Shown: one piece after another, positions 1-64,000 of the stretch | Layout of the letters: every line of letters begins with the position of its first letter | Numbering within the stretch: position 1 is the first letter of the stretch | Origin: Shigella phage SSG23 | Strand: one strand, 5' to 3' | Sequence record: PQ351811 | DNA: 64,000 nt | Program-made: the position numbers and the translations under genes | Notes under the pieces: model-generated | Told to the model about the DNA's origin: nothing | What the model saw: only the letters and a program-made list of their open reading frames with translations | Databases searched by the model: none

Positions 1-126
1 GAACTTATCACGAAGCATTGCGAACCAATCGCCGATGAATCAGAATGCCTACAGAACCTAGTTCTAAAAGATTCTGAGAAGTCCGCTATCAAAGAAAAGA
101 TAGAAAGTGCGAAGGATGGTACTGAT

Positions 127-1101
127 ATGATCGATTCTTCGCTTAGAGGGCTTTATGAGGCGTTATTAGAGAAGAAAATCAACGTTATGGTAAAACATAA
201 CGAAGGACACCGGAAGAATGGGTCGAAAATTGTTTTCTTGAACGATAACAAACACGGTACGTGGGGAGACTTTAAAAAGGTTACGATAGCATGTGCAAAT
301 CTCTTTGATACATACAGCGGAAAGTATCTACGATACTATGCAAATTGCGATTTTGTTCCTAGTGCGCTAGAATCGCGGTTGTATTTTAAAGAATACAAAA
401 ATACCGATAGAGTTAATATCGTGCTAATGACCGATTCTGAAAGATGGTCCCGTCATCAATCAGAAACAAATAATACCTTTGAACGTTTGGTTGATATGGT
501 TAAAGATGAATGTGGTGACAATTTCATATATACCGTTAACCGCGACCGAGAGGCGTGCACAAATGGTATTGGTGAGCGGATACCATACGGATCATATGGC
601 CTTAACTCTTACATTCATCATAAAAATGTTGCTGTGATGTTCAGCTTTAACCCTCAACGGTGGGAGATTGACATTTTAAAAGGATTGGCGCATAGTTGCG
701 ATCTCCCGACAAATGAGTTTTTGAAAGCGCGTCATGTTTCTGACTATCTGGAACCAGCATTTCAATTATGTTTGCGTTGCAACCTTAGAGACAACGAGAG
801 CAAAGAGAAGGTTAATTTATATGTTCCTGATTGGGCGTTAGTGGACTATCTAAAAACTTTTCTTCCTAACGCCAATGTTATAACAGACCGCATGATCTCT
901 TTAGAATGTGGTGAGCGCAAAGGTCGAAAATCGTTTAAGAAGATGTTCGATTTTAACGAGAAGGAGAACGCCAGATTTAATGGATTCAAGCACCGCATGA
1001 AGAAAAAAGGAAAAACTCTTGATCCGTCTGATGGTGAATCGGTAGAGATGGTTAGAGTGTGGATAACTAAGCAAAGAAAGTATAATAGTAATGGGGAATA
1101 G
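127..1101 (+). CDS. hypothetical protein, possibly 5-prime truncated by the window edge
   Basis: Reading frame has no stop from position 1 to 126, so the true start may lie upstream of the window; an AAGGA Shine-Dalgarno 11 nt before ATG 127 makes 127 a possible real start. No recognised motif; basic C-terminus. Confidence 0.5.
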   Translation: MIDSSLRGLYEALLEKKINVMVKHNEGHRKNGSKIVFLNDNKHGTWGDFKKVTIACANLFDTYSGKYLRYYANCDFVPSALESRLYFKEYKNTDRVNIVLMTDSERWSRHQSETNNTFERLVDMVKDECGDNFIYTVNRDREACTNGIGERIPYGSYGLNSYIHHKNVAVMFSFNPQRWEIDILKGLAHSCDLPTNEFLKARHVSDYLEPAFQLCLRCNLRDNESKEKVNLYVPDWALVDYLKTFLPNANVITDRMISLECGERKGRKSFKKMFDFNEKENARFNGFKHRMKKKGKTLDPSDGESVEMVRVWITKQRKYNSNGE

Positions 1102-1118
1102 CCCGAAAGGGTTATTTC
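1092..1118 (+). other. GAAA-tetraloop RNA stem-loop
   Basis: GGGAATAGCCC-GAAA-GGGTTATTTCC; about 11 bp including G-U pairs; overlaps the ORF stop. Confidence 0.4.
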
Positions 1119-1141
1119 CTAAATAATAGCGAGGGTGCGAA

Positions 1142-1675
1142 GTGTCTGATTATGTAAACAATAAAGAGCTTTACGAAGAAATTTGTCGTTGGAAACAACG
1201 AATTGCAGCCGAAGGTCGACAAGTGCCAATGAGCAACCAAATCGGCCTAGCAATTATGCAAATCTCTAAAAATCTATCACGGCGTTTTAACTTTTCTGGC
1301 TATAGTCAAACGTGGCGCGAAGAAATGATCGACGATGGAATCGAAGCGGCGGTCAAGGGTTTGATTAATTTTGACGAGACAAAGTATAAAAATCCTCATG
1401 CTTACATTACGCAAGCGTGCTTTAATGCCTTTGTACAGCGCATTAAAAAAGAAAGAACAGCAACCGCCGCAAAATACAAATATTTTGTGCATCATGTGTA
1501 TGACGAACGCGACGCTGATATGTGCCAGATTGCGGATGAGGCATTCATACAGGACATTTACGATAAGATCAACAACTACGAGGAATCGGTCAATAAACCG
1601 AAAGCGCCAAAGGTTGAAGATGTATTGACCGAGGAATTGCCTAGCCTGGACCAATTTTATGAGATTGAAAATTAA
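1142..1675 (+). CDS. 55: late-transcription sigma factor gp55
   Basis: Strong match to T4 gp55 ([50 protein letters not shown]). GTG start at 1142 preceded by GAGGG. Confidence 0.9.
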
Positions 1676-1892
1676 CATTTCCCGTTTGCTGGAAGAAGCA
1701 GAGTTTGAAACTGACCTTGTGCCGTATTTCTCCAAATTATTTTTGAGAGATTGCGGCGTTCCGGTGATTATCGATCCGTGTAATATCAAGTCACCGGATC
1801 TTGAGGTCTTGACGGGTACAATCTCACATAGCTATAATGTATCAGAAGATGAATTTTCTTTAATCATCGACTATATCCCAGAAGGAAAATAA
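1659..1892 (+). CDS. hypothetical small protein
   Basis: ORF fills the gap after gene 55; overlaps the 55 stop by 17 nt; no recognised motif. Confidence 0.3.
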
Positions 1893-1893
1893 T

Positions 1894-2181
1894 ATGACTC
1901 ACAATGAACAACATGAGCAAATTGCTGTGAATGAAGTAGACAAAGTTCAAGCAGACCTAGAGGCGAAAGCCGCTAAAAAGGCTGGAAAGATCCTGCGTAA
2001 GAACGCGCGAGAGATTGAACGCCTTAAATTGTGGGCTGAAAAGGCTATCATCGATGATAACCGTGATGCGTATATCTACGCTATCGGAAAGTTACGTGAT
2101 ATCTACAAACAGCCACACACGCCAGAACTGCTTTCTGCTATGTGGATTAGTACACGGCAAACGGTATTAAGTATGCTGTAA
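1894..2181 (+). CDS. hypothetical protein
   Basis: 95-aa ORF immediately followed by a GAAA-tetraloop terminator hairpin. Confidence 0.45.
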   Translation: MTHNEQHEQIAVNEVDKVQADLEAKAAKKAGKILRKNAREIERLKLWAEKAIIDDNRDAYIYAIGKLRDIYKQPHTPELLSAMWISTRQTVLSML

Positions 2182-2190
2182 TGGCTTTAT

Positions 2191-2225
2191 AAGGGAGACT
2201 CCGAAAGGGGTTTCCCTTTTTATTT
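2191..2225 (+). terminator. rho-independent terminator
   Basis: AAGGGAGACTCC-GAAA-GGGGTTTCCCTT stem followed by TTTTATTTTT. Confidence 0.6.
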
Positions 2226-2271
2226 TTCTATGATATAGTGAGAGCATCGAAAACGAAGAGAGGAAGAGACT

Positions 2272-3297
2272 ATGAAAATTTTGCTTTTGGGTGATCTGCA
2301 TACTGGTATCGGTGGCGATGATCCGTGGGTGCATGAGTATATTTTAGACACGATCAAGAAAGCGGTTGATTATTCTAAAGAAAATGGTATTAAGACATGG
2401 ATTCAAACAGGGGATTGGTTTGATTGCCGCAAGGCGATAACTCATGAAACCATGAAGTTTAACCGTACTAAGGTCATCCCATTACTGGAAGAGGCTGGAA
2501 TTACTTGTTATATCACGGTCGGGAATCATGATATGTTTAAACGAAACAAGATCCAGCCTAACGCACCGCGTGAAGTGTTAAGCCAGTATGATTGCATTAA
2601 GGTCATCGATAAGCCGGAAACAGTTACCTTTGATGGTGTATCGTTTGATCTGTTCCCGTGGTTTTGTGATGATAATAAATCAGAGGTTTTAGAGTTTATT
2701 CAAAATTCATTCAGCGAATATTGTGTAGGCCATTGGGAATTGTCTGGTTACTATTTCTATAAAGGTCTAAAATCCGAAGGTTATAGCGCGGACTTCCTCA
2801 AGAAATACCGTGAAGTGTTTTCCGGTCACTTTCATACTATCAGTGATGGCGGTAACGTAACGTATATTGGCACACCATACACACTAACGGCGGGTGACGA
2901 AAACGATCCGCGTGGTTTTTGGGTATTCGATACCGATACACACAAAAAAGAGTTTATCCAGAATGATAAAACATATCATGTGCGTATCACTTACCCGTCA
3001 GATGATAAAATCGACGTAGAACGCTATAAGGGGCTTAGTGTGCGTCTTATCGCAACGGTCGCTGATAATGGGTTAACTAAGTTAGAAAGCGCGTTAGAAG
3101 CCGTTGTGCATAAGCTAAAAGTGGTCCATAAGCTGGAGAGTAGCGCATCACAGGAAACAGGTGTTATTGAAGTTAAAAGCACTATTCAGATGGTCTATGA
3201 ATATCTGGAAGAACAAAACCTAGAACCGGAAGAACTTGCGGCAGTTAAGCGCATCTCTGATGAACTTTTAGCCGAAGTAAATAGCGCAAAAAGTTAG
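2272..3297 (+). CDS. 47: recombination endonuclease subunit gp47 (Mre11/SbcD-like)
   Basis: Calcineurin-like phosphoesterase motifs (LLLGDLHTG, GDWFD, GNHD); 341 aa versus T4 gp47 339 aa; followed by gene 46. Confidence 0.9.
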   Translation: MKILLLGDLHTGIGGDDPWVHEYILDTIKKAVDYSKENGIKTWIQTGDWFDCRKAITHETMKFNRTKVIPLLEEAGITCYITVGNHDMFKRNKIQPNAPREVLSQYDCIKVIDKPETVTFDGVSFDLFPWFCDDNKSEVLEFIQNSFSEYCVGHWELSGYYFYKGLKSEGYSADFLKKYREVFSGHFHTISDGGNVTYIGTPYTLTAGDENDPRGFWVFDTDTHKKEFIQNDKTYHVRITYPSDDKIDVERYKGLSVRLIATVADNGLTKLESALEAVVHKLKVVHKLESSASQETGVIEVKSTIQMVYEYLEEQNLEPEELAAVKRISDELLAEVNSAKS

Positions 3298-3326
3298 TTG
3301 ACGCGGGGAGAAATCCCCGTTATACT
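3298..3326 (+). promoter_or_regulatory. sigma70-like early promoter with spacer hairpin (PeSL-like)
   Basis: TTGACG, 17-nt spacer containing CGGGGA-GAAA-TCCCCG hairpin, TATACT. Confidence 0.6.
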
Positions 3327-3350
3327 CTCTAAAAATTGATGGAGGTTATT

Positions 3351-3602
3351 ATGATTACTGATGCACTGAAAGAATTTAACGCAAGTTTAGAGAAGTTCAC
3401 TAAGATCCGAGTTTTTGAGGTTGTTCGGAATGGTCAACATATGCTATCCTTCCGTTCTAACTACGGGATGTGGACACATGACGAAATCCCGTTTGATCGT
3501 GATAATATCACTAGACTGGAACTAGCAACCATTGTATCCCGTAAGATTGCTGATATTACCCAGAATGTTATTGCGCGTGGGTCTATGGAGTCTGTACGAT
3601 GA
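3351..3602 (+). CDS. hypothetical protein
   Basis: ORF with GGAGG Shine-Dalgarno before ATG 3351; preceded by promoter-hairpin at 3298. Confidence 0.4.
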   Translation: MITDALKEFNASLEKFTKIRVFEVVRNGQHMLSFRSNYGMWTHDEIPFDRDNITRLELATIVSRKIADITQNVIARGSMESVR

Positions 3603-3916
3603 AAACACTTGCACAAAAAGTAATGGAATTTAATGCAGCGTTGCCTATGTTCGCTCGACGTAAGGGGATCTCCGTTGATGTATGGTATTCCAAAGAGCAT
3701 GAAGAAGTTCGGATGATGCTCGAAAAGCGACTCACTGACACTACCGTTAAGTGTAAGATTCGTTCTATTCCTCGCGAGGAAATAGAATTTGATGAAAGCT
3801 ATTACTTTACGCTGCGTCATGTGCTGAAACAAGCAATGGATGAACTTTTAGAAGACCTGAAACAATATGAGATTGAAGGGGGAACATATTATGAATATGA
3901 CTATGGTCGAGGCTGA
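3599..3916 (+). CDS. hypothetical protein
   Basis: ORF with ATGA overlap to the upstream gene. Confidence 0.4.
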   Translation: MKTLAQKVMEFNAALPMFARRKGISVDVWYSKEHEEVRMMLEKRLTDTTVKCKIRSIPREEIEFDESYYFTLRHVLKQAMDELLEDLKQYEIEGGTYYEYDYGRG

Positions 3917-4463
3917 TTCTGATTCGCTGGTAATGGAACATTTTATTGAATTGGTACACACATACACAATAAAACAATCATATCACAAGAATCCGATCTA
4001 TGGCTATCTGAAAGCGCGTATTGCTAAAATGTGGGGTCAGCCAGTGGTTAAGATGTGGTATGATGACGGTTATCGTCGTTACCTTAAAGTTATTCATCCA
4101 CAGGATTTGATGGTAACTATGGACATTGGCGACTTTGTAAAAGACAAAGTAGAATCCATTATTAAGAGTGTGGTTGGTGAATATAATCCGATTGTATATG
4201 GTGCTTTCGTCCAGTGGATACAATCCAGCAAGTATTATTTTCCGAATACTCCATTGACGCTAACAGGTTGGATCTCTGTCATGCATAGCGGTGTATTCCT
4301 GGAAGCGTCAGAGACAATGTACAAGGGATATATTCTCCCGCATCGACTGGTGAAATGTGATCACCGCTTGACTGTAGGTGAATTTCGCGATATTCTGGAA
4401 CAGCAAGCGGAAGACCTGCAAGGTGAAATTGAAGAATTTTTAGAGGAACATAAACTAAAATGA
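3891..4463 (+). CDS. hypothetical protein
   Basis: ORF; GAAGGGGG Shine-Dalgarno before ATG 3891. Confidence 0.4.
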   Translation: MNMTMVEADSDSLVMEHFIELVHTYTIKQSYHKNPIYGYLKARIAKMWGQPVVKMWYDDGYRRYLKVIHPQDLMVTMDIGDFVKDKVESIIKSVVGEYNPIVYGAFVQWIQSSKYYFPNTPLTLTGWISVMHSGVFLEASETMYKGYILPHRLVKCDHRLTVGEFRDILEQQAEDLQGEIEEFLEEHKLK

Positions 4464-4723
4464 TTCTATCGATGACCTACCTTAGACATAGGGTTATAGA
4501 AGGTCTTCGCGAATATCTGGCATTGAATAAAGGGATTTACATTGATCCCTTTATGACATATGATCCGGCGACACTGGATTATGTGGTCATGTTGCCAGAT
4601 CGCAGAGACACACTAGTTAAAGTGAAGGCGGCAAGTGTTTACAACATTGATGAAGATGTGTTAGCATTTAATATTATGGAATGTGTGATCGCGGAGTGGA
4701 TTAATGGCAAAGTTAAATTTTAA
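4460..4723 (+). CDS. hypothetical protein
   Basis: ORF with ATGA overlap to upstream gene; precedes gene 46. Confidence 0.4.
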   Translation: MILSMTYLRHRVIEGLREYLALNKGIYIDPFMTYDPATLDYVVMLPDRRDTLVKVKAASVYNIDEDVLAFNIMECVIAEWINGKVKF

Positions 4724-6386
4724 AACCTTGCGCTATCAGAATATAATGAGCGTAGGTGCTGAACCTGTAGAGATTCAGCTAGACGGATTCAAAAAGACAC
4801 TAATCACTGGTGTTAACGGTGCTGGTAAATCAACAATGATCGAGGCGCTTTGCTTTGTATTGTTTGGTAAACCGTTTCGTAGTATCAAGAAAGGCCAATT
4901 GATTAACAGCGTCAACAAAAAGAAACTGTTAGTCGAAGTCTGGTTTGAACTGGACGGGAAAGAATTTTATATTAAACGTGGTCAAAAGCCGGAAGTATTC
5001 GAAGTGCATCGCGACGGTCAAAAGATCGACGAGAGCGCGAGCACCAAAGACTTTCAGGAATATTTTGAAGGTATCATAGGCATGAACCTAGCCAGCTTTA
5101 AGCAGATTGTTGTTTTAGGCACTGCTGGTTATGTTCCGTTTATGAGTCTTCCGGCAGCGGGTCGCCGTAAGCTGGTCGAGGATTTGCTTGATATTGCCAC
5201 ATTAGGAGAAATGGACAAGCTGAATAAAGCGTATGTGCGCGAGATTACCCAGAATATCCAAATGCAGGAAATGAAAGCTAATCACGTTCAGCAACAAATC
5301 AACACTCATAAAAAGTACATAGAAGACGCTAGCAAGGCGAGTGCCGAGAATCTCCAGCGTTTACAGAATATGTATGATAAAGAGGTAGAATCGGCTAAAG
5401 CATTTAAAGCCGAAGAAACGCGCTTGACCGATGAGCTATTGGCTGTTGTTATGCCGGAAGATCCCAGCGCGGCATTGGCTAAAATTAATACGGCTATCGC
5501 ACAGATTGGTGCACAGATCCAGAACTTTGACCGTGTTATCCATATGCACGAGAAAGGCGGGGTTTGTCCTACGTGTACACAACCGATCATTCAGGGTAAT
5601 GATCATGCTGTACGCGAACAAAAAGCACAAGCAGAACATAAGCTGTCTCTGATTGACGAGAAACGCGTAGAATACGCAGAGAAAGCCAATTCTTTCCAGA
5701 CAGCACAAACTAAGGTCTTGGAAATTAAACGCGCTATAGAGTCACAGAGAGCGAATTTAACGGCATCTGTAGGTCGGGCTAAACAGATCCAGAAAGCAAT
5801 TCAGGAATTACAAAAAGAAAGGGTTGACAATTCCGAAGAACTTGCTAAACTGGAGCACGAACTGGTAGAGATTACCAATGAAAAATCAAAACTAGTTCTT
5901 GAAAAATATCATCGTGGATTTGTAACAGAAATGTTGAAGGATTCCGGTGTTAAGGCGTCTATCGTCAAGAAATATATTCCATATTTCAATGATCGAATTG
6001 CTTATTATCTGGAGATCATGGAAGCGGATTATATCTTTACGCTAGATGAAGAGTTTAACGAAACAATCAAATCACGGGGGCGTGAATCGTTTTCGTATAC
6101 ATCATTCAGTCAAGGCGAAAAAGCACGTATTGATCTTGCGATGCTCTTTACATGGCGTGATGTTGCTGGTAAAGTATCTGGTACTAATATCTCTTTGTTG
6201 GTACTCGATGAAATTTATGATGGGGCTACTGACGTTCAAGGCGTAAAAGCACTTGATTCCATCATTGACAAGTTAGATGATAACGTGTATATTATCAGCC
6301 ATCGTGACCATAACCCTGATGATTTTAGCCGTCATCTCAAGATGGTTAAACGTGGGCGATTCACTGAAATGAATGTTAACATTTGA
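4704..6386 (+). CDS. 46: recombination endonuclease subunit gp46 (Rad50/SbcC-like ATPase)
   Basis: Walker A GVNGAGKST at N-terminus, central coiled coil with CPTC zinc hook, C-terminal LVLDE Walker B; 560 aa as in T4. Confidence 0.9.
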   Translation: MAKLNFKTLRYQNIMSVGAEPVEIQLDGFKKTLITGVNGAGKSTMIEALCFVLFGKPFRSIKKGQLINSVNKKKLLVEVWFELDGKEFYIKRGQKPEVFEVHRDGQKIDESASTKDFQEYFEGIIGMNLASFKQIVVLGTAGYVPFMSLPAAGRRKLVEDLLDIATLGEMDKLNKAYVREITQNIQMQEMKANHVQQQINTHKKYIEDASKASAENLQRLQNMYDKEVESAKAFKAEETRLTDELLAVVMPEDPSAALAKINTAIAQIGAQIQNFDRVIHMHEKGGVCPTCTQPIIQGNDHAVREQKAQAEHKLSLIDEKRVEYAEKANSFQTAQTKVLEIKRAIESQRANLTASVGRAKQIQKAIQELQKERVDNSEELAKLEHELVEITNEKSKLVLEKYHRGFVTEMLKDSGVKASIVKKYIPYFNDRIAYYLEIMEADYIFTLDEEFNETIKSRGRESFSYTSFSQGEKARIDLAMLFTWRDVAGKVSGTNISLLVLDEIYDGATDVQGVKALDSIIDKLDDNVYIISHRDHNPDDFSRHLKMVKRGRFTEMNVNI

Positions 6387-6603
6387 CAGAGTAACGCAGC
6401 CGGAGTTAGAATTGTATACATTAATCAATCTATATTCCGGTGAAGAATATGTAGTTAGTATGGGGGATATGAAAAACAGCATATACAGCGATGCAGACAT
6501 AACAAAAATGTTGTCTTGTCGTCATCATGAGTTTATGCTGGTCCCCAACTTTGATAAACTTGATTACCCTGATGCTGGGGTTGCAACAAACTTTAGAACG
6601 TGA
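6373..6603 (+). CDS. hypothetical small protein
   Basis: ORF in the 46-rpbA gap; weak RBS. Confidence 0.3.
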   Translation: MLTFDRVTQPELELYTLINLYSGEEYVVSMGDMKNSIYSDADITKMLSCRHHEFMLVPNFDKLDYPDAGVATNFRT

Positions 6604-6633
6604 TATACTGATTTTATTTTGGAGATTAATATT

Positions 6634-7011
6634 ATGACTACTTCCGCAAACCTGGCTAAAATTACCGTAGCAGACATTCAGAACAAGAAAACCAGTCTCG
6701 AATTTGACCGAGCAATGAACAAGATCCGTAAAGCGTGGGTACTTCAAATGCCGGAAAGCGAGAAAGCTAAAATGAAGGTTATCCCACAGCAAGCACGCTT
6801 TGAACTATACGCGCATATTGATGATATGGTGCAAAAAGAATGGATCGCGGCAATGCGCAAGTATTACGATGATTCAATTGCTAAAGGCGCTAAAACTATT
6901 CGAGGTAAAGATATTCTCGAAAAGGGTTATCAGATTGACACTGATGAACTGCTGATTGAAGCCGCTAGCGCAGTAGTAACTCGTCTAATCGCAATTGCTG
7001 ATGGGAAGTGA
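6634..7011 (+). CDS. hypothetical protein at the position of T4 rpbA
   Basis: About 125 aa, GGAG Shine-Dalgarno; position between 46 and 45 matches T4 rpbA, but sequence identity was not verified. Confidence 0.4.
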   Translation: MTTSANLAKITVADIQNKKTSLEFDRAMNKIRKAWVLQMPESEKAKMKVIPQQARFELYAHIDDMVQKEWIAAMRKYYDDSIAKGAKTIRGKDILEKGYQIDTDELLIEAASAVVTRLIAIADGK

Positions 7012-7015
7012 TAGA

Positions 7016-7393
7016 ATGAAACGTATGAGCCTAAAAGAACAATTAATGTTTATCGAACTTGACTATAAACTATTCCCGATACCGTTTGATTATGTCAAAC
7101 GTGGCAGTGTGGTTAATTTTGATATTGGAACCGATAGCAACATTTGGCATTTTGTTGTTGATGAGTTTGTTGATAATGTGATTCGTCGTAAACTTGCTTT
7201 TGAACCTTGCGGTGATCTGGTATATCTCGAAGGCAAGAAGACCGCAAAGAACCCTGTTACTGTCTATGCTCTGCAACAATACTTGACAGCATATATTGGA
7301 TTCAGATATACTCATACTATTGATGAGAAAGCTGCGGAAAACTTCCAAAACAAAATGCTCAAGATTCGTAACGAACACGAAGTAAACCCGTAA
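7016..7393 (+). CDS. hypothetical protein
   Basis: ORF with GGGAAGTGA RBS before ATG 7016. Confidence 0.4.
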   Translation: MKRMSLKEQLMFIELDYKLFPIPFDYVKRGSVVNFDIGTDSNIWHFVVDEFVDNVIRRKLAFEPCGDLVYLEGKKTAKNPVTVYALQQYLTAYIGFRYTHTIDEKAAENFQNKMLKIRNEHEVNP

Positions 7394-7423
7394 TTAATTG
7401 ATTAACATGATAAAGGTGATTTG

Positions 7424-8110
7424 ATGAAACTGACTAAAGAAACTATTGCTACTCTGAAAAACTTTTCCGCTATTAACCCAGGTATCATCCTGAAAAAAGG
7501 AAATGTGCTGATCACCAAAAACATGACAAACGTTGTATATGGTGAAGCGACTCTGAATCAAGAACTGGAACACGAAATTGGGATCTATGATCTTAACTCT
7601 TTCCTGGGTATTCTGAATCTGGTAGGCGATGAAGCAGATATTACGGTTGATAACCGCACTGGAAACATTCGTGTGTCTAACGATCGTCTGAAAATTAACT
7701 ATCCTGGTGCTAGTGCTGCCGCTATCGTATCACCGAAAGGCCGAGTTACTCCACCTGCAAGCGATGTAGATTACGAACTGAGCAACGACGATCTGAAACA
7801 GCTTATGAAAATGAGCAATCAGCTTAAAGTGGACCGCCTTGAATTTCTACCGATTGATGGTCGTCTGATGATCAAAGGCTGGGAAGAGATTGACAAAAAC
7901 AATCCTAATGAGATGTTTTGTCTTGACATGGGCGAATATACCGGAACCGCCGACTTCCATTTCTTTATTCGTAAAGACAACATGAAACTGGTTGCTACTG
8001 ACTTCGGCGATTACAAACTGAGCTTCACTCGCCGTAAGGCTGTATGGCTGGCAAGTGAAACCGTGTCTTACATGATCGCGTGTGACCTTGACTCCAGCTA
8101 CACCGACTAA
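7424..8110 (+). CDS. 45: sliding clamp gp45
   Basis: N-terminus MKLTKETIATLKNFSAINPGI matches T4 gp45 (MKLSKDTTALLKNFATINSGI); 228 aa. Confidence 0.9.
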   Translation: MKLTKETIATLKNFSAINPGIILKKGNVLITKNMTNVVYGEATLNQELEHEIGIYDLNSFLGILNLVGDEADITVDNRTGNIRVSNDRLKINYPGASAAAIVSPKGRVTPPASDVDYELSNDDLKQLMKMSNQLKVDRLEFLPIDGRLMIKGWEEIDKNNPNEMFCLDMGEYTGTADFHFFIRKDNMKLVATDFGDYKLSFTRRKAVWLASETVSYMIACDLDSSYTD

Positions 8111-8122
8111 TATAATGTTTGT

Positions 8123-8147
8123 GGGGAGTGTAAATACTCCCTTTTTA
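8123..8147 (+). terminator. rho-independent terminator after gene 45
   Basis: GGGGAGT-gtaaat-ACTCCC followed by TTTTT. Confidence 0.55.
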
Positions 8148-8174
8148 ATGATGTAATTTGTGAGAGGTGATTAT

Positions 8175-9149
8175 ATGCTGAGTGTTAATGAAAATGAGTT
8201 TCAGTGGGAACAGAAATACCGTCCGAAATCAATTTCTGAATGTATTCTGCCGGAAGCAGATAAAAAGATCTTCGCGCAGATCGTTAAACAAGGCCGAATC
8301 CCTTCAATGATTCTGCATAGCCCATCGCCGGGTACTGGTAAAACAACCGTTGCTAAGGCGCTTTGTGAAGATGTGGGTGTTGATTATCTGTTTGTTAACG
8401 GCGCAGATTGTAAGATTGACTTTATCCGCGATGAGATTACACGCTTTGCGCAGAGTGTATCACTCGATGAAGAAAAACGAGAAAAAGGCAAAGTTGTTAT
8501 TATCGATGAGTATGACCGAGCGGGGCTGGCTGATGCTCAAAGACACTTGCGTAGTTTCTCTGAGGCATACTCAAACAATGTGACATTCATTATCACAGCA
8601 AACGATCTAGAAGGTATTATCCCAGCGTTGAGATCTCGATTTGATCCAATCACGTTTGGATCTCCGACTAAAGATGATCAGCTTCGCATGATGAAAGAAA
8701 TGATCGTCCGGTGTAAAGCAATTCTTGATAAAGAAGGTGTTCCAGTAGAAGAAATGCGCGTATTGGCGGAACTGGTTAAGCAGAACTTCCCAGATTTCCG
8801 GCGCGTAATGAAACTTTTGGACCGTTACGCAAAACACGGTAAAATTGATGCTGGCGTATTGAGCATGGTTATCGAAAGTAGCAATACCGAAGTAACCGAT
8901 GTGGTGGAAGCACTTAAAACTAAACAGTTTGCTAATGTGCGTAAACTTGCGCCACGATATACCAATACATACGCTCAATTTGTCAAGAAACTTTATAATG
9001 AGTTGTATACTCAAGTTAAGCCAGCGTCGATTATTCGTCTCACTGAGATCATCGGTGAAAATAATCAGATGTTTGCACACGCGGCTGATAAAGAGATTCA
9101 CATTGTCTTTTTGTTAATGCAATTAATGGTTGAATTGGAGTTCGTATAA
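8175..9149 (+). CDS. 44: clamp loader large subunit gp44 (AAA+ ATPase)
   Basis: EQKYRP, SPSPGTGKTTVAKALC Walker A and DEYDR match T4 gp44. Confidence 0.9.
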   Translation: MLSVNENEFQWEQKYRPKSISECILPEADKKIFAQIVKQGRIPSMILHSPSPGTGKTTVAKALCEDVGVDYLFVNGADCKIDFIRDEITRFAQSVSLDEEKREKGKVVIIDEYDRAGLADAQRHLRSFSEAYSNNVTFIITANDLEGIIPALRSRFDPITFGSPTKDDQLRMMKEMIVRCKAILDKEGVPVEEMRVLAELVKQNFPDFRRVMKLLDRYAKHGKIDAGVLSMVIESSNTEVTDVVEALKTKQFANVRKLAPRYTNTYAQFVKKLYNELYTQVKPASIIRLTEIIGENNQMFAHAADKEIHIVFLLMQLMVELEFV

Positions 9150-9727
9150 TGTTAGGTCAATTTTTCGGTGAAGATGATACACAATTAAACGAGCATGAAA
9201 TTGCATGGCGCTCTCGTGATTGGGAAAAGGTGTCTGAACTAGCGGACACATTCACCGAGAAAACCGACAATGCATTATTTGCTCTGATGGATCATATCAC
9301 CTTAGATAAACAGCGCGTTAATGTGGGAAACAATTCTGCATATAACCAGAGATGGATTAACACCGCTCTTTCCCAGCACGCAGATTGTCTATATAGCGCG
9401 TATGTGATGAATTTAATCGGTCATGGCCTCCCAGATCAAATGCATTTTGATTATCTCTTACAGAGTATTTCTAAGGGGAAACGATACGGTAAATGGGCTA
9501 AACTAACAGAAGAATTGGACCAAAAATTGGTTTTAATGGCAGTGGCGAAAGCATATTGTGTAAATATGGATGACGCCCGGTTTTATCTCGATTTGGCTAA
9601 TGAAAAGGGATATATGGACAAGTTATTGAAGCACATTAAACCGTATGCGACCGATGAACTTTTGGCGGGTGTTACTAAGAATCAGACAGAAAGGAAACGA
9701 CTTAAAAAGATTATAGAAAGGTGGTAA
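9149..9727 (+). CDS. 62: clamp loader small subunit gp62
   Basis: ATG overlaps the gene 44 stop (TAATG); size and position match T4 gp62. Confidence 0.7.
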   Translation: MLGQFFGEDDTQLNEHEIAWRSRDWEKVSELADTFTEKTDNALFALMDHITLDKQRVNVGNNSAYNQRWINTALSQHADCLYSAYVMNLIGHGLPDQMHFDYLLQSISKGKRYGKWAKLTEELDQKLVLMAVAKAYCVNMDDARFYLDLANEKGYMDKLLKHIKPYATDELLAGVTKNQTERKRLKKIIERW

Positions 9728-9728
9728 A

Positions 9729-10091
9729 ATGATTGAAATTAATTTGATTAATCCTGAAAACTTCCTTAAAATTAAGGAGACTTTAACCCGCTGCGGCATT
9801 GCCAACAATCGAGACAAGACGCTGTATCAGTCTTGTCATATTCTCCAGAAGAAGGGGCGTTATTACATCGTTCATTTCAAGGAGTTGTTGAAATTAGATG
9901 GTCGTAGTGTTAAAATGACGTGGGAAGATGAATTACGCCGTAATAACATTGCAAAACTTCTTGCGCAGTGGAATCTATGCACCCTGATTGATAGTGATTT
10001 TGAAACTACCGAAGTTAATAATTTCCGCGTACTGTCTTTTAAACAGAAAGAAGAGTGGACGCTGATCGAGAAATATCAGATCGGACGCTAA
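9729..10091 (+). CDS. regA: translational repressor RegA
   Basis: Near-identical to T4 RegA over long stretches (LKIKETLTRCGIANNRDK, LYQSCHILQKKG, YIVHFKE, NNFRVLSFKQK). Confidence 0.9.
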   Translation: MIEINLINPENFLKIKETLTRCGIANNRDKTLYQSCHILQKKGRYYIVHFKELLKLDGRSVKMTWEDELRRNNIAKLLAQWNLCTLIDSDFETTEVNNFRVLSFKQKEEWTLIEKYQIGR

Positions 10092-10112
10092 GATACTGAT
10101 GGGATAGGGGTG

Positions 10113-10141
10113 TTGACAAACTAGTTCGACTCCCCTATAAT
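10113..10141 (+). promoter_or_regulatory. sigma70-like early promoter upstream of gene 43
   Basis: TTGACA, 17 nt, TATAAT; GGGG...CCCC arms flank the -35. Confidence 0.6.
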
Positions 10142-10173
10142 GAGTGTCTTTCGTAAGTGAAGGAGTTTATATT

Positions 10174-12852
10174 ATGTATTTTCTGTCATGTGAGCGAGTA
10201 GGTGATAAGATCTACGAGCGTTATATTGATGATGCTGGACAAGAACAAGAGCGTTACGTTGAATATACGCCAACATTATTTCATCATGCCGCGCCTGGTA
10301 TGGTTACTAATTATAAAGATATCTATGGCAAGCCTTGCATTGCTAAAAAATTCCCATCTATGAACGAGGCCAACAAATGGCGTAAAAAGATGGGGGAAAT
10401 GGGGCAAGAGGCACTAGGGATGGATGATTTTATCATCTCCTATCTGTCTGATACATATAAAGGTGAGATTCGATATGACCGAAATAAAATCCGTGTAGCA
10501 TGGGTTGATATTGAGGTCACTGCACCGGAATTTCCTAAACCAGAAGAGGCGAAATATCCTATCGATGCAATTACGCATTATGACTCCGTACATGATCGTT
10601 TCTTTGTATTTGATTTGAAAGGAAAAAACGGTGAAATCTGGGAAGCAAGAAAGTCTATTCTTCGACCTGATATTGTAGAGCGCGTTGTTTATAACGTCTA
10701 TGATACAGAAGATGAATTGCTATTAGAATACATCCGATTCTTTGAGGAAAATCGACCAGTTGGCTTCACTGGCTGGAACACAGAAACATTCGATATCCCG
10801 TATATCATTAAGCGTATCAGTAATAAGTTTGGAAGTCGAACGGCAAACCGTTTAAGCCCGTGCGGTAAGATTAAATCCCGAATCTCACAGGATGATTTTG
10901 GCAACGAGCGTGAAGCATTTACGATCATGGGGATCGAAAGCCTTGATTACATTGACCTGTACAAGAAATTTAGCTTTACGACTCAACCAACATATGCATT
11001 AGATTATGTTGCTGAATATGAGACAGGAATCGGTAAGGTTGATTATGATGGTCCGTTAAAGAAATTGCGTGATGACAACCATCAACTTTACATCGATTAT
11101 AACATCGGCGACGTTGACCGTGTGCTGGCGATTGATAAAAAACGTGGTTTTATTGATCTGGTGTATAGCCTATGTTTCTATGCAAAAATTAAATTTAACC
11201 ATGTTTATAATCCGATGAAAGTATGGGATGCTATTATCTTCGGATCTCTGAAAGCAGAGGGTAAAGTAGTACCGGAAAATAAGATACAGCCTAAGCAGAC
11301 TTATCCCGGCGCATTTGTAAAAGAACCTGTGCCGAATGCTTACCGTTGGATGATGAGCTTTGACTTAACAAGTCTTTATCCATCTATTATTCGACAGGTT
11401 AATATTTCGCCGGAAACTATCGCTGGGTCTTTTGATGCTGCACCGATGCACGAGTATATCAATAAAACTGCCCCGCGTCCGAGTGATGAGTATTCTTGCT
11501 CGCCTAACGGATGGATGTATCGAAAAGATATTCATGGTATCGTACCGATTGAGATTAAAAAGGTATTCGACCAGCGTAAGCAGTACAAAAACATGATGTT
11601 GGCATGTGATCGCAATGCTGAACTCTGTAAAGCGATTCTACACGATGAAAATCATGTTTATGGGGGAACCATTAGCTATAGCGTTGAAGTTCGTCATGAC
11701 TTCGATGAAGCGTTTAAATCTATGCTTTCGGAATTGAGCAAAGATACCCTAGAAAAATTGCTGGAAGAATGTAAAGACGAGTCGATCTTGTGCAACACAA
11801 ACCAGCTTTCTCGAAAAGTTTTGATCAACTCCCTTTATGGTGCGTTGGGGAATCCTAAATTCCGCTTTTATGATCTCCGTAACGCTAGTGCGATCACATT
11901 GTTTGGTCAGCTTGCAATTCAGTGGATTGAGCGTAAGATTAACGAATACTTAAACGAGCTTTGCGGAACAACTGATTTTGCATATGTTCGTTATTGTGAT
12001 ACTGACTCCGTTTATGTGCTGGTTAACAATGTTGTTGATAAGGTTGGCGGGGAAGACCGTTTCGACGATACCGAAAAACTTGTTGACTTCCTTGATAATT
12101 TCGGTAAGCATAGAATGGAACCGATTATCGACAAGGGATATCGCGAGTTATGCGAGTACATGAACAACTATGAGCACTTGATGTTTATGGACCGTGAGGC
12201 AATTGCCGGACCGCCTTTGAAGTCTGCGGGTATCGGTGGATTCTGGACTGGTAAAAAGCGTTATGCTCTTAATGTTTGGGATATGGAAGGAACGCGCTTT
12301 GCTGAACCTAAGCTAAAAATCATGGGCTTGGAAACACAACGTAGTTCTACTCCTAAAGCATGTCAGAAATCACTGAAAGAATGTATTCGTCGTATGTTGC
12401 AGGAAGGTGAAGAGTCATTGCAGGAATACTACGGTATTTTTGAGCAAGAATTTAGAAAACTTGACTATCTTGAGGTTGCTGCGGTATCATCTGCAAACAA
12501 CCTACAGAAATACAGCGATTCAAACGGGTATCCGATTAAGGGTTGTCCGTATGCGGTTAAGAGTGTATTGTGTTATAATCGTAATGCTCGAAAATTCGGA
12601 CTAGATCCGATTCGTGAGGGCGAGAAAGTTATGATCGTACCGCTCAAAGATCGAAATCCGTTTGGAGAAATCTGTTTTGGTTGGTTGTCTGGTACTCGTA
12701 TTCCGCCAGAAATTGAATCAGAAGTGTTAAAGTGGTTAGACTGGCCTTTGTTGTTTAATAAGACTTTCGTCAAACCACTGGAGAACATTACCACGGCTGC
12801 AAAGCTGCAATATGAAAAAGTTGCTTCTCTGACTGACCTGTTTGACATTTAA
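10174..12852 (+). CDS. 43: DNA polymerase gp43 (family B)
   Basis: Exo and pol motifs (DIEV, YNIGDVD, SLYPSII, NSLYGALG, YCDTDS) collinear with T4 gp43; start taken at ATG 10174 after AGGAG, not the upstream GTG. Confidence 0.95.
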   Translation: MYFLSCERVGDKIYERYIDDAGQEQERYVEYTPTLFHHAAPGMVTNYKDIYGKPCIAKKFPSMNEANKWRKKMGEMGQEALGMDDFIISYLSDTYKGEIRYDRNKIRVAWVDIEVTAPEFPKPEEAKYPIDAITHYDSVHDRFFVFDLKGKNGEIWEARKSILRPDIVERVVYNVYDTEDELLLEYIRFFEENRPVGFTGWNTETFDIPYIIKRISNKFGSRTANRLSPCGKIKSRISQDDFGNEREAFTIMGIESLDYIDLYKKFSFTTQPTYALDYVAEYETGIGKVDYDGPLKKLRDDNHQLYIDYNIGDVDRVLAIDKKRGFIDLVYSLCFYAKIKFNHVYNPMKVWDAIIFGSLKAEGKVVPENKIQPKQTYPGAFVKEPVPNAYRWMMSFDLTSLYPSIIRQVNISPETIAGSFDAAPMHEYINKTAPRPSDEYSCSPNGWMYRKDIHGIVPIEIKKVFDQRKQYKNMMLACDRNAELCKAILHDENHVYGGTISYSVEVRHDFDEAFKSMLSELSKDTLEKLLEECKDESILCNTNQLSRKVLINSLYGALGNPKFRFYDLRNASAITLFGQLAIQWIERKINEYLNELCGTTDFAYVRYCDTDSVYVLVNNVVDKVGGEDRFDDTEKLVDFLDNFGKHRMEPIIDKGYRELCEYMNNYEHLMFMDREAIAGPPLKSAGIGGFWTGKKRYALNVWDMEGTRFAEPKLKIMGLETQRSSTPKACQKSLKECIRRMLQEGEESLQEYYGIFEQEFRKLDYLEVAAVSSANNLQKYSDSNGYPIKGCPYAVKSVLCYNRNARKFGLDPIREGEKVMIVPLKDRNPFGEICFGWLSGTRIPPEIESEVLKWLDWPLLFNKTFVKPLENITTAAKLQYEKVASLTDLFDI

Positions 12853-12896
12853 GATAAAGTGTGTATAATGGCGGGTGTTGGGTGACGATACCCGCC
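12842..12896 (+). promoter_or_regulatory. sigma70-like early promoter plus downstream hairpin
   Basis: TTGACA overlapping gene 43 stop, 16 nt, TATAAT, then GGCGGGT...ACCCGCC hairpin. Confidence 0.55.
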
Positions 12897-12913
12897 AATG
12901 TGAGAAATATACT

Positions 12914-13102
12914 ATGAGAGACATTGAAAAGATTAAACGTGAACGAGAGGAAGGTATAGAGCATTTCAAGAAAGTTCACGGAAATCACAGCAACGAAGTA
13001 TTTGTGACGATCGATGTTGATGCGATGAAAAAGTTAATTCAAGAGCACTACAAAGATCGAATAACAATGAAGCAATTAAAGTATTACGGATTAACTGAAT
13101 AG
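12914..13102 (+). CDS. hypothetical small protein
   Basis: ORF downstream of promoter-hairpin at 12842; occupies the T4 beta-gt/42/imm slot but is unrelated to them. Confidence 0.35.
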   Translation: MRDIEKIKREREEGIEHFKKVHGNHSNEVFVTIDVDAMKKLIQEHYKDRITMKQLKYYGLTE

Positions 13103-13113
13103 AGGTATTAATA

Positions 13114-14184
13114 ATGTCTGTACTGGAAAAACTGAAAAAGAACTCTACCCTGAAAACTACTGCGGTACTGTCTAAATCCAGCTTCTTTAACGAAAAAACA
13201 AATACTCGCACTAAGATCCCGATGCTGAATATTGCGTTTTCTGGTGATCTTAAAAAAGGCTTTCAATCTGGTCTGATTTTCTTTGCTGGTCCGTCTAAGC
13301 ACTTTAAATCAAACATGGGATTAACTTGTGTTAGTGCATACATGAAACAGAATCCTGATGCGGCTTGCTTGTTCTTTGATTCTGAGTTTGGTATTACTTC
13401 CGCATATCTGGAATCTATGGGAGTAGATCCTGATCGCGTGGTGCATGTTCCAATCAAGAACATCGAAGAACTTAAATTTGAAATCATGAACCAGCTTGAG
13501 CAAATTACCCGCGAAGATAAAGTGATTATCTTTATTGACTCAATCGGTAACTTAGCAAGTAAAAAAGAAGTTGAAGACGCGATTAATGAGAAATCCGCGC
13601 AGGATATGACGCGAGCTAAAGCACTTAAAGGCTTGTTCCGTATGGTTACGCCATATCTGACTATGAATGATATCCCGTGCATCGCCATTAACCACACTTA
13701 CGAAACGCAAGAAATGTTTAGTAAGACCGTTATGTCCGGCGGTACTGGCGCGATGTATTCAGCCAATGAAGTTTTCATTATCGGTCGTCGTCAGCAGAAA
13801 GAAGGAACCGAAATTACTGGTTATGATTTTATCCTGAATGCGGAAAAATCACGAACCGTTAAAGAAAAATCTAAGTTCCCGATTAGCGTAACCTTTAGCG
13901 GTGGTATCGATCCATATTCTGGCTTGCTGGAATTGGCTGTAGAGTTAGGTTGGGTAGTGAAACCGTCAAACGGCTGGTATTCTCGTTCCATCCTGAATAC
14001 AGAGACCGGAGAGATGGAAACCGAAGAACGCAAGTTCCGTGCTAAAGAAACCAATAGTATTGAGTTCTGGAAACCACTTCTGACAAACGATAAGTTTAAC
14101 GAAGCAATCAACGATCATTATAAGCTGGGACAAGTGATCAGCAATGAAGCAGTTGACAAAGAAATCGAAGATATGTTAGCATAA
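13114..14184 (+). CDS. uvsX: recombinase UvsX (RecA-like)
   Basis: FFNEK, TKIPMLNIAFSG, FAGPSKHFKSN Walker A and INHTYETQEMFSKTVM match T4 UvsX. Confidence 0.95.
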   Translation: MSVLEKLKKNSTLKTTAVLSKSSFFNEKTNTRTKIPMLNIAFSGDLKKGFQSGLIFFAGPSKHFKSNMGLTCVSAYMKQNPDAACLFFDSEFGITSAYLESMGVDPDRVVHVPIKNIEELKFEIMNQLEQITREDKVIIFIDSIGNLASKKEVEDAINEKSAQDMTRAKALKGLFRMVTPYLTMNDIPCIAINHTYETQEMFSKTVMSGGTGAMYSANEVFIIGRRQQKEGTEITGYDFILNAEKSRTVKEKSKFPISVTFSGGIDPYSGLLELAVELGWVVKPSNGWYSRSILNTETGEMETEERKFRAKETNSIEFWKPLLTNDKFNEAINDHYKLGQVISNEAVDKEIEDMLA

Positions 14185-14195
14185 CAATGGTAGTA

Positions 14196-14219
14196 AAGGG
14201 GCTACTTGCCCCTTTTTCA
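14196..14219 (+). terminator. rho-independent terminator after uvsX
   Basis: GGGGC-tactt-GCCCC followed by TTTTT. Confidence 0.6.
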
Positions 14220-14239
14220 TATCTAGAGAGGATTATATT

Positions 14240-14557
14240 ATGGATAAGAAACCAACAAGTTTAGAAGAAGCACACGGCTTGATTCAAGAAGCAATGAAGA
14301 CAGTTATTCAGGAATTGATAATTGTTGATGAAGAGGGAGAGCATCATATTGTCTATATTCATAATGTTGAATACGATCCAGACACTAAAGGTATTGTGGT
14401 CGACTACTCCACGCCGTCAGATCGTGATGTGGTATATCCTCACGTCATTAAGGCGTTAACCGCGCAGATCAAAGAAGCAGAAGAAAAGTTGAAAAAGGAA
14501 ACTTTCTGGTATAAACTCAAGACCTTTGTTATGCGTGTAGTCGGGGGCTATGTATGA
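14240..14557 (+). CDS. hypothetical protein at the T4 gene 40 position
   Basis: ORF between uvsX and 41; identity to gp40 not verified. Confidence 0.4.
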   Translation: MDKKPTSLEEAHGLIQEAMKTVIQELIIVDEEGEHHIVYIHNVEYDPDTKGIVVDYSTPSDRDVVYPHVIKALTAQIKEAEEKLKKETFWYKLKTFVMRVVGGYV

Positions 14558-15966
14558 TTAAAACTATCTTTTCACAGTTGATTTACAATGGCGCATTCTT
14601 TACGAATGTATGGCCTCACCTTAAAGCGGACTACTTCACCGAAGACGAAGAAAAACTGATTTATAAGCTGATTAAAAAGCACGTAGACGAATATTCTAAT
14701 ATTCCTACGCCAACTGCATTACAGATTGCTTTAGACAAGGAGAGAGGCAATCAGACAACATATGAAGGGGCTAAAACTCTTCTCGATTCGCTGGAGAATA
14801 CACCGGAAGACCTTGATTGGTTAATGAAGGAAACCGAAAAATTTATCCGCGACCGCGCTATGTATAATGCAATGTCACGGGCGCTAGAGATTCAGGCGAA
14901 CGCACAACTACCAAAAGAGAAACAGAATAAGAAATTGCCAAGTGAAGGCGCTATTCCTGAGATCATGCAGGAAGCACTATCCATTACGTTTGATTCTGAT
15001 GTAGGTCATGACTGGTTTAATGACTTTGAAAAACGATTCTTGTTATATCAGACTAAAGCGAATAAGATCCCGTTTAAGCTGTCTATTCTGAATAAAATCA
15101 CGAAAGGCGGGGCAGAGAAAAAGACATTGAATGTTTTACTTGCTGGTGTAAACGTTGGTAAATCGTTGGGATTGTGTTCTCTTGCTGCGGATTATATGGA
15201 ATGTGGTTATAATGTTCTGTATATCTCAATGGAGATGGCAGAGCATGTCGTAGCCAAACGTATTGACGCAAATTTGCTTGACATTACCTTAGATGAATTG
15301 GATGATGGCAATGTTTCCTTTGCTGAATATTCCGCACGCATGAAACGCGTCAAGAATAAGAAAGCTGGAGAACGTCCAATCGGCAAGCTGATGATCAAAC
15401 AGTATCCGACTGGTGGCGCGAACTCCAATCACTTTGAGGCGTTAATGAATGAATTGCGACTCAAGAAACAGTTTAAACCTGATGTTGTGATTGTTGACTA
15501 TCTGGGGATTTGCGCATCGTCTCGCTTGCGTGTATACTCTGAAAATAGTTACACACTAGTTAAGGCTATTGCGGAAGAACTTCGCGGATTTTTTGTTAAG
15601 TGGGATGTTGTTGGTTGGACTGCGGCACAGACTACCCGCGCGGGTTGGGATGCTTCCGACCTTAACATGAGTGATACCGCTGAATCAGCAGGTCTTCCGG
15701 CTACAGCCGATTTTATGTTGGGTGTAATTGAGACCGAAGATCTTGCAAAAATGGGTGTTCAATTACTCAAGCAGATTAAATCTCGTTACGGTGATAAGAA
15801 CTATTATTCACGGTTTAACGTTGGTGTGAAAAAAGGCAATCAGCGTTGGTATGAAGTCCCAAACCAGATCGCAGATCAGGAGAATGCACAAGTTAAACCA
15901 CAAAGCGCACAGCAAGCCGAGAAACGAGAAAAACTCGACGAGCTAGCAAATAACATGACTTTCTAA
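14554..15966 (+). CDS. 41: replicative DNA helicase gp41 (DnaB-like)
   Basis: Walker A LAGVNVGKSLGLCSLAADY, YISMEMAE, IKQYPTGGA, VDYLGIC match T4 gp41. Confidence 0.95.
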   Translation: MIKTIFSQLIYNGAFFTNVWPHLKADYFTEDEEKLIYKLIKKHVDEYSNIPTPTALQIALDKERGNQTTYEGAKTLLDSLENTPEDLDWLMKETEKFIRDRAMYNAMSRALEIQANAQLPKEKQNKKLPSEGAIPEIMQEALSITFDSDVGHDWFNDFEKRFLLYQTKANKIPFKLSILNKITKGGAEKKTLNVLLAGVNVGKSLGLCSLAADYMECGYNVLYISMEMAEHVVAKRIDANLLDITLDELDDGNVSFAEYSARMKRVKNKKAGERPIGKLMIKQYPTGGANSNHFEALMNELRLKKQFKPDVVIVDYLGICASSRLRVYSENSYTLVKAIAEELRGFFVKWDVVGWTAAQTTRAGWDASDLNMSDTAESAGLPATADFMLGVIETEDLAKMGVQLLKQIKSRYGDKNYYSRFNVGVKKGNQRWYEVPNQIADQENAQVKPQSAQQAEKREKLDELANNMTF

Positions 15967-16016
15967 TAAAATGCGCCCTACGGGGCGCTGGTGAATGATT
16001 TGATAGGAGATATAAC

Positions 16017-16652
16017 ATGATCGCTAATGCTTTACCGCCAAAATGGATCGTAAGTCGTTTTTATACTCTCAAGGAAGGTAACGCACCTGATGGTCGTCCG
16101 ATCCGAGATCTGTTTCTGGAGATGACTACAGCCGAAGCACAGTTTTATAATGATCTGACAGACGATAAGCCATTTCTCGTAAATTCGGTGGACCTTGATG
16201 GTAATGTTACGTCAATTATCGCACATGGTGGGGAAGTGAAAAATATTACTTCCTTGCGTGATCACGGTTGGGAAATTGCTTGTGTATTTCCTGCGGATGT
16301 ACGCGGATTCTTTGATGAGGTATCTGATATTAAAGTAAATGCACTGGAACCATATGACGAGAACCCACCACTGAAAGAAGAAAAAGAGTTGACACCGGAA
16401 GATGTAGGCAGTATACTACAACCCGACCTGTTTAAAAAGATTAGCGGTTTATGGACTATTACCCTGTATCCAACCGCATTAGGTTTAGAATTGGGTATGC
16501 CAACTTATTCTGATATTGATAATTGGACTAAGCACATTGATAAAGATGTTGAAAAACAGCGAAACAATGCTAAACTACAGTTGAAAGAGAAACGCAAAGA
16601 TCTTGAACGACAACTGAAAGAAACAAAACATTTGCTTTCTACGTTCGCTTGA
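16017..16652 (+). CDS. hypothetical protein
   Basis: 211-aa ORF in the 41-61 interval. Confidence 0.5.
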   Translation: MIANALPPKWIVSRFYTLKEGNAPDGRPIRDLFLEMTTAEAQFYNDLTDDKPFLVNSVDLDGNVTSIIAHGGEVKNITSLRDHGWEIACVFPADVRGFFDEVSDIKVNALEPYDENPPLKEEKELTPEDVGSILQPDLFKKISGLWTITLYPTALGLELGMPTYSDIDNWTKHIDKDVEKQRNNAKLQLKEKRKDLERQLKETKHLLSTFA

Positions 16653-16682
16653 TCTATAATGAAACTCTAAGGAGACTATATT

Positions 16683-17057
16683 ATGAAAAATATGATTACA
16701 CCGGAAGATGTAGCATTTAAAACCGCAAATAACGGAGACATTCTTATCTTTATTAACGGTAAACATGCTGGTATGGTTGAACCGGAAGGACGCTGGGGAG
16801 TCGCCGAACTTTATGATGTGGCTGGTGTAGATCCGAAAACTGCAATTGTTTTTCTGGCTGATAAAGATCAAATGCGTCGAAAAATTGCTGCGCTCTATAA
16901 TGAAGCAGTATATTTCTACGAACCGTTTCATCGTATTAAAACGATCTCCCGCGTGACTCGAAAAGATGTTAACGCTTGTATTATCAAGATTGTAGAGAAT
17001 CAGGATAAACTGACGAAAGACCAGATCGTTGACTTACTGAAAGAGATTATTCTATGA
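16683..17057 (+). CDS. hypothetical protein
   Basis: 124-aa ORF with GGAG RBS. Confidence 0.5.
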   Translation: MKNMITPEDVAFKTANNGDILIFINGKHAGMVEPEGRWGVAELYDVAGVDPKTAIVFLADKDQMRRKIAALYNEAVYFYEPFHRIKTISRVTRKDVNACIIKIVENQDKLTKDQIVDLLKEIIL

Positions 17058-17229
17058 TTGGCTTTAAACAGTTTGTTGAAGAAAATAAACTCAAAGAAGA
17101 TATGACCGCTGGCGATGCTGGCGGCAATCCTGAGAAGATCGCAGCAGGGGAAACGAGCGGATCTATTACCAATCGTGGACCTAGCGTAGTGGGTAAAGAA
17201 AAACGCAAGAAGGAGAAAGACGGTGCTTA
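17054..17229 (+). CDS. hypothetical small protein
   Basis: 58-aa ORF with ATGA overlap to upstream gene; Gly-rich, basic C-terminus. Confidence 0.3.
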
Positions 17230-17237
17230 GTATCATC

Positions 17238-17381
17238 ATGTTTATCGTTGGCTTGCTGTCCGCTATTATCGGTGTTGTTGTTTTCGGATTATCTGGACAC
17301 AAAACAAAAACAGAAAAGTTATCCGAGATCACAATGTATGTTGGTGTAGTTCTCATTCTGTTATCGGTGGCGCTTAAATGA
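17238..17381 (+). CDS. small hydrophobic membrane peptide
   Basis: 47-aa ORF with two hydrophobic stretches (FIVGLLSAIIGVVVFGL, YVGVVLILLSVAL); overlaps next start. Confidence 0.3.
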   Translation: MFIVGLLSAIIGVVVFGLSGHKTKTEKLSEITMYVGVVLILLSVALK

Positions 17382-17581
17382 TTACGATGAAATGTCTTAA
17401 AAGCACATATGCACTTTTTGAAGCCGGAAAAGAATATGAATTTACAGAACTTGATCCGGTAGGCCGTTTTCGTGTATTCTCTTACACATCGCCAGATGGT
17501 AGTGTCTACAAATTTGGCTTAGATGAGAACGGAGAGAATGAAAATGAAAGTGTTGGAACTTTCATGAAATTTGAGCTATAA
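17378..17581 (+). CDS. hypothetical small protein
   Basis: 67-aa ORF just upstream of primase. Confidence 0.4.
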   Translation: MITMKCLKSTYALFEAGKEYEFTELDPVGRFRVFSYTSPDGSVYKFGLDENGENENESVGTFMKFEL

Positions 17582-17590
17582 GAGGTTATT

Positions 17591-18619
17591 ATGATTTACT
17601 ACGCAGATTATGAAATAGCGGAAAAAGCCATATACGGCGAACGAAATTTTAAACGGTTGCATACTAGCTCATTTACGCTGGTCTGTAGTTGTCCGATCTG
17701 CGGTGACTCAAAGAAAAATCATACTCAAGCGCGATTCCGTATCTATACCTATAAGGATAGTTTGCGTTGTGGTTGTTTCAACTGTAACTACAATCAGCCG
17801 TTAGGTGAATTTCTCAAACAGTATAAGCCGGACCTATTCAGGGAATGGCTTATGGAACGACGGAAGGAACAAGGCGACCACAAGAACACCACGTTCAAGC
17901 CACTGAAAAAGGTAGAAAAGCCGGAGATTAAGAAAGTGCAAACATTGCCTTTCTGCGAGAGATTAGATACTCTTCCGGCTAATCATCCTATAATAAAGTA
18001 TGTCAGTGATCGTTGCATTCCCAACGATAAATGGGATCTTCTGTATTTCACGAGAGAATGGCAAAAGGTAGCAAATCACATTAAAGCGGATACCTTCAAG
18101 AATCCGCAACCTGAACCGCGTTTAGTGATTCCTATCTTTAACCGTGAGAACAAGATAGAATCCATTCAGGGGCGAGCATTGAGAAAGGATTACGGAAAGA
18201 CCAAATATATGACGATTAAAACTCATGAGTTAGCGAGTAAGGTCTACGGTCTTGAACGTGCTGATCCGAGCAAACCAGTGTACTTCTTAGAGGGTCCGAT
18301 AGATTCCCTGTTCATTGATAATGGATGTGCTATCACTGGCGGTACTTTGGGATTGGATGAAATTCCTTTCCCTGATCAGCGAGTGTTTGTACTTGACGCC
18401 GAACCACGGTCAGCCGATACAATGCACCGACTGGAAAAGTTTATCAATGCAGGGGAAAAGATTGTATTGTGGGATCGTTGCCCGTGGCATTCTAAAGACG
18501 TTAACGCCATGATTCAGGACGAGGGCGCTACACGCGACCAGATCATGGAATATATCAAAGAGAACACCGTACAAGGTCTGATGGCTAAAATGCGGTTTAT
18601 GAAATATTGTAAATTTTAA
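17591..18619 (+). CDS. 61: DNA primase gp61
   Basis: N-terminal zinc ribbon (CSCPICGD, CGCFNC) plus Toprim-like region; 342 aa as in T4. Confidence 0.9.
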   Translation: MIYYADYEIAEKAIYGERNFKRLHTSSFTLVCSCPICGDSKKNHTQARFRIYTYKDSLRCGCFNCNYNQPLGEFLKQYKPDLFREWLMERRKEQGDHKNTTFKPLKKVEKPEIKKVQTLPFCERLDTLPANHPIIKYVSDRCIPNDKWDLLYFTREWQKVANHIKADTFKNPQPEPRLVIPIFNRENKIESIQGRALRKDYGKTKYMTIKTHELASKVYGLERADPSKPVYFLEGPIDSLFIDNGCAITGGTLGLDEIPFPDQRVFVLDAEPRSADTMHRLEKFINAGEKIVLWDRCPWHSKDVNAMIQDEGATRDQIMEYIKENTVQGLMAKMRFMKYCKF

Positions 18620-18627
18620 TTAATGAG

Positions 18628-19152
18628 GTGAATATGTCAGAATTTAATTCTTGCGCTGGTCTGGTTAGCGACGAAACTATGTCTAAAGCTGGTATTGCGT
18701 ATTCCGAGGCAATCACTAGCGGCAAAGATCCGCTGCAAGTAATGTTAGATATGCAAAAAGGCTTACAGGTCGCACTAGCTGATAAATTTGAGTGGGTGCC
18801 GCATCCTGATAAGCTGGAAACTTGCGGGGAGATCCTTGATTGGATGAAGTTGTGGGATGACGCAATCGACGACGAGACACGAGAACTTTATGTTGCCCTG
18901 GGTGGCATGTCAAATGGCAAAGATGCAAGCGCAATTACTAAAGTGTGGAAGAAGAACCACGGCGAAGCACGAGCGCGTAAATTTGCTGATCTGTCAGATG
19001 ACGATAAAATCGAAATTGCGATGGAATTGATCGATATCTGGCATTTCGTGCTGATTAAAATGCTGGGCTTAGGTTTAACCGCTAAGGATATCTTCAAGCT
19101 GTACTACCTGAAAAATGCTGAAAATTTCGCCCGTCAAGAACGCGGCTACTAA
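18628..19152 (+). CDS. 56: dCTP pyrophosphatase gp56 (MazG-like)
   Basis: DPLQVMLDMQ, RELY, LGGMSNG and C-terminal FKLYYLKNAENFARQ match T4 gp56. Confidence 0.85.
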   Translation: MNMSEFNSCAGLVSDETMSKAGIAYSEAITSGKDPLQVMLDMQKGLQVALADKFEWVPHPDKLETCGEILDWMKLWDDAIDDETRELYVALGGMSNGKDASAITKVWKKNHGEARARKFADLSDDDKIEIAMELIDIWHFVLIKMLGLGLTAKDIFKLYYLKNAENFARQERGY

Positions 19153-19159
19153 AAATTAG

Positions 19160-19188
19160 TTGACACTACTCTATAATGGTTTTATTAT
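19160..19188 (+). promoter_or_regulatory. candidate early promoter
   Basis: TTGACA, 17 nt, TATTAT; a TATAAT also lies only 6 nt after the -35, so assignment is ambiguous. Confidence 0.35.
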
Positions 19189-19217
19189 GCCTCCCGTCGA
19201 AAGATTGGAGGCTTTTT
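19189..19217 (+). terminator. terminator-like hairpin that also contains the next gene's Shine-Dalgarno
   Basis: GCCTCC-cgtcgaaagatt-GGAGGC followed by TTTTTATT, then ATG 19221. Confidence 0.5.
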
Positions 19218-19220
19218 ATT

Positions 19221-19724
19221 ATGCAATTCACACCAGAAGAACTTAACATCATTGATGAAGTGATGAACTCTAAAGAAAATATCGATATGTCGATCCTTAA
19301 TGGATTGATTGAAAAGACTGAACGGTTAGTGCATCACGAAGCCTTGTATCGCGGTGTGAGCAAAAGAGAAGGCCGTAAGCTGGATACCTTAATTGTGGGT
19401 GATTCTTTCGTTGTAGAGCGTCCTATGAGCTTTACGCCACTACAATCAACAGCAGAGGACTTTGCAACCGATGTTTATGCAACAGGAAAGATTATTGCAG
19501 TAAAACCTACCAAGCCTTGCATGAATTATTACGAACATGCTATAGACCGAGTGGTGTCTAAAGAGTATGACAATCCGACTACTCGACTGTCTTTGTATGC
19601 TATGTTGGCTGATGAGCGCGAGTGCATATACAAGACAGGGACGACCATGATCCTTGATGAGATCGAGGAAGTTTACGCGTGCAATGGCGACCTGATAGAG
19701 ATTTACAAATTTTCTTTAATTTAA
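19221..19724 (+). CDS. putative ADP-ribosyltransferase (ModA/ModB-like)
   Basis: R-S-E-type triad candidates: LYRGVS, SFTPLQST, ADEREC; size and position near dda/56 fit T4 modA/modB. Start at ATG 19221 after a hairpin-embedded GGAGG. Confidence 0.45.
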   Translation: MQFTPEELNIIDEVMNSKENIDMSILNGLIEKTERLVHHEALYRGVSKREGRKLDTLIVGDSFVVERPMSFTPLQSTAEDFATDVYATGKIIAVKPTKPCMNYYEHAIDRVVSKEYDNPTTRLSLYAMLADERECIYKTGTTMILDEIEEVYACNGDLIEIYKFSLI

Positions 19725-19727
19725 GTG

Positions 19728-19757
19728 TTGACAGCACAAACCAGATAGACAATAATA
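19728..19757 (+). promoter_or_regulatory. candidate early promoter
   Basis: TTGACA, about 17 nt, AATAAT; conserved leader ...ACCAACTAAGGAGAATCA before ATG. Confidence 0.4.
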
Positions 19758-19785
19758 CACACATACCAACTAAGGAGAATCAATT

Positions 19786-20541
19786 ATGAAACTGTTTGCT
19801 TTTAAATCTAACGAAGAATTGGCGCTGGTTGTTTTCCGTTTGAACTCTATCATGGCTGGCGCTTCTCGTCGTAACAAAGACTTCTCTATGAGCTTAGTCA
19901 CTGTGCGTAACATCTATCGCCAGACTCATTGCGCATATTCAGGTGAGGCGTTCGGTGAAGGTGATGATGGACTCTCCTTAGAGCGCATTGATTGCAATCT
20001 GGGCTATGTTGATGGCAATGTGATTCCGGTTAAACTGAAATACAATTCTTTCCGTGGTAATCACACTATCGAATCTCTTAAAGAGATCCAGGAACTAGGA
20101 ACTAACGGTAAACTTTCTGATGATGAGATCGCCCTACGTGCAAAGTACATCGAGTGGATCGAACTTAACGAGAATCGCATCAAGAATCAGGAAATGGCGA
20201 TTGAAGAAAAGAAATTAGCGGTAGAACGCCACAAAAAGCACAATGAACCGGAGAAAGCAGAGGCAGCAGAGAAAGCAATTAAAAACACTCTCTTCCGTAT
20301 GGAAGAACGTTATCAGAAAATTGCAGATCTCAAGCAAGCCCTTAGCGAAATCAACAAGAAAGAGGAAAAACTTAAGGCTATTGCAAATAATACCGAAATC
20401 GTGCTAAAATATACCAGCGTTTTGATTGAATCTCTTTCTAAGTATGAGAACTTAACGCCAGCACAAAAAGAACGCGTGAAATACGGGCTTCCGATTGATG
20501 CGTCGTGGATTGAATTGATGAAAGCGAAGGTAGGTTTATAA
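19786..20541 (+). CDS. hypothetical protein with coiled-coil C-terminus
   Basis: N-terminal region resembles a degenerate HNH motif (CAYSGE, NVIPV, KYNSFRGNH); long charged helical C-terminus. Confidence 0.5.
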   Translation: MKLFAFKSNEELALVVFRLNSIMAGASRRNKDFSMSLVTVRNIYRQTHCAYSGEAFGEGDDGLSLERIDCNLGYVDGNVIPVKLKYNSFRGNHTIESLKEIQELGTNGKLSDDEIALRAKYIEWIELNENRIKNQEMAIEEKKLAVERHKKHNEPEKAEAAEKAIKNTLFRMEERYQKIADLKQALSEINKKEEKLKAIANNTEIVLKYTSVLIESLSKYENLTPAQKERVKYGLPIDASWIELMKAKVGL

Positions 20542-20855
20542 TGCATGTATTTGCTGTATGTTATCGTGATAAAGACGGATTCTTTCAATACTCAGTGGAC
20601 GCGAAAGGTCGCGTCCTAACTTGCGAAACACATGATGCAGCGTTAGCGTCAATGTGTGATCAGATAGATTATTGTGAGAGTCTATTGGCAGGTGAACCGA
20701 AATACAAGGTTGTGCCTAAACGAAAATTTGGTATAATCCGGTCTTCTGAAATTGTTCGGGATGGTGTAGAATACAAAATTCCAGACTATGAAAAAGAGCG
20801 GGTACGACGAGAACTCAATACTATCTGTGTTCGCAAGGTGAGGATTTTAGGATAA
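20541..20855 (+). CDS. hypothetical protein
   Basis: 104-aa ORF with ATG overlapping the upstream stop. Confidence 0.45.
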   Translation: MHVFAVCYRDKDGFFQYSVDAKGRVLTCETHDAALASMCDQIDYCESLLAGEPKYKVVPKRKFGIIRSSEIVRDGVEYKIPDYEKERVRRELNTICVRKVRILG

Positions 20856-22246
20856 TGAGCAGAGTATTAACTTTCGATATGTTGACAGACGGACAAAAAC
20901 ATGCTTTCGATGTTCTGATGAAACGCATTGAACAAAAGAAACATACAACTGTCCGAGGTGCGGCGGGTACTGGTAAAACCGCAATGATGAAATTCATTGT
21001 TCAGGAAATGGTCCGCCGTGGTGTAACTGGTGTGGTTTTGGCAACGCCTACCCACCAGGCTAAAAAAGTTTTGAGTAAGGCGGTAGGTCGTCAAGCATTT
21101 ACTTTACATGCTTTATTGCGTCTTAATCCGACCAATTATGAAGATACTCAAGTATTTGAACAAAAAGATACTCCTAAGCTAGATGATGTTCAGATCATCA
21201 TTGTTGATGAAGCGAGTATGGTCGATAAGAAGTTATTTGATATTCTCATGAAGAGTATCAACGGGCGAATTGTTATTATTGCCGTGGGTGATCCGCACCA
21301 GTTACGACCAGTTGATCCGAGCGGTGCAACGTCAATTTCTCCTTTCTTCACGGTTGAAGAGTTTCAGAACGTGGAGTTAACAGAAATTAAAAGGTCTAAT
21401 GCACCAATAATTGATGTGGCGACCGCTGTCCGTAACGGTAAATGGGTATTCGAAAAGCAGTGCGGTAACGAGGGTGTATTCCATAGCTCAACTCTACCGG
21501 AGTTTATGACTCGTTATTTTGAAGCAGTGAAAACGCCGGAAGACCTTCTAGAAAACCGTATTCTGGCTTACACTAATAAGAGTGTCGAAAAACTCAATGA
21601 AATTGTGCGTAAGCGCATTTACAATACAGAAGATCCGGTCATTGTAGATGAAATTCTGGTTACTCAGGAACCGTTGATCGAATATCTGCGAGATGAACGC
21701 GGGAAGAAGATTCCTAATGTGATTTTTAACAACGGTGAGATGATCCGAGTTAAAGAGGTTATACCGCGCGAATTTACATTACGTTGCACGGGGGTAGATC
21801 CGCAACCAGTTTTAGGGTATACTCTTAAAGTCGAAAGCGTCGATAATGACGAAGACAAAGAGATCCTGAATCAGAAAGTTGGTTTAGATGCAGTCGGAAT
21901 CACTACCGACAAACCGGATTTAGTAGAAATCAATATTCTGACAGAACAACGACAGAAGAACATTTTCTCTATCTACCTGAATACGGTAGCCGGACAATAT
22001 CGCGAAATGAAGAAAGAGAATCCAAACTTTAAACCAGATTGGGATTCTTTCTGGACGATGAAACGTATGTTCCTTAATGTAAAAGCATTACCAGCTTGCA
22101 CTATTCATAAGTCACAAGGGATCAGCGTAGACCGCGTGTTCCTGTATACTCCTTGCATGTGTACAGATAATGTTGACTTTGAACTGGCAATGCAGTTATT
22201 ATATGTGGGTGTTACCCGTGCACGTTATCGGGTAGACTATATTTGA
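20855..22246 (+). CDS. dda: DNA helicase Dda (SF1)
   Basis: LTDGQKHAFDV, Walker A GAAGTGKT, ATPTHQAKK and C-terminal LLYVGVTRARY match T4 Dda. Confidence 0.9.
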   Translation: MSRVLTFDMLTDGQKHAFDVLMKRIEQKKHTTVRGAAGTGKTAMMKFIVQEMVRRGVTGVVLATPTHQAKKVLSKAVGRQAFTLHALLRLNPTNYEDTQVFEQKDTPKLDDVQIIIVDEASMVDKKLFDILMKSINGRIVIIAVGDPHQLRPVDPSGATSISPFFTVEEFQNVELTEIKRSNAPIIDVATAVRNGKWVFEKQCGNEGVFHSSTLPEFMTRYFEAVKTPEDLLENRILAYTNKSVEKLNEIVRKRIYNTEDPVIVDEILVTQEPLIEYLRDERGKKIPNVIFNNGEMIRVKEVIPREFTLRCTGVDPQPVLGYTLKVESVDNDEDKEILNQKVGLDAVGITTDKPDLVEINILTEQRQKNIFSIYLNTVAGQYREMKKENPNFKPDWDSFWTMKRMFLNVKALPACTIHKSQGISVDRVFLYTPCMCTDNVDFELAMQLLYVGVTRARYRVDYI

Positions 22247-22256
22247 GGAAACTATT

Positions 22257-22424
22257 ATGATTATGCGAAATATCCCCGAATTTGACGAAGTGACGGTACG
22301 CCGTCACAATGGAACTGTTACCATGTGTTTTAGTTGGGGTCATTATGGATGGAACGTGTCCGGCGACAGTGAAGCTGAATGTATCAATAAAATGATCGAA
22401 CATTTCACTAAGCGAGGTTTTTGA
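22257..22424 (+). CDS. hypothetical small protein
   Basis: 55-aa ORF filling the gap after dda; below the ORF-track size cutoff. Confidence 0.3.
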   Translation: MIMRNIPEFDEVTVRRHNGTVTMCFSWGHYGWNVSGDSEAECINKMIEHFTKRGF

Positions 22425-22425
22425 T

Positions 22426-22668
22426 ATGGTTGTTATTAACGATATCTCTAAGGTAATTCATCTTGAATCAATTGTCGCGTGGAACCGTCAAAAGATTCAT
22501 TGTGACTATGCACAACATGTAATGAATTTTAACAACAAGGTACGCGCATACATGGCAACGGACCGACTGTTAACCGATAATTACGGTAAAGGAATTATTG
22601 ATTGTAGCGGTTTCATTCTGGACAAAAACGATCTTGAGTTGTTCCGGCATATAGCGGAGGATATTTAA
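22426..22668 (+). CDS. hypothetical protein
   Basis: 80-aa ORF. Confidence 0.4.
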   Translation: MVVINDISKVIHLESIVAWNRQKIHCDYAQHVMNFNNKVRAYMATDRLLTDNYGKGIIDCSGFILDKNDLELFRHIAEDI

Positions 22669-22669
22669 A

Positions 22670-23338
22670 ATGCTTCCAGTGGATTTAATGATTGACTTTG
22701 AAAGTTTAGGTTATCCGCCTGATGGGGCGGTAATCAATATGGCGGCAATCGGATTTAAAGAAGATCCACACAATCCACCGACATTTAAAGAACTGGTTGA
22801 TAATTCCTTTCTGGTAAAATTTGATATTCCTTCCCAGAAAGGTGTAAGGATCTTTGATCATGGTGTGGTTGAATGGTGGAAGAATACCGCCTCAGAAGGC
22901 ATGAGAAAGCAATTAATCACAAATGGGACGGAAGTATCAACCAAAGAAGGTTTAGCGCGTTTTAACGCATTCTGTGAATCCGTGGGAGTAGATCCGGTTA
23001 AATCCGTAATGTGGTCACGCGGTAATGCGTTTGATATTCCGTTGCTAGTTGATATGATTCGACGCGCTCATAATACCCGTGAGACGTTCACTCTTGAACC
23101 TGTGCGATTCTGGAACATCCGAGATGTTCGCACCGCCATTGAGCGTACATTAATGCATCGTGGTATGTGTGAGTGTCCGCTACCAATGGGTACATTAGAC
23201 GGATTCATCGCACATGATGCAATTCACGATTGCGCTCGCGATATTCTTATGCTAATCTATGCACAACGTTATGCTATGGGTCTGGAAGACCTGCCAGAAA
23301 ATCCAGACCCAAATTCAGTTAAGAAACAAAGGGGATAA
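22670..23338 (+). CDS. dexA: exonuclease A DexA (DnaQ-like 3-prime-5-prime exonuclease)
   Basis: DFESLG near N-terminus and HDAIHDC near C-terminus are DEDDh exonuclease motifs; about 222 aa as T4 DexA. Confidence 0.8.
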   Translation: MLPVDLMIDFESLGYPPDGAVINMAAIGFKEDPHNPPTFKELVDNSFLVKFDIPSQKGVRIFDHGVVEWWKNTASEGMRKQLITNGTEVSTKEGLARFNAFCESVGVDPVKSVMWSRGNAFDIPLLVDMIRRAHNTRETFTLEPVRFWNIRDVRTAIERTLMHRGMCECPLPMGTLDGFIAHDAIHDCARDILMLIYAQRYAMGLEDLPENPDPNSVKKQRG

Positions 23339-23339
23339 T

Positions 23340-23513
23340 ATGCCATTATACGATTATTCTTGTGAAGAACACGGTCAATTTCAGAAAATCCGCAAAATTT
23401 CCGAGCGTGAAAAGGCAGAATGTCCTGAATGTGGGAAAGAATGTAAACAGGGATTAACTGCCCCGCGCGGTATTAATGGCGGGTATTACGATAAAAATGT
23501 GCGCGTGTCATGA
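23340..23513 (+). CDS. zinc-ribbon small protein (FmdB-like)
   Basis: MPLYDYSCEEHG...CPECG: two CxxC-type pairs typical of FmdB-family zinc ribbons. Confidence 0.5.
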   Translation: MPLYDYSCEEHGQFQKIRKISEREKAECPECGKECKQGLTAPRGINGGYYDKNVRVS

Positions 23514-23612
23514 GTCATATACTTGACAATCACTCAATTTTTAATATGATTGTTGCAGCCGTCTTTGTGGCGGTTGCAGTAAGTTATGGTTATGTTATGA
23601 AGAGGTTTAATA

Positions 23613-25436
23613 ATGAGTGAGTTCCGCATTTTATCGGATCGTGAACATGTCCTTAAGCGTGCAGGAATGTACATAGGATCAACTACTTATGAAGAACATC
23701 AACGTTTCCTGTTCGGTAAGTGGACAAAAATTTCATACGTTCCTGGACTGGTTAAAATCATTGATGAGATCATCGACAACTCTGTAGATGAGGCGATCCG
23801 CACTAACTTTGAATTTGCCAATGTGATTAGCGTCGATATCCAAAACAATATTGTTACGGTAACAGACAATGGTCGCGGTATTCCTCAACATATGGTTACT
23901 ACTCCAGAGGGTACGCAGATTCCGCAACCTGTAGCCGCATGGACACGAACAAAAGCCGGGTCTAACTTTGATGATACCAATCGATTAACGCAAGGGATGA
24001 ACGGCGTAGGATCGTCGTTGTCAAATTTCTTTAGCGATTGGTTTACTGGTGTAACCTGTGACGGTGAAACAGAAATGACCGTTCAATGCACAAATGGTGC
24101 TGAAAATATCACATGGTCATCAAAACCATCAAAATTAAAGGGAACAAAGGTTACATTTTGTCCAGACTTCGATCACTTCGAAGGTTATATGATGGACAAC
24201 TCTGTTTTAGATATCGTTCATGATCGTCTGCAATCATTGAGCGTAATATTTCCGAAGATCACGTTTAAGTTTAATGGTAAACGTATTGTTAGTAAGTTCA
24301 AGGAGTATGCTAAACTCTATAATGATGATCCGTTTGTCATTGAAGATAAAAACTTTTCACTTGCCCTAGTTCCTGCGGTTGAGGGTGAAGGTTTTAAATC
24401 TGTATCCTTTGCTAATGGTCTGTTTACCAAAAACGGGGGAACACACGTTGATTATGTGATGGATGATCTTTGTGAAGAGATTGTAAAACGAATCAAGAAA
24501 GAATATAAGGTTGATGTTACTAAAGCTGCGGTTAAGTCTGGTTTGACCTGTATCCTTATTGTTCGTGAATTGCCTAACCTTCGTTTTGATTCACAGACAA
24601 AAGAGCGATTGACTAACCCGACTGGTGATATCAAGCGTCATATTGATCTGGACTTTAAAAAACTGGCTAAGGTCATTGCTAAGAAAGAAAACATTATCAT
24701 GCCTATTATTGCTGTAGTTCTAGCACGCAAAGAGGCAGCAGATAAAGCGGCAGCGACTAAGGCAGCAAAGGCAGCAAAACGGGCTAAGGTTGCAAAACAC
24801 GTTAAAGCTAACCTTATTGGAACTGACGCAGAAACTACCCTGTTTCTGACGGAAGGTGATTCCGCAATCAACTATCTGATTTCTGTACGTGATCAAGATT
24901 TACATGGCGGTTTCCCGTTGCGAGGTAAAACTCTTACAACGTGGGAACAACCGGAGGCAAAGATCGTTAAGAATGCCGAAATTTTTAACATCATGGCGAT
25001 CACTGGCTTGCAATTTGGTGTTGATGCATTGGAAGTTATGCAATACAAAAATATTGCGATTATGACTGACGCGGATACTGACGGGATCGGATCTATTAAG
25101 CCTAGTCTGATCTCTTTCTTTGCACGTTGGCCTGAATTGTTCGAAGATGGACGAATCCGGTTTATCAAAACACCTATTATCATTGCAGAACCAAAGAAAG
25201 GTGATGATGTTCGATGGTATTATGACCTAGAAGATTTCGAGAACGACCGAGATAATATCAAAGGTTATAACATTCGATATATCAAAGGGTTAGCATCGCT
25301 TACAGAATCAGATTATCATCGCGTGATCAATGATCCTGTCATGGAGATCATCACGTTACCGGAAAACTATAAAGAGCTATTCGATTTGCTCTATAGCGAA
25401 GATTCAGACCGCCGTAAAGAGTGGATGTGTAGCTAA
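23613..25436 (+). CDS. 39: DNA topoisomerase II large subunit gp39 (GyrB-like, fused 39+60)
   Basis: GHKL ATPase motifs (DNSVDEA, TDNGRGIP) and Toprim EGDSA; a single 607-aa ORF equivalent to T4 gp39 plus gp60. Confidence 0.9.
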   Translation: MSEFRILSDREHVLKRAGMYIGSTTYEEHQRFLFGKWTKISYVPGLVKIIDEIIDNSVDEAIRTNFEFANVISVDIQNNIVTVTDNGRGIPQHMVTTPEGTQIPQPVAAWTRTKAGSNFDDTNRLTQGMNGVGSSLSNFFSDWFTGVTCDGETEMTVQCTNGAENITWSSKPSKLKGTKVTFCPDFDHFEGYMMDNSVLDIVHDRLQSLSVIFPKITFKFNGKRIVSKFKEYAKLYNDDPFVIEDKNFSLALVPAVEGEGFKSVSFANGLFTKNGGTHVDYVMDDLCEEIVKRIKKEYKVDVTKAAVKSGLTCILIVRELPNLRFDSQTKERLTNPTGDIKRHIDLDFKKLAKVIAKKENIIMPIIAVVLARKEAADKAAATKAAKAAKRAKVAKHVKANLIGTDAETTLFLTEGDSAINYLISVRDQDLHGGFPLRGKTLTTWEQPEAKIVKNAEIFNIMAITGLQFGVDALEVMQYKNIAIMTDADTDGIGSIKPSLISFFARWPELFEDGRIRFIKTPIIIAEPKKGDDVRWYYDLEDFENDRDNIKGYNIRYIKGLASLTESDYHRVINDPVMEIITLPENYKELFDLLYSEDSDRRKEWMCS

Positions 25437-25441
25437 AACAC

Positions 25442-25480
25442 TTGACATACAAGGGAGATTCTCTATAATGGGAGTCTCCC
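25442..25480 (+). promoter_or_regulatory. early promoter with enclosing hairpin (PeSL-like)
   Basis: TTGACA, 16 nt, TATAAT; GGGAGA...TCTCCC arms enclose the -10; T-run follows. Confidence 0.55.
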
Positions 25481-25503
25481 TTTTCTTTTATGAGGATTTA
25501 ATA

Positions 25504-25803
25504 ATGAGCAAAAAGAATAACATGATGATGAGCATGGCAAAGTTCATGGAAGCAGACCTGATCAAAAATACAGTACAGCATGAACGTCAGCGAGAAGCCG
25601 CAGTGATTGCAGAACAAGGTTTTCAGGTTATCCGCAATCCACCTAAAGACACGGTTAAATCGAAATACAGAGACGATTTGAAAGACCATGAAGTACGGGA
25701 ACTGGTTAATGATCTGCGTGACATTGCTATCAAATATCATGGTTATCAGTGCTTAAGAGAACTGATTGCAGAGCGAGTAATGGATGCACTGAAAAAAGAT
25801 TAA
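25504..25803 (+). CDS. hypothetical protein
   Basis: ORF downstream of promoter-hairpin at 25442. Confidence 0.4.
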   Translation: MSKKNNMMMSMAKFMEADLIKNTVQHERQREAAVIAEQGFQVIRNPPKDTVKSKYRDDLKDHEVRELVNDLRDIAIKYHGYQCLRELIAERVMDALKKD

Positions 25804-25810
25804 AAAGTTG

Positions 25811-25845
25811 TTGACGCTGGATCGGGGATATAGCATAATATCCCC
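25811..25845 (+). promoter_or_regulatory. early promoter with hairpin (PeSL-like)
   Basis: TTGACG, 17 nt, CATAAT; GGGGATAT...ATATCCCC arms. Confidence 0.55.
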
Positions 25846-25869
25846 ATCGAAAACAAAAGGTTGACTTAT

Positions 25870-26064
25870 ATGAAACCGTTTAAGAATGAAGAAACTCAAA
25901 AATTTTGTGAAAAAATTGCAGAAATCTACTTGACAGGAGAGAAGGAAAAGGCTAATATTATGTTCAAAGAGGCAGTTTCCTTGATGAAAGTAGCACGCTG
26001 GGAACTGATTGCAATGCAAGACCAAATTCGTTATCTAGTAACAAAGGAGAATCAAAATGCGTAA
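25870..26064 (+). CDS. hypothetical protein
   Basis: ORF downstream of promoter-hairpin at 25811. Confidence 0.35.
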   Translation: MKPFKNEETQKFCEKIAEIYLTGEKEKANIMFKEAVSLMKVARWELIAMQDQIRYLVTKENQNA

Positions 26065-26251
26065 CCATTACATCGAACTGGCAAGCCGTAAAGTTTCCGA
26101 TCTGAAAGGCGTAATTGCTTACTATGAAGAAGTCCTGAAAAACGAAATTGCTGATTGGGAACGTAAAGAATACAGCAAGTGCTTAGAGAAAAGCCGCGCT
26201 GAATTGGTTGACGCAGAAGCCCATCTGCAATGGGTGATTGAAAATGTGTAA
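26057..26251 (+). CDS. hypothetical protein
   Basis: 64-aa ORF with GGAG RBS. Confidence 0.35.
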   Translation: MRNHYIELASRKVSDLKGVIAYYEEVLKNEIADWERKEYSKCLEKSRAELVDAEAHLQWVIENV

Positions 26252-26261
26252 GGAGTAGAAA

Positions 26262-26519
26262 ATGAGTCGAAGTTTTGATTTTATGTTCGCCAAGTATCAT
26301 CGAGACAAGAAATCGATGGACCTGTTTATGGAATGTTTGAGGTATGAATATGCTCACCTTCGGAAGAACAAAATTGATCCGCAAGTTTCCTACGAAAACA
26401 TCAAGAAATATGCGAAAGAAGTGATTGACAATAATTGCACCGTGACATATAATGCGTTTATTGATTTATGGGCGTGGGATGTAATCTACGCAGAGATGGA
26501 CAAAGAAGATTTTAATTAA
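26262..26519 (+). CDS. hypothetical protein
   Basis: 85-aa ORF with GGAG RBS. Confidence 0.4.
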   Translation: MSRSFDFMFAKYHRDKKSMDLFMECLRYEYAHLRKNKIDPQVSYENIKKYAKEVIDNNCTVTYNAFIDLWAWDVIYAEMDKEDFN

Positions 26520-26533
26520 GTGAGGATTATATT

Positions 26534-28642
26534 ATGAAAATGCATATTGATAATGAAGAAGTATTTGGCAGTGACCTGAGCGGTGCGGTTGATTTTTCAC
26601 TGAAAGCAAGTAGCAAGGCTTTTATGGTGCTTTCTAAGAACACATATCAATATTGTGAGCGTGCTTGCGTCCGTGAGTATTCGTGCAATGCTACCGACAC
26701 TCACAAAGAAGCCGGAACCTTAGATCGTCCGTTTGATATTCATTTGCCGACTGCAATCGAACCGTATTTCTCTGTACGTGATTATGGTACTGGTATTCCA
26801 TCTAAGAAAGAATTAGAACAACTGTTTACGGTTTACTTTGAATCAACCAAAGACCAGACTAATGACTATATCGGATCTTTTGGTTTGGGTGCGAAGTCTG
26901 CTTATAGCTACACCGACACCTTTACAATCGTGAACTATTACAATGGTCGCGCTTATGGCTTTACTGCATTCGTGCAAAACTCTATGCCGAAAATGGTGCA
27001 GATTTTCGACGAACCAACCTATGAAGACAATGGTCTGAAAATCACTATTCCGGTGAAAGAGAAAGATATTCAGACATGGCATCGAGAAGCACAATTTGTA
27101 CTGCGTCATTTTGGGGAACATAAACCGAATATCAACGCAATCGAAATTAATTATTTCCCTAGCTTTGATAATTATTATGTGTGTAATGGACGTGATAACG
27201 ATTCCTATGTGGTATATGCAATCATGGGTAAGATCCAGTATCCGATCCCGTATGAATATGTTCGCGGAACATGGTTAGAAGCTGTAAACCGCCAGCACCA
27301 GACCATTTACATTAATTTTGAGTTGGGTGATCTGGACCTGATGCCATCGCGTGAAGAAGTTCACTTGTCAATTGAGACTAAAGCGAACATCGAAAAACGT
27401 ATTGCAGAAATCAATGAAATGATGTTGGAAAAGGTTAAAGAGAAGATCGCCAGCATTGAAACGGAGCGTAAACTCGCGCAATTTATGAGCGAGTATTCAT
27501 CGACTCAACGCAATATTATTAGCAAGATGGGTAAGATCGGACAATGGGACGATCCGGTAGCAATCTATAACAAGTTTGTAAATGCTGGTAAAGATTCGCC
27601 TAATGACGTAGAAGGTCAAGTGTATACTCTGTATCGTACTCGACACACAATCAGCAAATTGCGCCCTGCTTTCGTTAGCAGTCAATACAACATTACGCAC
27701 TTTGTATGGATTCATAAAGAAGATATTCTATGTGTAATTGATGATACGGATAAACCGAAACTGCGTGCACTGACTCTTAACGGCATGGTCCAGGAATACG
27801 GCATCAATAAAAAGGTACTGGTGTTCCGTCAGAGCAACGAAAAACACATGGAGACTTTCGAGTACATCAAACAGTATTATGATGAATCGGAAATGACCGT
27901 GATTAAGGTATCCGAGGCCGATGATCTGCGTGCTAAAGCAGTTAAGCCGGAGAAGACCGAACGTGCACAGCGTGAAGCTACTCCTAAGCTGCCTAACGTG
28001 TATATCATGGAAAAGATTGGTGACAGTTGGCATAAAACCAGCCATCATATGAAAGCGGCAGAGATTCGCGAGTTATCAGGCTTGCACATGTTCCGCGTGG
28101 GTGATGCATTCGAAAGCCGTAGCCGTCAATCGATCTATAGTGAAGATACCTTACACACGGCGCTTGACTACTTCGGGGTAACAAAGTATATTATTACCAG
28201 AAACGAGACACAAAAATATCTCGTTGACGAACAACTGGAATGCGCGCTAGAATTTGTTCGCGGTAAGCTGGCTGGTCTGGCTAAGAAGGTTAAGACCAAT
28301 CATCTGGGGTATGGCGAATATCTGGGTGTGATCACTATGTTGTTTCATGACGATGAATTAGAACGCTGTATTCCAGAATTTATTGACAGACTCTATGGTC
28401 GTCATTATAATAAAGAGGTTTCCAAGTTGCTCCTTCGTACTCGTTGGATTATGGACGAAGAAACTAAGAAGATCTGCGATGAAAAATTCACGGCAGCAAA
28501 CGAACGAATTAAAGCAGTTTGTGCGAAGTTTAAAGAGAATAGCCCGTTACTGTATGATATTGTAGATAACTGGTATCGTATTCTGCATAATGACAAACGC
28601 GCACAAGACTTTATGAAACTGGTTAAGAATGTTAAATTTTAA
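26534..28642 (+). CDS. rIIA: rIIA protein
   Basis: 702 aa with GHKL-type ATPase-like motifs (VRDYGTGIP, GSFGLGAKSA); sits between 39 and rIIB as in T4. Confidence 0.8.
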   Translation: MKMHIDNEEVFGSDLSGAVDFSLKASSKAFMVLSKNTYQYCERACVREYSCNATDTHKEAGTLDRPFDIHLPTAIEPYFSVRDYGTGIPSKKELEQLFTVYFESTKDQTNDYIGSFGLGAKSAYSYTDTFTIVNYYNGRAYGFTAFVQNSMPKMVQIFDEPTYEDNGLKITIPVKEKDIQTWHREAQFVLRHFGEHKPNINAIEINYFPSFDNYYVCNGRDNDSYVVYAIMGKIQYPIPYEYVRGTWLEAVNRQHQTIYINFELGDLDLMPSREEVHLSIETKANIEKRIAEINEMMLEKVKEKIASIETERKLAQFMSEYSSTQRNIISKMGKIGQWDDPVAIYNKFVNAGKDSPNDVEGQVYTLYRTRHTISKLRPAFVSSQYNITHFVWIHKEDILCVIDDTDKPKLRALTLNGMVQEYGINKKVLVFRQSNEKHMETFEYIKQYYDESEMTVIKVSEADDLRAKAVKPEKTERAQREATPKLPNVYIMEKIGDSWHKTSHHMKAAEIRELSGLHMFRVGDAFESRSRQSIYSEDTLHTALDYFGVTKYIITRNETQKYLVDEQLECALEFVRGKLAGLAKKVKTNHLGYGEYLGVITMLFHDDELERCIPEFIDRLYGRHYNKEVSKLLLRTRWIMDEETKKICDEKFTAANERIKAVCAKFKENSPLLYDIVDNWYRILHNDKRAQDFMKLVKNVKF

Positions 28643-28653
28643 GAGGTGATATT

Positions 28654-28785
28654 ATGACTAAACTGACCGCTATCCAGAAAGAAACTATTCGTAAACAATA
28701 CGCTCGCGGCTTGACTAAAGGCGAACTGGCACGAATCTATAATGTATCAGACCGCACAATCCGCAAGGTTGTCGAAGCAAAATAA
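28654..28785 (+). CDS. small HTH protein resembling the rIIB N-terminal domain
   Basis: 43-aa ORF MTKLTAIQKETIRKQYARGLTKGELARIYNVSDRTIRKVVEAK aligns with the N-terminus of T4 rIIB (LTKNEQAEIVKLY...ELADWQGVSVDTIRRVLKNAEEAK). Confidence 0.4.
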   Translation: MTKLTAIQKETIRKQYARGLTKGELARIYNVSDRTIRKVVEAK

Positions 28786-28846
28786 TTCTGGTATAATGAT
28801 GTGAATCGGGCGGCGATAGTCGCCCACTAATAGAGGAATGAATACT

Positions 28847-29839
28847 ATGACTAAAGCAAAAATCACCGTCTCTGACCGTAACGTTCAATGCCTGGACTCT
28901 GCGAAACAAATCAAACTGGCTAAACAGTGGGGCGAAGGTAAGTTTACTACCCGCGAAGCACTTGCGGCAGCATTTGGTGTATCTCGTCGCACTGCCTCCC
29001 GTGTATTACTGATTCAGAAAGACGCAGTAGCGGAAGGTCGCAAGGCACTGGAAAACCGTAAAGCACGCCGTAAAACCAGTAAAGGAAAAGGCGGTGAACG
29101 CGCAAAAAAGCCCGTGACTACTTCCTCAAAAATCGTAGCAATAGCCTCATCTAAATTCATTACTATTACATGTGGTGACATTGTTTATACTGCTGACCCA
29201 TCACATGTTAACTTTAATGAAGCACTGGAAGCGATTAAACAAAATGATTTCATCAAAGCTATTACGCTGATTGACATTAAGAAAGCGGTTGAAGTATATT
29301 ATCACGGCGCTTTCCGTATCGAAAATGGCATTGTGTATTATCATAATATTGTTCTTGATAATAATCTGACTCGTCGAGTTGTTGAGTCGATTAAAGAGAA
29401 TAAGCCATATACGCACTATCTGAACTTCTTTGAGAAGTGCAAGAAAAACCCTAGCCGTAAGGCGGTAGATCGTCTGTTTGACTTCTTAGAGCACAACGAC
29501 ATTGAGATCGGGGAAGATGGTTGTTTCTATGCATGGAAACGTGTTGATGTTGATTATAAAGATTTCTTTACGCATACGTTTGATAATAGCCCAGGGCGCA
29601 CGGTTAAAATGAAGCGTAAAGACGTGGACCCAGATGATGACCGCACTTGCTCTAATGGCCTCCATGTTGCAGCGAAACACTACATTCCGCACTATGGCGG
29701 TGGACGAGGCCGAATCATTAAATGCAAAGTTGATCCGCGTCACGTTGTAAGTATTCCGAAAGATTATGCGAATGCCAAAATGCGCTGTCATCGTTACTAT
29801 GTGGTTGAAGATGTAACCGAAGGTTTTAGCCATTACTAA
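28847..29839 (+). CDS. rIIB: rIIB protein
   Basis: NPSRKAVDRLFDFL, TFDNSPGRTVKM, CSNGLHVAAK, YYVVEDVTEGF match T4 rIIB; start at second ATG, properly spaced from GAGG. Confidence 0.85.
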   Translation: MTKAKITVSDRNVQCLDSAKQIKLAKQWGEGKFTTREALAAAFGVSRRTASRVLLIQKDAVAEGRKALENRKARRKTSKGKGGERAKKPVTTSSKIVAIASSKFITITCGDIVYTADPSHVNFNEALEAIKQNDFIKAITLIDIKKAVEVYYHGAFRIENGIVYYHNIVLDNNLTRRVVESIKENKPYTHYLNFFEKCKKNPSRKAVDRLFDFLEHNDIEIGEDGCFYAWKRVDVDYKDFFTHTFDNSPGRTVKMKRKDVDPDDDRTCSNGLHVAAKHYIPHYGGGRGRIIKCKVDPRHVVSIPKDYANAKMRCHRYYVVEDVTEGFSHY

Positions 29840-29847
29840 CAGAGGAA

Positions 29848-30171
29848 TTGATTATGATTGATATGAAGGTTACTTGCGAAAGTGCACATGTTGAAGTAGA
29901 ACAGGTATTATATCCATCTCAACGCGTTACGGTGACTTTAGACGAGGTGGATCTGGCTAATAGTGTTACCGTTGAAGATATTGCTAACGAGTATGACCAT
30001 GATGAACTGTTAGATGCAATCCCTGAACATGTTGTCATTCAGCATGTAGTAAGCAATAATGATCCATCGACTTTCATTAAAGAATATGGCGCTGATGAAA
30101 TGCTCGATGAAATTGGCGAAAAGATTGTTATTGCATGGCTTGAAAACAACGGTTATACTGTAGAACAATAA
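29848..30171 (+). CDS. hypothetical acidic protein
   Basis: 107-aa ORF followed by terminator hairpin. Confidence 0.45.
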   Translation: MIMIDMKVTCESAHVEVEQVLYPSQRVTVTLDEVDLANSVTVEDIANEYDHDELLDAIPEHVVIQHVVSNNDPSTFIKEYGADEMLDEIGEKIVIAWLENNGYTVEQ

Positions 30172-30179
30172 TCAACATA

Positions 30180-30204
30180 GGCCGCTTTGCGCGGCCTTTC
30201 TTAG
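30180..30204 (+). terminator. rho-independent terminator
   Basis: GGCCGC-tttgc-GCGGCC followed by TTTCTT. Confidence 0.5.
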
Positions 30205-30216
30205 AGGGAATATATT

Positions 30217-30510
30217 ATGACGGTCACGATTATTACCAAATACGACGACGAAAATGTGATTTACGGTGATGTGGTTGTTGTTCACGGTCGTAGCATGAAA
30301 GTTACTGGTAATTGTAAAGATGGTGCTATTATTTGCGGTGAACTTGTGCGAACCGTCAATCCTATCACCGACGAACAAAAGCGAGACATTATCAGAAAAT
30401 TTAAAGACAGCGGATATTGTAACGTTGTGGTGATTCAAGAAAAATTTGAAGTAGGACACCTATACACAAACCAGAAAACAATTCCAGTATCAATGATGAA
30501 AGGCGGTTAA
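30217..30510 (+). CDS. hypothetical protein
   Basis: 97-aa ORF with GAGGGA RBS. Confidence 0.45.
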   Translation: MTVTIITKYDDENVIYGDVVVVHGRSMKVTGNCKDGAIICGELVRTVNPITDEQKRDIIRKFKDSGYCNVVVIQEKFEVGHLYTNQKTIPVSMMKGG

Positions 30511-30512
30511 TA

Positions 30513-30875
30513 ATGCTAGGTCATTCTAAAATAGAAGATTGCTCATTCAGAGCAATGAAAGATGATTTTTCTGTCCTGTATGCGTCTATCCGAGAATTGT
30601 TTGTAGATTTTAAGCAATTCAGGGAATACAAAGGCGTTAAGATGCGGGAGTGGGTATTCTGGCCTTTCTATATCATTACTCTGTTTTCTATGGTATTTTG
30701 TTTTGTCGGGATCACTATCGCTAGCTTTGTCACTTGCGTTTTCCTGATTATCCGGTGTATCATGTTTGCTTTGATTGCTGCCCCGTTTATTGTTTCAATC
30801 CTTCCGTTAAAATGGCTATTGGATTGGGCTGATAAATCTGATAAAGTAAAGAATGTGATTTGTAAGCGTGTATGA
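30513..30875 (+). CDS. putative integral membrane protein
   Basis: Two or three hydrophobic helices (WVFWPFYIITLFSMVFCFVGITIASFV, IMFALIAAPFIVSIL). Confidence 0.5.
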   Translation: MLGHSKIEDCSFRAMKDDFSVLYASIRELFVDFKQFREYKGVKMREWVFWPFYIITLFSMVFCFVGITIASFVTCVFLIIRCIMFALIAAPFIVSILPLKWLLDWADKSDKVKNVICKRV

Positions 30876-30882
30876 GGTGAAG

Positions 30883-32247
30883 ATGGATAAAATTAGTCAA
30901 ATTATAAACACAATTACTTACCGTAGCCTTGAAAGCATTGTACACAATGAAGCTAAGGAATATGCGATCTATTCTGCCGAGGAACGCGGGATTCCTCAAT
31001 TAGTAGATGGGCTTAAACCAGTGCAACGCTTTGTTATGGAATGTGCTTTGCAAAAGAGTAAAGGCGACCGTAAGAAATTCCGTAAGATGGCAGATATTGG
31101 ATCTGGTGTTGCTGAGTTGGGGTATCACCACGGGGAAACTAATGCCGTAGAAGCTGGATCACTCATGGCGAATACATGGAGCAATAATACTCCACTGCTT
31201 GACGGTCAAGGTAACTTTGGATCGCGTTTAGTCCAGAAAGCGGGGGCAGCACGTTATATCTTTGCTCGTGTGCATGAAAACTTCTTTAAAATCTATAAAG
31301 ATATGAATTGCGCACCTAAGCACGAAGATCTGGAACACATCCCGCCAGCATTCTACTTGCCAGTCGTGCCAATGGTATTAGCTAATGGTATTAGTGGTAT
31401 TGCTACAGGGTACAAAACTGACATTTTACCGCATTCACTGGAAAGCCTCATTGAATGCACAGAGCTAGCACTTGCCGGAAAACTGGATAAAGAACCTACT
31501 GTTCAATTCCCGAAATTCACGGGTAAAGTTATCCCGCGAGATGATCGCGATGGTGTGATTCTTGAGGGTACATATGAACTAAACGGCAAGACTAAGCTGA
31601 CAATAACGGAAGTTCCTTATAAGTTCGACCGTGAAGAATATGTAGCGGTACTGGATGCGCTGGAAGAAAAAGATCTGATTGTATCGTATAATGACCGTTG
31701 CTCTAAGGACGGATTCAGATTTGAAGTAACCCTGAAACGCGATTATTTCAAAAGTGAAGATGAATCCGCTCGACATGAGCAGATCATGAAGGATTTTAAG
31801 TTAACGCAGCTAGTAGCACAGAATATCGTAGTAGTTAACGAACGTGGTTTAGTTGAAGTATTCGAGAAAGCGAGCGATCTGATCCGTCGATTCGTCGAAA
31901 TCAGATTAGGCTATGTAGATAAACGCATTGAATTGATGCAAGCCGAAACACTGGAAGCATACAATTATGCAATGGCTAAAGCAGAATTTATCGACCGCGT
32001 AATTAAGGGCGAAATCGAGCTACAGGGCAAGAAAAAGGCCGAGGTGATGCAATCCATCAATGGACATGAAAAACTGCGTCCATATGCCGATAAGCTCGTT
32101 TCTATGCCATTGTATAGCGTTACTCAAGAAGAGTATGATCGACTGGTCAAAGATGCCGATAAACATCATAGTGAATATGAGTATTGGACAAAGACGACCG
32201 CAATGAAGGAATATAAGAAAGATCTTAAAGAACTTAAGAAGGGTTGA
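30883..32247 (+). CDS. 52: DNA topoisomerase II medium subunit gp52 (GyrA-like)
   Basis: DGLKPVQRFV, YHHGE, LLDGQGNFGS and RYIFARV match T4 gp52 and GyrA N-terminal motifs. Confidence 0.9.
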   Translation: MDKISQIINTITYRSLESIVHNEAKEYAIYSAEERGIPQLVDGLKPVQRFVMECALQKSKGDRKKFRKMADIGSGVAELGYHHGETNAVEAGSLMANTWSNNTPLLDGQGNFGSRLVQKAGAARYIFARVHENFFKIYKDMNCAPKHEDLEHIPPAFYLPVVPMVLANGISGIATGYKTDILPHSLESLIECTELALAGKLDKEPTVQFPKFTGKVIPRDDRDGVILEGTYELNGKTKLTITEVPYKFDREEYVAVLDALEEKDLIVSYNDRCSKDGFRFEVTLKRDYFKSEDESARHEQIMKDFKLTQLVAQNIVVVNERGLVEVFEKASDLIRRFVEIRLGYVDKRIELMQAETLEAYNYAMAKAEFIDRVIKGEIELQGKKKAEVMQSINGHEKLRPYADKLVSMPLYSVTQEEYDRLVKDADKHHSEYEYWTKTTAMKEYKKDLKELKKG

Positions 32248-32249
32248 TT

Positions 32250-32453
32250 ATGAAAGATTATCCCGTAGGTGGTTATGTGGCTTTCGTGTTCAACAATGAA
32301 AAGATTGCACCAATGGTCGTTGAGACTATGGAAGAAGCCAACCGGATCACTATTGAATCTCTGAACAAGTTAGCAGAGATAACAAACACACCAAAACACA
32401 GAGCAACGATAGATTATTTGATGAAAGAATTTTTGGAGGGAAAGTATGACTGA
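32250..32453 (+). CDS. hypothetical protein
   Basis: ORF immediately after gene 52. Confidence 0.4.
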   Translation: MKDYPVGGYVAFVFNNEKIAPMVVETMEEANRITIESLNKLAEITNTPKHRATIDYLMKEFLEGKYD

Positions 32454-32841
32454 ACGACGCATCACTGCAACTGGTTTGGGTAATCATCATGCATGGATGG
32501 TTAATCCAGACAAAAATCCTTATAAACTGTACGATACAACGATTAAACCGTGGGATAATGGCGTGTGGAAAACATCACCGACAACAGCACCTATTATGAC
32601 CGATCCGAAACCGATTAGCCCGATGGCGGAACCAGTACAGATTAAGCCGTTACCATACCAGATAACGACGAATAGCATCGCCAACAAGCAAGAAAATGAT
32701 ATTGATATGATCTACGAGATGATTAAACTTTGGCGTGATGTTTATCTGGGTGTTCTTTGCAACACAGATAAAAGTGCACATGCGGCAGCGGTACTTGCAT
32801 CTCATGCGGTAGACGAAGCCAAAAAGAAATTTAGCAAGTAA
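32446..32841 (+). CDS. hypothetical protein
   Basis: 131-aa ORF followed by strong terminator at 32852. Confidence 0.45.
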   Translation: MTERRITATGLGNHHAWMVNPDKNPYKLYDTTIKPWDNGVWKTSPTTAPIMTDPKPISPMAEPVQIKPLPYQITTNSIANKQENDIDMIYEMIKLWRDVYLGVLCNTDKSAHAAAVLASHAVDEAKKKFSK

Positions 32842-32851
32842 CTGATTATTA

Positions 32852-32880
32852 AGCCGATCCTTGTGGTCGGCTTTTTTTTA
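32852..32880 (+). terminator. rho-independent terminator
   Basis: AGCCGA-tccttgtgg-TCGGCT followed by T8. Confidence 0.7.
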
Positions 32881-32892
32881 TTTTAAAAGTTG

Positions 32893-32921
32893 TTGACTTC
32901 CATAATCCAACATTGCATAAT
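32893..32921 (+). promoter_or_regulatory. candidate early promoter
   Basis: TTGACT, 17 nt, CATAAT; follows terminator at 32852. Confidence 0.45.
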
Positions 32922-32952
32922 ACACCCATACCAAACAAAAGGAGATTCAAAA

Positions 32953-33159
32953 ATGAAAGTACGTTGCATTGAAACCGATCACATCAATTATAGCTTTAGT
33001 GTCGGGTGTGATTATGATGTTGATATATTCACGGACAATAGCGGAAACACATTTGATGTAGTTCACGGTGACTATATTTGGTTTTACTTTGACAAACAAC
33101 AACTTACTGCAACCAAACGAAATGGTGATCCGGTAGCAAAATTTGAAATAATCGAATAA
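32953..33159 (+). CDS. hypothetical small protein (paralog of 61313..61531)
   Basis: 68 aa, MK..C start and C-terminal DPVAKFEIIE; flanked by promoter-hairpin cassettes. Confidence 0.45.
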   Translation: MKVRCIETDHINYSFSVGCDYDVDIFTDNSGNTFDVVHGDYIWFYFDKQQLTATKRNGDPVAKFEIIE

Positions 33160-33165
33160 AGTCTA

Positions 33166-33200
33166 TTGACACCAGAACAAGGGAGTAGTAACATACTCCC
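33166..33200 (+). promoter_or_regulatory. PeSL-like promoter-hairpin cassette
   Basis: TTGACA, 17 nt, TAACAT; GGGAGTAGTAACATACTCCC hairpin; conserved leader CCATACCAAACAAAAGGAGAATCA. Confidence 0.6.
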
Positions 33201-33225
33201 ATACCAAACAAAAGGAGAATCAAAG

Positions 33226-33498
33226 ATGAGCAACAAAAACAGCAAAGTGTTAGCAATTGCAGATAAAGTAGGCTACTGGAAATGTTGGGATGATATGGAG
33301 AAATTAGGCGGTCGCTATCTCGATAACTTAGAGTTGCATTATTGCCAAGCGCGTAATGCAGAAGTTGCGGGAGTAGCAATCGAAGATATTCCGTCTAAAG
33401 TCTTCGGATTCTCTAAAGATGATACCTTAGAGTATGTTTTTAAGGCTGTAATGGATCAAGCATGGGAAGACGCAGAGACACGCGCTCTTGATTGGTGA
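33226..33498 (+). CDS. hypothetical protein
   Basis: ORF with AAAGGAGAATCA leader shared by neighbouring cassettes. Confidence 0.45.
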   Translation: MSNKNSKVLAIADKVGYWKCWDDMEKLGGRYLDNLELHYCQARNAEVAGVAIEDIPSKVFGFSKDDTLEYVFKAVMDQAWEDAETRALDW

Positions 33499-33502
33499 TA
33501 AT

Positions 33503-33673
33503 ATGAACTGGTATAAAATTTGGAAAAATCAGGTGGAGGCTTATCTAGGGTATAAGCCCACCGACGAAGAATTACTCGATGCAATGTACGAAGACGGACT
33601 AAATCCGAAAGTAGCCGCGCAAGAATACGCGGAATGGATGAAGGTCGAAGATAACCTAAAGGGGAAACTATGA
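33503..33673 (+). CDS. hypothetical small protein
   Basis: 56-aa ORF. Confidence 0.35.
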   Translation: MNWYKIWKNQVEAYLGYKPTDEELLDAMYEDGLNPKVAAQEYAEWMKVEDNLKGKL

Positions 33674-33894
33674 AGAAAATGATTGCAATTGCTTTGCTGG
33701 CTAGTGCATGTACTGTAAATGCTAATACCGCAGCGATGGTCGCGGCTGTAACTGCTGCAAATGCTTCCGTTATGGCTTCACAAGAGGCAGCACGCCAGCA
33801 AGCACAACAAGAAGCCCAGCGAAAAGCACATGAGGCGACGAAAAATTTTCACGAAAATAATAAAAAAGAAGTTGACGCCAAAGGTCGTCGGTAG
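33670..33894 (+). CDS. small secreted protein (signal peptide)
   Basis: N-terminus MKKMIAIALLASACTVNA is a typical Sec signal peptide; Ala/Gln-rich mature part. Confidence 0.45.
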   Translation: MKKMIAIALLASACTVNANTAAMVAAVTAANASVMASQEAARQQAQQEAQRKAHEATKNFHENNKKEVDAKGRR

Positions 33895-33907
33895 TATTAT
33901 ACTCCCA
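33872..33907 (+). promoter_or_regulatory. PeSL-like cassette (degenerate hairpin) overlapping the end of a coding region
   Basis: TTGACG, 17 nt, TATTAT; GGTAGTA...TACTCCC; inside the 3-prime end of ORF 33670..33894. Confidence 0.5.
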
Positions 33908-33934
33908 TACCGAAACGAACTGGAGGAAATAAAA

Positions 33935-34177
33935 ATGGTTAAAGTTAATGTTATCGAAGTTGCACTGTACGACGCTGGGATCTTCCTGAATGAAAAAGAA
34001 GCTGCCGTCCTCGACGAACTGAAAACTGTTTTTGTTCCTGTAGTAGAAGACGTAGAAGCAATCAAAATCGCTTCTCGTAAACTGTCCCATGAAGCATTTG
34101 ACATGATTGATCCGGTTTTCAAAGTTATGCACGAATGCGCGGTTATGATGACCGAAGAAGAAGCGAAAAATTTCTAA
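33935..34177 (+). CDS. hypothetical protein
   Basis: ORF with GGAGG RBS. Confidence 0.45.
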   Translation: MVKVNVIEVALYDAGIFLNEKEAAVLDELKTVFVPVVEDVEAIKIASRKLSHEAFDMIDPVFKVMHECAVMMTEEEAKNF

Positions 34178-34183
34178 AATTAG

Positions 34184-34218
34184 TTGACGTAAAGAAACGG
34201 GAGTAGTAAGATACTCCC
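34184..34218 (+). promoter_or_regulatory. PeSL-like promoter-hairpin cassette
   Basis: TTGACG, 17 nt, TAAGAT; GGGAGTAGTAAGATACTCCC hairpin. Confidence 0.6.
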
Positions 34219-34241
34219 ATACCAAACGAAAGGAGAATCAC

Positions 34242-34454
34242 ATGAAATCTATCGAGCAAGTAGTAACCGAGTTTATGAGCTACGAAGGAAACCGCATCTT
34301 TGGACGTTCTCAAGTTCGCGAGATCGTAGAAGAAGTTGCGAGAGAGTTTGCGGAATCTGGTCACATTATCACGAAAGACCGTAAAGAAGAAGCAGTAAAC
34401 CAGATCATGGCTATACAGAAAATGCGTATTAATTTACGCGTGGGTAAACATTAA
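34242..34454 (+). CDS. hypothetical protein
   Basis: ORF with conserved AAAGGAGAATCA leader. Confidence 0.45.
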   Translation: MKSIEQVVTEFMSYEGNRIFGRSQVREIVEEVAREFAESGHIITKDRKEEAVNQIMAIQKMRINLRVGKH

Positions 34455-34464
34455 AAATAGTTGT

Positions 34465-34493
34465 TGACAGGGGATCGGTGATCCCCTATAATG
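34465..34493 (+). promoter_or_regulatory. PeSL-like promoter-hairpin cassette
   Basis: TTGACA, 17-nt spacer made of GGGGATC-GGT-GATCCCC hairpin, TATAAT. Confidence 0.65.
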
Positions 34494-34523
34494 AACTCAT
34501 CAAGACAACGAAGGAGAATCAAA

Positions 34524-34679
34524 ATGAAACATACTCACAAATTAATGGTTAAATTTGAAGGTGCTAAGGGATATGAACGTTACGGTGTATTCTTCTCTGA
34601 GGATGATGCATGGGATGCTGGTTTGGCAACGTTCGCCGAACACAACAACATTGAAGACTTTACTGTAGAAGAAATTTAA
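34524..34679 (+). CDS. hypothetical small protein
   Basis: ORF with conserved GAAGGAGAATCA leader. Confidence 0.4.
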   Translation: MKHTHKLMVKFEGAKGYERYGVFFSEDDAWDAGLATFAEHNNIEDFTVEEI

Positions 34680-34687
34680 AAAAGTAG

Positions 34688-34722
34688 TTGACACCGGATT
34701 ATGGGAGTAGTAAGATACTCCC
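34688..34722 (+). promoter_or_regulatory. PeSL-like promoter-hairpin cassette
   Basis: TTGACA, 17 nt, TAAGAT; GGGAGTAGTAAGATACTCCC hairpin identical to the copy at 34199. Confidence 0.6.
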
Positions 34723-34749
34723 ATCAAGAAAAACATTGAGGAATATATT

Positions 34750-35508
34750 ATGAAAAACATTATCGCTGCTATCGTTCTTTCTGCTACTGCTTTCGGTGCT
34801 AATGCTGCGTCCTTTGATTGCACTAAGGCTACTACCAAATCAGAGAAGTTTATTTGTGCTAATGAGTCAATCTCCGCACTGGATTCTAAACTTCATGAAG
34901 TATATGTTAAGGCCGTTAAGATTGATCCGTCTCTGAAACAAGAGCAACGTAACTGGAATAAAACTGTTCGTGATACTATGATCAATATCGGGCAGATTCA
35001 GCCACTGGAGGCTGTATATAACGCTCAAATCCAAAACTTGATGAATGTATTACCTAAAGAAGAAACAGCGTCAGAAAGCGATTCAGAGACTTCTGCGAAG
35101 GTTGAAAAAGAACAACCGAAACAGGAAGCAAAAGTGGTAGAAGAACCGAAGGTTGAAACTTTTACTTATCAATGCAACATTCGCTATGAGTGGAGTATTA
35201 AAGATGGAATTTCCACCAAAATTAAAGAAGCGCCACTGTATGCCAAATATGGAAATCAACCAGGAGATCTTCAAGTAACAATTAAAAATGGGGAAATGGT
35301 CGATTTTGTATACATTGATGAATACAACGTACACAAAGCAAACGTACAAGAAACCGTTATGACTAAAGGCGGGTTTTATAAAAATGTTGGCAAGAAAGAT
35401 CTATATGAATACTCCGTTTTCGAACCAAACGACGGAACTATTCGATTTGAAAAACGTCATCCTACATTCGGTGGCGCAATTGATGTAGATCAATACGTTT
35501 GCAAGTAA
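34750..35508 (+). CDS. secreted protein with DUF1311/LprI-like N-terminal domain
   Basis: Signal peptide MKNIIAAIVLSATAFGANA followed by SFDCTKATTKSEKFICANESISALDSKLHEVY, resembling the lysozyme-inhibitor LprI N-terminal signature. Confidence 0.55.
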   Translation: MKNIIAAIVLSATAFGANAASFDCTKATTKSEKFICANESISALDSKLHEVYVKAVKIDPSLKQEQRNWNKTVRDTMINIGQIQPLEAVYNAQIQNLMNVLPKEETASESDSETSAKVEKEQPKQEAKVVEEPKVETFTYQCNIRYEWSIKDGISTKIKEAPLYAKYGNQPGDLQVTIKNGEMVDFVYIDEYNVHKANVQETVMTKGGFYKNVGKKDLYEYSVFEPNDGTIRFEKRHPTFGGAIDVDQYVCK

Positions 35509-35519
35509 GAGGTTAAATT

Positions 35520-35798
35520 ATGCAATTCAATAACATGAAGATCACAAAAGATTGGTGGGATGCTATGAGAGCTAACGACCGGATCGGAATTGGAAAGGCA
35601 GAAAAGACAGTTGTTATTGTCGAGTATAAAGCGACGCAAGATCTTTTAATTAAGGAACTTATTCGAGCGGGGAGCTATCAAACACCGGAGGGTCTTATTG
35701 ACATGATGGTTGATAACATGTATAGTGACGAACCGCCAAACATTAAACAACATTACAAGCAGTATTACCGAAAGTGGCAGAAGTATAACCGAAAATAG
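35520..35798 (+). CDS. hypothetical protein
   Basis: 92-aa ORF. Confidence 0.45.
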   Translation: MQFNNMKITKDWWDAMRANDRIGIGKAEKTVVIVEYKATQDLLIKELIRAGSYQTPEGLIDMMVDNMYSDEPPNIKQHYKQYYRKWQKYNRK

Positions 35799-35821
35799 TT
35801 TGTTGACGTGAGGATTATATT

Positions 35822-36013
35822 ATGGTAATTTTTAATCGCGATGGTATCATAGTTCGGCAACACCCATTCCTTGAATACTATCAGGTTGAACAATGGGGAT
35901 ACGGGGATTGCTCGCGCTCATACGGTCAAAGCTGGAGATACCGTACAGTTTTTGAATCAACTAATATTGACAAAGTACGACAGAAAGTTTTAGAACTTCT
36001 TAACGATAAGTGA
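35822..36013 (+). CDS. hypothetical protein
   Basis: 63-aa ORF. Confidence 0.4.
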   Translation: MVIFNRDGIIVRQHPFLEYYQVEQWGYGDCSRSYGQSWRYRTVFESTNIDKVRQKVLELLNDK

Positions 36014-36023
36014 GGATTACATC

Positions 36024-36392
36024 ATGGAAATTCAAAACAATTACGAAAAATGTGTTATTATCAATGATCTGCAACGTCAATTGCACCACTACGAAACCGA
36101 TTATAAGACAGCAACCAAAACCGGAAAACTGAAAGTGTGGGAAGTTTGGTATAACCGAAACTATCTAGGCAGTATCCACAAACTTGATCGCAGTGATGTT
36201 TATACAATGCATGTAGGCGCTTGCGGTGAATCGGATGTAGCATTTAATTTCATGGAAGCACTTGCATTCTATGTAGAATATCTGGTAGACTATATCGAGT
36301 TGGAAGAGGAAGTGGTAGAATTGCTTCCTCCACCGGAAGAAGCGCCGGAAGCAACTATCCTTAAAGCATTAAAGAAAATCTTTGTTAAGTGA
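36024..36392 (+). CDS. hypothetical protein
   Basis: 122-aa ORF. Confidence 0.45.
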   Translation: MEIQNNYEKCVIINDLQRQLHHYETDYKTATKTGKLKVWEVWYNRNYLGSIHKLDRSDVYTMHVGACGESDVAFNFMEALAFYVEYLVDYIELEEEVVELLPPPEEAPEATILKALKKIFVK

Positions 36393-36400
36393 GGTGAACT

Positions 36401-36733
36401 ATGAAAAATGTACTGATTGTATGGGAACTGATTCCAGAAACTACCGAATTGTACATGGTACAGGTTGACGATAAAGAATTTGAAATTCTGAAACGCGTCA
36501 ACTGCAAATATATTAACATTGATGACATGACCCCAGAAATGGACTATGTAAACTATGCTCTCATGCAGCCTAGCTGGATTATGGATGAAACTAAAGCAGA
36601 TGCCGAATCGCTGGGTGTACCGGAAGAAGTATTAGCGAAATGGCATCAATTCAAAGTTGAGATAAAAGAGGGTGAACCGTTTATCCCTAGCGGTATGATC
36701 GACGCGGTGATCGTAACAGGTTTTCATCTGTAA
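36401..36733 (+). CDS. hypothetical protein
   Basis: 110-aa ORF. Confidence 0.45.
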   Translation: MKNVLIVWELIPETTELYMVQVDDKEFEILKRVNCKYINIDDMTPEMDYVNYALMQPSWIMDETKADAESLGVPEEVLAKWHQFKVEIKEGEPFIPSGMIDAVIVTGFHL

Positions 36734-36745
36734 GGGTATTCTATA

Positions 36746-37078
36746 ATGTTTAATTATGACAAATATGAATCATGGAAAGCATCCGAACTGAAAGAGGCAG
36801 CGCGGTTAATCACACCGCGTCTTTATCCGGTACTGTTTAGCGCCGATAAAGTAACAAGGGAAGTAAACGAGGCGCTATCGGTTTTAGGTTATCTAATCGA
36901 TAAAGTAGAGAAAACATCGGTATTCACAAATAGTGTAGAATATACCCGTTATCGAGTGTTTTTAGATTCCCTGCTCGTTGTCATTAAGGCGCTAAATGAT
37001 CATAACTACACCATGAACATGACGAAAATAATCGACGAAGCAAGAATTATGACAGAGAATATTTTCGGAAGATTTTGA
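36746..37078 (+). CDS. hypothetical protein (tandem paralog A)
   Basis: 110 aa; C-terminus IIDEARIMTENIFGRF parallels the next gene. Confidence 0.45.
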   Translation: MFNYDKYESWKASELKEAARLITPRLYPVLFSADKVTREVNEALSVLGYLIDKVEKTSVFTNSVEYTRYRVFLDSLLVVIKALNDHNYTMNMTKIIDEARIMTENIFGRF

Positions 37079-37080
37079 TT

Positions 37081-37191
37081 ATGAAAGATGATGAATCATT
37101 GAAAATTGCACTGGTTATTCTATTACAAGGTATAGAATTAGCAAACCACGAAAAAATGTTGATACAACAACGTGAAATTATGAGAGGTTGA
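37081..37191 (+). CDS. hypothetical micro-ORF
   Basis: 36-aa ORF between the two paralogs. Confidence 0.25.
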   Translation: MKDDESLKIALVILLQGIELANHEKMLIQQREIMRG

Positions 37192-37193
37192 TT

Positions 37194-37508
37194 ATGAGTG
37201 ATATTAAAACCGATGAAGAAATGCAGGATATTGCAAAGGAATTAACCACCATCATGATCCGTCGCGGATCGTATAATGCAAAAACCATTATCGATGAAGT
37301 CAATACAGCGATTAAGGCAATCGAGAAAGTAAAGTCAGACGTTGCATTTGAAAGATACACATGGGAAGATATTCGCAATCGAAGCCGCTATAATTTCTTT
37401 GTTGATTGTATTATGTCAATGGTTGAACATTACGGGCATAGCATGAATGACATTATCATCGATGCACGTAAGCTGGCAGAGAATGTTTACGGGAAGTTTC
37501 CAGAATGA
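37194..37508 (+). CDS. hypothetical protein (tandem paralog B)
   Basis: 104 aa; C-terminus IIIDARKLAENVYGKF parallels 36746..37078. Confidence 0.45.
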   Translation: MSDIKTDEEMQDIAKELTTIMIRRGSYNAKTIIDEVNTAIKAIEKVKSDVAFERYTWEDIRNRSRYNFFVDCIMSMVEHYGHSMNDIIIDARKLAENVYGKFPE

Positions 37509-37753
37509 AATTAGAGCAAGCGATTGTTTATTTTGAGATGGGCTATGATATTGCTCGTGTAGAATGGGAAGATGGTGATTTTGTTCGATTGATTGATCTT
37601 CCAGAAACAGCTATTGCACTGGTCAAAGTAGAAAACGGCGTACAACGAAATTACGCGTTTTCTGACGAAGACAAACAAGCCGATGACTGGTACGCTACCT
37701 GTTTTCATCATACAGCGTCAAAATTCGATTCAGGCGCGTCTATGCGTCAATAA
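37505..37753 (+). CDS. hypothetical protein
   Basis: 82-aa ORF; last + gene before the convergent late block. Confidence 0.4.
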   Translation: MKLEQAIVYFEMGYDIARVEWEDGDFVRLIDLPETAIALVKVENGVQRNYAFSDEDKQADDWYATCFHHTASKFDSGASMRQ

Positions 37754-37760
37754 AAAAGAA

Positions 37761-37782
37761 GGGGAGGCCGAAAGGCTTCCCC
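37761..37782. terminator. bidirectional terminator between convergent early (+) and holin t (-) genes
   Basis: GGGGAGGCC-GAAA-GGCTTCCCC; T-rich on both flanks (TTT on +, TTCTTTTTT on -). Confidence 0.6.
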
Positions 37783-37788
37783 TTTAAG

Positions 37789-38445
37789 TTATCTAATCCT
37801 TCCGAGGATTCTGGCAGATTGATTACAAAGAGTATCTAAATTCTCGATATCAATATCTGGTTTATTCTTCCATGCAATGGCAATACTACCAGAATAGACA
37901 TTATCGAGATTGAATATAGGACAAGAATACATGAATCCTATATCGATATTCTCTAATTTTTTCTCCCTCGATGGAATATACTGGAAATCTTTATCGGTAA
38001 AATAGGATTTACCTAAAAGATGCCTACGATATTCTTCACTCGTTTTATTGATAGGGAATCCGCCTAAATTCTTTTCATCGATTGTATGCGGTAGCTTTCC
38101 TTCATATGCCACCAAATCAACAAAATAGTTTAGGTTTTTCGGACGAAAACTAAAAACAGCAGAAAAATCGGCATCAGCCGACACATGAACTATCTGTAAC
38201 TGCTCCTGTGCTGCATTATCAAAATTGCGGTCTTTCTCTACCTGGAGAACGTGAGCATAAGTCTCATAACGAGTCTCTTTATACAAAGCAAACAACTCGT
38301 TTTTGCTATAAACGACAAATGCTAATATGGACAACACGACGGCAGCAAAAACACGAAGTACGAGCAACTCCGTGCTTTTAGTTGTGAAAATAGCGCGCAG
38401 GACATTTGAGATAGCAAAGTCTTTCTCTTTTTCAGAAACTTGCAT
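37789..38445 (-). CDS. t: holin T
   Basis: 218 aa; LQIVHVSADADFSAVFSFRPKNLNYFVDLVAYEGKLP, MYSCPIFNLDNVY and C-terminal ARILGR match T4 holin T. Confidence 0.9.
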   Translation of the reverse strand: MQVSEKEKDFAISNVLRAIFTTKSTELLVLRVFAAVVLSILAFVVYSKNELFALYKETRYETYAHVLQVEKDRNFDNAAQEQLQIVHVSADADFSAVFSFRPKNLNYFVDLVAYEGKLPHTIDEKNLGGFPINKTSEEYRRHLLGKSYFTDKDFQYIPSREKKLENIDIGFMYSCPIFNLDNVYSGSIAIAWKNKPDIDIENLDTLCNQSARILGRIR

Positions 38446-38478
38446 ATAATGCCCTAAGATAACTATGACAGTGTACTC

Positions 38479-38718
38479 TTATTTAGGTACTTGACTATCA
38501 CTAGGTTTATCTTGCTCGTTGCTATCTTCCGACTGATCTTTATTAAACTCCTTATAAAGTTCTTCCACAAAACGGTCATCAATTGGCGTATTGGTATAAG
38601 CCGCAAGACGACGAGCGCAATAGAAGAAAATTTTAGTGAGCATCTTTTCACTAATTAACTTTGATAATAGTTTCATTCCGAAACTAGACAAAGCACCAAT
38701 GACGATATTATAGACCAT
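38479..38718 (-). CDS. hypothetical small protein
   Basis: 79-aa ORF between gene 37 and t, with hydrophobic N-terminus; not gp38-like. Confidence 0.35.
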   Translation of the reverse strand: MVYNIVIGALSSFGMKLLSKLISEKMLTKIFFYCARRLAAYTNTPIDDRFVEELYKEFNKDQSEDSNEQDKPSDSQVPK

Positions 38719-38760
38719 AGCCGTTTCTCCTTAGTAGTTTCCCTTCCCTGGGAGTTTTCC

Positions 38761-41703
38761 TTAATTCTTTTTAAGTTCCGCTAGTTCAGCTTTAACGGCT
38801 TTCAATTCTTCGCTCATTTCCTGAAACGCCTTAATTAAAAGAGCGTTGACAGCAGAGTTAGAAATTGTTAATATCTCTTCTGGTTTATCTGGATCGCCGA
38901 CCTTAGAAGTTGTTACGGCTTCCGGCAATTCTTTTTCAAGATCCTGTGCAATAATACCAACTTCATGAGCAATGACAGTACGGTCAGTTAAAGATTTAAC
39001 CTTATCGTAGGTGTATACAGTCAAGCGATTAACTTTATCGGTGGCATTCTCTTTATACTCTTCCTTGTTGATTTTAAGGCGAGCATCAGAACGAATATAC
39101 ACATCGTTAAACGAACCGTTACGACCTACCGACATATCACCGGAGGCGTTAAAGTCAAAGTTGGCGTCATGAACGTTTAGGCGAGCTAAAGCATTGGTAA
39201 TAGTACCACTAGGAACATGTACACCCATTGCTGCGATATGATATTTACCCCAATGCGTCGCTTTCCATACGTTATGTGCCGAGTCAACGGATTGAGGACA
39301 CCCAACCATAAGGCCAGCAGCACGGTCACGCCAGCTAGCCCAACTACCGCCAGCAACTTCACCACGAATCAGGCCATTACCGCCACCAGTTACAGTACCA
39401 GCTTCCAATTGGATCATTTTATCTGCAAATTTCCACGTCTGGGCTTGTTTCTGACCACGGAAGCGAATAACACCAGCATCATCGGAATACATCAAACCTA
39501 GTTCTAAACCGTCTGGATCTCTAAACCAGATATGCTTATTACCAGTGCGACGAAATTCAATATCAGCACCGTTCAAAAGAATATTGCCGCCAGTGTGAAT
39601 TGCTTGAGGCTTAACAGTACCGTTGATGGCAAACTCAATTGCAGAAGTACCCGGACCGCCAGGCCGTTGAGTATACCAATGCCAACCACTTTCATCTACA
39701 CACTCGAAAACCTGTTTACGGGAACCACTATTACCCCATGCACGAATGTTAAAGCCAGATGTGGCTGTACCCTTGCCCCACGTTAATTTCCCTTCTGTGG
39801 TTAAATCCCCTCGGAAGTGAGCAAGCAATCCACCATCAGCATTACGTTCGGTTGTAAAATGTGTTCCTTTCGTGTCTTCAAATTGTAAAACATTATATCG
39901 TCCAGCGTTACTATTCCCCCAATGGTTAATAGTGAAAGAATCCATCGACTGATTCCCACCCGCAGAGAAAGTAAGCAATCCTTTTTCTAAGAATACATTG
40001 TTGCTAAAACGAGCAGCACGGCTATCTCTTTCGAGAACTAATGCGCCTTCGTTACCATCACCACCTAAAGTAACTTTACCATTTGTCAAATCGTAGATGA
40101 ATGGTCGGTTGCCGTTCCATCCACCAAAACGGTCATTTTCTTCTGTGGAAAGAAGATAAATTTTCGTACCGTCATTACGCCAGAATGCACCGTAATTACC
40201 AAAGATCATGCGATATGCATCTGAGTTAGCGGAATAGTATTGTCCGTTGGTATATACAATTTTTGTTTTTCCTGTAGTCAAATTTACTTGTCCACTACCT
40301 TCCAAATCAAATGAGTTAGCACCAACATCATTACGCCACACAAAACCATCACTAGTACCATCCGCATGACCGATATAACCACTACGTTGGTTTTTACCAT
40401 CACGACGATCCCACCACGCCATATAGGCAGCTTGATCAGTCTGGCGATGTAAAGTCATCGCATTACCACTACCGTGCAATTCCATTTTACCAGTAATTAC
40501 ATATCCTTTATAGCTACCAGGTATAGCACTATTAGAATCAACTCTAAGAACTTCCGTAGAATCTGTAACACCAGTAGCAAGACGATATACAGCACCCTGA
40601 ACGGTTTCATGCCAAACCATTTCATTATAGTTACTACGGAATTTACGAATATATTTCCTACCAGTACCTCTATCATTACTCAAGTGAACAATATCATAGC
40701 TATTTTGTGTGTTGTCGTCAAAACTCAACACACCTCGTTTGTTTTCGGTGTTGAAAAGAGTTACAGCGCGACCGCCAATAACATTATCGCCAGCAGGACG
40801 TTCAGCAACAAAATCTGGAACGTCATGCACTGTTAAATTAACATCAACACTTTTACCAAATTCAACAATAACGTTATCAGTATAACGCTGATATTTCACA
40901 TAGATATCATAGTTATCGCCAGAAGTGTTAACAGCCAAAACATCAAATGATTTGTTTGTATTTCGGCGATATGCAATAACGTTAACACCTTTAGGGCGAT
41001 TATTTCCACTACGAATAACAATTTCTACAATATCAACTTGATCGTATGCAGTAACGTTATATCCGTTGCCGCCATGAATACGGAAAAATACGCTACGCCC
41101 ATTTTGTGGAATCATTGCAGTTGCTAATTTAAAATAGCCTTCAACGGTATCAACAGGAACTGTAGCAAGTTTAACGTTCTTAACAAACATTCTATCTACT
41201 TCTTGTTTGCTATAAACGTTCAATTCTCCTGGAGTTGGCTTATCACCTTCGTGATACATGCGGTAACTGAATCTCTTGTTGCCATCCTTATCAAAACCAT
41301 AGGTTTTAACCTGAGAGGAACTAGAACCATATTGAAATTCAAACCCGCGACCGTGTGCTTTACCGTTAGAATGAGGAATGTTCAGAATCAAGTTAGACCA
41401 ACCATCAGCATTATTCGTTCGAAACGCACCAAATTTGTCAAGGTCGCGAGCGGTTGAATCGTCCATATAGTTAGCGGTTTTACCTAAAATATAGTTGTCG
41501 CCGTCAACCTTACCAGCGAATCTAACTTGTCGGTCATAAACCGGAGGACAACTTAAATTGATAATAGCACCGGAATCATTTTTAGTAAGAAGATATTGAT
41601 CCGCAAGGTTGATTGCCAATTCCCCCGGATTCATCGTACCAGCATCAGGTCGACGACCTTTAGTGCTAGTGCGTTTAAATTGGATTCTGCTTAAATCTGC
41701 CAT
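38761..41703 (-). CDS. 37: long tail fibre distal subunit gp37 with C-terminal intramolecular chaperone domain
   Basis: N-terminus MADLSRIQFKRTSTKGRRPDAGTMNPGELAINL matches T4 gp37; C-terminus has SDARLKINKEEY-type autoproteolytic chaperone motif and a coiled coil. Confidence 0.9.
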   Translation of the reverse strand: MADLSRIQFKRTSTKGRRPDAGTMNPGELAINLADQYLLTKNDSGAIINLSCPPVYDRQVRFAGKVDGDNYILGKTANYMDDSTARDLDKFGAFRTNNADGWSNLILNIPHSNGKAHGRGFEFQYGSSSSQVKTYGFDKDGNKRFSYRMYHEGDKPTPGELNVYSKQEVDRMFVKNVKLATVPVDTVEGYFKLATAMIPQNGRSVFFRIHGGNGYNVTAYDQVDIVEIVIRSGNNRPKGVNVIAYRRNTNKSFDVLAVNTSGDNYDIYVKYQRYTDNVIVEFGKSVDVNLTVHDVPDFVAERPAGDNVIGGRAVTLFNTENKRGVLSFDDNTQNSYDIVHLSNDRGTGRKYIRKFRSNYNEMVWHETVQGAVYRLATGVTDSTEVLRVDSNSAIPGSYKGYVITGKMELHGSGNAMTLHRQTDQAAYMAWWDRRDGKNQRSGYIGHADGTSDGFVWRNDVGANSFDLEGSGQVNLTTGKTKIVYTNGQYYSANSDAYRMIFGNYGAFWRNDGTKIYLLSTEENDRFGGWNGNRPFIYDLTNGKVTLGGDGNEGALVLERDSRAARFSNNVFLEKGLLTFSAGGNQSMDSFTINHWGNSNAGRYNVLQFEDTKGTHFTTERNADGGLLAHFRGDLTTEGKLTWGKGTATSGFNIRAWGNSGSRKQVFECVDESGWHWYTQRPGGPGTSAIEFAINGTVKPQAIHTGGNILLNGADIEFRRTGNKHIWFRDPDGLELGLMYSDDAGVIRFRGQKQAQTWKFADKMIQLEAGTVTGGGNGLIRGEVAGGSWASWRDRAAGLMVGCPQSVDSAHNVWKATHWGKYHIAAMGVHVPSGTITNALARLNVHDANFDFNASGDMSVGRNGSFNDVYIRSDARLKINKEEYKENATDKVNRLTVYTYDKVKSLTDRTVIAHEVGIIAQDLEKELPEAVTTSKVGDPDKPEEILTISNSAVNALLIKAFQEMSEELKAVKAELAELKKN

Positions 41704-41746
41704 TTGATAAAATCCTTAAACGGTTATTAGAATAATATTATTTAGA

Positions 41747-41765
41747 AAAGCGGGGAGATAATCCC
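41747..41765 (-). other. intergenic stem-loop between genes 36 and 37
   Basis: GCGGGGA-gataa-TCCCCGC. Confidence 0.4.
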
Positions 41766-41773
41766 CGCTAAAA

Positions 41774-43264
41774 TTAGAAAGTACCAAAATCAATCACCGC
41801 ATTAAGTGGAACCGCGCCAACCTCTGCGGGTGTCGGTTTATGGCCTTCGTGGTAAAGTTCATAGCGATCTGTGTCTTGAGTATTTCCACGCGCTTTAATG
41901 AAAACAGCTTTAGAATCGTGTGTAATACCCAATTTTTCGGTGGCTTTGATATCGCTGATACGGTGAATCATAGCCGTGCCATCGGCACTATTTAACCCAG
42001 CATAGTAGTTATCACCGTTATATGCACCTCTAGCCGTTTTAACGCCATTTGCAGCCGGAACAGTTAACGGTCCTGTCATGGTGTCGCCAGTTACGTTAAC
42101 ATAGCGAATATCGGCTAATTTACGGTGATCTACATAGTTCCATGCAGTCCACGATTCATTAGAACAGGAACGCCAGCACATCGGATGGTCAATAGATTCA
42201 GGATAATACACCTGAACAATTCGACGAGTACCGACCGCATCTTCTGGGCGGTATACCATCAAAACGCCGTTATAATAGCTATCAGACGGTTTATTAGTAC
42301 CTGATCCAGCATTTTCCACACGATAGATACCGCGATTAATAAGAGTGTTCCAATCAACGTTTCCAATGATGGTTGGATTTGCTACCATTGATTTTTTCTC
42401 AAAGTAGCTCAAACGAACCAATTCATTAGGACCAGCAGGATCGTTTGTCGCCAACATTCTAGGCGCTTGCAAGTTACCTTCCATAATATCACCAGCACGT
42501 TTAACCTGTGCATCATTGGTGACATTACCTAGACCAACATCGGCTTTAGTTGGTTTATTGTTGGTGTGATAAAAACGACCTTCTTTGCCATTAACAAAAA
42601 TGGTAGGCTCATCTTTACTTCGGAATACCAACGTATCAAGAACGTTACCATAATAGATTTTAGTGGCATCAAAATTAATTAAATCACGTCCCCTTGCAAT
42701 TAATTTCGAATCAACCGATAATTTAACTGTGACAGTGTTTAAATTATATGTTCCTGAGAGAGTATCACCGCGACGGGAGACTAAATCCAAATCATTATTC
42801 GTCGGTTTATTGACAGGGCTATAGACGCGCTGACCTGTGTCTTTAATGGTTGTCCCTTCGATAGTCCCTTTAGACTTAAATTCGCCCGTTGTGGTGTCAA
42901 TATAAGCCATGATAACACCATCACGGGCATTAACAAAGCCGATTGACTTCCATGAATGCAAACCCCAGCTTACACCGTCAAAATTAGCGGCATCGCTCTG
43001 TCCTTTAAAAATACCGTTCTTTTTGGTTTCCCCAGCCGATGCACTACCTACGCTTAAACCTTCCTCAAAATGAACTTGCTTTTGAAATGTACCACCCTCG
43101 GATGCACTAACAGCATCAAAATCGGTAGCCGAAGGTCTATCAAAAGCGGTATAGATTTTATGACCTTTGTAGAAAAGCTGATCTCCCGCTGGCTGGATCG
43201 TCAAGTTTCCTTGCGTCCAAATGGGAGATCCGCCTACAGTAGATCCATGTTTCAAATCTGCCAT
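41774..43264 (-). CDS. 36: long tail fibre distal connector gp36
   Basis: N-terminus MADLKHGSTVGGSPIWTQGN matches T4 gp36 (MADLKVGSTTGGSVIWHQGN); longer than the T4 protein. Confidence 0.8.
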   Translation of the reverse strand: MADLKHGSTVGGSPIWTQGNLTIQPAGDQLFYKGHKIYTAFDRPSATDFDAVSASEGGTFQKQVHFEEGLSVGSASAGETKKNGIFKGQSDAANFDGVSWGLHSWKSIGFVNARDGVIMAYIDTTTGEFKSKGTIEGTTIKDTGQRVYSPVNKPTNNDLDLVSRRGDTLSGTYNLNTVTVKLSVDSKLIARGRDLINFDATKIYYGNVLDTLVFRSKDEPTIFVNGKEGRFYHTNNKPTKADVGLGNVTNDAQVKRAGDIMEGNLQAPRMLATNDPAGPNELVRLSYFEKKSMVANPTIIGNVDWNTLINRGIYRVENAGSGTNKPSDSYYNGVLMVYRPEDAVGTRRIVQVYYPESIDHPMCWRSCSNESWTAWNYVDHRKLADIRYVNVTGDTMTGPLTVPAANGVKTARGAYNGDNYYAGLNSADGTAMIHRISDIKATEKLGITHDSKAVFIKARGNTQDTDRYELYHEGHKPTPAEVGAVPLNAVIDFGTF

Positions 43265-43297
43265 AAAGTAACCTCAAAAATTAGTTATAGTTCCGAG

Positions 43298-43305
43298 TAT
43301 TTATA
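43298..43305 (-). promoter_or_regulatory. T4-type late promoter (TATAAATA) upstream of gene 36
   Basis: + strand reads TATTTATA, i.e. TATAAATA on the - strand, about 35 nt upstream of the gene 36 start. Confidence 0.5.
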
Positions 43306-43419
43306 GAATGTTAACAAAATATCGCTTCGCGACGTGCCGTAGGCACTGACTATTTTTTAACCGAAACAAACTTTTCTATATTCTAAAGATCTTTCTTCGT
43401 TTTGGCTACGTTTTAACCA

Positions 43420-43455
43420 ACTGTATAAAAATAAAGCCGACCACATGGATCGGCT
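43420..43455 (-). terminator. rho-independent terminator after gene 35
   Basis: On the - strand: AGCCGA-TCCATGTGG-TCGGCT followed by TTTATTTTTATAC; nearly identical to the + strand terminator at 32852. Confidence 0.6.
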
Positions 43456-43466
43456 TGTTAAAAATG

Positions 43467-44606
43467 TTAATCAACATCGAACTCTTTAAAGTTGTTGGAT
43501 GTGATATGTTTATTATCTCTAGGCAGCTTAAGAAGACTCATTACAGGGTTAGTAAAATCACCGTTATCCTGAATATGAGTTGTTCTAACACCATTAACAC
43601 CAAAGGAAGTAGGACCAGTCGTTTTGACAACCCCACTGATCGGCGTTATTAGTATGTTTCTAACTTTAACAATACCTTCATTGGAGTTGGTTGGATATCT
43701 AACGCAACCAGTTACTACACTATCAACTCCTTCCGGTACAGTATAAACAGCTTCAAACTTTTCCCATTGATCTTTTTTGCTGGCATTGTATCGAACACCA
43801 GTTTTGTATTGTCCATCAGTAAAATAGTTGTGATAGAAACGCGCTGTTACGTTAGCTGCGGCTGCGGCACTATCACGGAACAATTCAAAAGATATTGATA
43901 GTTTGTCACCCGCCTTTATGTTAAAATCTTCAAGTGGTGCGCTGATCTCATCATGAGGCCATTGTATTAGCTCGAAATGTTCGGCATCTTCGCTAACATA
44001 CTCAACCGGATAATCTAAAAATCTCTGTGGTGTTCCTGTGATCGCAAGATCATCTATAGTATCATAAACCTTCTCAATTTGTATAGACGAATCTTGTCCT
44101 TCCCCGTGGGTCGCTTGCATACCCTCACAAACAATTTTACCCATTTTCGTAGAATAAATTGCTGCATATGATACACGAGGCATTTGCTGTAACAAAATAT
44201 GGTTAGGGAATGATACAGCCCCCAGCTTAGAGAATACATCATCGCTTACCGGGTCTGCAAACAATTCTCCATGCGTTGCCATCGCAATGATATAGTCACC
44301 TTTCAGCAAAGAAAGATAATCACGCATTGCCAAAACAGCACCCCGACCATAGAATACCTTTTCTTCGTGTAGTTGTCCAGTTTGGGTAAGAACTTTAAAA
44401 TTTAGGCCAGTTTCATAGCCAGTCCCGACGATCTCCACTCCATTAAATCTAATCCTTGCTGGTTTGGTAGAATCCGCATTAGATCCGCGTACTTCCAGCT
44501 TATACATCACAGAGTTGTTTTCTGAAATGCTTGTAAATGTCGCGGAGTCCTCATCGAAATGCGCAAATTTAATTCCAGTGTTGCGTAATTCTATCTCTTG
44601 TGTCAT
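43467..44606 (-). CDS. 35: long tail fibre hinge connector gp35
   Basis: 379 aa versus T4 gp35 372 aa; conserved position between 34 and 36. Confidence 0.7.
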   Translation of the reverse strand: MTQEIELRNTGIKFAHFDEDSATFTSISENNSVMYKLEVRGSNADSTKPARIRFNGVEIVGTGYETGLNFKVLTQTGQLHEEKVFYGRGAVLAMRDYLSLLKGDYIIAMATHGELFADPVSDDVFSKLGAVSFPNHILLQQMPRVSYAAIYSTKMGKIVCEGMQATHGEGQDSSIQIEKVYDTIDDLAITGTPQRFLDYPVEYVSEDAEHFELIQWPHDEISAPLEDFNIKAGDKLSISFELFRDSAAAAANVTARFYHNYFTDGQYKTGVRYNASKKDQWEKFEAVYTVPEGVDSVVTGCVRYPTNSNEGIVKVRNILITPISGVVKTTGPTSFGVNGVRTTHIQDNGDFTNPVMSLLKLPRDNKHITSNNFKEFDVD

Positions 44607-44618
44607 AATAACCCCATA

Positions 44619-44634
44619 GGGGGCTTTCGCCCCC
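44619..44634 (-). other. intergenic stem-loop between genes 34 and 35
   Basis: GGGGGC-tttc-GCCCCC. Confidence 0.4.
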
Positions 44635-44639
44635 TTTAA

Positions 44640-47600
44640 TTAGTCTTCCCAGATAAAGTCTACGGTACGAGTCAGATTATTGGCGATGATTTTAACATTA
44701 CCAACTTTGATCCAATCACGAACCGTCATAGAGTTCATTAAACCACCTTCCGCAACCACTGCCCCGATTTCCTGAGCGGTAGGCTTATTCTGTTTGGTGT
44801 AAATTTCACCCCAGGCGGTCCATTGACCACCAGTACCGGAACGGATATAATGTTTATGAGTACCATCAGGGGACCAAAGCTGGGTAAGCCCGTCCTCGTC
44901 AGTGCCCCATTGCATCAGAGTACCGTTTTTCTTCTCTGGATAAGTATCTTTGATGTTCTTGGTAGTAACGCGCATATTCCAGAAACCGATATTACCGATT
45001 GCCGGAGCGGTTGCCGCGCTAGCTTCATGCTTAACAGAAACAATAGGCGCATTATCCATAATCAGCTTACCGACCATTGTATCGCCAGCATTCTTAACAA
45101 ACTGACGGTTAAGAACTTCGTCAGCGTTTCCTGCGTGTACGATCTGATATTTCTGTCCGGCGATCTCTGTAGTTAACGTTTGATAACCTGCCTTGATGTT
45201 AACACTTCCACCGTGACCGATATTCAACATACCATCAGGGGAACGAGTCATTGCCGGATTAGACTGGTCAACAATGTATAAACCGCCTTGTTTCGCATAC
45301 AGGTTACGACCTGCAATAAAGTCTCGATATGCTGCCGCGTCGCCATTATGTTCCATAGCAAAGGCGTAATGCTCGACAAATCCAGAATCGTTAATCTTAC
45401 CAAAAGCGATAGCATCACTATCAACAACTTGCGCTGTTCCAGTACCACCAACGATAATAGACCATGAGTTTTCCATACCTTCCGATGCGGTTGTGCCGTG
45501 CAGAGTAATTCCGGTGTGACCGTCAACTCCACGCTCACCCAATACCAGATGACCATTACTCGGATCATCAGTCGAGTTCTTAGTCACAAACAGAGTTTCA
45601 AAGGAACCAGATTTTAAGCACTCTAAATCGCCCTTCACGTTAACGTTTTTATTAAACGTGTAATTGCTCTCAATGGTCTGGTCAATGTCTCTACGCGCCC
45701 ATTTAGCGGCCTCTACGTTACCCAATTTCAAACTATTCTGAGCGGTTGCCATCTTAGGTAAGAAATTAGCAAGTGCGTAGTTTAATCCTTTAGGGGTAAC
45801 AGCTATTCCGTCATGCTGGTAATTTCCTAGTTCTTGAGTAGAACCTTGCAGATTATCACCAACAAAACAGTTTTCCTGAGTAGCAACTTTCAAGAAACCA
45901 CGACGCGCTTCGGTTGCTTTCCATGTATCCTCTGTCTGAACAACATATTTGAAGTTCTTCGGAGAAATTGCTACATTGTCCAGTGTACCAGCGACGGTTT
46001 CGGCTTGAGTACCAACTCGGATAATACCTTCTTTAACTTCGGTGGCCTTTTTGCCTTGCAGCTTTTTAGGGGTAATGATCGTGGCGTCATCTTTTCCCGC
46101 ATCGGTAAGCTGAGTAGTAGCAACTTTAGCGACACCTTTTGTATCTTCGGTTGCATCAAGACCGCTGATCATGATACCTTGCCACAAATCACCAGTAAGG
46201 TTAAGCCCCTGAGTCGGATCTACTTTCAAACGCTGTGCATTCTCAAAGAAGGTTTTAATCTTCAATGGGGTAGAAATGCGAGCGTCGTCACGACCTGCGT
46301 CAAATTCCGGCTGAGTTGCAATTTCTGCTAAACCGTGTAGAGTTTCCGTCGCACGGCGAGTATGCAGCTTTTTAGGCGTGATGATATGGTTATCACTCTG
46401 ACCTAAGTTTGTTTCTTCCTGAGTTGCAATTTCAGCGATACCAGTACGCGATTCGGTAGCAGTACGTTTCGTTAGCGTGCGAGTAGTGATCAGCAATGCA
46501 TCTTGCGGGGTTGATTCTGTAGCCCCTTGCACTTCCGCGTCAGTTGCCAGATAGCCAACACCACGGGAAGTTTCGGTCGCCTTGACCTCGTTGATGTTTT
46601 GTGGTGTAACAATTTTAGCATGGTCATTGATGTTATAGATCCCTGTACCAGCTTCGCCACGTCGAGCGGCAGCACGACCGCCTACCTGAACAATTTCAGC
46701 AATACCAGCGAGGTCTTCGGAAGCGCGACGTTCTTCTAATTTCTTAGGAGTAATAGCGCGGGTATCGTCTAAACCTTCATTGGTTTCGTGCTGGGTTGCA
46801 ATTTCCATCACACCACGACGGGCTTCGGTAGCAACACAGTCATTTAACTTTTTAGGTGTAACGATAACATCATCCAGGAAGCTGGAACCAGTATCTTGAT
46901 GCGTTTCCGCCTGAGTAGCAATACGAGCAATACCGCGTCGAGTTTCGTTGGCGGTTTTATTAGCCAGCATTTTTGGCGTTACTGCAACTTCGTCGCTAGG
47001 ATTCTCTTCATGGTTTTTATTCGTTTCATTCTGGGTAGCCAGTGCAATTACACCAACACGCTCTTTGCGAGTCGGATCTACTCGTTCTACGATCGGGTGA
47101 GCGTGTGCTACCAACCAGTGTTTCTTACCATCATCACCTTCTGAATAAGAGAACTCCAGATAAGGTACATAATCATTTGCAGCGTTGAACGACAATTCAG
47201 ACACTTCCTTCCACGTCTCGGTCCCGTTGAATGGGTACTCGCTACGTTTCGGAAACTGAACCATGTTTTTCTGCATAAGGATTTTTGTATCCTCTGCGGC
47301 GGTGATAATACGGCAATTCTGGTTTCCGTGCATATACTGCATAGAAACTTGGATACGATCACCAGGCTCGACGTTGGTCGGTAGCGTCAGAGTAACATCA
47401 TGATCACCAAATACAGCAACATAGCTATTAGGTTGCAAGCGAGTGTCATCGATGATCGGTTTAAGACGAACAGACTGATCACCATCCCACACACGCCATA
47501 AGTTTTCCGGCTTATCAAAGATGAATACACCATGACCGCTACGCTTACCGATAATCTCTTTTAGACCGAACGTGCCGATTGATTGTTCTTCTGCGTGCTC

Positions 47601-48380
47601 ATGGACTTTAACCGTAACGTGGTTGGTTGCGGTTAATCCGTCAAGGTCTGTAGTCTGGATCATGTCGCCATTGTTGGCAAACTTAGGAAGCACTAAGGTA
47701 ATATTACCCAATGAACTACGACGAAATACTTGATCACCATTCTGCATTTGAATAGCATCAATTGCTGGCTGTGCGTACACACCGCGCGGCTCTGTTCCCG
47801 TCTGATAAACGTGCCAACGATTGCGAACAAAGATGAAATAGTTCATTGCATAAGGGGTAGTGCAATGCCATTTTCGGTTATACACATTACCGTTATGATA
47901 GAACTCATGCCCTGAACTCAAGAACGATAATTCGTTAACACCACACTTGCCACCGATATCTTTTACTGTTATAGTGTCTCCCTCTGCTGGTTTATTTGGC
48001 ATAGAGAAAGTCAAGTTTGCAAATTGACCATCTGCTGCGATATAATCACCAGACTTTAAAGGAGTATCACCGGAAGTTGCTGCAACATAGTCCCAACGTG
48101 GGTCCGTGCGCAGTGCTTGCCATTTAGTCGGGTCAAAATCACCTGCTGGCTTTGTGATATCTTCTTTTGCATAATACGGGCGGTTTTGATAGATTGTAGT
48201 TCCGTATTGATCATAACCGCGAGTTGTGTCATACTGAGTAATACCATTATGGTAATTGAAAAATTCAACGTTGACCGCATCGGTGTTGACATTCTTATCA
48301 GCCAATGCTACATTGACGACCTTTTCATTACCAGCGTCAAAGCCAAATGTGGCCTTGAAATGTTGAGAAAAATCTGCCAT
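44640..48380 (-). CDS. 34: long tail fibre proximal subunit gp34
   Basis: 1246 aa with repeated TRRGIARIATQ / ITPKKL motifs as in T4 gp34; preceded by a TATAAATA late promoter. Confidence 0.9.
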   Translation of the reverse strand: MADFSQHFKATFGFDAGNEKVVNVALADKNVNTDAVNVEFFNYHNGITQYDTTRGYDQYGTTIYQNRPYYAKEDITKPAGDFDPTKWQALRTDPRWDYVAATSGDTPLKSGDYIAADGQFANLTFSMPNKPAEGDTITVKDIGGKCGVNELSFLSSGHEFYHNGNVYNRKWHCTTPYAMNYFIFVRNRWHVYQTGTEPRGVYAQPAIDAIQMQNGDQVFRRSSLGNITLVLPKFANNGDMIQTTDLDGLTATNHVTVKVHEHAEEQSIGTFGLKEIIGKRSGHGVFIFDKPENLWRVWDGDQSVRLKPIIDDTRLQPNSYVAVFGDHDVTLTLPTNVEPGDRIQVSMQYMHGNQNCRIITAAEDTKILMQKNMVQFPKRSEYPFNGTETWKEVSELSFNAANDYVPYLEFSYSEGDDGKKHWLVAHAHPIVERVDPTRKERVGVIALATQNETNKNHEENPSDEVAVTPKMLANKTANETRRGIARIATQAETHQDTGSSFLDDVIVTPKKLNDCVATEARRGVMEIATQHETNEGLDDTRAITPKKLEERRASEDLAGIAEIVQVGGRAAARRGEAGTGIYNINDHAKIVTPQNINEVKATETSRGVGYLATDAEVQGATESTPQDALLITTRTLTKRTATESRTGIAEIATQEETNLGQSDNHIITPKKLHTRRATETLHGLAEIATQPEFDAGRDDARISTPLKIKTFFENAQRLKVDPTQGLNLTGDLWQGIMISGLDATEDTKGVAKVATTQLTDAGKDDATIITPKKLQGKKATEVKEGIIRVGTQAETVAGTLDNVAISPKNFKYVVQTEDTWKATEARRGFLKVATQENCFVGDNLQGSTQELGNYQHDGIAVTPKGLNYALANFLPKMATAQNSLKLGNVEAAKWARRDIDQTIESNYTFNKNVNVKGDLECLKSGSFETLFVTKNSTDDPSNGHLVLGERGVDGHTGITLHGTTASEGMENSWSIIVGGTGTAQVVDSDAIAFGKINDSGFVEHYAFAMEHNGDAAAYRDFIAGRNLYAKQGGLYIVDQSNPAMTRSPDGMLNIGHGGSVNIKAGYQTLTTEIAGQKYQIVHAGNADEVLNRQFVKNAGDTMVGKLIMDNAPIVSVKHEASAATAPAIGNIGFWNMRVTTKNIKDTYPEKKNGTLMQWGTDEDGLTQLWSPDGTHKHYIRSGTGGQWTAWGEIYTKQNKPTAQEIGAVVAEGGLMNSMTVRDWIKVGNVKIIANNLTRTVDFIWED

Positions 48381-48408
48381 TATTGGGTCTCCTTTTATAG
48401 TATGTTCA

Positions 48409-48416
48409 TATTTATA
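48409..48416 (-). promoter_or_regulatory. T4-type late promoter (TATAAATA) upstream of gene 34
   Basis: + strand reads TATTTATA; about 30 nt upstream of the gene 34 start on the - strand. Confidence 0.5.
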
Positions 48417-48454
48417 AAATGAGGCTTGATAGAAACAAAAGAGGATGATATACT

Positions 48455-48640
48455 ATGGTTAAAGTTGATTTGTCAGACGGCGCAAAATGGATAGTTGACA
48501 GAATCCCAGATAAGGATTACAATTATTTCCGTGCCGAATTAAACAATGCAATTCTGCGAGTTATGGAGAAATACGGGTATGATCGTGAAGTATCTAACTC
48601 GTTTGGCGAATATGTTGTTGTGAGAGTGGAGAGAACTTAA
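48455..48640 (+). CDS. hypothetical protein
   Basis: 61-aa ORF with GAGGATGA RBS. Confidence 0.4.
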   Translation: MVKVDLSDGAKWIVDRIPDKDYNYFRAELNNAILRVMEKYGYDREVSNSFGEYVVVRVERT

Positions 48641-48642
48641 TT

Positions 48643-49590
48643 ATGACGTATAACCCGTTTACAAAAACTACCGCTACACTTAATGATTTCTTCGATGATC
48701 CAGAAGATAAACTGCCGGAAGGTGTGCATTTGATTGATATGTCGCAGCTTATGATTGCTACTATCTCTCATACATTTAAGCCGGAAGATCCGATTAATGA
48801 AGGTATGATTCGTCATCTTATCCTTGACACCATGCGTTATAATATGACAAAATTCAAAGAGCAATACCCGATTACGGTACTTGCCTTTGACTCTAGCAAA
48901 GGTTACTGGCGACGTGATATCGCACCATATTACAAACGTAACCGCAAGGAAAAGCGAGACGCAGATCCGCGTGATTGGGATATGATCTTTGCGGCGATCA
49001 ATAAGATCACCGAAGAGTTTAAAGAGAACATGCCTTATCACGTTATTAAGGTTGACAAAATTGAAGCAGATGATATAATCGCTGTGTTAACTAAAAAGTT
49101 TTCTGTAGAAGGTCGCCAGGTGCTAATCAACTCCGGCGATGGTGACTACACACAGTTGCACAAATACAAAAACGTGAAACAGTGGGCACCAGTACAGAAA
49201 GCATGGAAGAAGTGCAAATATGGTAGCCCATACAAAGACCTTATGGTAAAATGTGTTAAGGGCGACGCAAAAGACGGTGTAGCCTCTGTCAAATGTCGTA
49301 GTGATTTTATTATCTCTCGACTGGAAGGGGAGCGAGCTAAACCAATTGCAACCAAATGGTTAGAGCAAATTTTCGATGTCGAAGATCCAAAGTCTTTGAT
49401 GACAGAGGAAGAAGCACGACGCTTTGACGAAAACCGCGAACTTATTGATTTTGAATTTATTCCTGATAACATCGAATATGAAATTTTGTTAGCCTGGGAG
49501 AAATCTAAACCAGCACCACGCGGTAAAATTTATAACTATTTTGTAACAAATGCGTTAGTTAAAATGTTGCAGAAAATTGGTGAGTTCTAA
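48643..49590 (+). CDS. rnh: RNase H (5-prime-3-prime exonuclease, FEN family)
   Basis: 315 aa with FEN-type acidic clusters (DMSQL, AFDSSKGYWRRD, EADDIIA, NSGDGDY); adjacent to gene 34 as in T4. Confidence 0.85.
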   Translation: MTYNPFTKTTATLNDFFDDPEDKLPEGVHLIDMSQLMIATISHTFKPEDPINEGMIRHLILDTMRYNMTKFKEQYPITVLAFDSSKGYWRRDIAPYYKRNRKEKRDADPRDWDMIFAAINKITEEFKENMPYHVIKVDKIEADDIIAVLTKKFSVEGRQVLINSGDGDYTQLHKYKNVKQWAPVQKAWKKCKYGSPYKDLMVKCVKGDAKDGVASVKCRSDFIISRLEGERAKPIATKWLEQIFDVEDPKSLMTEEEARRFDENRELIDFEFIPDNIEYEILLAWEKSKPAPRGKIYNYFVTNALVKMLQKIGEF

Positions 49591-49600
49591 GGGTTGACAC

Positions 49601-50197
49601 ATGAAAGAACTTGAATTAAAATACTATGCTCATTCACAGGAAGGTGTAGAAACAATCTGTGATTTGTGGGTGGCAATGTATGACGGGTACAATCTCATAG
49701 ACCGAGATAACATATTAAAACACGAATTTTATTATGATACCGAAGATCATGCACTGCGTCGAAAAGGAATTTATGCTCGACTTGACGTTAACAGATCATT
49801 GATCATGGTCAAAATAGGTGATAGTGAATCTGGACTATTCAACCGAGAAGAAATTACTTTTTCAACAATGGATGATTTCTATCACTATGTTGATAGTCTA
49901 GGCGTAAACTCCGACCTTATCGTCCCTTTACTGCAAGTTATGACATATCGCAAGTCATTGACACTTGACCTTGAGGGTGCTATAGTGGAAATGTGCAAAG
50001 ACACTTTCTATTATTGCAAAGTAGGCGAAGGAATGGGCGACGCTCACTATGAACTTGAGTTCGAGTTAAAATCAGGTGATGAAAAAGCACTTGACATTAT
50101 CCGAGAAATGATGCTAGAATATGTCGGCGATGATTTAAGTCCTAGCGAAATCTCAAAAGCTGAACGTGGTTTTCAATTAATGATTAAAGAGGGTTAA
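49601..50197 (+). CDS. CYTH-like (triphosphate tunnel metalloenzyme) domain protein
   Basis: N-terminal ELELK (ExExK signature) and C-terminal YELEFELK acidic strand; about 198 aa, typical CYTH size. Confidence 0.5.
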   Translation: MKELELKYYAHSQEGVETICDLWVAMYDGYNLIDRDNILKHEFYYDTEDHALRRKGIYARLDVNRSLIMVKIGDSESGLFNREEITFSTMDDFYHYVDSLGVNSDLIVPLLQVMTYRKSLTLDLEGAIVEMCKDTFYYCKVGEGMGDAHYELEFELKSGDEKALDIIREMMLEYVGDDLSPSEISKAERGFQLMIKEG

Positions 50198-50201
50198 TAT
50201 T

Positions 50202-50477
50202 ATGACTGAACAGAAAAAAGAAAAAGTAGTATTTGACGAAGCAGTACACGGAAATACCCTGGCACAACTGATTAAAGAAGCCAGCGATCAGAAAACCATT
50301 CAAGAAGCATACGGCGATAAGATCAAAGAGATCAAACAGCGTGCTAAAGAAGAATTAGGAGTAGATGGTAAAATGTGGGGCATTCTGTTTAAACTGTATC
50401 ACCAGCAACAGCGCGAAACCTTCGAAGCGGAACGCGATGAAGCGGTAGAACTCTATGATCGGGTGTTCAATGCTTAA
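50202..50477 (+). CDS. hypothetical protein at the T4 dsbA position
   Basis: 91-aa ORF between rnh and 33; position and size fit T4 DsbA, but sequence identity could not be confirmed from memory. Confidence 0.4.
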   Translation: MTEQKKEKVVFDEAVHGNTLAQLIKEASDQKTIQEAYGDKIKEIKQRAKEELGVDGKMWGILFKLYHQQQRETFEAERDEAVELYDRVFNA

Positions 50478-50724
50478 TGAACATGCGGTAAAGGCCGCGA
50501 ACAAAACAGCAAACGGTCTTGCAATCGAAAAACTGGTCGTTGAAGAGGGATTGACTTATCTTGAAGCGACAACGCAGTTTGTAGAGGAAAACTCTATCGA
50601 ATATGGTCACTATCAGAAATATATTCCGGTGTCCATTATTGACAAGATCACACAAGAATGTATAGTAAATAGAACGCTCAGGAAGGGAGTGATCGACGAA
50701 CCGACCAACACTCTCGATATTTAA
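50470..50724 (+). CDS. 33: late transcription co-activator gp33
   Basis: IEKLVVEEGLTYLEATTQFVEENSI and C-terminal NTLD match T4 gp33. Confidence 0.8.
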   Translation: MLNEHAVKAANKTANGLAIEKLVVEEGLTYLEATTQFVEENSIEYGHYQKYIPVSIIDKITQECIVNRTLRKGVIDEPTNTLDI

Positions 50725-50733
50725 GGGGTATGT

Positions 50734-51414
50734 ATGATCAGAAACCGTCTTCCTCCAGATCCAGATATGCGAATTAATGCTAAATCTGTGTATATGTTAT
50801 ATTGCATGATGAAAGCTCATATGAACGGGCGTTATGATTGTGTAAAATATAATTGGAGGATGCGGTTATCTGATGCCGCATTCAATAAACGCAGAGATAA
50901 GTATTATTTCGCGAAATTAGCGGAAAAGTACAATCTAAGAGAATTATACTTCCTATTCCTAAGCAATCTGGTAGCTAATACCGATGCATGGGTAGGTGAA
51001 ATCACTGATGTTGACGCATACGGATTTTACATGGAGTATATCGGTAAGATCACTGATGCGGCAACACGATTTGACGATGACATTAAAAGTCTTGTATACT
51101 TCTCCGAGAAACGCGGGGTTACTCTTAAAGAGCTAATTACATACAATCCCGCAACCGAAACTAGCGGTATCTTTAAGCTACTGCAAAATCGGATTATATC
51201 GTTTGAGTCGTTTATGTTGTTAGATAGCTTTCTAAATATAATCGACGAACACGACAAGGTAGCCAAAGACTTGATTTGGCAAACTTATAGTGTTAAAATG
51301 AAGGCGTACAAGAAACTACTTGTTATTGACGCCACAAAAGCAAGAGCATTATTTGTTAAAGTAGTTAAAGAGTGTAAAGAAATATCTCAATTAAAAGCCG
51401 AAACAAATAGTTGA
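50734..51414 (+). CDS. 59: helicase loader gp59
   Basis: KSVYMLYCMMKAHMNGRYDCVKYNWRMRLSDAAFNKRRDKYYF and LSNLVANTDAW match T4 gp59. Confidence 0.9.
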   Translation: MIRNRLPPDPDMRINAKSVYMLYCMMKAHMNGRYDCVKYNWRMRLSDAAFNKRRDKYYFAKLAEKYNLRELYFLFLSNLVANTDAWVGEITDVDAYGFYMEYIGKITDAATRFDDDIKSLVYFSEKRGVTLKELITYNPATETSGIFKLLQNRIISFESFMLLDSFLNIIDEHDKVAKDLIWQTYSVKMKAYKKLLVIDATKARALFVKVVKECKEISQLKAETNS

Positions 51415-51438
51415 CAAGTAAATCTAAATCTGTATAAT
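51411..51438 (+). promoter_or_regulatory. strong sigma70 promoter upstream of gene 32
   Basis: TTGACA (overlaps gene 59 stop), 16 nt, TATAAT. Confidence 0.6.
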
Positions 51439-51468
51439 AGTCTAGTAAATTAATCAAAAGAAGGAATA

Positions 51469-52416
51469 GTGAATATGTTTAAACGCCAAGATTCTTCCAA
51501 ACTGCAAGCTCAACTGGCCGCACTGAAAGGTGGCAACGGTTTCTCTAAAGAAGATCCGAAAGAGTGGAAGATTAAGACTGATGCAGCAGGTAACGGTGAA
51601 GCCCTGATTCGCTTCCTGCCGTCTAAGACAGAAGACGGTCTGCCGATTGTGAAACTGGTAAACCATTCCTTCAAAGTTAATGGAAAATGGTATTGGGAAA
51701 ACTGCTCCAGCACCCACGGTGATTTTGATTCTTGCCCTGTGTGCAAATATATTAACGAAAAAGATTTGTACAATACCGATAAAACCGAATGGCAACTGAT
51801 CAAGCGTAAAGCGTCTTACTACGCAAATATTCTGGTACTGAAAGATCCTCAAGCACCGGAAAACGAAGGCAAGGTATTTAAATTCCGCTTCGGTCAGAAA
51901 ATTTATGATAAGATCGTTGCAATGGTGAACGTGAATACCGATATGGGCGAAGTTCCGGTCGATGTAACTTGTGTGTTCTCCGGTGCTAACTTCCTCCTGA
52001 AAGCTAAGAAGGTTGATAAACACCAGAACTATGATGATTCTCGTTTCATGCAGCAATCACAGCTTCCGAAAATTGAAGACGAAGCATACCAGAAATATCT
52101 GATGGAAAACATGGTTGATCTGGGTGAGATTGTAGCACCTAGCCAGTTTAAACCGTTTGACGAACTGGAAACCAAATTTAAGAAAACTATGGGTGTGTCT
52201 ATGGTAGCGGGTGCTGCGGCTTCCAGTGCTGCGGCGGCGATTAACAGCCAGCTTGATGATTTTGATGCTCAGATGAATGCATTCGATTCTGGTATTACCG
52301 CAGCTAGCACGGCGTCAGATTCTTCCGCTGATGACCTGATGGCATCTCTGGACCTGGGTGGCGGTACTTCCTCCGCTTCTGATCTGGATGACCTGGATTC
52401 TCTGTTAGCGATGTAA
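51469..52416 (+). CDS. 32: single-stranded DNA-binding protein gp32
   Basis: [52 protein letters not shown] match T4 gp32; acidic C-terminal tail. Confidence 0.95.
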
Positions 52417-52427
52417 TGAATTTTTAT

Positions 52428-52453
52428 AGCCTCCCTTCGGGGAGGCTTTTTTA
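52428..52453 (+). terminator. rho-independent terminator after gene 32
   Basis: AGCCTCCC-ttcg-GGGAGGCT followed by TTTTTTATT. Confidence 0.75.
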
Positions 52454-52478
52454 TTACCTAAAAATTTATGAAAAGGTG

Positions 52479-52506
52479 TTGACATGTTGGTGAGGTAATG
52501 TATAAT
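52479..52506 (+). promoter_or_regulatory. sigma70-like early promoter
   Basis: TTGACA, 16 nt, TATAAT; directly after the gene 32 terminator. Confidence 0.55.
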
Positions 52507-52535
52507 GAACTCATCGAAACAATGGAGGATTAACA

Positions 52536-52865
52536 ATGTTTTTGAATGCTACCCTTTCCCAGAAAAGTGATAAAATCGAACTTCTGTATGTCATTGCTGA
52601 TGTGGACGTACAACGAAGAAATATAGATTTAAAAATTCACAAATATTATACTATGAGTGAATATCATGAAATCGAGATCCCACATAGTGTGTATCCTGCA
52701 TTATTGTTAGGAAAAGGAAATCTAAGTGAATATTCTTTGAAAGTCATCAAAGATTCTAAATCAATGCTTGCTCATATGGAAAAAGATTTTCTTGATGAAA
52801 TTTCCGCGCTAGTTATTAAACTGAAAGAAGAAACAGCACCGCTTTTCATGGAACAAAAAGGTTGA
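52536..52865 (+). CDS. hypothetical protein
   Basis: 109-aa ORF downstream of terminator and promoter at 52428-52506. Confidence 0.45.
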   Translation: MFLNATLSQKSDKIELLYVIADVDVQRRNIDLKIHKYYTMSEYHEIEIPHSVYPALLLGKGNLSEYSLKVIKDSKSMLAHMEKDFLDEISALVIKLKEETAPLFMEQKG

Positions 52866-52889
52866 CTCCGAACACAGATGATGTATAAT
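52862..52889 (+). promoter_or_regulatory. sigma70-like early promoter
   Basis: TTGACT (overlaps upstream stop), 16 nt, TATAAT. Confidence 0.55.
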
Positions 52890-52920
52890 ACAAACATCAA
52901 AACAAAGAGAGGATTATATT

Positions 52921-53250
52921 ATGTGGACAGTAGAACAAATCGTAGATGAAACAGTAAGTATTATCGCATGTGGCACTATTGAAGAATGCCTTAAAGCCGC
53001 TAACCGTGAATGTATTATGGTTTATGAAGCCCGTCGCGGTGATGGTACTGTGTTAACCAGCGACTATCGATATGAACCAAAAATGATTACCTTTCGTTTT
53101 TGGGAAAATGGTGTTAATGTTGGGGTATCTCACTTAAAACGTTTTCGTGATTATTCTGACCGTTATTTCATCACACCGGATAATGGTCAAGAATTTAAGA
53201 CAGCAATCACCGAAGAAAATGTAAACGAAAACTTCTTTAAACTGATTTGA
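52921..53250 (+). CDS. hypothetical protein
   Basis: 109-aa ORF downstream of promoter at 52862. Confidence 0.45.
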   Translation: MWTVEQIVDETVSIIACGTIEECLKAANRECIMVYEARRGDGTVLTSDYRYEPKMITFRFWENGVNVGVSHLKRFRDYSDRYFITPDNGQEFKTAITEENVNENFFKLI

Positions 53251-53264
53251 TAGGAGATTATATT

Positions 53265-53834
53265 ATGATTCAATGTGTATTTGCGATTGGTGACACTAAA
53301 ATGTCAGATGAAAATTGGGCGTTTGGTTTTAAAGGTGGCTTACCGTGGGGTCGTCCAATCAAAAAGGATATGGAAAACTTCCAAATGCGCACTATGACGC
53401 GGTTTAGCGATGCTGCGGTAGTAATGGGGCGTAATACCTTTGAAAGTCTTCCTAAAGCTCTTGCAGGACGTCTTAATGTGGTTATTAGCACCGATGCCAG
53501 TAAGCCGACACCAAAAGCTAAAAACGGCGACCAGCCAGATGTGTATACTGGAATTGAATTAAAGGATCTGTTAAAAGCCCTTGAGAAAACGCAAGGTTTG
53601 GTAAGCGTTATCGGTGGACCTTCCCTGATTGAAAAAGCAGTTGAGTTTGCGGACCGTATTGTGTTAACGTATGTTCAACGTTCAGGAATCAACGATCCGT
53701 TTGAATATGATGTTGGTATCTCTAAGGAAATGATTCAGGAATTGTATTTTGACTTTGCAACAAAAGAAGAACATAATTACTTCCTTGATGATTACCTGAT
53801 CAGTGAGCAAATTTTAGAACGTAAGAAGGCGTAA
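53265..53834 (+). CDS. frd: dihydrofolate reductase
   Basis: DHFR motifs (FAIGD, GLPWGRPIKKD, VVMGRNTFESLP, VIGGPSL); position upstream of td as in T4. Confidence 0.8.
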   Translation: MIQCVFAIGDTKMSDENWAFGFKGGLPWGRPIKKDMENFQMRTMTRFSDAAVVMGRNTFESLPKALAGRLNVVISTDASKPTPKAKNGDQPDVYTGIELKDLLKALEKTQGLVSVIGGPSLIEKAVEFADRIVLTYVQRSGINDPFEYDVGISKEMIQELYFDFATKEEHNYFLDDYLISEQILERKKA

Positions 53835-53835
53835 C

Positions 53836-53928
53836 ATGAAAATTCTGACAGATTATGAGTGTAAACATTGCGGTGAATCTTTGATGTTTGCTGGTAGTCG
53901 GTGTTTACATTGTGGGAGGGAACAATAA
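53836..53928 (+). CDS. zinc-ribbon micro-protein
   Basis: 30-aa ORF MKILTDYECKHCGESLMFAGSRCLHCGREQ with two CxxC pairs; tightly packed (TAATG junction). Confidence 0.3.
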   Translation: MKILTDYECKHCGESLMFAGSRCLHCGREQ

Positions 53929-54197
53929 TGAAAATAACCATTATTCAATTATGGTCGGCTACCAGTGAAAACTACGCAGTAGCCGTAGATTATTACGGTT
54001 TACAATATCTCTATGATGAAGCGAGCGCATCATGGCTTCCGGTGCAAGAAAATAGCGATATCTCAAGACCTGCTACTGTATTCGATCCGGGCGTTGTCTT
54101 TATCAATATTGACGAGACAGTAGCAAAACTGCGTAAGAAAGCAATCAATAAGAAAAAGGTGATGTGGGATGAAAGAATATTTGAAACTATTGCGTGA
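53928..54197 (+). CDS. hypothetical protein
   Basis: 89-aa ORF between frd and td. Confidence 0.4.
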   Translation: MKITIIQLWSATSENYAVAVDYYGLQYLYDEASASWLPVQENSDISRPATVFDPGVVFINIDETVAKLRKKAINKKKVMWDERIFETIA

Positions 54198-55401
54198 TGT
54201 TCTTGATAATGGCTGGCCTCGTGAAGACCGAACGGGGGTAGGTACGCTCTCTAAATTCGGCGCAGAGATGCGAATTGACTTAAGCAAGGGTTTCCCCTTA
54301 CTGACAACTAAAAAGATGGCTACAGCCTCTGTAATTGGCGAGTTGCTATGGTTTATGGAAGGGTCGCTGGACCGCCGTCGCTTACAGGAAATTACACGCG
54401 GTAAATTCGATGACGAAGCCTTTGATATTTGGCGCGGTAACTGTCTTGATATGAAAGAAAAGAATCCTTTGCGATTCAACGGCTATAATGTTGGCAATAT
54501 GTATGGTATGGCGTGGCGACGCAAGCCGATTCATCCACACGGTGAAATCAAAATTAAGCGCGTTAAGAGCAAATATACACATACATTTAAGCACCCGTGG
54601 GTAGAAGACTTTACGCCAACCAACGACACAGAAGACCGTTTATGTGCTATCTGGCGTGGTATGCGTTATGAAGAGTTTGATTCTGAATATAATCAATTCT
54701 TAGTAGCAGACCACTGGAAGACTCAATCCAATTTTGTTAATGATGCATACTGCTTGTGGGGATTCCAGGAATGGGTAGATGATGGTTATTTCGGTTATCT
54801 GCTTGATAGTGATTATCTGGGTGGGGATATGTTCGCACCGGATACCACAATCTTTGTTAATATGGACGTAGACACATCAAGCCCTAAAGACGATGAAGAA
54901 TATATCTATCGCCCGAAGATTTGGGAAGACCAGTTACAAAACGTGATTGAACAAATTAAAAATAATCCAACGGATCGCCGGATCATTATTGACTCATGGA
55001 ACGTACAAGGAACACATAATGCTGTATTAGGTGTATGTCATCCTTTCGTGCAATTCTACGTCAATGAAGGTAAACTGTCCTGTATGTGGTTTCAGCGAAG
55101 CGTAGACAGCTTTTTGGGCTTGCCCTTTAACGTCGCCAGCTATGCGCTGTTAACTCACATCATAGCGAAAATGTGCGACCTTGAGGTTGGCGAACTGATT
55201 TTCTCCGGCGGAGATACTCACATTTACAAAAACCACTTTGACCAAGTTATGGAGCAATTAAACCGTGTTCCGTTTGATAAACCAACAATTGAGTTGCCGG
55301 AATTTAAATCTTTAGATGAGGTATTGACAAAAACTCCGAAAGACTTTAAAATTCACAACTATCAAAGCCACCCGGCAATCACCGCTCAAATGGCAGTATA
55401 A
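54169..55401 (+). CDS. td: thymidylate synthase with a large internal insertion
   Basis: ThyA motifs (DRTGVGT, GELLWF, DSWNV, GVCHPFVQFYV, FQRSVDSFLGLPFNVASYALL, GGDTHIY); 410 aa versus about 264-286 for E. coli and T4. Confidence 0.85.
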   Translation: MKEYLKLLRDVLDNGWPREDRTGVGTLSKFGAEMRIDLSKGFPLLTTKKMATASVIGELLWFMEGSLDRRRLQEITRGKFDDEAFDIWRGNCLDMKEKNPLRFNGYNVGNMYGMAWRRKPIHPHGEIKIKRVKSKYTHTFKHPWVEDFTPTNDTEDRLCAIWRGMRYEEFDSEYNQFLVADHWKTQSNFVNDAYCLWGFQEWVDDGYFGYLLDSDYLGGDMFAPDTTIFVNMDVDTSSPKDDEEYIYRPKIWEDQLQNVIEQIKNNPTDRRIIIDSWNVQGTHNAVLGVCHPFVQFYVNEGKLSCMWFQRSVDSFLGLPFNVASYALLTHIIAKMCDLEVGELIFSGGDTHIYKNHFDQVMEQLNRVPFDKPTIELPEFKSLDEVLTKTPKDFKIHNYQSHPAITAQMAV

Positions 55402-55407
55402 ACAAAT

Positions 55408-55425
55408 GCGGGGAGAAATCCCCGC
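55408..55425 (+). other. GAAA-tetraloop stem-loop after td
   Basis: GCGGGGA-GAAA-TCCCCGC; same hairpin as in the promoter spacers at 3304 and 58010, here without a -35 element. Confidence 0.5.
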
Positions 55426-55437
55426 AAGGAGTATCAA

Positions 55438-55740
55438 ATGAAAATATGCCGCGTTGTAAACAAGTACAATAGCGATTTTGATGTTAATATTCAGCGTGGT
55501 ACTATGTGGGGAAATCCATACACCGCCAAAGAATACGGACGAGAGAAAGCTATTGCATTATACAAAGAGTGGTTGTATAATAAGATTCGAAATGGTGAGA
55601 TAACACGAGCGCATTTAGAAGTATTAAGACATATGCGCTTAGGTTGTACTTGCTACCCTAAGAAATGCCACGGTGAAGTATTGGCGGATCTCGTTAATAG
55701 AGTTTTCGGCGATACTCCAGAAAATACGCTTGATATATGA
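55438..55740 (+). CDS. DUF4326-like protein
   Basis: WGNPY and LGCTCYPKKCHGEVL resemble the DUF4326 signature; family assignment is from memory. Confidence 0.4.
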   Translation: MKICRVVNKYNSDFDVNIQRGTMWGNPYTAKEYGREKAIALYKEWLYNKIRNGEITRAHLEVLRHMRLGCTCYPKKCHGEVLADLVNRVFGDTPENTLDI

Positions 55741-55751
55741 AGTGAGGTAAT

Positions 55752-57995
55752 ATGATTAAAAATGTTGTTAAGTCTTCCGGTCTGACTGTTCCGTTTGAAA
55801 AAGAAAAAGTAATGAAAATTCTGGAAGCGGCAGCCGAAGGTCATAACGTTGATCCATATGAATTGTTTGATATGGTTGAACCGCTTCTGACAGAAGGTAT
55901 GTCTACCAACGATATCCAGAAAGTATTGATTAAGGTCGCCGCAGATAACATTACTGTAGAAACACCTGATTATCAATATGTAGCAAGTAACCTTGCAATG
56001 TTCGCGCTTCGTAAATCAGTATATGGTCAATTCCAACCGATTGATTTTTACAGCCATATTGAGCGTAATATTGCAACCGGAAAATATGATCGCGAAATTC
56101 TGCAAAAGTATTCCCGTGAAGAAGTGGAATATCTGGAGAAATTCATCGATCATAAACTTGATTTTAAAATGACCTATGCTGGTGCGATGCAGTTAAAAGA
56201 GAAATATCTTGTTCAGGATCGCAGCACTAAGAAAATCATTGAAACACCGCAATTTGCGTATATGCTGATCGGTATGTGCTTACATCAAGAAGAGACAGAA
56301 AATCGACTTGAACATGTGATTGATTTTTATAATGCTGTTGCGAATAAGCAAATTTCTCTGCCTACTCCGATTATGGCGGGTGTGCGTACCCCGACACGAC
56401 AATTTAGTTCGTGTGTGGTGATTGAAAGTGATGACTCATTGCAGGGCATCAATGAAACAGCAAATGCAATCATCAAGTATATTAGTAAGCGTGCTGGTAT
56501 CGGCATCAATGCTGGTATGATTCGCGCGGAAGGATCTAAGATCGGGCATGGTGAAGTTCGTCATACTGGCGTTATCCCGTTCTGGAAACATTTTCAGACT
56601 GCCGTTAAGTCATGTTCACAAGGCGGTATTCGTGGCGGGGCAGCGACTCTCTATTACCCAATGTGGCATTTAGAGTTTGAAAGTCTTATTGTGTTGAAGA
56701 ACAACAAAGGGGTAGAAGATAACCGCATCCGTCATCTTGATTACGGCGTACAGATTAATAACCTGATGGTAGAGCGATTCCTTAAACGCGATTACATTAC
56801 TCTGTTTAGTCCAGATGTTGCGGGTGGCTTGTTGTGGGATCTGTACTTCCGAGATGAGGAAGGATTCCGCCAGCTTTACGAAAAACTGGAAAAAGATCCG
56901 AGTGTGCGTAAAACTCGTGTTAAAGCCGAAGACCTGTTTTTAGCGGTGGCAATTGAACGTTTTAACACTGGTCGAATCTATCCAGCGTTCACAGACAACA
57001 TGAACAATCACGGGGCGTTTATTCGTAATGTAGCACCGATTAAACAATCTAACCTGTGTTGTGAAATTGCTCTGCCGACAAAACCGATGGGTCGTGATGA
57101 TTCAGAGATCAGCCTATGCACTTTGGCAGCATATGTTTTAGGTAATTTCGATATCGAAAACATGGAAGAAGTAGAACGCATTGCTATGGTTATGGTGCGT
57201 GCGCTTGACAACTTGTTAGATTATCAGGATTATCCTGTAAAACAAGCACTGACAGCCAAAAAACGTCGCTCTCTGGGTGTTGGCGTGACTAACTTTGCAT
57301 CATATCTGGCGGATAATTTCTTCACATATGAAGACGCTAACGAGTTTACGCATAAAACGTTTGAACGCTTGCAATATGCTCTGATTAAGGCTAGTGTGCA
57401 ACTGGCTAAAGAGAAGGGTGCTTGCGAACTGATGCACGAAACACGTTATGGTCGCGGTGAACTTCCTATTGACTGGTACAAAAAGACAGTAGATGAACTG
57501 GTTGATCCGGTGTATGAGATGGATTGGGAAGAACTGCGCGAAGACCTGAAAAAATATGGCATTCGTAACAGTACGCTTTCGGCGCTGATGCCTTGTGAGT
57601 CGTCTTCTCAGGTGTCTAACAGCACAAACGGTATTGAACCGCCTCGCGGGATTGTATCGGTTAAAGGATCAAAGGAAGGACAATTTAATCAGGTTATTCC
57701 GAACGTAGAGAATAATGCTGATGTTATTGACCTGCTTTGGACACTGATCAAGAAAGGTAACAAGCCTTATCTGACACTGGCAGCGATCATGCAGAAGTTT
57801 GTAGATCAGGCGATTAGTTCCAATACATCCTACGATCCAAGCACTTATAAGACTGGTAAAGTCGATATTGCTGATGTATTAGATGATATGTTGTTTGCTC
57901 AATATTACGGCCTCAAGACACTGTATTACGCTAACGTGCGTGATGGTGCTGATGGTACGGAAGACGCTAGCGAATGTTCATCTTGCAAACTGTAA
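55752..57995 (+). CDS. nrdA: ribonucleotide reductase large subunit NrdA (class Ia)
   Basis: N-terminal ATP-cone, catalytic NLCCEI and C-terminal CSSCKL tail; 747 aa. Confidence 0.95.
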   Translation: MIKNVVKSSGLTVPFEKEKVMKILEAAAEGHNVDPYELFDMVEPLLTEGMSTNDIQKVLIKVAADNITVETPDYQYVASNLAMFALRKSVYGQFQPIDFYSHIERNIATGKYDREILQKYSREEVEYLEKFIDHKLDFKMTYAGAMQLKEKYLVQDRSTKKIIETPQFAYMLIGMCLHQEETENRLEHVIDFYNAVANKQISLPTPIMAGVRTPTRQFSSCVVIESDDSLQGINETANAIIKYISKRAGIGINAGMIRAEGSKIGHGEVRHTGVIPFWKHFQTAVKSCSQGGIRGGAATLYYPMWHLEFESLIVLKNNKGVEDNRIRHLDYGVQINNLMVERFLKRDYITLFSPDVAGGLLWDLYFRDEEGFRQLYEKLEKDPSVRKTRVKAEDLFLAVAIERFNTGRIYPAFTDNMNNHGAFIRNVAPIKQSNLCCEIALPTKPMGRDDSEISLCTLAAYVLGNFDIENMEEVERIAMVMVRALDNLLDYQDYPVKQALTAKKRRSLGVGVTNFASYLADNFFTYEDANEFTHKTFERLQYALIKASVQLAKEKGACELMHETRYGRGELPIDWYKKTVDELVDPVYEMDWEELREDLKKYGIRNSTLSALMPCESSSQVSNSTNGIEPPRGIVSVKGSKEGQFNQVIPNVENNADVIDLLWTLIKKGNKPYLTLAAIMQKFVDQAISSNTSYDPSTYKTGKVDIADVLDDMLFAQYYGLKTLYYANVRDGADGTEDASECSSCKL

Positions 57996-58003
57996 AATAA
58001 GTG

Positions 58004-58032
58004 TTGACGCGGGGAGAAATCCCCGCTATAAT
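58004..58032 (+). promoter_or_regulatory. PeSL-like promoter-hairpin cassette
   Basis: TTGACG, 17-nt spacer with CGGGGA-GAAA-TCCCCG hairpin, TATAAT; near-identical to the 3298 copy. Confidence 0.65.
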
Positions 58033-58063
58033 ACAACCATCAAAAACAAATGAGGATTTTATT

Positions 58064-58231
58064 ATGACCAAATTAAAATGTGTTGCTGTAGATTTTGAGC
58101 TAGCTGATAGCTTTGTTGTCGGTGATGAATATGATGCTCGACATGATGGGACTTGCTACTACGTTAAGGATGAATACGGCGTAGAATGGGCTATTCTTCC
58201 TGATGATAAATGTTTTGAGGTTGTCGGATAA
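58064..58231 (+). CDS. hypothetical small protein
   Basis: ORF downstream of promoter-hairpin at 58004. Confidence 0.4.
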   Translation: MTKLKCVAVDFELADSFVVGDEYDARHDGTCYYVKDEYGVEWAILPDDKCFEVVG

Positions 58232-58404
58232 TGGCTACTGTATGGTTATTGATTGCAATAAGCAATTCAATGTATAATTACGGAAATATGTCAAGCATTG
58301 AATTTGCCACAAAGCAGGATTGCGTTAAAGCTCGCGAGATTATCCGCGAAGACAATAAACGCTTTATGAATCTGTATTGCATTGAAAAGCAGAAGGTGAA
58401 CTAA
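58231..58404 (+). CDS. hypothetical small protein (tandem paralog 1)
   Basis: 57 aa starting MATVWLLIAIS; TAATG junctions on both sides. Confidence 0.3.
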   Translation: MATVWLLIAISNSMYNYGNMSSIEFATKQDCVKAREIIREDNKRFMNLYCIEKQKVN

Positions 58405-58571
58405 TGGCTACATTATGGTTATTGCTTTCCGTTAGTGTCGGCGTATATAATAAAGGAACTGTTACCAGCGTAGAGTTTTCATCACATCAAAGTTGTTTTG
58501 AAGCCATGCAGGAATTGCAACAGGATAGCGAAATAAACAGAAATACTAAGTTCTTTTGTGTTAAAAAGTGA
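58404..58571 (+). CDS. hypothetical small protein (tandem paralog 2)
   Basis: 55 aa starting MATLWLLLSVS; similar layout to 58231..58404 (hydrophobic N-terminus, SIEF/SVEF, C-terminal Cys). Confidence 0.3.
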   Translation: MATLWLLLSVSVGVYNKGTVTSVEFSSHQSCFEAMQELQQDSEINRNTKFFCVKK

Positions 58572-58640
58572 TAGTGAGGTGAATTAATCCTTCTTCTGGA
58601 TACCTGATAAATAATGGTATACAGAAAAGAGGATTTATTC

Positions 58641-59288
58641 ATGAACTTACAAAAACTACACGACGCAATCATAGAAAAAGCGAAGATAAGAGGAACCGTT
58701 GAAGGATATAAGGAAACACATCATATTTTACCGCGATCTATGGGTGGCGGTGATGAAGTCGATAACCTGATTGATTTGACAGCCAAAGAACATTTTGTGA
58801 TTCATCACCTGCTAGCAAAAATTCATGGTGGACCTATGGCGCAAGCATTTGGTATGATGTGTTTGGCAAAAAATGCTAAGACCAATAAAAGAGATTATGT
58901 TGTTTCGTCTAGGGTATATGAACAAGCTAGGGTACTGATATCTGAACAAAGAAAGGGTAAGCCTATGAAAGAAGAAACGCGAAGAAAGATTAGCGAATCT
59001 TCGAAAGGTGTATTGAAATCAGAAGAGACAAAAGCTAAAATGCGTAAACCAAAAACAAAGGAGCACGCGTTAAACATTTCAAAAGCTAGAATGGGAAGTA
59101 AAAATCCTATGTTTGGGAAACCATCGCCAACTAAAGGAATACCACATAGCGAGGAAATGAGAAAGCTGATTGCACAAAGGACAAAGGAAGCAACAATGGC
59201 AGATCCTTGTCCGCATTGCGGTAAAATTACCAATAAAGGCAATGCTCTACGATGGCACTTTGATAACTGCAAAATGAGGAATATGTGA
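58641..59288 (+). CDS. HNH homing endonuclease (MobE-like, free-standing)
   Basis: HNH core (ETHHILPRSMGGGDEVDNLIDLTAKEH), NUMOD3-like repeats (ETRRKISESSKG, EHALNISKARMG), C-terminal CPHCG; sits between nrdA and nrdB like T4 mobE. Confidence 0.75.
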   Translation: MNLQKLHDAIIEKAKIRGTVEGYKETHHILPRSMGGGDEVDNLIDLTAKEHFVIHHLLAKIHGGPMAQAFGMMCLAKNAKTNKRDYVVSSRVYEQARVLISEQRKGKPMKEETRRKISESSKGVLKSEETKAKMRKPKTKEHALNISKARMGSKNPMFGKPSPTKGIPHSEEMRKLIAQRTKEATMADPCPHCGKITNKGNALRWHFDNCKMRNM

Positions 59289-60455
59289 ATGGGAAATACG
59301 GTATTTAATCGTGAACATGTTGATATTATGAATGAACCGATGTTTCTGGGTAGCGGTTTAGGTATCGCTCGTTATGACATTCAGCGTCATCAAGTATTTG
59401 AAGAACTAATTGAAAAATCTCTGTCATTTTTCTGGCGTCCAGAAGAGATTTCACTTGCAACTGACCGCATTCAATATCTGAATATGGGCGATGTTGAAAA
59501 ACGTTTCTTTACAGAAAACTTGAAGTATCAGACATTACTTGATTCTATTCAAGGTCGCGCACCATCCGCAGCATTTGGTCCAATTGTATCTGATCCGACT
59601 CTCGATACATGGTTGCAAACATGGACATTCAGCGAGACAATTCATAGCCGCAGTTATACTCACATTATGCGTAACTGTTTCATTGATCCGGCTAGTGAGT
59701 TTGACCAGATCATCGATAACCCTGCTATCATGAAGCGAGCGGAATCTATCGGGCAATATTATGATGATGTTCTTTATTGGATTCGTAAGTATGAGAATGC
59801 AAAAGAAGATCTCCGCTATTGGGAAGAACGAGACGACCAGACAGCATTAGATGATGCAAGAAGAGTTTTTGAAGATACAAAACGAGATCTGATGGCGTCG
59901 ATTTATCTGTGTGCACACTGCGTTAATGCACTGGAAGCAATCCGTTTTTATGTATCCTTTGCATGTACTTTCAGCTTTGCCGAACGTGGTTTACTGGAAG
60001 GTAACGCGAAGATCATGAAATTTATTGCGCGTGATGAACAACTTCACTTAAAAGGTACACAATACATTATTCGTCAATGGCAAACGGGGGCTGACGGTGA
60101 TGAGTGGAAACAGATTGCGGAAGAACTTGAAGACGAAGCAACGAAAATCTTTCTGGATGTTGTCGAGCAAGAAAAAGAATGGGTAGACCACCTATTCGCA
60201 ATGGGGGCAATTCCTAACCTGTCACCGGAAATTCTGAAAACCTATGTAGAATACCTGGCAGATTCCCGTATGCGTGCTGCCGGACTGAAAAGCCCGTTTA
60301 GTGTTCGTCGTCATCCTTTACCGTGGATGCGTAAGTGGTTAAACTCTGACGAAGTTCAAAACGCGGCGCAAGAAGTAGAGATCATGTATCTGGTATCTCA
60401 GGTTAATACCGATTTAACAGACGACGACTACAACCGATTCGGGAAATATCTATGA
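59289..60455 (+). CDS. nrdB: ribonucleotide reductase small subunit NrdB (class Ia)
   Basis: Di-iron/tyrosyl radical motifs (FSETIHSRSYTHI, ASIYLCAHCVNALEAIRFYVSFA, ARDEQLH); uninterrupted 388-aa ORF. Confidence 0.95.
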   Translation: MGNTVFNREHVDIMNEPMFLGSGLGIARYDIQRHQVFEELIEKSLSFFWRPEEISLATDRIQYLNMGDVEKRFFTENLKYQTLLDSIQGRAPSAAFGPIVSDPTLDTWLQTWTFSETIHSRSYTHIMRNCFIDPASEFDQIIDNPAIMKRAESIGQYYDDVLYWIRKYENAKEDLRYWEERDDQTALDDARRVFEDTKRDLMASIYLCAHCVNALEAIRFYVSFACTFSFAERGLLEGNAKIMKFIARDEQLHLKGTQYIIRQWQTGADGDEWKQIAEELEDEATKIFLDVVEQEKEWVDHLFAMGAIPNLSPEILKTYVEYLADSRMRAAGLKSPFSVRRHPLPWMRKWLNSDEVQNAAQEVEIMYLVSQVNTDLTDDDYNRFGKYL

Positions 60456-60928
60456 TATATTTTGTCGATTTAGATTTTACGATCACAGATCCAACGCATC
60501 GACTAGCTAAGATGCCAACCGAAAATCTTGATAAAGTCGAGTCATGGATCGAATATAACAAGGCATGTGGGGGAGATTCCCCCATTTACGATGTAATTCG
60601 TGTTATCAATGCTCTTTCTGACAACGGTCATTTGATTTACATCCTCACCGGACGAAGTTCACATGCTTACATAGAAACGGTGGAATGGCTGATCGCTAAT
60701 GATGTGTGTTTCGATAAAATCTTTATGAGAGGTCGCAATGATTCCCGTAAAGACTATCACATCAAATTAGAGGTAATTAAATCCTTTGATAAAGATGAAG
60801 TTGTCGGAGTCTTTGAGGATAACCCGGAAGTGATTAAAGTTCTCAGAGAAAACGGCTATCGTGTCTTTGACGTAGGAAATCACAAAGACAAGACACGAGC
60901 GGATATTGCAAATCACGGTCATGATTAA
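60452..60928 (+). CDS. HAD-superfamily phosphatase-like protein
   Basis: N-terminal FVDLDFTIT (HAD motif I, DxDxT), ILTGR (motif II-like) and FEDN near C-terminus. Confidence 0.5.
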   Translation: MIYFVDLDFTITDPTHRLAKMPTENLDKVESWIEYNKACGGDSPIYDVIRVINALSDNGHLIYILTGRSSHAYIETVEWLIANDVCFDKIFMRGRNDSRKDYHIKLEVIKSFDKDEVVGVFEDNPEVIKVLRENGYRVFDVGNHKDKTRADIANHGHD

Positions 60929-60940
60929 TGTTTGTTCAAA

Positions 60941-60964
60941 GTCGCCCATAGTGGCGACTTTTTT
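60941..60964 (+). terminator. rho-independent terminator
   Basis: GTCGCC-catagt-GGCGAC followed by TTTTTTGTT. Confidence 0.65.
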
Positions 60965-60975
60965 GTTATTGGGTG

Positions 60976-61004
60976 TTGACAATCGGATCTTGCCATAGCA
61001 TAAT
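60976..61004 (+). promoter_or_regulatory. sigma70-like early promoter
   Basis: TTGACA, 17 nt, CATAAT; follows terminator at 60941. Confidence 0.5.
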
Positions 61005-61028
61005 ACGCACATCGAAACGGAGGAACAT

Positions 61029-61247
61029 ATGGAAACAGAAGAACAAGTCATTGCATATTTTCATCGTAAAAAGATGAAACTTAGAATCGAAAAACAGTAC
61101 ATCAATCACTATATTGACCGAGTCCACTTAACAAGTACACCTTACCTATTCCGGTTGATAAACCCTCGAAAACGGTGGGATAAGTTGGATAGAAACACAA
61201 AAATAATTGATAAACTCACCCAATGGTGGAATGAATACAACAAGTAA
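61029..61247 (+). CDS. hypothetical protein
   Basis: 72-aa ORF downstream of promoter at 60976. Confidence 0.4.
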   Translation: METEEQVIAYFHRKKMKLRIEKQYINHYIDRVHLTSTPYLFRLINPRKRWDKLDRNTKIIDKLTQWWNEYNK

Positions 61248-61297
61248 AAAAGTAGTTGACACTGAATAACGGGGGTAGTAATATACCCCCATCGAAA
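61246..61297 (+). repeat. 52-bp direct repeat, copy 1
   Basis: aaaaagtagttgacactgaataacgggggtagtaatatacccccatcgaaac, identical to 61523..61574. Confidence 0.85.
61255..61289 (+). promoter_or_regulatory. PeSL-like promoter-hairpin cassette (duplicate copy 1)
   Basis: TTGACA, 17 nt, TAATAT; GGGGGTAGTAATATACCCCC hairpin. Confidence 0.6.
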
Positions 61298-61312
61298 CAA
61301 AGGAGAATCAAA

Positions 61313-61531
61313 ATGAAATTTATCTGCACCGACTCTATCAGCAAACACTTTGTAGTAGGCGAAGTATACGAATCTACTACCATTCGTCAGCGTGACCTGA
61401 TGGGTCGCCTTTACAATCAGCCAGTATTCATTATTGGTGAAGAATTGTTCTACATTGAAAACCGTCCGTGGGTTGCTTTCAATAAACGAGGACGCAAGGT
61501 AGCAAAATTCGAACTTGTCATTAAAAAGTAG
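61313..61531 (+). CDS. hypothetical small protein (paralog of 32953..33159)
   Basis: 72 aa ending KVAKFELVIKK; flanked by an exact 52-bp promoter-hairpin duplicate. Confidence 0.45.
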   Translation: MKFICTDSISKHFVVGEVYESTTIRQRDLMGRLYNQPVFIIGEELFYIENRPWVAFNKRGRKVAKFELVIKK

Positions 61532-61574
61532 TTGACACTGAATAACGGGGGTAGTAATATACCCCCATCGAAAC
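61523..61574 (+). repeat. 52-bp direct repeat, copy 2
   Basis: Exact copy of 61246..61297; the two copies bracket ORF 61313..61531. Confidence 0.85.
61532..61566 (+). promoter_or_regulatory. PeSL-like promoter-hairpin cassette (duplicate copy 2)
   Basis: Same sequence as copy 1. Confidence 0.6.
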
Positions 61575-61601
61575 GAAACTAACTTACTAAGGAGTATCAA
61601 G

Positions 61602-62000
61602 ATGATTAAATTTCAAACTCGCAAAGACGTTCTGGACTTCGTTAAAGTTTTCGGTTACGCTGCATTGCAACATGCAATGGACAAAATGACCATCACCCCA
61701 GATCAGACTATGCTGATCCGTATGGTTAAAGCAACCGCCTACAAAAACGACATTACCCTCTCAGAAATCAACGACGGTAATACTGTCCGCGAGGTGATTG
61801 TTTCTTTCGAATCACCGAAAATTGGCGGTTTTCATACCACGATGTTAGGCGAAATCACTGTCACTGTATACGGGCAAGGTGGCGGAGTGTTCACCGTAAA
61901 AGAAGCGATGGAAAACGGGACACTGAACAAAGAAAAACTGGAATTTGTCCTGAAAATCATCAAGGAGCGTAACGAAGCTCGCGATATTCTGGAAAGTTAA
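61602..62000 (+). CDS. hypothetical protein
   Basis: 132-aa ORF followed by terminator hairpin at 62008. Confidence 0.45.
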   Translation: MIKFQTRKDVLDFVKVFGYAALQHAMDKMTITPDQTMLIRMVKATAYKNDITLSEINDGNTVREVIVSFESPKIGGFHTTMLGEITVTVYGQGGGVFTVKEAMENGTLNKEKLEFVLKIIKERNEARDILES

Positions 62001-62007
62001 TAAGGTG

Positions 62008-62030
62008 GGCGGGAGAAATCCCGCCTTTGT
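62008..62030 (+). terminator. terminator-like GAAA-tetraloop hairpin
   Basis: GGCGGGA-GAAA-TCCCGCC followed by TTTGTTGT. Confidence 0.5.
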
Positions 62031-62050
62031 TGTGACGTGAGGAAAGGATA

Positions 62051-62512
62051 ATGATTAATGAGCTAATAGAAAACTATGGATTCGTTAAATATTCATGTTT
62101 AGAGTGTAAAGATGGTGATGTGATTCTACCGCCTCAGAAGAACCGTTTAAATGTTCTTTACGCTATTGTGGTTGATGATGAACTGGTATATATTGGTCAG
62201 ACTGTTAATCTAAGAAAGCGGATCAATTATTACCGGACTAGCATTAACAGACAGACACCAACGGCGGATACTCGCAAGAGTAAGAATATTCATAAGGCGC
62301 TAGAGGAAGGGAAGACAGTAACATTCTATTACCGCCAGTGCTTTGAGTTGTACATCGAGAATCCAACGGGTAAGGATATTATAAGCACTGCCGATATCGA
62401 AGAACCTGTTTTGATCACCAAATTTAAACCAGAATGGAACACAAATTATGTCAACAAAAGAAAACAACAAAAAAGTTTTAGCATTGTTCAAAAATCTGAT
62501 GACACTATGTGA
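62051..62512 (+). CDS. GIY-YIG nuclease domain protein
   Basis: LYAIVVDDELVYIGQTVNLRKRINYYR is a GIY-YIG motif; only 153 aa; 3-prime end overlaps the gene 63 start by 65 nt. Confidence 0.55.
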   Translation: MINELIENYGFVKYSCLECKDGDVILPPQKNRLNVLYAIVVDDELVYIGQTVNLRKRINYYRTSINRQTPTADTRKSKNIHKALEEGKTVTFYYRQCFELYIENPTGKDIISTADIEEPVLITKFKPEWNTNYVNKRKQQKSFSIVQKSDDTM

Positions 62513-63617
62513 CGGATCTGATACGTTCTATTACAAAGATGAAATTACGGCAATGCAAACCCGTATGCGCATTTTTAGTTATCTGTACTTGAGCAAACCT
62601 GAAATGTGGAATAAACCAGATGCGTTAGAGTGTCGCGGGATCATGTTTGAAATCGATGATAAAGACCGACCAGTCCGCATTGCATCTCGTCCTATGGAGA
62701 AGTTTTTTAATTTAGGCGAGAATGACCGCGCTCGCTTTAAGCCGGAAGAGGTGGAAATGGTCATGGACAAAATGGACGGTAGTCTAGTAAGCACATACAT
62801 TGATAACGGCTATGTTCAGTTGAAGTCTAAAGCGGCCTTGTACTCAAGCCAGGCAGAGAGAGCAAACGGTCTTCTGTATTCAGAGAAGTATGCGGAACTA
62901 CGTGCTAAGATCGCCGATATTGGATCTGATTATACTTTCAACTTTGAATATACAGCACCAAGCAACCGAATTGTTGTAGAATACAACGAACCGTCGCTAA
63001 CACTTCTGAATGTACGCCATAACGTCACAGGAGAGTATGTACCGCATCAAATTCTATTCGCCGATGCAATCCTGCGTCCTCATCTGGTAAATGCGTTACA
63101 GGTTGATTCAGCGCGGTTTAGCAATATTCTTGATGAAGTTCGGACCGCAGAAGGTATCGAGGGAATTGTTGCACGAACCAAAGACGGTCAGATGTTCAAG
63201 GTGAAAAGTGAATGGTATATTGGTGTGCATAACATTAAAAACACATCGATGTTTCCTAATAACCTGATCTACTATGTCGTAGAAAGCGAAACCGATGATT
63301 TGCGTGCTGCATATGAAGGTGAACCGGAAGCACTGGAACGAATCGAGCTATTCGAGGAAGCATTCAGGTCTATTCTTCGCAATGCCTTCACGACAGCAAC
63401 AGAATTTTATAACGCACACGCGGGAGAAGACAGAAAGACATATGCATCCAATGCGACTATCGAATCACGTAAACATGGTGATGCACAAGCATATATTTTC
63501 ATGTGTCTGATGATTGCATTTGATGGTCTTGATTATGACCGTATTCTGGCTTCAATGAAAACTTACTATCTACGGAATTATAAGAAACTGATTCCGGCTG
63601 ATAAGATTGATTGGTAA
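62448..63617 (+). CDS. 63: RNA ligase 1 gp63 (tail fibre attachment)
   Basis: PDALECRGIMFEID, PVRIASRPMEKFFNL, KMDGSLVSTY (ligase lysine motif) and FLRNYKKLIP match T4 Rnl1. Confidence 0.85.
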   Translation: MSTKENNKKVLALFKNLMTLCDGSDTFYYKDEITAMQTRMRIFSYLYLSKPEMWNKPDALECRGIMFEIDDKDRPVRIASRPMEKFFNLGENDRARFKPEEVEMVMDKMDGSLVSTYIDNGYVQLKSKAALYSSQAERANGLLYSEKYAELRAKIADIGSDYTFNFEYTAPSNRIVVEYNEPSLTLLNVRHNVTGEYVPHQILFADAILRPHLVNALQVDSARFSNILDEVRTAEGIEGIVARTKDGQMFKVKSEWYIGVHNIKNTSMFPNNLIYYVVESETDDLRAAYEGEPEALERIELFEEAFRSILRNAFTTATEFYNAHAGEDRKTYASNATIESRKHGDAQAYIFMCLMIAFDGLDYDRILASMKTYYLRNYKKLIPADKIDW

Positions 63618-63623
63618 TAATAA

Positions 63624-63639
63624 GCGGGGCTTGCCCCGC
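63624..63639 (+). other. stem-loop after gene 63
   Basis: GCGGGGC-ttg-CCCCGC. Confidence 0.4.
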
Positions 63640-63659
63640 CTATTGTCGTTGGGGGTAAT

Positions 63660-63983
63660 ATGTCAAAGCTGATATACGTTGTTATCATATCTGTGTTGCT
63701 GGGGGTAGGCGGCAATATGTGGTGGGAAAATAAGAAGGAGGTGGACCGATTAAATCAGGAATTTACAGAGTATAAGAAAAAGACAGATGAAAAGATGAAG
63801 GTCGTAGACTCACTACAAAAGGAGATGTACGGGATAAGAACTAAGTTCGCGGAAGAACAAAACAAAGCAATGAAAGACGCTACGCGAGGCTATGTAGTAG
63901 CACAAAAACCTAAGTTGGTAGAGAAACAGCTTAATGATTCATTTAAGGAGTTTACCGAAGAATTAAAGGAGGCGACTAAATGA
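63660..63983 (+). CDS. putative i-spanin (PseT.3/Rz-like)
   Basis: N-terminal transmembrane helix (LIYVVIISVLLGVGG) followed by charged coiled coil; next ORF starts with ATGA overlap at 63980 and runs off the window. Confidence 0.4.
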   Translation: MSKLIYVVIISVLLGVGGNMWWENKKEVDRLNQEFTEYKKKTDEKMKVVDSLQKEMYGIRTKFAEEQNKAMKDATRGYVVAQKPKLVEKQLNDSFKEFTEELKEATK

Positions 63984-64000
63984 GCATAGAAATATTGCCT

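Follow-up and report, generated by a model that had tools for sequence, protein, structure and literature searches.

The open reading frame at 58641-59288 of the window, the 64,000-nucleotide stretch of Shigella phage SSG23 DNA (PQ351811) analysed here, encodes an HNH protein of 215 residues. It is highly probable that this protein is a free-standing homing endonuclease of the MobE clade, that its gene is carried on a 712-bp cassette seated on the nrdB start, that it homes as T4 MobE does, and that it is probably translated late. The evidence comes from the anatomy of the gene, the exact boundaries of the insert, a presence/absence polymorphism, purifying selection, a linked nrdB haplotype and a predicted leader hairpin. 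That the enzyme cleaves DNA, where exactly it would do so, and that it is translated only late are predictions by analogy.

The endonuclease gene and its protein

Shigella phage SFHK24 (PQ351812.1; Krischvirus, RB49-like, Straboviridae) matches the window with 100% identity. The endonuclease gene lies in the following neighbourhood.

54169-55401, td
55438-55740, DUF4326 gene, homologue of T4 nrdA.1
55752-57995, plus strand, nrdA, ribonucleotide reductase large subunit (Pfam ATP-cone, Ribonuc_red_lgN and Ribonuc_red_lgC, E = 1e-127)
58064-58571, three small ORFs between nrdA and the endonuclease gene
58641-59288, plus strand, endonuclease gene of the MobE clade, HNH, 215 aa (ATG 58641, stop TGA 59286-59288)
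59289-60455, plus strand, nrdB, 388 aa, uninterrupted, host gene and predicted target (Pfam Ribonuc_red_sm, profile positions 9-276 of 281)

A Shine-Dalgarno sequence, AAGAGGA (58627-58633), lies 7 nt before ATG 58641, and this codon corresponds to Met1 in all aligned homologues. An alternative in-frame ATG at 58614, which serves as the start in some annotations, has no Shine-Dalgarno sequence. The gene has already been annotated as a 'homing endonuclease' in SFHK24 (XHY53466.1) and in JSE (EpJSE_00237, ACL78186.1). These annotated genes are the same gene as that of the window, with 96.8-100% nucleotide identity and the same junctions. JSE was reported to have HNH genes of the mob-like kind, which are missing from RB49 and phi1 (Petrov et al. 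2010).

The earlier note had read nrdB as an uninterrupted gene, and this reading is correct. nrdB contains no intron, since a single 388-residue ORF spans the whole Pfam model. The gene 3' of nrdB is polynucleotide kinase/phosphatase-like. Two paralogous small ORFs upstream of the endonuclease gene (58231-58571) are deleted in JSE, FL15 and AV108 and kept in the window, phiS and PTE-Eco09. A GIY-YIG ORF at 62051-62512 was considered as a second homing endonuclease and rejected, because its match is to phrog_1111 and its synteny that of T4 denA (endonuclease II). An insertion in td contains no intein or known domain in a Pfam search.

The protein is sequentially composed of a catalytic core, a repeat region and a zinc knuckle.

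58707-58808, plus strand, HNH (beta-beta-alpha-metal) catalytic core, residues 23-56, YKETHHILPRSMGGGDEVDNLIDLTAKEHFVIHH, assigned from conserved residues and from profile and fold matches
58947-59171, plus strand, NUMOD3 repeat region in three stretches, presumed DNA-binding module (Pfam NUMOD3, E = 2.6e-9)
59208-59270, plus strand, C-terminal CxxC...HxxxC zinc knuckle, residues 190-210, CPHCGK...RWHFDNCK

Among 50 aligned homologues, E25, H27, H28, H51 and H55 of the core are invariant and N42 is nearly so. The PHROGs profile phrog_655, 'homing endonuclease', matches the protein with E = 1.8e-55. An AlphaFold2 model with a mean pLDDT of 91.3 contains a beta-beta-alpha element made of strands 25-28 and 43-46 and helix 48-62. 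The general-base His, the Asn and the metal-binding His typical of HNH nucleases are present in it. In the PDB, a profile built from the 50 homologues matches HNH motifs from EcoKMcrA, from a group II intron maturase and from Cas8-HNH (E = 6e-4 to 2e-3), and a single-sequence search gives marginal HNH matches only (E = 0.02-0.05). The low scores of the fold searches are due to the small size of the domain. NCBIfam yields only sub-threshold matches, to the IscB HNH region and a group I intron endonuclease model. The profile searches, proposed earlier as a check of the HNH fold, therefore support it, as do the fold searches, but the Pfam HNH model by itself does not: PF01844 scores 15.3 bits, under the gathering cut-off of 21.4. 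The orthologues T4 MobE (24.6 bits) and Mosigvirus LF82-35 (23.5 bits) pass this cut-off, so the low score reflects a shortfall in sensitivity and not a loss of the motif. With all evidence pooled, the HNH assignment, and with it the claim of a free-standing HNH endonuclease gene, is sound.

The NUMOD3-like repeats of the earlier note are borne out, and NUMOD3 is the sole Pfam domain of the endonuclease above threshold. The C-terminal zinc-binding cysteine pair was described correctly but incompletely. C190 and C193 are invariant among the 50 homologues, and so are H206 and C210. On this pattern the predicted zinc site is a CCHC knuckle rather than a cysteine pair alone. The region also has weak matches to zinc fingers and zinc ribbons. 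The NUMOD3 repeats and the knuckle presumably function in DNA binding.

A tblastn search of 50,697 phage records found relatives of the protein in 1,153 records. The best matches outside Krischvirus, in T4, HY03, slur11 and Mosigvirus LF82-35, share 48.7-51.6% identity over the full length and all adjoin nrdA. T4 MobE, encoded by a gene of 232 aa between nrdA and nrdB, is 48.7% identical over the full length. Relatives with 48-58% identity are flanked by nrdA and nrdB in LF82-35, in Acinetobacter phage Morttis and in metagenomic loci L017 and L104. Locus L105, also metagenomic, at least abuts nrdB. Relatives that reach no more than 43% identity have different genomic neighbourhoods. The gene is thus assigned by these comparisons to a position-specific MobE clade, because its closest relatives occupy the nrdA-nrdB slot and the more distant ones sit elsewhere. 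In IMG/VR, a single-protein query returned only two distant fragments. A query with the MobE-clade alignment returned 80 loci, all of 46% identity or less, which are other Mob-family genes and were left out of the target and leader analyses.

The position of the gene matches that of T4 mobE on one side only. The slot abutting the 5' end of nrdB is the same, as had been claimed, but the gene is not directly beside nrdA. It starts 646 nt past the nrdA stop codon, and three small ORFs intervene.

Many phage HNH proteins are not homing enzymes (PMC3592412), and the protein might have another job, such as one associated with packaging, and lie beside nrdB by chance. This has a vanishingly small probability. 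The HNH core lacks the flanking CxxC pairs described in that paper for the terminase-associated class, and it is joined to a NUMOD3 module as in homing endonucleases. In addition, the packaging genes are far away, all close relatives are found in the nrdA-nrdB slot, and the gene is present in a minority of genomes that are otherwise 96-98% identical.

Boundaries, distribution and selection

To define the junctions, the empty genomes RB49, Makalu_001 and Delraymugoa were aligned to the window and JSE.

58574-58589, plus strand, remains of the old nrdB translation start, with ribosome-binding site GTGAGG and a start codon killed by the change of ATG to ATC (58587-58589); left junction at 58589
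58589-59300, plus strand, insert of 712 bp, composed of a leader, the endonuclease gene, and the new translation signals of nrdB (ribosome-binding site, start codon and three extra codons)
59276-59291, plus strand, new nrdB ribosome-binding site GAGGAA, within the 3' end of the endonuclease gene, and start codon (59289-59291)

The insert replaces 4 bp (GAGC) at the nrdB start codon of the empty site. The two forms read as follows, with the exchanged part in brackets.

Empty site: ...GTGAGGTGAATTAAT[GAGC]GTATTTAAC...
Filled site: ...GTGAGGTGAATTAAT[C CTTCTTCTGG ... TGA ATG GGA AAT ACG]GTATTTAAT...

The cassette would have landed on the nrdB start codon and killed the old start by changing ATG to ATC. 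nrdB remains functional because the 3' end of the insert brings a new ribosome-binding site and start codon. The N terminus of NrdB reads MGNTVFN in the window, as opposed to MSVFN at the empty site.

The element appears mobile, as the earlier note had proposed, in that the insert is precise and is carried by a minority of related genomes. Only seven records gave a full-length match (96.5-100% identity) to the insert in a BLAST search: SFHK24, phiS, FL15, AV108, two of JSE, and PTE-Eco09. The nrdA-nrdB region is matched at 95% identity or above by 53 records, and carriers account for seven of the ~53-58 Krischvirus records. The empty site is present in RB49, Phi1, ECD7, the Makalu phages, E26, JK32 and many others. 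The comparison of the nrdA-nrdB region across related phages that had been suggested therefore reveals a presence/absence polymorphism, and universal presence of the gene is refuted.

All six distinct copies of the gene are intact. Their pairwise pN/pS values are 0.01-0.19, and the variable sites at codon positions 1, 2 and 3 number 8, 2 and 32. The pattern of substitutions indicates that the endonuclease protein is under purifying selection. Synonymous divergence between the six copies reaches 0.18, which suggests a fairly long residence of the gene and weakens the case for current mobility.

This long residence is compatible with a different history, that of a stranded or domesticated remnant. 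The folded HNH protein would no longer home, the insert would be kept for the nrdB start, and the patchiness would result from recombination and vertical descent. With its old start dead, nrdB has no ribosome-binding site or start codon other than those in the insert's 3' end, so simple deletion of the insert would be harmful. A similar reason for retention has been put forward where T4 endonuclease genes contain promoters (PMC2988022). However, if the gene were kept for nrdB expression, only its last ~15 nt would be under constraint, whereas purifying selection acts over the whole protein, including the catalytic residues, and the specialised regulatory leader described below is conserved as well. 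A remnant is unlikely on this evidence, to which the nrdB polymorphism adds.

The linked nrdB haplotype and the predicted target

SNP tables were compiled for 13 genomes and then for 19. They define a block at the 5' end of nrdB that is linked to the endonuclease gene, and its end overlaps the predicted target.

59289-59421, plus strand, block at the 5' end of nrdB whose haplotype goes with the endonuclease gene (SNP tables)
59412-59447, plus strand, predicted recognition and nicking region of empty genomes, here in the presumed immune form GAA AAA TCT CTG (E42 K43 S44 L45), with the codons for FFWRPEE after it

The block comprises synonymous sites at 59309, 59312, 59333, 59354, 59357, 59360 and 59372 and a cluster at 59408-59421. 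A single haplotype, running from the insert to ~59421, is common to all six carriers whatever their backbone. The backbone of the window is of the empty Makalu/JK32 type both upstream (57878-58233) and downstream (59480-59760), and that of JSE, PTE-Eco09, FL15 and AV108 is of the RB49/Phi1 type. Five differences that appeared fixed between carriers and empty genomes among the 13 were dropped, as PHB13 and Makalu break most of them among the 19. The empty genome PHB13 has carrier-type alleles at 59309-59339, and the empty Makalu has them at 59357 and 59360.

A MobE-dependent nick was mapped in T2 nrdB at nt 122-126, in codon 42 (AAG) (PMC2790892). This codon is AAG in all T-even phages without mobE and AAA, CGG or CGA in carriers, and the DNA just downstream, which codes for FFWRPEE, was proposed to be bound by the C-terminal module of MobE (PMC2790892). 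An alignment with the nrdB of T4, LF82-35, RB9 and RB49 places codon 43 of the window nrdB at T2 codon 42. The sites compare as follows.

RB49, E26, ECD7, G2248, Phi1, Delraymugoa and kvi: gene absent, GAA AAG CAA TTG, EKQL
RB9 (T-even phage, different endonuclease in the slot): gene absent, GAA AAG CAA TTG, EKQL
All six Krischvirus carriers: gene present, GAA AAA TCT CTG, EKSL
Mosigvirus LF82-35: MobE present, GAA AAA TCT CTC, EKSL

The end of the carrier-linked haplotype falls on the counterpart of the T2 nick codon. Such an end is the pattern that would be expected for repair initiated ~125 bp from the gene, and the site comparison argues that T4 MobE and the window enzyme may share a conserved target. 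The position of this end and the occurrence of one haplotype on different backbones also speak against a remnant that no longer homes. On the other side, recombination is frequent in the first 130 nt of nrdB, as the mosaics of Makalu and PHB13 illustrate, and a remnant could have been redistributed by it.

In the preferred reading, homing by the window enzyme would proceed as follows. During a mixed infection with a gene-less phage, the enzyme would bind the conserved FFWRPEE-coding DNA of the recipient nrdB and nick or cut it at GAA AAG CAA TTG, ~125 bp downstream of its own insertion point. Recombinational repair off the carrier genome would then copy the gene and the 5' end of nrdB into the recipient. 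The variant site GAA AAA TCT CTG would protect the carrier.

The same molecular mechanism could serve another main role, either competition between phages, through marker exclusion or the partial exclusion of relatives in the same cell, or modulation of nrdB expression, with the spread of the gene as a by-product. Bacillus phage intron endonucleases exclude flanking markers (cited in PMC2988022), and the present gene sits within an essential operon and reshapes the translation signals of nrdB. But the change to NrdB itself is confined to MGNT in place of MS at the N terminus, and the sequence offers nothing that separates competition from classical homing, with which it is not mutually exclusive. 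As the main role, competition or nrdB modulation seems quite improbable.

The EKSL-type site also occurs without the gene. A 56-nt BLAST query finds it in nine gene-less records: JK32, three Makalu records, LF73P4, ELT3, two KFS-EC records and PHB13. All seven carrier records are among the 16 EKSL-type records of ~58 (hypergeometric P ~4e-5, an overstated value, since the records are not independent). The association of gene and site could be mere linkage to an older polymorphism, because about nine gene-less records share the site. The EKSL type could thus predate the gene, which would have inserted next to it by chance. Alternatively, the gene-less EKSL records could be products of short conversion tracts that stopped short of the gene, and hence be immune empty alleles. 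Entry into the backbone of the window by cleavage is complicated by the site distribution, because Makalu and JK32, the relatives of this backbone, already carry the EKSL site.

Krischvirus may even offer a natural snapshot of the homing cycle, in which a nick ~125 bp from the gene and tracts that ended short of it repeatedly yielded immune gene-less alleles. We offer this tentatively and doubt it somewhat more than we credit it. The immune gene-less alleles would then be the sites of JK32, LF73P4, ELT3 and KFS-EC and the mosaics of Makalu and PHB13. If the snapshot is real, the triplet common to these phages and the MobE carriers of Mosigvirus would imply that the cassette and the protective nrdB segment crossed genera as a unit.

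The leader, and comparison with known systems

Three predicted elements could govern the expression of the endonuclease gene.

58004-58032, plus strand, sigma-70-type promoter-like site just past nrdA, TTGACG-17-TATAAT, with a GC hairpin in the spacer (11 of 12 consensus positions)
58579-58642, plus strand, RNA hairpin in which the Shine-Dalgarno sequence (58627-58633) is paired with 58582-58600 (MFE -30.2 kcal/mol)
58606-58613, plus strand, candidate late promoter in the hairpin loop, late-promoter-like GATAAATA, one mismatch from the T4-type TATAAATA

The sigma-70-like site is a strong one, is kept in all aligned Krischvirus genomes and likely drives early read-through transcripts over the small ORFs, the endonuclease gene and nrdB. 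The predicted hairpin has a z score of -5.3, and none of 200 shuffled sequences is as stable. Its paired positions are invariant among the six carriers. Neither of the two substitutions present affects a paired position, and the T to A change at 58636, carried by JSE and PTE-Eco09, creates an additional pair. No covariation is found among the six carriers of the genus, as expected from a hairpin that hardly varies. The leaders of L017, L104 and L105 also fold into hairpins that bury the ribosome-binding site, with different arm sequences and z scores of -4.5 to -7.6.

The motif GATAAATA at 58606-58613 is the only copy in the 64 kb. At the same position in the loop, L017 and L104 have TATAAATA and L105 has GATAAATA, so that the common layout is a hairpin with (T/G)ATAAATA. 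TATAAATA itself occurs at two sites only in the window, each ~30-40 nt upstream of a large minus-strand ORF. The phage very probably uses T4-type late promoters, because both of these sites stand upstream of large ORFs as such promoters would.

On read-through transcripts from the promoter past nrdA, the hairpin would bury the ribosome-binding site of the endonuclease gene. Transcripts from a late promoter in the loop would lack the inhibitory left arm and be translatable. By analogy with the systems discussed next, the endonuclease is probably translated from late transcripts only.

A hairpin combined with a late promoter is the documented control of I-TevI, I-TevII, I-TevIII, segB and Aeh1 mobE (PMC2988022). 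For Aeh1 mobE and for I-TevI, I-TevII as well as I-TevIII, that source describes a hairpin that hides the ribosome-binding site on a long early or middle RNA and a late promoter located within the hairpin. The predicted layout in the window matches this scheme, with the difference that its motif is GATAAATA and not the consensus, and the promoter is putative. At the protein level, the mobE-type proteins of Aeromonas phages resemble the window enzyme in the N-terminal region only, as judged from the match examined, that of phage Ah1, which is 40% identical over residues 1-84.

T4 MobE, whose gene lies between nrdA and nrdB, has been described as a free-standing homing endonuclease of the HNH type (Wilson & Edgell 2009, PMC2790892), although its activity could not be demonstrated in vitro (PMC2790892). 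The window protein shares with it the HNH core, the NUMOD3 repeats and the CCHC knuckle, and the alignment includes CPHCGK...NALRWH.D.CK. The two genes also share the slot abutting the 5' end of nrdB, and a polymorphism of the same type is seen at the nrdB codon matching the MobE nick, where most empty genomes have AAG and carriers AAA or another codon.

However, the two genes differ in their expression signals and in their effects on nrdB. T4 mobE is promoterless, is translationally coupled to nrdA (UAAUGA) and has an internal terminator 27 nt into the coding region. In contrast, the window gene lies three small ORFs away from nrdA and has its own ribosome-binding site, a predicted hairpin leader and a promoter-like motif. 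A terminator scan found none near the 5' end of the coding region, and its sole match within the endonuclease gene is on the opposite strand (59199-59214). Promoterless coupling with an internal terminator is a trait of the T4 lineage and not a requirement of the protein family. The N terminus of NrdB is altered in the window (MGNT, not MS), whereas T4 retains MSTVFN. T4 nrdB is split by an intron, and nrdB of the window is not.

The locus provides a clean comparative case. Its exact junctions rebuild the start of an essential gene, a carrier-linked co-conversion haplotype appears to end at the equivalent of the MobE nick, and gene-less alleles that look immune are common. RB49-like phages are a convenient system for homing by nicking HNH enzymes and for the origin of resistant empty sites. 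T4 already provides precedents for this kind of element, for its slot and for its likely mechanism. The window gene has a slightly different junction and a different expression cassette, whose predicted regulatory leader departs from that of T4 mobE and fits the scheme of Aeh1 mobE and I-TevI.

Cargo genes around nrdA

A DUF4326 gene lies between td and nrdA (window 55438-55740); it belongs to phrog_464 and is homologous to T4 nrdA.1. The window, Makalu and E26 carry this gene; RB49, JSE, Phi1 and others lack it. It is a second presence/absence polymorphism of the operon that holds the MobE-clade endonuclease gene.

Between nrdA and nrdB, two paralogous small ORFs of 57 and 55 aa are arranged in tandem at window 58231-58571. 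Both match phrog_5579 and each has a hydrophobic N-terminus. The pair is retained in the window, phiS and PTE-Eco09, and is precisely deleted in JSE, FL15 and AV108. In Delraymugoa and Aragogtheria, a DNA methyltransferase gene is inserted immediately 3' of nrdA, a different cargo in the same nrdA-nrdB intergenic hotspot as the endonuclease gene:

L004 (Escherichia phage Delraymugoa, OR896825.1), 2817-3656: DNA methyltransferase gene

The MobE-like gene of L105, a metagenomic locus (ENA ERZ922590 contig), spans 240-896. Its start was wrongly called at 336; the true ATG at 240 yields a full-length protein of 218 aa with the N-terminus MNYTKIY. A terminator-like hairpin (GAGCCTTCGGGCTC) is located ahead of the leader.

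Hairpin and inverted-repeat elements

A near-consensus sigma-70 promoter (TTGACG-17-TATAAT) is predicted directly 3' of the nrdA stop codon, at window 58004-58035. The spacer of this promoter-like site is a GC-rich hairpin (GCGGGGAGAAATCCCCGC), and the site is conserved across Krischvirus. The element may combine a terminator and a promoter in one.

Within nrdB, the DNA encoding the conserved FWRPE (window 59429-59443, TTCTGGCGTCCAGAA) forms a perfect 6-bp inverted repeat, which was detected by the terminator scan. The repeat falls inside the stretch of nrdB proposed as the MobE binding site (PMC2790892).

Thymidylate synthase and the GIY-YIG ORF

The thymidylate synthase encoded at window 54169-55401 is 410 aa long. 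It aligns to Pfam in two stretches, split at profile positions ~109/110 by an insertion of ~135 aa (residues ~116-253), in which Pfam identified no domain. The long form is also found in the other Krischvirus records for which td length was seen (406-410 aa; 410 aa in RB49).

Immediately upstream of RNA ligase 1, a GIY-YIG ORF (window 62051-62512) resembles a seg-type homing endonuclease. Its phrog_1111 match and its synteny argue against that assignment, the synteny being that of T4 denA (endonuclease II).

Follow-up and report, generated by a model that had tools for sequence, protein, structure and literature searches.

The genes downstream of nrdB in Shigella phage SSG23 (sequence record PQ351811) raise the question of which gene occupies the place that endonuclease II (denA) holds in T4, and what its product may do. 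The window, which is the whole 64,000-nucleotide stretch of DNA analysed here, is 100% identical to Shigella phage SFHK24 (PQ351812.1; Straboviridae, Krischvirus, RB49 group), and the genomes of ECD7, JSE, RB49 and approximately 50 further phages are 95-98% identical to it. The original prediction placed a HAD-family phosphatase gene in the T4 denA position and regarded the phage as devoid of denA. The region from nrdB to the RNA ligase gene contains the following features:

59289..60455, + strand: nrdB, the small subunit of ribonucleotide reductase (Pfam Ribonuc_red_sm, E 6e-44)
60452..60928, + strand: stand-alone HAD (DxDxT) phosphatase gene, 158 aa, a homolog of the Pnkp phosphatase domain without the kinase domain
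60938..60961, + strand: terminator-like stem-loop with a T-run, 10 nt past the stop codon of the HAD gene
60976..61024, + strand: early-type promoter TTGACA-17-CATAAT with a diverged PeSL-like cassette, which opens the next transcription unit
61029-61247, 61313-61531 and 61602-62000, + strand: three small ORFs of unassigned function (phrog_18672, phrog_14957 and phrog_10173, all function-unknown phrogs)
62051..62512, + strand: denA (endonuclease II) ortholog, a 153-aa GIY-YIG protein (phrog_1111, E 2e-52)
62448..63617, + strand: rnlA, RNA ligase 1 (TIGR02308, E 2e-182)

The 158-codon ORF is present exactly as had been described. Its ATG overlaps the TGA stop of nrdB in the sequence ATGA at 60452-60455, the terminator-like hairpin follows on its 3' side, and the promoter comes next, with the near-consensus early element TTGACA-17-CATAAT itself at 60976-61004; from this arrangement, the HAD gene closes the nrdA-nrdB unit as its final cistron. 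The gene is translationally coupled to nrdB and ends the frd-td-nrdA-nrdB precursor unit. Additionally, a PeSL-like promoter/stem-loop cassette precedes each of the three small ORFs (61029-62000). Cassettes of the PeSL type have been described for RB49 and phi1 (PMC2839356), and their repetition indicates that the nrdB-denA segment belongs to the plastic part of these genomes.

A comparison with T4, in which the order is nrdB, denA, rnlA, alc, pseT.3, pseT.2, pseT.1, pseT and denA begins 3 nt after nrdB, reveals that the gene directly 3' of nrdB indeed differs, but that denA has not been displaced. The denA ortholog lies close by and inside the window, directly upstream of rnlA as in T4; its product and T4 DenA share 50% identity across 137 aa (E 1e-47), and its counterpart carries the denA annotation in ECD7, JSE and RB49. 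Krischvirus is also listed as denA+, dCTPase+, hmC-, denB-, ndd- and alc- (PMC12115623, Table 4), which contradicts the proposed loss of denA from the phage. The same table agrees with the other part of that proposal, the absence of cytosine modification, as does the missing alc: in the neighbouring genes compared, alc is absent from this phage group, in contrast to the T4 gene order. Relative to T4, the DNA between nrdB and denA is longer by approximately 1.6 kb, which comprises the HAD gene, the terminator and the three small ORFs. Compared with T4, the HAD gene has been added to the gene order and has not replaced denA. Its position in the T4 denA slot would suggest that it stands in functionally for denA and that host DNA is no longer degraded by this phage, but the annotated ortholog within the window refutes this reading, as does the denA-positive listing of the genus.

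The pseT gene of this phage lies approximately 0.8 kb past the end of the window. It is full length and encodes a 292-aa PseT (L002:14144-15022) that matches T4 Pnkp (1LTQ) at E 8e-71. Nothing specific on denA or pseT of RB49 was found in the literature.

The assignment of the 158-aa protein to the HAD phosphatases is borne out by profile comparisons. The protein scores 51.4 bits with the Pfam family PF25109 (HAD_PNKP), for which the curated cut-off is 27.6, and hhalign, used here as the profile check, aligns it to residues 155-300 of T4 PseT, the phosphatase domain of T4 Pnkp, with a probability of 99.4%. A Rossmann-like alpha/beta core is predicted, which gives a confident HAD fold. A direct BLASTP comparison with T4 PseT yields no match, and the relation is seen by profile comparison. 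The N-terminus of the protein is MIYFVDLDFTIT, and the translation of the ORF opens with MIYFVDLDFTITDPTHR. The DLDFT sequence at D6-T10 is a true motif I, as had been proposed, and motifs II-IV are also found:

60467..60481, + strand: HAD motif I, D6-L-D8-F-T10, with Asp6 equivalent to T4 Asp165 (nucleophile) and Asp8 to T4 Asp167 (acid/base)
60524..60535, + strand: four-residue insertion N25-L-D-K28, defined by alignment column counts
60647..60655, + strand: motif II, T66-G-R68, equivalent to T4 Ser211-Gly-Arg213
60728..60766, + strand: R93...D97.R99.D101...K105, equivalent to T4 Arg246, Asp250, Arg252, Asp254 and the motif III residue Lys258
60815..60823, + strand: motif IV, E122-D123, equivalent to T4 Asp277-Asp278 (Mg2+ ligands), followed by Asn124 at the position of Arg279 in Pnkp-type proteins

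Among 62 homologs, D6, K105 and D123 are invariant and D8 and T10 are conserved in at least 90%, and the columns of the R93-K105 segment, which was mapped onto T4 by hhalign, are invariant or nearly so. The T4 residues R176, D187, R213 and D254, which have essential or architectural roles in Pnkp (PMC3592404), correspond to R17, D42, R68 and D101, all of which are conserved. In motif I, Phe9 replaces the Gly of nearly all relatives, and every Krischvirus copy, P0002 at 84% identity among them, carries this substitution. In light of the strong homology, the HAD protein is very probably catalytically active as a Mg2+-dependent phosphomonoesterase, with phosphorylated Asp6 as the intermediate. 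It would act in the cytoplasm, with Asp6 as the nucleophile that forms the aspartyl-phosphate, Asp8 as the general acid/base, Thr66 and Lys105 stabilising the phosphate, and Glu122/Asp123 holding the metal.

Compared with the C-terminal 3'-phosphatase domain of T4 PseT/Pnkp (PDB 1LTQ, 2IA5, 5UJ0), to which it is approximately 21% identical, the HAD protein has approximately 13 more residues after motif I, an Asn for Arg279 and a Phe for the Gly of motif I, and it lacks the N-terminal 5'-kinase domain. Profile searches of the 158-aa protein detect no P-loop and no kinase match, and motif I starts at residue 6, which leaves room for neither an N-terminal kinase domain nor a signal peptide. The genes differ in location as well, in that the HAD gene belongs to the nrd unit and not to a pseT cluster, and it coexists with a genuine PseT ortholog.

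Two other phosphatase classes were considered and rejected. A secreted class B acid phosphatase is not indicated, since the score with the Acid_phosphat_B profile (PF03767) is 24.6 bits, under the cut-off of 27, and no N-terminal signal sequence is present; relative to the class B and class C acid phosphatases (AphA, e(P4)) and the plant VSP, the HAD protein also lacks the larger helical cap. For a GmhB-like heptose phosphatase, the only indication is a weak, partial match of the protein to phrog_1238.

The ECD7 annotation of the gene as pseT_2, together with the Phe in motif I, might suggest that the pseT phosphatase domain was duplicated and that this copy is decaying or no longer active. 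This is very improbable, because the protein is only 29% identical to the phosphatase half of the phage's own PseT and is not matched to T4 PseT by BLASTP, its closest relatives are stand-alone proteins of T1-like phages, and its catalytic residues are all intact. Additionally, the gene is under strong purifying selection: its 12 differences from ECD7 are all synonymous, and its dN/dS relative to RB49 is approximately 0.09-0.10, which is similar to that of nrdB. Judged by its sequence, the HAD gene is a second, distant copy of a Pnkp-type phosphatase beside a complete PseT and no recent duplicate.

The distribution of the family provides a second line of evidence. Homologs were collected by an exhaustive HMMER scan at E<=1e-3, which returned 4,562 representative clusters; a word-indexed search gave 3 proteins only. 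The best matches are mostly stand-alone proteins of 140-170 aa, with kinase-phosphatase fusions of approximately 300 aa interspersed. By tblastn, the HAD family is found in 1,620 phage records, in which copies of at least 90% identity are confined to Krischvirus and the next-best relatives are those of T1-like Drexlerviridae at 45-47% identity. Pap of phage P1, a putative acid phosphatase, is a member of the same Pfam family (30% identity).

To place these relatives in their genomic context, 80 IMG/VR loci carrying family members were analysed by searching their ORFs with seed proteins. Three kinds of neighbourhood stand out. At 21 of the 80 loci, which are T1-like (37-45% identity), a P-loop kinase of approximately 190 aa lies 3' of the HAD gene, and in most of these it directly adjoins the HAD gene, often with a 4-nt overlap; the partner kinase is gp1-like and not Pnk-like. 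A MazZ-like gene (PF18909, phrog_801) follows immediately 3' at eight loci, which are PhiM1/KP34-like (33-41% identity). At 12 loci (28-35% identity), an Rnl1-like RNA ligase gene lies no more than approximately 2 kb from the HAD gene, in most cases on its upstream side. Seven loci, six of them among the 12 with a ligase, encode a Pnk-type kinase in an ORF of its own, and the combination of a ligase-linked HAD protein with a separate Pnk-type kinase is in effect a split Pnkp. The kinase-linked and MazZ-linked contexts are mirrored by natural fusions of the HAD domain with a kinase (P0007, P0024) and with PF18909 (P0018). No gp1-like kinase or MazZ-like gene lies beside the HAD gene in SFHK24, ECD7 or RB49, and the closest homolog outside Krischvirus (P0005, 47% identity) has neither a kinase nor a MazZ gene adjacent to it.

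The closest relatives of the Krischvirus protein, at 37-47% identity, are the stand-alone phosphatases that T1-like phages encode (Drexlerviridae; phrog_415), together with the forms fused to gp1-like kinases. They share with it their length, the four-residue insertion and a residue other than Arg at position 124, and they are uncharacterised and commonly mislabelled as polynucleotide kinase. The contexts differ in that the T1-like proteins have a gp1-like kinase 3' or fused to them, whereas the Krischvirus gene has an overlapping nrdB upstream and no adjacent kinase. The pairs of HAD and MazZ-like (PF18909, dATP/dGTP diphosphohydrolase) genes in PhiM1/KP34-like Autographiviridae belong to the same subfamily (38-41% identity) and likewise display tight coupling to an enzyme of the nucleotide pool, although the partner enzyme and the virus family are different. 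P1 Pap is also a stand-alone and uncharacterised protein on the same side of the tree, but it comes from a temperate phage and has no neighbours in nucleotide metabolism.

In a neighbor-joining tree, the SFHK24 protein groups with the kinase-linked and MazZ-linked proteins and P1 Pap, and the other side of the tree holds all ligase-linked and Pnkp-fused phosphatases, including the phage's own PseT. Of 100 bootstrap replicates, 85 reproduce this split and 91 give the SFHK24 protein nucleotide-linked proteins as its nearest labelled neighbours. The tree is a simple one, and within it SFHK24 forms the basal branch of the nucleotide-linked clade. Across the 80 loci and 150 representatives sampled, the split coincides with two sequence characters. 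The insertion at residues 25-28 is present in the nucleotide-linked group and in SFHK24 and absent from the RNA-repair-linked and Pnkp-fused relatives. At position 124, an Arg is found in all 15 repair-linked proteins and in 14 of the 16 representatives whose kinase is N-terminal. None of the eight representatives of the C-terminal fusions has it, and neither does any of the approximately 16 nearest relatives of SFHK24, which carry the insertion as well.

The residue at position 124 corresponds to one member of an arginine pair in T4 Pnkp, Arg246 and Arg279; the HAD protein keeps the first (R93) and has Asn in place of the second. In the structure of Zhu et al. 2007 (PDB 2IA5), a sulfate reportedly lies between Arg246 and Arg279 and was proposed to mimic the penultimate backbone phosphodiester of a polynucleotide. 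The loss of the Arg279 equivalent is a lead as to the substrate. Taken together, the loss of this arginine, the gain of four residues and the dNMP-kinase and MazZ partners define a distinct subfamily. The family split and the association with deoxynucleotide enzymes appear to be new, as no earlier description of either was found in the searchable literature, which likewise yielded no stand-alone phage phosphatase from the family that has been characterised.

These comparisons establish the fold, the catalytic residues, the family, the signature of the subfamily, the gene linkage and the selection on the gene; the activity, substrate class and physiological role of the HAD protein are what we infer from them. 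The choice remains between the two candidate roles named originally, a nucleotidase acting on the dNMP pool and a polynucleotide 3'-phosphatase. The first is tentatively favoured, in the form of a deoxynucleotide-pool phosphatase, because the gene is coupled to nrdB, its closest relatives have dNMP-kinase and MazZ partners, the protein falls in a separate clade and has lost the Arg, and a full PseT is encoded elsewhere. The protein would dephosphorylate deoxynucleotide-level substrates in the management or salvage of the dNTP precursor pool. Candidate substrates are a particular 5'-dNMP or, in keeping with the chemistry of the Pnkp ancestor, 3'-dNMPs or deoxynucleoside 3',5'-bisphosphates. The phosphatase of T4 Pnkp hydrolyses 3'-dTMP at 24 per second (PMC3592404), and only a short step would separate it from a phosphatase that acts on 3'-dNMPs or pdNp and supplies a dNMP kinase; a specific 5'-nucleotidase would be the alternative.

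Several observations weigh against a role in the deoxynucleotide pool. The closest homolog outside Krischvirus (P0005) has no informative neighbour, the SFHK24 protein is basal in the nucleotide-linked clade at 85% support, and neighbourhood evidence is weaker in phages than in bacterial operons. In sequence and fold, the protein is closest to true polynucleotide phosphatases, and it keeps Arg93 (T4 Arg246). Additionally, a phosphatase beside a dNMP kinase may constitute a futile pair unless the specificities of the two enzymes differ.

In the second role, the protein would be a polynucleotide 3'-phosphatase or 2',3'-cyclic phosphodiesterase for the healing of RNA or DNA ends. It would assist PseT and RnlA or complement them with a different specialisation, for example at DNA 3'-phosphate nicks or on another set of cleaved tRNAs. 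Its nearest matches in sequence and structure are bona fide end-healing phosphatases (4XRP Pnkp1 and T4 Pnkp), the Pnkp architectural residues R17, D42, R68, D101 and R93 are all kept, other stand-alone members of the wider family have an RNA ligase and an unfused Pnk kinase as neighbours (the 12 loci described above), and a distance of only 1.5-3.5 kb separates the HAD gene from rnlA and pseT. However, the phage already has a complete PseT, the HAD gene belongs to the nrd unit, and a terminator and a promoter separate it from denA-rnlA. The protein also falls outside the ligase-linked and kinase-fused groups, the Arg that is invariant in those groups is missing at position 124, and the partner kinase of its relatives is gp1-like and not Pnk-like. 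End healing is possible but rather doubtful on this evidence, and the repair of broken tRNAs is a less likely role.

A role in counter-defence was also considered, in which the protein would destroy a nucleotide danger signal or immune messenger, such as the m6-dAMP that arises from DenA-dependent breakdown of host DNA and triggers PUA-Cal-HAD. In its favour, PMC12871103 describes a defence that responds to m6-dAMP released when the chromosome is degraded in a denA-dependent manner, members of the family are found in phages that break down the DNA of their host (T1-like, T7-like PhiM1 and denA-positive Krischvirus), and the HAD gene is located in an accessory segment bordered by PeSL cassettes. 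The idea is nonetheless improbable: it is pure inference, nothing links the HAD protein to any defence system, the counter-defence reported in PMC12871103 consists of DNA-mimic proteins and not of phosphatases, and a general dNMP phosphatase would waste precursors. In a related and marginally less probable scenario, the Krischvirus/T1-type lineage switched from polynucleotide ends to free deoxynucleotides and clears dNMP danger signals such as m6-dAMP, which would blunt nucleotide-sensing abortive infection while the nrd/gp1 machinery supplies precursors. Overall, the HAD gene is an ordinary accessory gene whose product probably acts on nucleotides.

The family divides into two groups, one that keeps the equivalent of Arg279 and is linked to RNA ligase and a Pnk kinase, and one that has lost this Arg and is linked to gp1-like kinases or MazZ or, in Krischvirus, coupled to nrdB. 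If its substrate is a mononucleotide, the second group would represent an uncharacterised and widespread step of phage deoxynucleotide metabolism, shared by T1-like, KP34/PhiM1-like and RB49-like phages and P1, and the two sequence characters would offer a simple rule for the annotation of mononucleotide-type phosphatases. The HAD gene is already annotated in approximately 60 Krischvirus genomes (for instance as RB49p229, SFHK24 CDS0214 and ECD7 pseT_2), usually under the label "polynucleotide kinase", which is a misnomer for a protein without a kinase domain. The same wrong label is attached to more than 1,000 stand-alone phage homologs.

The region between the stand-alone HAD phosphatase gene and denA contains a repeat cassette of 55 nt in two copies that are 98% identical, in addition to a diverged copy, and one small ORFan lies behind every copy:

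60976-61024, diverged cassette copy; ORFan at 61029-61247
61247-61301, 55-nt cassette; ORFan at 61313-61531
61523-61577, 55-nt cassette; ORFan at 61602-62000

As read from its sequence, the cassette consists of a near-consensus sigma-70 promoter (TTGACA-17-TAATAT) and a GGGGGTA...TACCCCC stem across the -10 region, and it matches the PeSL (promoter/stem-loop) mobile regulatory cassettes known from RB49/phi1 (PMC2839356).

Downstream, the rnlA start in the annotation of SFHK24, the phage identical to the window, lies at 62448, which gives a 65-nt overlap with denA (62448-62512); the start annotated in ECD7 is 44 nt downstream of this putative start. The alc gene is missing between rnlA and pseT.3 (window 62051-63617 and 13372-15022 of locus L002, just past the window end), which, as expected, fits a phage with unmodified cytosine. 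The denA gene is kept despite the absence of alc and the unmodified cytosine.

Upstream of the HAD gene, further features are observed around nrdB and in the thymidylate synthase gene:

54169-55401, +, thymidylate synthase, 410 aa
58231-58404, +, small ORF, 57 aa, between nrdA and nrdB
58404-58571, +, small ORF in tandem with the preceding one, 55 aa
58614-59288, +, HNH/NUMOD3 homing endonuclease (phrog_655, E 5e-56)

The two tandem ORFs are paralogous (36% identity, E 3e-16). The homing endonuclease is inserted directly 5' of nrdB in SFHK24, and a comparison with ECD7 and RB49 finds none at that site in either genome. In T4, this nrdA-nrdB interval is occupied by another homing endonuclease gene, mobE. 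The Pfam match to the thymidylate synthase falls in split pieces, which implies a putative in-frame insertion of ~130-140 aa around residues 118-250, with no intein-like termini; in T4, td is interrupted by a group I intron instead.

In uncultivated phages, a "split Pnkp" arrangement is observed, in which an Rnl1-like RNA ligase, a Pnk-type kinase and a HAD phosphatase are separate consecutive ORFs:

L044, L048, L055, L056 and L063 (IMG/VR contigs), ~3.6-6.4 kb within each locus

Additionally, the predicted protein P0003 (156 aa; ENA, 593-bp contig) shares 91% identity across 28% of the HAD protein and also bears a Clp protease Pfam domain; P0003 is probably an assembly chimera.

Follow-up and report, generated by a model that had tools for sequence, protein, structure and literature searches.

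Promoter-early stem-loops (PeSLs), composite regulatory cassettes described in the T4-type phages RB49 and phi1, are the closest described counterparts of the locus reported here (Arbiol, Comeau, Kutateladze, Adamia and Krisch 2010, Genome Biol Evol 2:140, PMC2839356). The paper proposes PeSL-to-PeSL recombination and modular shuffling, reports mini-circles recovered by inverse PCR for RB49 ORF192 and ORF210, and uses lacZ reporters to show promoter and terminator/attenuator activity for PeSLs 206/205 and 211/210 (PMC2839356). The gene order from ORF225 to ORF228 is the same in RB49 and phi1; the numbers 225-227 do not appear in the main text of the paper (PMC2839356). PeSLs were extended to other T4-like phages by Comeau et al. 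2014 (PMC4122927).

We identify two identical copies of a promoter cassette on either side of a small ORF in a phage of this group, and propose, with a probability of about 0.85, that both are PeSLs of the RB49-like T4-type phages and act as recombination sites. Gene exchange at promoter cassettes in this phage is the published PeSL model, encountered in the same phage genus, and is already known. The likeness to RB49 and phi1 covers the genus, the cassette anatomy, the arrays of ORFans in plastic regions, and indels or replacements that leave chimeric cassettes; the mechanism and the PCR test put forward in the initial annotation are those found in the 2010 paper (PMC2839356). No new kind of element is revealed. 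A published mechanism of phage plasticity has been rediscovered independently and confirmed with 58 genomes at a locus that a two-genome study could not resolve. What we add is the variation at this locus across those genomes, two different junctions of ORF227 loss, and one cassette pair whose homogenisation is graded, with exact matches of 16 to 59 nt.

The window, the whole 64-kb stretch of DNA analysed here, matches Shigella phage SFHK24 (genus Krischvirus, RB49-like T4-type) at 100% identity and RB49 at 95%. The features of its nrdB-denA array are as follows.

60938..61004, plus strand: cassette that opens the array, ahead of the ORF228 homolog, with a T-tract terminator hairpin (60938-60961) and promoter TTGACA-17-CATAAT (60976-61004)
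61029..61247, plus strand: 72-aa ORF, homolog of RB49 ORF228c (phrog_18672)
61247..61298, plus strand: left copy of the exact 52-bp repeat, maximal, aligned to RB49
61256..61284, plus strand: sigma-70-type promoter of the left PeSL, TTGACA (61256-61261), 17-nt spacer, TAATAT (61279-61284)
61271..61290, plus strand: hairpin of the left PeSL over the -10 box, GGGGGTA-GTAATA-TACCCCC, 7-bp stem
61300..61305, plus strand: Shine-Dalgarno AAGGAG, 7 nt before the ATG (61313) of the 72-aa ORF
61313..61531, plus strand: 72-aa ORF between the 52-bp copies, homolog of RB49 ORF227c (phrog_14957, a family without assigned function)
61523..61574, plus strand: right copy of the exact 52-bp repeat, maximal
61532..61560, plus strand: sigma-70-type promoter of the right PeSL, TTGACA-17-TAATAT
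61547..61566, plus strand: hairpin of the right PeSL, same sequence as the left hairpin
61575..61601, plus strand: leader and Shine-Dalgarno (AAGGAG, 61589-61594) of the ORF225 homolog, ATG at 61602
61602..62000, plus strand: 132-aa ORF, homolog of RB49 ORF225c (phrog_10173)
62007..62025, plus strand: terminator-like hairpin (predicted) after the ORF225 homolog, ending the cassette array before denA

The initial annotation had reported an exact 52-bp duplicate flanking the 72-aa ORF, and so it is, except that the left copy had been placed one base out of register, at 61246..61297 instead of 61247..61298. The ORFs at 61313..61531 (72 aa, ending KVAKFELVIKK) and 32953..33159 (68 aa, ending DPVAKFEIIE) are as it described them. 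The two copies are offset by 276 bp, and the match can be extended on neither side. The left copy forms the core of the PeSL that lies between the homologs of RB49 ORF228 and ORF227 and starts on the final A of the upstream TAA stop codon, that of the ORF228 homolog, which ends at 61247. The right copy, whose first 9 nt are the final two codons and the TAG stop (61529-61531) of the 72-aa ORF, forms the core of the PeSL that separates the ORF227 and ORF225 homologs. Within the 64-kb window this pair is the longest exact direct repeat, followed by repeats of 23, 22, 21 and 20 nt, of which the 23-, 22- and 21-nt repeats proved to be parts of promoter cassettes when compared with the cassette list. 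The 20-nt exact direct repeat lies at 26040/61296. Tandem duplication was considered as the origin of the 52-bp repeat and rejected: the repeated part is the cassette only, and the ORF228 and ORF227 homologs, equal in length, are set apart by PHROG family. An Rfam scan of 60400-62600 returned a single sub-threshold chance match (NsiR4, E 0.41).

Both copies have the elements of a PeSL, namely an A-rich stretch with a stop codon, sigma-70 boxes, a polyG/polyC stem-loop, and a Shine-Dalgarno sequence with a start codon. In each, AAAAAGTAG stands before TTGACA as the A-rich stretch with the upstream stop, and the promoter hexamers match the sigma-70 consensus at 10 of 12 positions. The hairpin has a predicted folding energy of -14 kcal/mol as RNA (z about -3); having no U-tract, it does not qualify as a canonical intrinsic terminator. 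The plus strand of the window carries about 19 similar cassettes, and the cassettes further resemble PeSLs in their many copies per genome, in preceding ORFans within a plastic region, and in the indel junctions that fall within them. This anatomy fits the published PeSL subclass whose stem-loop overlaps the -10 box, and the experiments on other PeSLs suggest, by analogy, that the present cassettes have promoter and attenuator activity (PMC2839356). The nrdB-denA interval would then be an array of one-gene expression units, each cassette being ordered as an A-rich stretch with the upstream stop, a near-consensus sigma-70 promoter, a G5/C5 hairpin, and an A/C-rich leader with the Shine-Dalgarno sequence. 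The host polymerase would use the promoter at an early stage of infection, and the hairpin over the -10 box may serve as an attenuator or terminator in read-through RNA arriving from upstream.

Gene content at the nrdB-denA locus varies, with at least five gene orders among the 58 Krischvirus records that make up our comparison sample. Between pnk and denA the order is 228-227-225 in SFHK24, Brandy, JK32, ECD7, JSE, and phiS; 228-227-226-225 in RB49, phi1, and FL37; 228-226-225 in ELT3 and AV108; and newA-newB-227-226-225 in ELT4 and E26, in which ORF228 has been swapped for a two-ORF module. ORF227 is mostly stable despite its flanks, since it is kept in 56 of the 58 records at 97% identity or more. 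It is missing from ELT3 and AV108, where one chimeric cassette remains between the two genes that neighbour the lost ORF. The ELT3 junction is the left end of PeSL 228/227 fused to the 227/226 leader, and the AV108 junction retains the 228/227 leader as far as the ATG; the loss of ORF227 therefore involved crossovers at two different points. The window and about 10 other phages (12 records) lack ORF226, with two types of junction, one in the leader (SFHK24 group) and one at the -35 box (phiS). Positions 61575..61601 hold the junction at which ORF226 is absent together with the PeSL that belongs to it, a segment of about 221 bp in RB49. Every junction that we looked at, for the ORF226, ORF227, and ORF228 variants and for those of the 68-aa ORF, falls inside a cassette. 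A comparison of ORF presence and absence in related phages, which the initial annotation had proposed as a check, thus gave cassette-precise junctions at ORF227, at its neighbours 226 and 228, and at the 68-aa ORF, and these junctions support the idea that the cassettes allow genes to be lost or swapped by homologous recombination.

The positions of the crossovers also bear on whether a dedicated site-specific recombinase moves these gene cassettes by reading the GGGGG...CCCCC hairpin, as an integron integrase reads attC. Outside the promoter, the hairpin is the part of the cassette that is conserved best, and the authors of the 2010 paper raised such a possibility themselves when they likened PeSL-plus-ORFan units to integron cassettes (PMC2839356). 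The crossovers, however, are scattered over the -35 box (phiS), the hairpin or the sequence to its left (ELT3), the leader (SFHK24 group and the 68-aa ORF locus), and the Shine-Dalgarno/ATG region (AV108), a distribution that fits exchange guided by homology and not exchange confined to a fixed site. An indel is bounded even by the cassette at 32893, which has no such hairpin, and the same authors report that they found no integrase-like gene in RB49 or phi1 (PMC2839356). We consider a recombinase of this kind highly improbable.

We propose that the phage's homology-driven recombination and replication machinery pairs two PeSLs out of register, which would be possible because the cassettes resemble each other. 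Mispairing of this kind would remove the intervening gene or genes and leave one chimeric cassette, to which the published model adds a small circle as a second product. Run in reverse, the reaction would insert a gene, replacement of a module could also result, and pairing without crossover would lead to gene conversion that makes neighbouring cassettes more alike. The SFHK24 homolog of ORF227 may be unusually prone to excision as a 276-bp unit because its flanking cassettes are identical over 52 bp, and the predicted product is a 276-bp circle. Such a unit would still be a complete promoter-Shine-Dalgarno-ORF-stop cassette, since the stop codon lies within the repeat. The pathway of recombination and the direction in which each event ran are inferred, as is any ongoing excision in SFHK24; the comparative data fit reciprocal recombination and replication slippage alike, and deletion and insertion alike.

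Replication slippage, in the sense of copy-choice template switching between direct repeats with the hairpin possibly stalling the polymerase, would involve no reciprocal exchange and no mini-circle, and the deletion products would be the same by either pathway. Short, closely spaced direct repeats favour slippage in repeat-mediated deletion, and the short repeats here, only 276 bp apart, offer a favourable geometry; the identities at some junctions are very short (the Shine-Dalgarno/ATG region in AV108, the leader in the SFHK24 group). Slippage makes no circles, however, and sequenced products from RB49 and phi1 include, for ORF192 and ORF210, circles with chimeric PeSLs, among them a dimer circle. 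The unrelated two-ORF module at ORF228 and the sporadic 68-aa ORF require insertion or exchange, which is beyond slippage. Slippage as the sole pathway is possible though, in our judgement, unlikely, and we retain homology-driven recombination between PeSLs as the reading of this locus.

The PeSLs that flank ORF227 differ widely in how far they match each other. Their longest exact match is 16 nt in RB49 and ECD7, 18 in phiS, 19 in JSE, 22 in phi1, 29 in JK32, 32 in FL37, 52 in SFHK24, and 59 in Brandy, and in Brandy both copies carry an extra C in the 3' arm that was seen in no other genome examined. The 52-bp identity is a lineage-specific homogenisation. It could stem from recombination between phage lineages with different PeSL alleles and not from conversion within one genome; all component variants of the SFHK24 pair occur in other genomes.

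Two strong early promoters might also be kept alike by selection, in which case their identity would be unrelated to recombination or mobility. Both copies are near-consensus sigma-70 promoters with an architecture like that of the roughly 19 others in the window, and the high conservation of ORF227 in 56 of 58 relatives agrees with such stability. This explanation is weakened by the lineage specificity of the repeat identity: the spacer, the stem bases, and the leader, which are under no known promoter constraint, vary in RB49, ECD7, JSE, and phiS and are identical in SFHK24 and Brandy. The two Brandy copies, moreover, have a derived insertion in common, and natural deletions, insertions, and replacements join inside cassettes. 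We find selection by itself very unlikely to account for the repeat.

The same series of values speaks to the quality of the SFHK24 record, in which the exact duplicate could be an artefact of assembly or polishing. Consensus polishing can homogenise short near-identical repeats, and exactly this 52-bp pair is found in one record only. Assembly error is nevertheless an unlikely source because Brandy, which was sequenced independently, has an even longer exact repeat of 59 nt at the same two positions. FL37 (32 nt) and JK32 (29 nt) give intermediate values, every component variant is found in other genomes, and we give an artefact almost no credence. The homogenisation of PeSLs at this locus has practical value: the range of 16 to 59 nt in one cassette pair is a ready test of excision frequency against homology length in a T4-type phage, and the nrdB-denA array, with its five gene orders and several crossover points, is a compact natural series for the study of PeSL-mediated exchange.

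A second locus in the window contains the 68-aa ORF.

32853..32921, plus strand: cassette upstream of the 68-aa ORF, with a T-tract terminator hairpin (32853-32871) and promoter TTGACT-17-CATAAT (32893-32921)
32925..32945, plus strand: left copy of the 21-nt leader/Shine-Dalgarno repeat CCCATACCAAACAAAAGGAGA, crossover zone at which genomes with and without the 68-aa ORF differ
32953..33159, plus strand: 68-aa ORF (phrog_9122), possible distant homolog of the 72-aa ORF
33166..33200, plus strand: PeSL downstream of the 68-aa ORF, TTGACA-17-TAACAT, hairpin GGGAGTA...TACTCCC (33181-33200)
33198..33218, plus strand: right copy of the 21-nt repeat CCCATACCAAACAAAAGGAGA, an exact match to the left copy

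This ORF had been described as a paralog of the 72-aa ORF that is bracketed in the same way. Promoter-like cassettes do start at 32893 and 33166, but they are not an exact duplicate: 38 of 62 positions are identical, with a 21-nt exact stretch in common, and no hairpin covers the -10 box of the cassette at 32893. Only 13 Krischvirus records contain the 68-aa ORF, and the junction in its absence lies within the 21-nt leader repeat of the flanking cassettes. The locus has five gene orders, with junctions in cassette leaders.

The paralogy itself depends on weak similarity, and we consider the homology of the 72-aa (phrog_14957) and 68-aa (phrog_9122) ORFs to be weak and probably real, as judged from their sequences. 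BLASTP aligns them at 31% identity over 72 columns (E 1e-5, for a single pair), and their Smith-Waterman score of 57, against 22 +/- 4 for shuffled sequences, was reached by 0 to 1 of 20,000 shuffles. The 72-aa ORF also matches phrog_9122 over its full length (E 0.006). An hhalign comparison of the two families, by contrast, gave a probability of just 41%, over 23 C-terminal columns. In tblastn searches of the phage collection neither ORF recovered its counterpart at E<=1, a word-indexed protein search with the two small proteins returned near-identical clusters only, and single-sequence AlphaFold models had pLDDT values of 54 and 65, too low for comparison. The flanked small ORFs had no match in Pfam, and PHROGs assigned them to families of unknown function.

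The nearest outside relatives of the 68-aa ORF are found in T1-like siphophages. A full HMMER search with this ORF returned only clusters from Krischvirus, a T1-like protein of 71 aa, and four long sequences (P0004-P0006, P0008); the last four were rejected as compositional junk because they matched unrelated Pfam families without defined domains. Sfin-1, a T1-like siphophage of the Drexlerviridae that shares the Shigella/E. coli hosts, has about 20 cassettes with ATAGCACnnnTTGnTAAA, a hairpin overlapping TATAGT, and CATCGAAACGA...AGGA...ATG. Their leaders are almost identical to Krischvirus PeSL leaders (CCCCATCGAAACGAAAC and CCCATACCAAAC), and one such cassette stands directly 5' of the outside homolog that is closest to the 68-aa ORF (61% protein identity). 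Promoter/leader cassettes common to unrelated phage families might serve as recombination linkers during co-infection, by which small early genes such as the 68-aa ORF would cross between families; we regard this as a doubtful proposition. The alternative is that the likeness reflects convergence on a good sigma-70 promoter and an unstructured A/C-rich leader. When the DNA of the 68-aa ORF locus is aligned with that of Sfin-1, the similarity hardly extends beyond the coding region and therefore gives no direct evidence for cassette-bounded transfer between families. Nothing relevant to PeSL-like cassettes in T1-like phages was found in the literature searched.

Integron cassettes resemble PeSL arrays in their single promoter-proximal small genes, their hairpin-forming repeats at the bounds, and their circular intermediates, an analogy drawn by the PeSL authors (PMC2839356). 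PeSL arrays differ in having no integrase, a separate promoter in each PeSL, and crossovers that are scattered and not confined to one site. Morons are thought to enter genomes by illegitimate recombination without conserved flanks, whereas the flanks of PeSL units are themselves the homologous substrate. With the Botstein-Campbell linker model and the morons of Hendrix, PeSLs share short conserved intergenic joints and genes that carry their own promoter and terminator (PMC2839356). Deletions between short direct repeats in T4 (Singer et al. 1982; Mosig et al. 1998, cited in PMC2839356) are a further parallel, since recombination and replication of the T4 type work on patches of homology under 50 bp, and deletions of small nonessential T4 ORFs involved GGGC/GCCC motifs (cited in PMC2839356). 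The T4 deletion repeats are fortuitous or specific to T4, whereas PeSLs are a genome-wide family of sigma-70 promoter cassettes.

A 52-bp sequence, AAAAAGTAGTTGACACTGAATAACGGGGGTAGTAATATACCCCCATCGAAAC, is repeated exactly and in the same orientation at 61247..61298 and 61523..61574; the copies start 276 bp apart, and the identity extends no further on either side. No other exact direct repeat in the 64-kb window comes near it in length; the runners-up measure 23, 22, 21, and 20 nt (the last at 26040/61296), and the first three are parts of the same cassette type. The initial annotation had the exactness and the right copy correct but placed the left copy at 61246..61297, one base out of register; its two ORFs, of 72 and 68 aa, were found as stated, and both proteins belong to families of unknown function. 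Over this region the sequence is that of Shigella phage SFHK24 (Straboviridae, Krischvirus) at 100% identity, and it shares 92–98% identity with 57 further Krischvirus records, RB49, phi1, and JSE among them. In RB49 names, its ORFs are pnk-like ORF229c, ORF228c, ORF227c (the 72-aa ORF), ORF225c, and denA.

Features of the two loci
60452-60928: 158-aa polynucleotide-kinase-like ORF (RB49 ORF229c), directly 5' of the cassette array
61029..61247: upstream ORF; the last base of its TAA stop is also base 1 of the left repeat copy
61247..61298: left repeat copy
61313..61531: 72-aa ORF
61523..61574: right repeat copy, including the final two codons and TAG stop of the 72-aa ORF
32853-32871: hairpin, then TTGACT-17-CATAAT at 32893-32921; cassette upstream of the 68-aa ORF, of terminator-plus-promoter type, without a hairpin over the -10 box
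32953..33159: 68-aa ORF (P68)
33166-33200: cassette downstream of P68, a typical PeSL

Upstream of nrdB, the adjoining sequence is a homing-endonuclease gene in SFHK24 (L001 1-289) and small ORFs 231c and 232c in RB49 (L002 1-280). ORF229c has a homolog of the same length in the T1-like phage Sfin-1 (gp16; L024 9131-9607, minus strand; 30% identity, E 9e-31). Separately, a 28-nt sequence occurs at 3297-3324 and 58003-58030, 54.7 kb apart, with 27/28 positions identical.

Both repeat copies carry TTGACA, a 17-nt spacer, and TAATAT, matching the sigma-70 consensus at 10/12 positions. A hairpin with a G5/C5-rich 7-bp stem and 6-nt loop (-14 kcal/mol, z ~ -3) lies over each -10 box without a U-tract 3' of it, followed by an A/C-rich leader and AAGGAG 7 nt upstream of the ATG. 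The plus strand of the window holds about 19 such cassettes, clustered at 32.9–34.7 kb and 61.0–61.6 kb. They match the published definition of the promoter-early stem-loop (PeSL), described as an AT-rich region with an upstream stop, a sigma-70 promoter, a polyG/polyC stem-loop that can take any of five positions, over the -10 box among them, an SD, and a start codon; RB49 and phi1 are reported to carry 51–52 PeSLs each, chiefly 5' of ORFans and in hyperplastic regions (PMC2839356).

Thirteen genomes were compared at the nrdB-denA locus, with all intergenic cassettes from pnk to denA read.

Gene orders at the nrdB-denA locus (RB49 ORF numbers)
228-227-225: SFHK24, Brandy, JK32, ECD7, JSE, phiS (read); Skers, UPWr_E1, G2494, Whisky (BLAST span)
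228-227-226-225: RB49, phi1, FL37, and ~30 more
228-226-225: ELT3, AV108
newA-newB-227-226-225: ELT4, E26 (read); 011D4 (BLAST footprint)

Of the 58 Krischvirus records, 56 yield the 72-aa ORF by tblastn (≥97% identity); the exceptions are ELT3 and AV108. ELT3 retains one cassette, consisting of the ORF228 stop, AAAAAGTAGTTGACACTGAATAACGGGGGTAGTAATATACCCCC, and the ORF226 leader ATACACTTTAAGGAG, the exact product that would be expected of a crossover at any point in a homogenised 52-bp pair. AV108 keeps the ORF227-type leader ACAAAGGAGAATCAAATG as far as the ORF226 ATG, so its exchange point differs from that of ELT3. Absence of ORF226 shows two junction types, one in the leader immediately 5' of the SD (SFHK24 group) and one at the -35 box (phiS), beyond which the sequence continues as the body of PeSL 226/225. 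The two-ORF module replacing ORF228 has both joints within cassette leaders. The expectation that genes move or are swapped at these cassettes is thus supported by presence, absence, and replacement in related genomes, as every junction examined at the locus falls within a cassette. With their scattered positions, the junctions fit exchange guided by homology better than the action of a site-specific enzyme; the scatter and the hairpin-less cassette at 32893 both disfavour a hairpin-specific, integron-like recombinase. The deletions fit replication slippage as well as reciprocal exchange; module replacement, however, requires exchange, as do the excised circles published for other PeSLs, namely ORF192 and ORF210 (inverse PCR, sequencing, and ultrafiltration; PMC2839356).

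PeSL 226/225 of AV108 (L005 2023-2107) is damaged, being rearranged to GCAGTTGGGGAGTAGTAAGATACTTAGTAAGATACTCCCAT with loss of the -35 box and spacer and duplication of TAGTAAGATACT. ELT3 denA (endonuclease II; L004 2563-2817) encodes 84 aa versus 153 aa elsewhere, with an apparent frameshift after residue 48; the ELT3 cassettes also show several differences in homopolymer length, making sequencing error possible.

P68 had been described as bracketed in the same manner. Cassettes do lie on both sides, but they are not exact duplicates, agreeing at 38/62 positions, including an exact 21-nt leader/SD repeat (CCCATACCAAACAAAAGGAGA). Across Krischvirus, the ORFs in the interval downstream of gp52 come in five or more different orders.

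Gene orders at the second locus (B to G, ORFs downstream of gp52)
B-P68-C-D-E-F-G: SFHK24
B-C-D-E-F-G: GEC-3S
B-C-D-G: RB49
B-G: ECD7
B-P68-C-D-G: JK32

Within Krischvirus, P68 is confined to 13 records. In genomes lacking it, the B/C junction is cassette-precise, running from the left cassette through the shared 21-mer into the SD-to-ATG spacer of ORF C. ORF E of SFHK24 (33670-33894; 74 aa) continues past the -35 box of the PeSL that follows it and ends in KKEVDAKGRR, indicating that cassette sequence can become a coding C-terminus; in GEC-3S, ORF E has 66 aa and its stop precedes the cassette.

The two ORFs had been claimed to be paralogs. Pairwise alignment favours this (BLASTP, 31% identical from end to end, E 1e-5 in a single comparison; Smith-Waterman score 57 versus 22 ± 4 for shuffles, reached by 0 to 1 of 20000), and the 72-aa ORF matches phrog_9122, the P68 family, end to end (E 0.006). 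Against it, hhalign of small family alignments gave 41% probability over 23 C-terminal columns only, and in database-scale searches neither ORF retrieves the other. AlphaFold models of both were too weak for comparison. Distant homology is probable, though not established.

For each phage, we took the cassettes on either side of ORF227 and recorded the longest stretch over which they agree exactly.

Longest exact match between ORF227-flanking cassettes
RB49, ECD7: 16 nt
phiS: 18 nt
JSE: 19 nt
phi1: 22 nt
JK32: 29 nt
FL37: 32 nt
SFHK24: 52 nt
Brandy: 59 nt

The -35/-10 spacer varies, reading CTGAATAA or GCATGAAA, and so do the hairpin (TAAGATACTCCC or TAATATACCCCC) and the leader; across genomes these variants assort as a mosaic. 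In Brandy, the 3' arm of both copies has one additional C, seen in no other genome examined. The pattern is the signature of copy-to-copy conversion or recombination, not of promoter selection alone. Graded, lineage-specific identity disfavours selection as the sole explanation and makes an assembly artefact unlikely. Homology patches under 50 bp are cited as sufficient for T4 recombination (PMC2839356); with pairs of 52–59 nt attaining that length, loss of ORF227 is predicted to be easier in SFHK24 and Brandy than in RB49. We propose, with a probability of roughly 85%, that PeSLs serve as early promoter/attenuator units and would also supply dispersed homology on which the recombination/replication machinery of the phage acts, with excision, insertion, replacement, and conversion as the outcomes.

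The element type, its role in the genus, and the proposed mechanism were already published in 2010 and 2014, the 2010 proposal being that ORFans are deleted, inserted, or swapped via recombination between flanking PeSLs (PMC2839356). The initial interpretation, with the PCR test it suggested, therefore rediscovers this model, and the natural variants described here are new instances, not a new kind. RB49 and phi1 are alike in gene order at ORF225-228, and the main text of that report does not contain the numbers 225-227.

The nearest P68 homologs outside Krischvirus lie in T1-like siphophages, at 60–61% identity in Sfin-1 (gp25; L019 701-907) and Shfl1, with 71% nucleotide identity over 126 nt in the Shigella T1-like phages; homologs of ~41% identity occur in ~90 Klebsiella phages, those fetched being Webervirus (e.g. 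L020 701-913). This distribution suggests that genes flow between a myovirus and siphoviruses with common hosts. DNA similarity between Krischvirus and T1-like phages is limited to the coding region. Immediately 5' of the T1-like homologs lie PeSL-resembling cassettes, for which no description was found in the literature searched.

PeSL-like cassettes in T1-like Drexlerviridae, ~20 per genome
Sfin-1 (NC_047998; Drexlerviridae), ~20 genome-wide, e.g. L024 8443, 12624, 13402, 14423, 15163, 25992, 27015: minus strand
Klebsiella Webervirus: L020-L022 619-703

Each comprises a conserved ATAGCACnnnTTGnTAAA box, ~22 nt with a G-rich hairpin over TATAGT (in many cases part of the extended -10 TGnTATAGT), a leader (CATCGAAACGA or CCCCATACCAAC) nearly matching Krischvirus PeSL leaders, an SD, and ATG. 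In Escherichia phage SU57 (Braunvirinae, T1-like), a sequence 5' of a lipoprotein gene (L023 1201-1269) is 81% identical to window positions 61550-61617, covering the right half of the PeSL there, its leader, and SD. The likeness between T1-like and Krischvirus cassettes could reflect either convergence or a recombination linker common to phage families, and this cross-family reading is the sole part of the analysis with some novelty.

Follow-up and report, generated by a model that had tools for sequence, protein, structure and literature searches.

The window, the whole stretch of 64,000 nt analysed here, is 100% identical, base for base, to positions 67342-131341 of Shigella phage SFHK24 (PQ351812.1), a member of the genus Krischvirus, the RB49-like 'pseudo-T-even' group. 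It carries a short ORF which overlaps the 5'-end of rnlA (Table 1). The genes in this region are arranged in the order nrdB, small ORFs, denA, rnlA, pseT.3, pseT.2, pseT and cd. This is the order of phage Phi1 and, except for the small ORFs and the missing alc gene, also that of T4. The denA slot comes after nrdB and directly precedes rnlA (gene 63), as in T4, and a tblastn search found denA in 1158 phage records, nearly all of them T4-like, at a fixed syntenic locus.

Table 1. Features of the denA/rnlA region, given in window positions.
Feature	Position	Strand	Basis and remarks
Terminator-like hairpin and T tract, closing the upstream ORF (RB49 ORF225 homolog)	62007..62033	+	Pattern scan
denA Shine-Dalgarno sequence GAGGAAAGGA	62039..62048	+	Sequence; anti-SD duplex -6.8 kcal/mol (strong)
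denA CDS (endonuclease II, 153 aa)	62051..62512, stop included	+	ATG-to-TGA ORF; homology, fold match, annotation of relatives
GIY-YIG catalytic core, approximately residues 35-131	62153..62443	+	Aligned against T4 DenA and 14 further genera; invariant columns, 26 homologs
TATATAT tract in the V-Y-I-G codons of denA	62187..62193	+	Extra TA units frameshift copies in relatives
65-nt out-of-frame overlap	62448..62512	+	DenA residues 133-153 / RnlA residues 1-22
rnlA (gene 63, RNA ligase 1 / tail-fibre attachment)	62448..63617	+	TIGR02308, 606 bits; Pfam RNA_lig_T4_1 and T4_Rnl1_C
A6 run inside the overlap	62469..62474	+	A7 in JSE; alignment of 17 Krischvirus genomes

In a sequence search the product of the ORF matched one solved structure, that of T4 endonuclease II (EndoII; PDB 2WSH), with E=2.6e-38 and about 50% identity, residues 3-134 being aligned to the T4 protein. 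Residues 3-136 furthermore matched PHROG 1111 ('endonuclease') with E=2e-52. Because of these two matches the homology is unambiguous, despite a score of only 22.5 bits for the Pfam GIY-YIG model PF01541, which is 0.1 below the cut-off of 22.6 bits. NCBIfam contains no DenA model. The same CDS is labelled denA or endonuclease II in RB49 (AY343333), Phi1 (EF437941), JSE and SFHK24, and the DenA proteins of RB49, Phi1, JSE and other Krischvirus phages are 98-100% identical to that of the window. The annotations of RB49 and Phi1 contain this 462-nt CDS together with its 65-nt overlap. The ORF is very probably denA of Krischvirus, coding for EndoII as a single-domain nuclease of the GIY-YIG type, and the overlap a lineage-specific architecture of the junction. 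The gene, its name and its overlapping coordinates have been present in GenBank since the annotation of RB49 and Phi1 and are in this respect already known and ordinary.

The terminator-like hairpin itself spans positions 62007-62026; with its T tract it lies 18 nt upstream of the ATG of denA. A terminator is annotated at this site in phages G2494 and TB34. A search for a sigma-70 promoter between this terminator and denA found none. The nearest promoter-like sites are repeated early-promoter/stem-loop cassettes further upstream (60976-61024, 61247-61301 and 61523-61577), which flank the small ORFs between nrdB and denA. They are composed of TTGACA-17-TAATAT with an embedded GGGGGTA..TACCCCC hairpin, and two of them are 98% identical and 276 nt apart. 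The cassettes match the PeSL mobile regulatory cassettes of RB49 and Phi1 (PMC2839356, PMC4122927). A further product of the region upstream of denA, encoded at 60452-60928, is a stand-alone HAD/PNKP-phosphatase-like protein of 158 aa (PF25109, E=1.6e-13). Its gene shares 4 nt with the 3'-end of nrdB and is distinct from that of the full-length pseT polynucleotide kinase, which lies just past the 3'-end of the window.

An earlier reading made from the sequence only had described a clear GIY-YIG motif in an ORF of 153 aa, and both ORF and signature are present as described. In DenA the signature reads ..VLYAI..VYIGQT..R57..E118..N130. Of the two N-terminal strand motifs that the superfamily carries at a distance of about 10 residues, 'GIY' is represented by LY37AI and 'YIG' by VY47-I48-G49, and the catalytic core comprises Y37, Y47-I48-G49, R57, K76, E118 and N130. 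No variation was seen among 26 homologs at R57, E118 and N130, which represent the conserved superfamily Arg following YIG, the metal-binding Glu and the C-terminal Asn, respectively. Mutagenesis of T4 EndoII demonstrated the importance of K12 in the N-terminal region for binding, of G49 and R57 in the GIY-YIG core, of K76 in the middle region for recognition and of the metal-binding E118 for catalysis (PMC2764454). In our alignment T4 K12, G49, R57, K76 and E118 as well as N130 are all kept in the window DenA, K13 and K76 of which correspond to the T4 binding and recognition lysines K12 and K76.

An AlphaFold model of the DenA monomer, built on 26 homologs (pLDDT 83.7), is predicted to adopt the characteristic alpha/beta GIY-YIG fold and superimposes on 2WSH with a TM score of 0.88 and an rmsd of 2.2 A. 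The next structural matches were the GIY-YIG restriction enzyme Hpy188I and the N-terminal domains of UvrC. Pfam searches of DenA revealed no NUMOD, HTH or zinc-finger domain. The earlier remark that a long DNA-binding extension is lacking was borne out, with only 19 residues beyond the end-point of T4 DenA; these residues are of low confidence in the model. DenA has a length of 135-138 aa in most genera, and the T4 protein has 136 aa. Position 50 (window 62198-62200), directly following YIG, is Lys in 46 of 46 DenA sequences from other genera and Gln in all 10 sequences of the Krischvirus clade (K50Q). Seven further positions, G10, V12, A72, T74, P105, I116 and K126, are also specific to this clade.

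The sequence-only reading had offered two possibilities, a decaying homing endonuclease or a compact nuclease with a different role. The second proved to be appropriate, the compact nuclease being EndoII, a single-domain GIY-YIG protein and not a homing enzyme. The first had to be abandoned. A decaying or domesticated GIY-YIG homing endonuclease of the Seg type, which has lost its DNA-binding domain, could account for a GIY-YIG domain of only 153 aa devoid of NUMOD, HTH and zinc-finger modules. Seg genes are numerous in T4-like genomes, a real NUMOD3 homing endonuclease gene is located 2.8 kb upstream (58614-59288), and frameshifted denA copies occur in a few relatives (ELT3, P0028 and P0029). 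We nevertheless regard this origin as extremely improbable and reject it, because the active residues are kept, the gene is under purifying selection, its locus is fixed and its size is normal for the family. DenA is a full-length ortholog of T4 EndoII, for which 136 aa is the normal length, and it retains all catalytic and DNA-binding residues. Its syntenic position is fixed in the more than 1100 phage records mentioned above, and all 58 Krischvirus records carry denA at one and the same place, so that the sporadic distribution of a mobile gene is not seen. The nearest structure is EndoII and not I-TevI. In denA outside the overlap (62051-62447), an alignment of 17 Krischvirus genomes contained approximately 34 synonymous and 2 non-synonymous alleles (V40A and D43G). 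As judged from these substitutions, denA is under strong purifying selection and is not decaying. Orthology, fixed locus, selection, kept residues and closest structure thus effectively refute a Seg-type homing endonuclease.

The genuine candidate for a mobile endonuclease in the neighborhood of denA is the ORF at 58614-59288. It encodes 224 aa, is annotated as a homing endonuclease, contains a DNA-binding NUMOD3 motif (E=3.7e-9) and abuts the start of nrdB. At the equivalent position of Phi1 this ORF is missing.

The frameshifted copies in the relatives trace to the short TATATAT tract within the codons for V-Y-I-G. At the equivalent position, ELT3 (PQ368571.1) and the metagenomic protein clusters P0028 and P0029 contain additional TA units, by which DenA is cut to 84-86 aa. 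These frameshifts are either real, recurrent knock-outs or assembly errors in the repeat tract. In T4, denA is dispensable in the laboratory. A different frameshift was observed in a phage locus from another T4-like genus (L040, IMGVR_UViG_2974754850_000001, 3004-3405). Here the C-terminus of DenA is altered (..FIKKVQSSMEHTT) and the W-N motif including the catalytic Asn is removed, while the near-identical locus L043 is intact.

Compared to characterized systems, the window DenA is most readily described alongside T4 EndoII, with which it shares about 50% identity over residues 1-136, the fold, the functional residues, the single-domain build and a genomic location between nrdB and gene 63. 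It differs from the T4 enzyme in a basic, probably disordered C-terminal extension of 17 residues that overlaps rnlA and in the eight clade-specific substitutions including K50Q beside YIG. Moreover, unlike T4, the phage carrying this denA has unmodified cytosine and is devoid of denB, alc, ndd and gene 42. From denA of RB49, Phi1, JSE and other Krischvirus phages nothing of substance differs. Homing endonucleases of the Seg and I-TevI type have the GIY-YIG catalytic core in common with DenA. In contrast to these, DenA possesses neither linker nor C-terminal DNA-binding domain, belongs to another sequence family, and is neither sporadic nor mobile. The restriction enzymes Hpy188I, Eco29kI and Cfr42I are likewise compact GIY-YIG proteins without a separate DNA-binding domain, and Cfr42I is tetrameric, as is T4 EndoII. 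However, they share only about 15% identity with DenA, and have defined short sites and paired methyltransferases.

The ATG of rnlA is embedded in the denA codons N132-Y133-V134, and the rnlA frame is +1 relative to denA. The earlier statement that the last 65 nt of the ORF overlap the RNA ligase gene in another frame is therefore accurate. It had also been noted that such an overlap is unusually long for junctions of the T4 type. Indeed, when overlaps were counted from the SFHK24 annotation of the identical sequence, it ranked first in length among some 100 gene junctions of the window, followed by overlaps of 50, 29, 23 and 23 nt. Among 39 denA loci from outside Krischvirus, 23 have a 4-nt ATGA overlap and seven carry an ORF inserted between denA and rnlA; in T4-type loci the two genes are separated by a 52-nt spacer. 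A sequencing error, which had been considered as a possible cause of the overlap, does not account for it in this genome. The junction is represented at a minimum of 97.8% identity in all 58 Krischvirus records, and the overlap is retained there as well as in most of the diverged metagenomic relatives sampled.

Six metagenomic relatives with 63-84% DenA identity were examined. In five of them (L059-L063) the same rnlA ATG is found inside the denA codons N-Y/H-V. The position of the denA stop codon varies among these overlap-keeping relatives, so that DenA is 146-155 aa long and shares 44-71 nt of its gene with rnlA. In the sixth relative (L058) the overlap is absent and replaced by a 9-nt spacer. 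In Morganella phage MP1 (Gualtarvirus) the two genes share 38 nt, and DenA reads to the same out-of-frame TGA inside the conserved RnlA L-C-D codons. The GenBank entry 'endonuclease II' of MP1 (KX078569.1, L049 2026-2157) comprises only 43 aa, although the full denA ORF of 150 aa is open there. This entry is probably due to mis-annotation of the start codon.

Public Krischvirus annotations differ in the start of rnlA. It was placed at 62448 in RB49, Phi1, SFHK24 and FL38, at 62499 in E26, pEJ01, G2494, 011D4, TB34, phiS, JEP8 and JK32, further downstream in ELT4, and at 62434 in JSE. Depending on the record, an overlap of 65, 49, 14 or 0 nt is implied. The deviating start in JSE (EU863408.1) is related to the A run in the overlap, which has seven A residues in this record. 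Here DenA ends at 143 aa (KKF), and the annotated rnlA start shifts 14 nt upstream to the ATG at 62434, which is in another frame. The A7 run may be a homopolymer sequencing error.

In view of these records the long overlap might be an annotation artefact, with rnlA starting at ATG 62499 (14-nt overlap) or TTG 62484 (29-nt overlap), perhaps by re-initiation after the denA stop codon at 62510-12. This stop codon lies 11 nt past ATG 62499, a geometry compatible with termination-reinitiation, and 62499 is the annotated start in many Krischvirus records. The Shine-Dalgarno complementarity at 62448 is weak, RnlA codons 2, 11 and 12 change non-synonymously within the genus, and the JSE indel is located upstream of 62484. 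All three substitutions found within Krischvirus at 62448-62483 leave DenA unaltered and replace a residue of RnlA. The opposite holds for those at 62498 and 62507, which are synonymous in rnlA. These substitutions indicate that the terminal extension of each protein is loosely constrained, the counts being too small for more.

Several observations argue against a later start, which we consider improbable. The upstream ATG is conserved down to 63% DenA identity together with the N-terminal extension of RnlA, which follows the pattern MS[TK][KR][EKR].N.. in the five overlap-keeping relatives. With a mean pairwise identity of 43% versus 45% for the remaining protein, this extension is conserved as much as the rest of RnlA. 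In two of the relatives (L060 and L063) the downstream Met is replaced by Ile or Leu, so that no downstream ATG is available. Alignment to the TIGR02308 profile begins at RnlA residue 12, and the family motif L-[FY]-x-x-L, which is kept, is located upstream of M18 (62499). Duplex energies with the anti-SD sequence were -3.3 kcal/mol for 62448, -0.4 kcal/mol for 62484 and +1.3 kcal/mol for 62499. Thus, 62448 is the only one of the three candidate starts with any Shine-Dalgarno complementarity. Based on the conserved ATG and extension in the relatives, the extent of profile and motif, and the Shine-Dalgarno complementarity restricted to 62448, the 65-nt overlap is judged to be real, and by the same comparison it is a lineage-specific and minor feature. 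The comparative data therefore favor ATG 62448, and adopting this start would harmonise the rnlA annotations of Krischvirus.

The frame relationship of both genes raises the question of a regulatory or recoding function of the overlap. A +1 frameshift could result in a DenA-RnlA fusion, or translation of denA could occlude the rnlA start and keep early RnlA levels low. The position of rnlA in the +1 frame of denA, the A6 run within an A-rich tract of the overlap, and the retention of the overlap architecture across most of the clade would be in agreement with such a device. However, folding of the overlap region yielded no stimulatory RNA structure (z=+0.93), and an Rfam scan of 60400-64000 gave no match. 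Conservation of the A run does not extend to the relatives, both the length of the overlap and the sequence of the DenA tail vary freely, and one relative dispenses with the overlap altogether. The tail (residues ~134-153) is of basic character, shows only 40% conservation within the clade and is predicted to be disordered, with a pLDDT of ~46-56 over residues 131-153. A regulatory or recoding role consequently appears highly improbable.

As a scenario for the origin of the overlap, an ATG would have arisen within the denA codons N-Y/H-V of the Krischvirus-clade ancestor, and the rnlA start would have moved to it. DenA would then have read out of frame through the first 15-24 rnlA codons to the first stop codon met. 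According to this scenario, the tail of DenA would be a by-product of read-on into rnlA, possibly adding non-specific DNA affinity. Translation of rnlA is most likely initiated independently, and weakly, at 62448, within the codons just after the W-N motif of DenA.

T4 EndoII has no separate DNA-binding domain and acts as a tetramer on two duplexes via its N-terminal and middle regions; its specificity is loose with a single strongly conserved C:G pair (PMC2764454). Given the identity, the intact active site and the purifying selection described above, the function of the window DenA can be derived from this ortholog. It would be a tetrameric, Mg-dependent nickase and cleavase of cytosine-containing dsDNA. 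Nicking and occasional cleavage with loose sequence preference would start host-DNA breakdown and nucleotide salvage.

In T4, hydroxymethylcytosine protects the phage DNA. This self/non-self rule cannot apply to RB49, since the cytosine of its DNA is unmodified (PMC4041780). All T4 relatives, even the ones devoid of gene 42, are listed with denA (PMC2993671, Table 4), and Krischvirus phages have been classified as denA-positive and as negative for hmC, denB, ndd and alc (PMC12115623, Table 4). With ordinary cytosine in its own DNA and with denB, alc, ndd and gene 42 absent, Krischvirus EndoII cannot tell host from phage DNA in the manner of T4. RB49 and other Krischvirus phages transduce plasmids efficiently (PMC12115623), which suggests that destruction of the host DNA is incomplete. 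DenA may thus have another physiological role in Krischvirus than in T4. In the literature searched, no Krischvirus-specific DenA function or enzyme assay was found. We tentatively consider, as a doubtful but not negligible option, that Krischvirus EndoII spares the phage DNA by some mechanism, or that it mainly serves in nucleotide salvage or as a nickase that primes recombination or replication. The basic tail and K50Q could contribute to such a difference.

The role of EndoII and the avoidance of self-cleavage are questions already recognized in the literature, and they are sharpened by purifying selection on denA in phages with unmodified cytosine. They also bear on survival of host DNA and on generalized transduction by Krischvirus phages that are candidates for phage therapy. 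A minor observation concerns the rnlA/pseT.3 junction (63618-63659). Unlike in T4 and in Morganella phage MP1, pseT.3 follows rnlA here with no intervening alc gene, and this absence is consistent with unmodified cytosine in the phage DNA.
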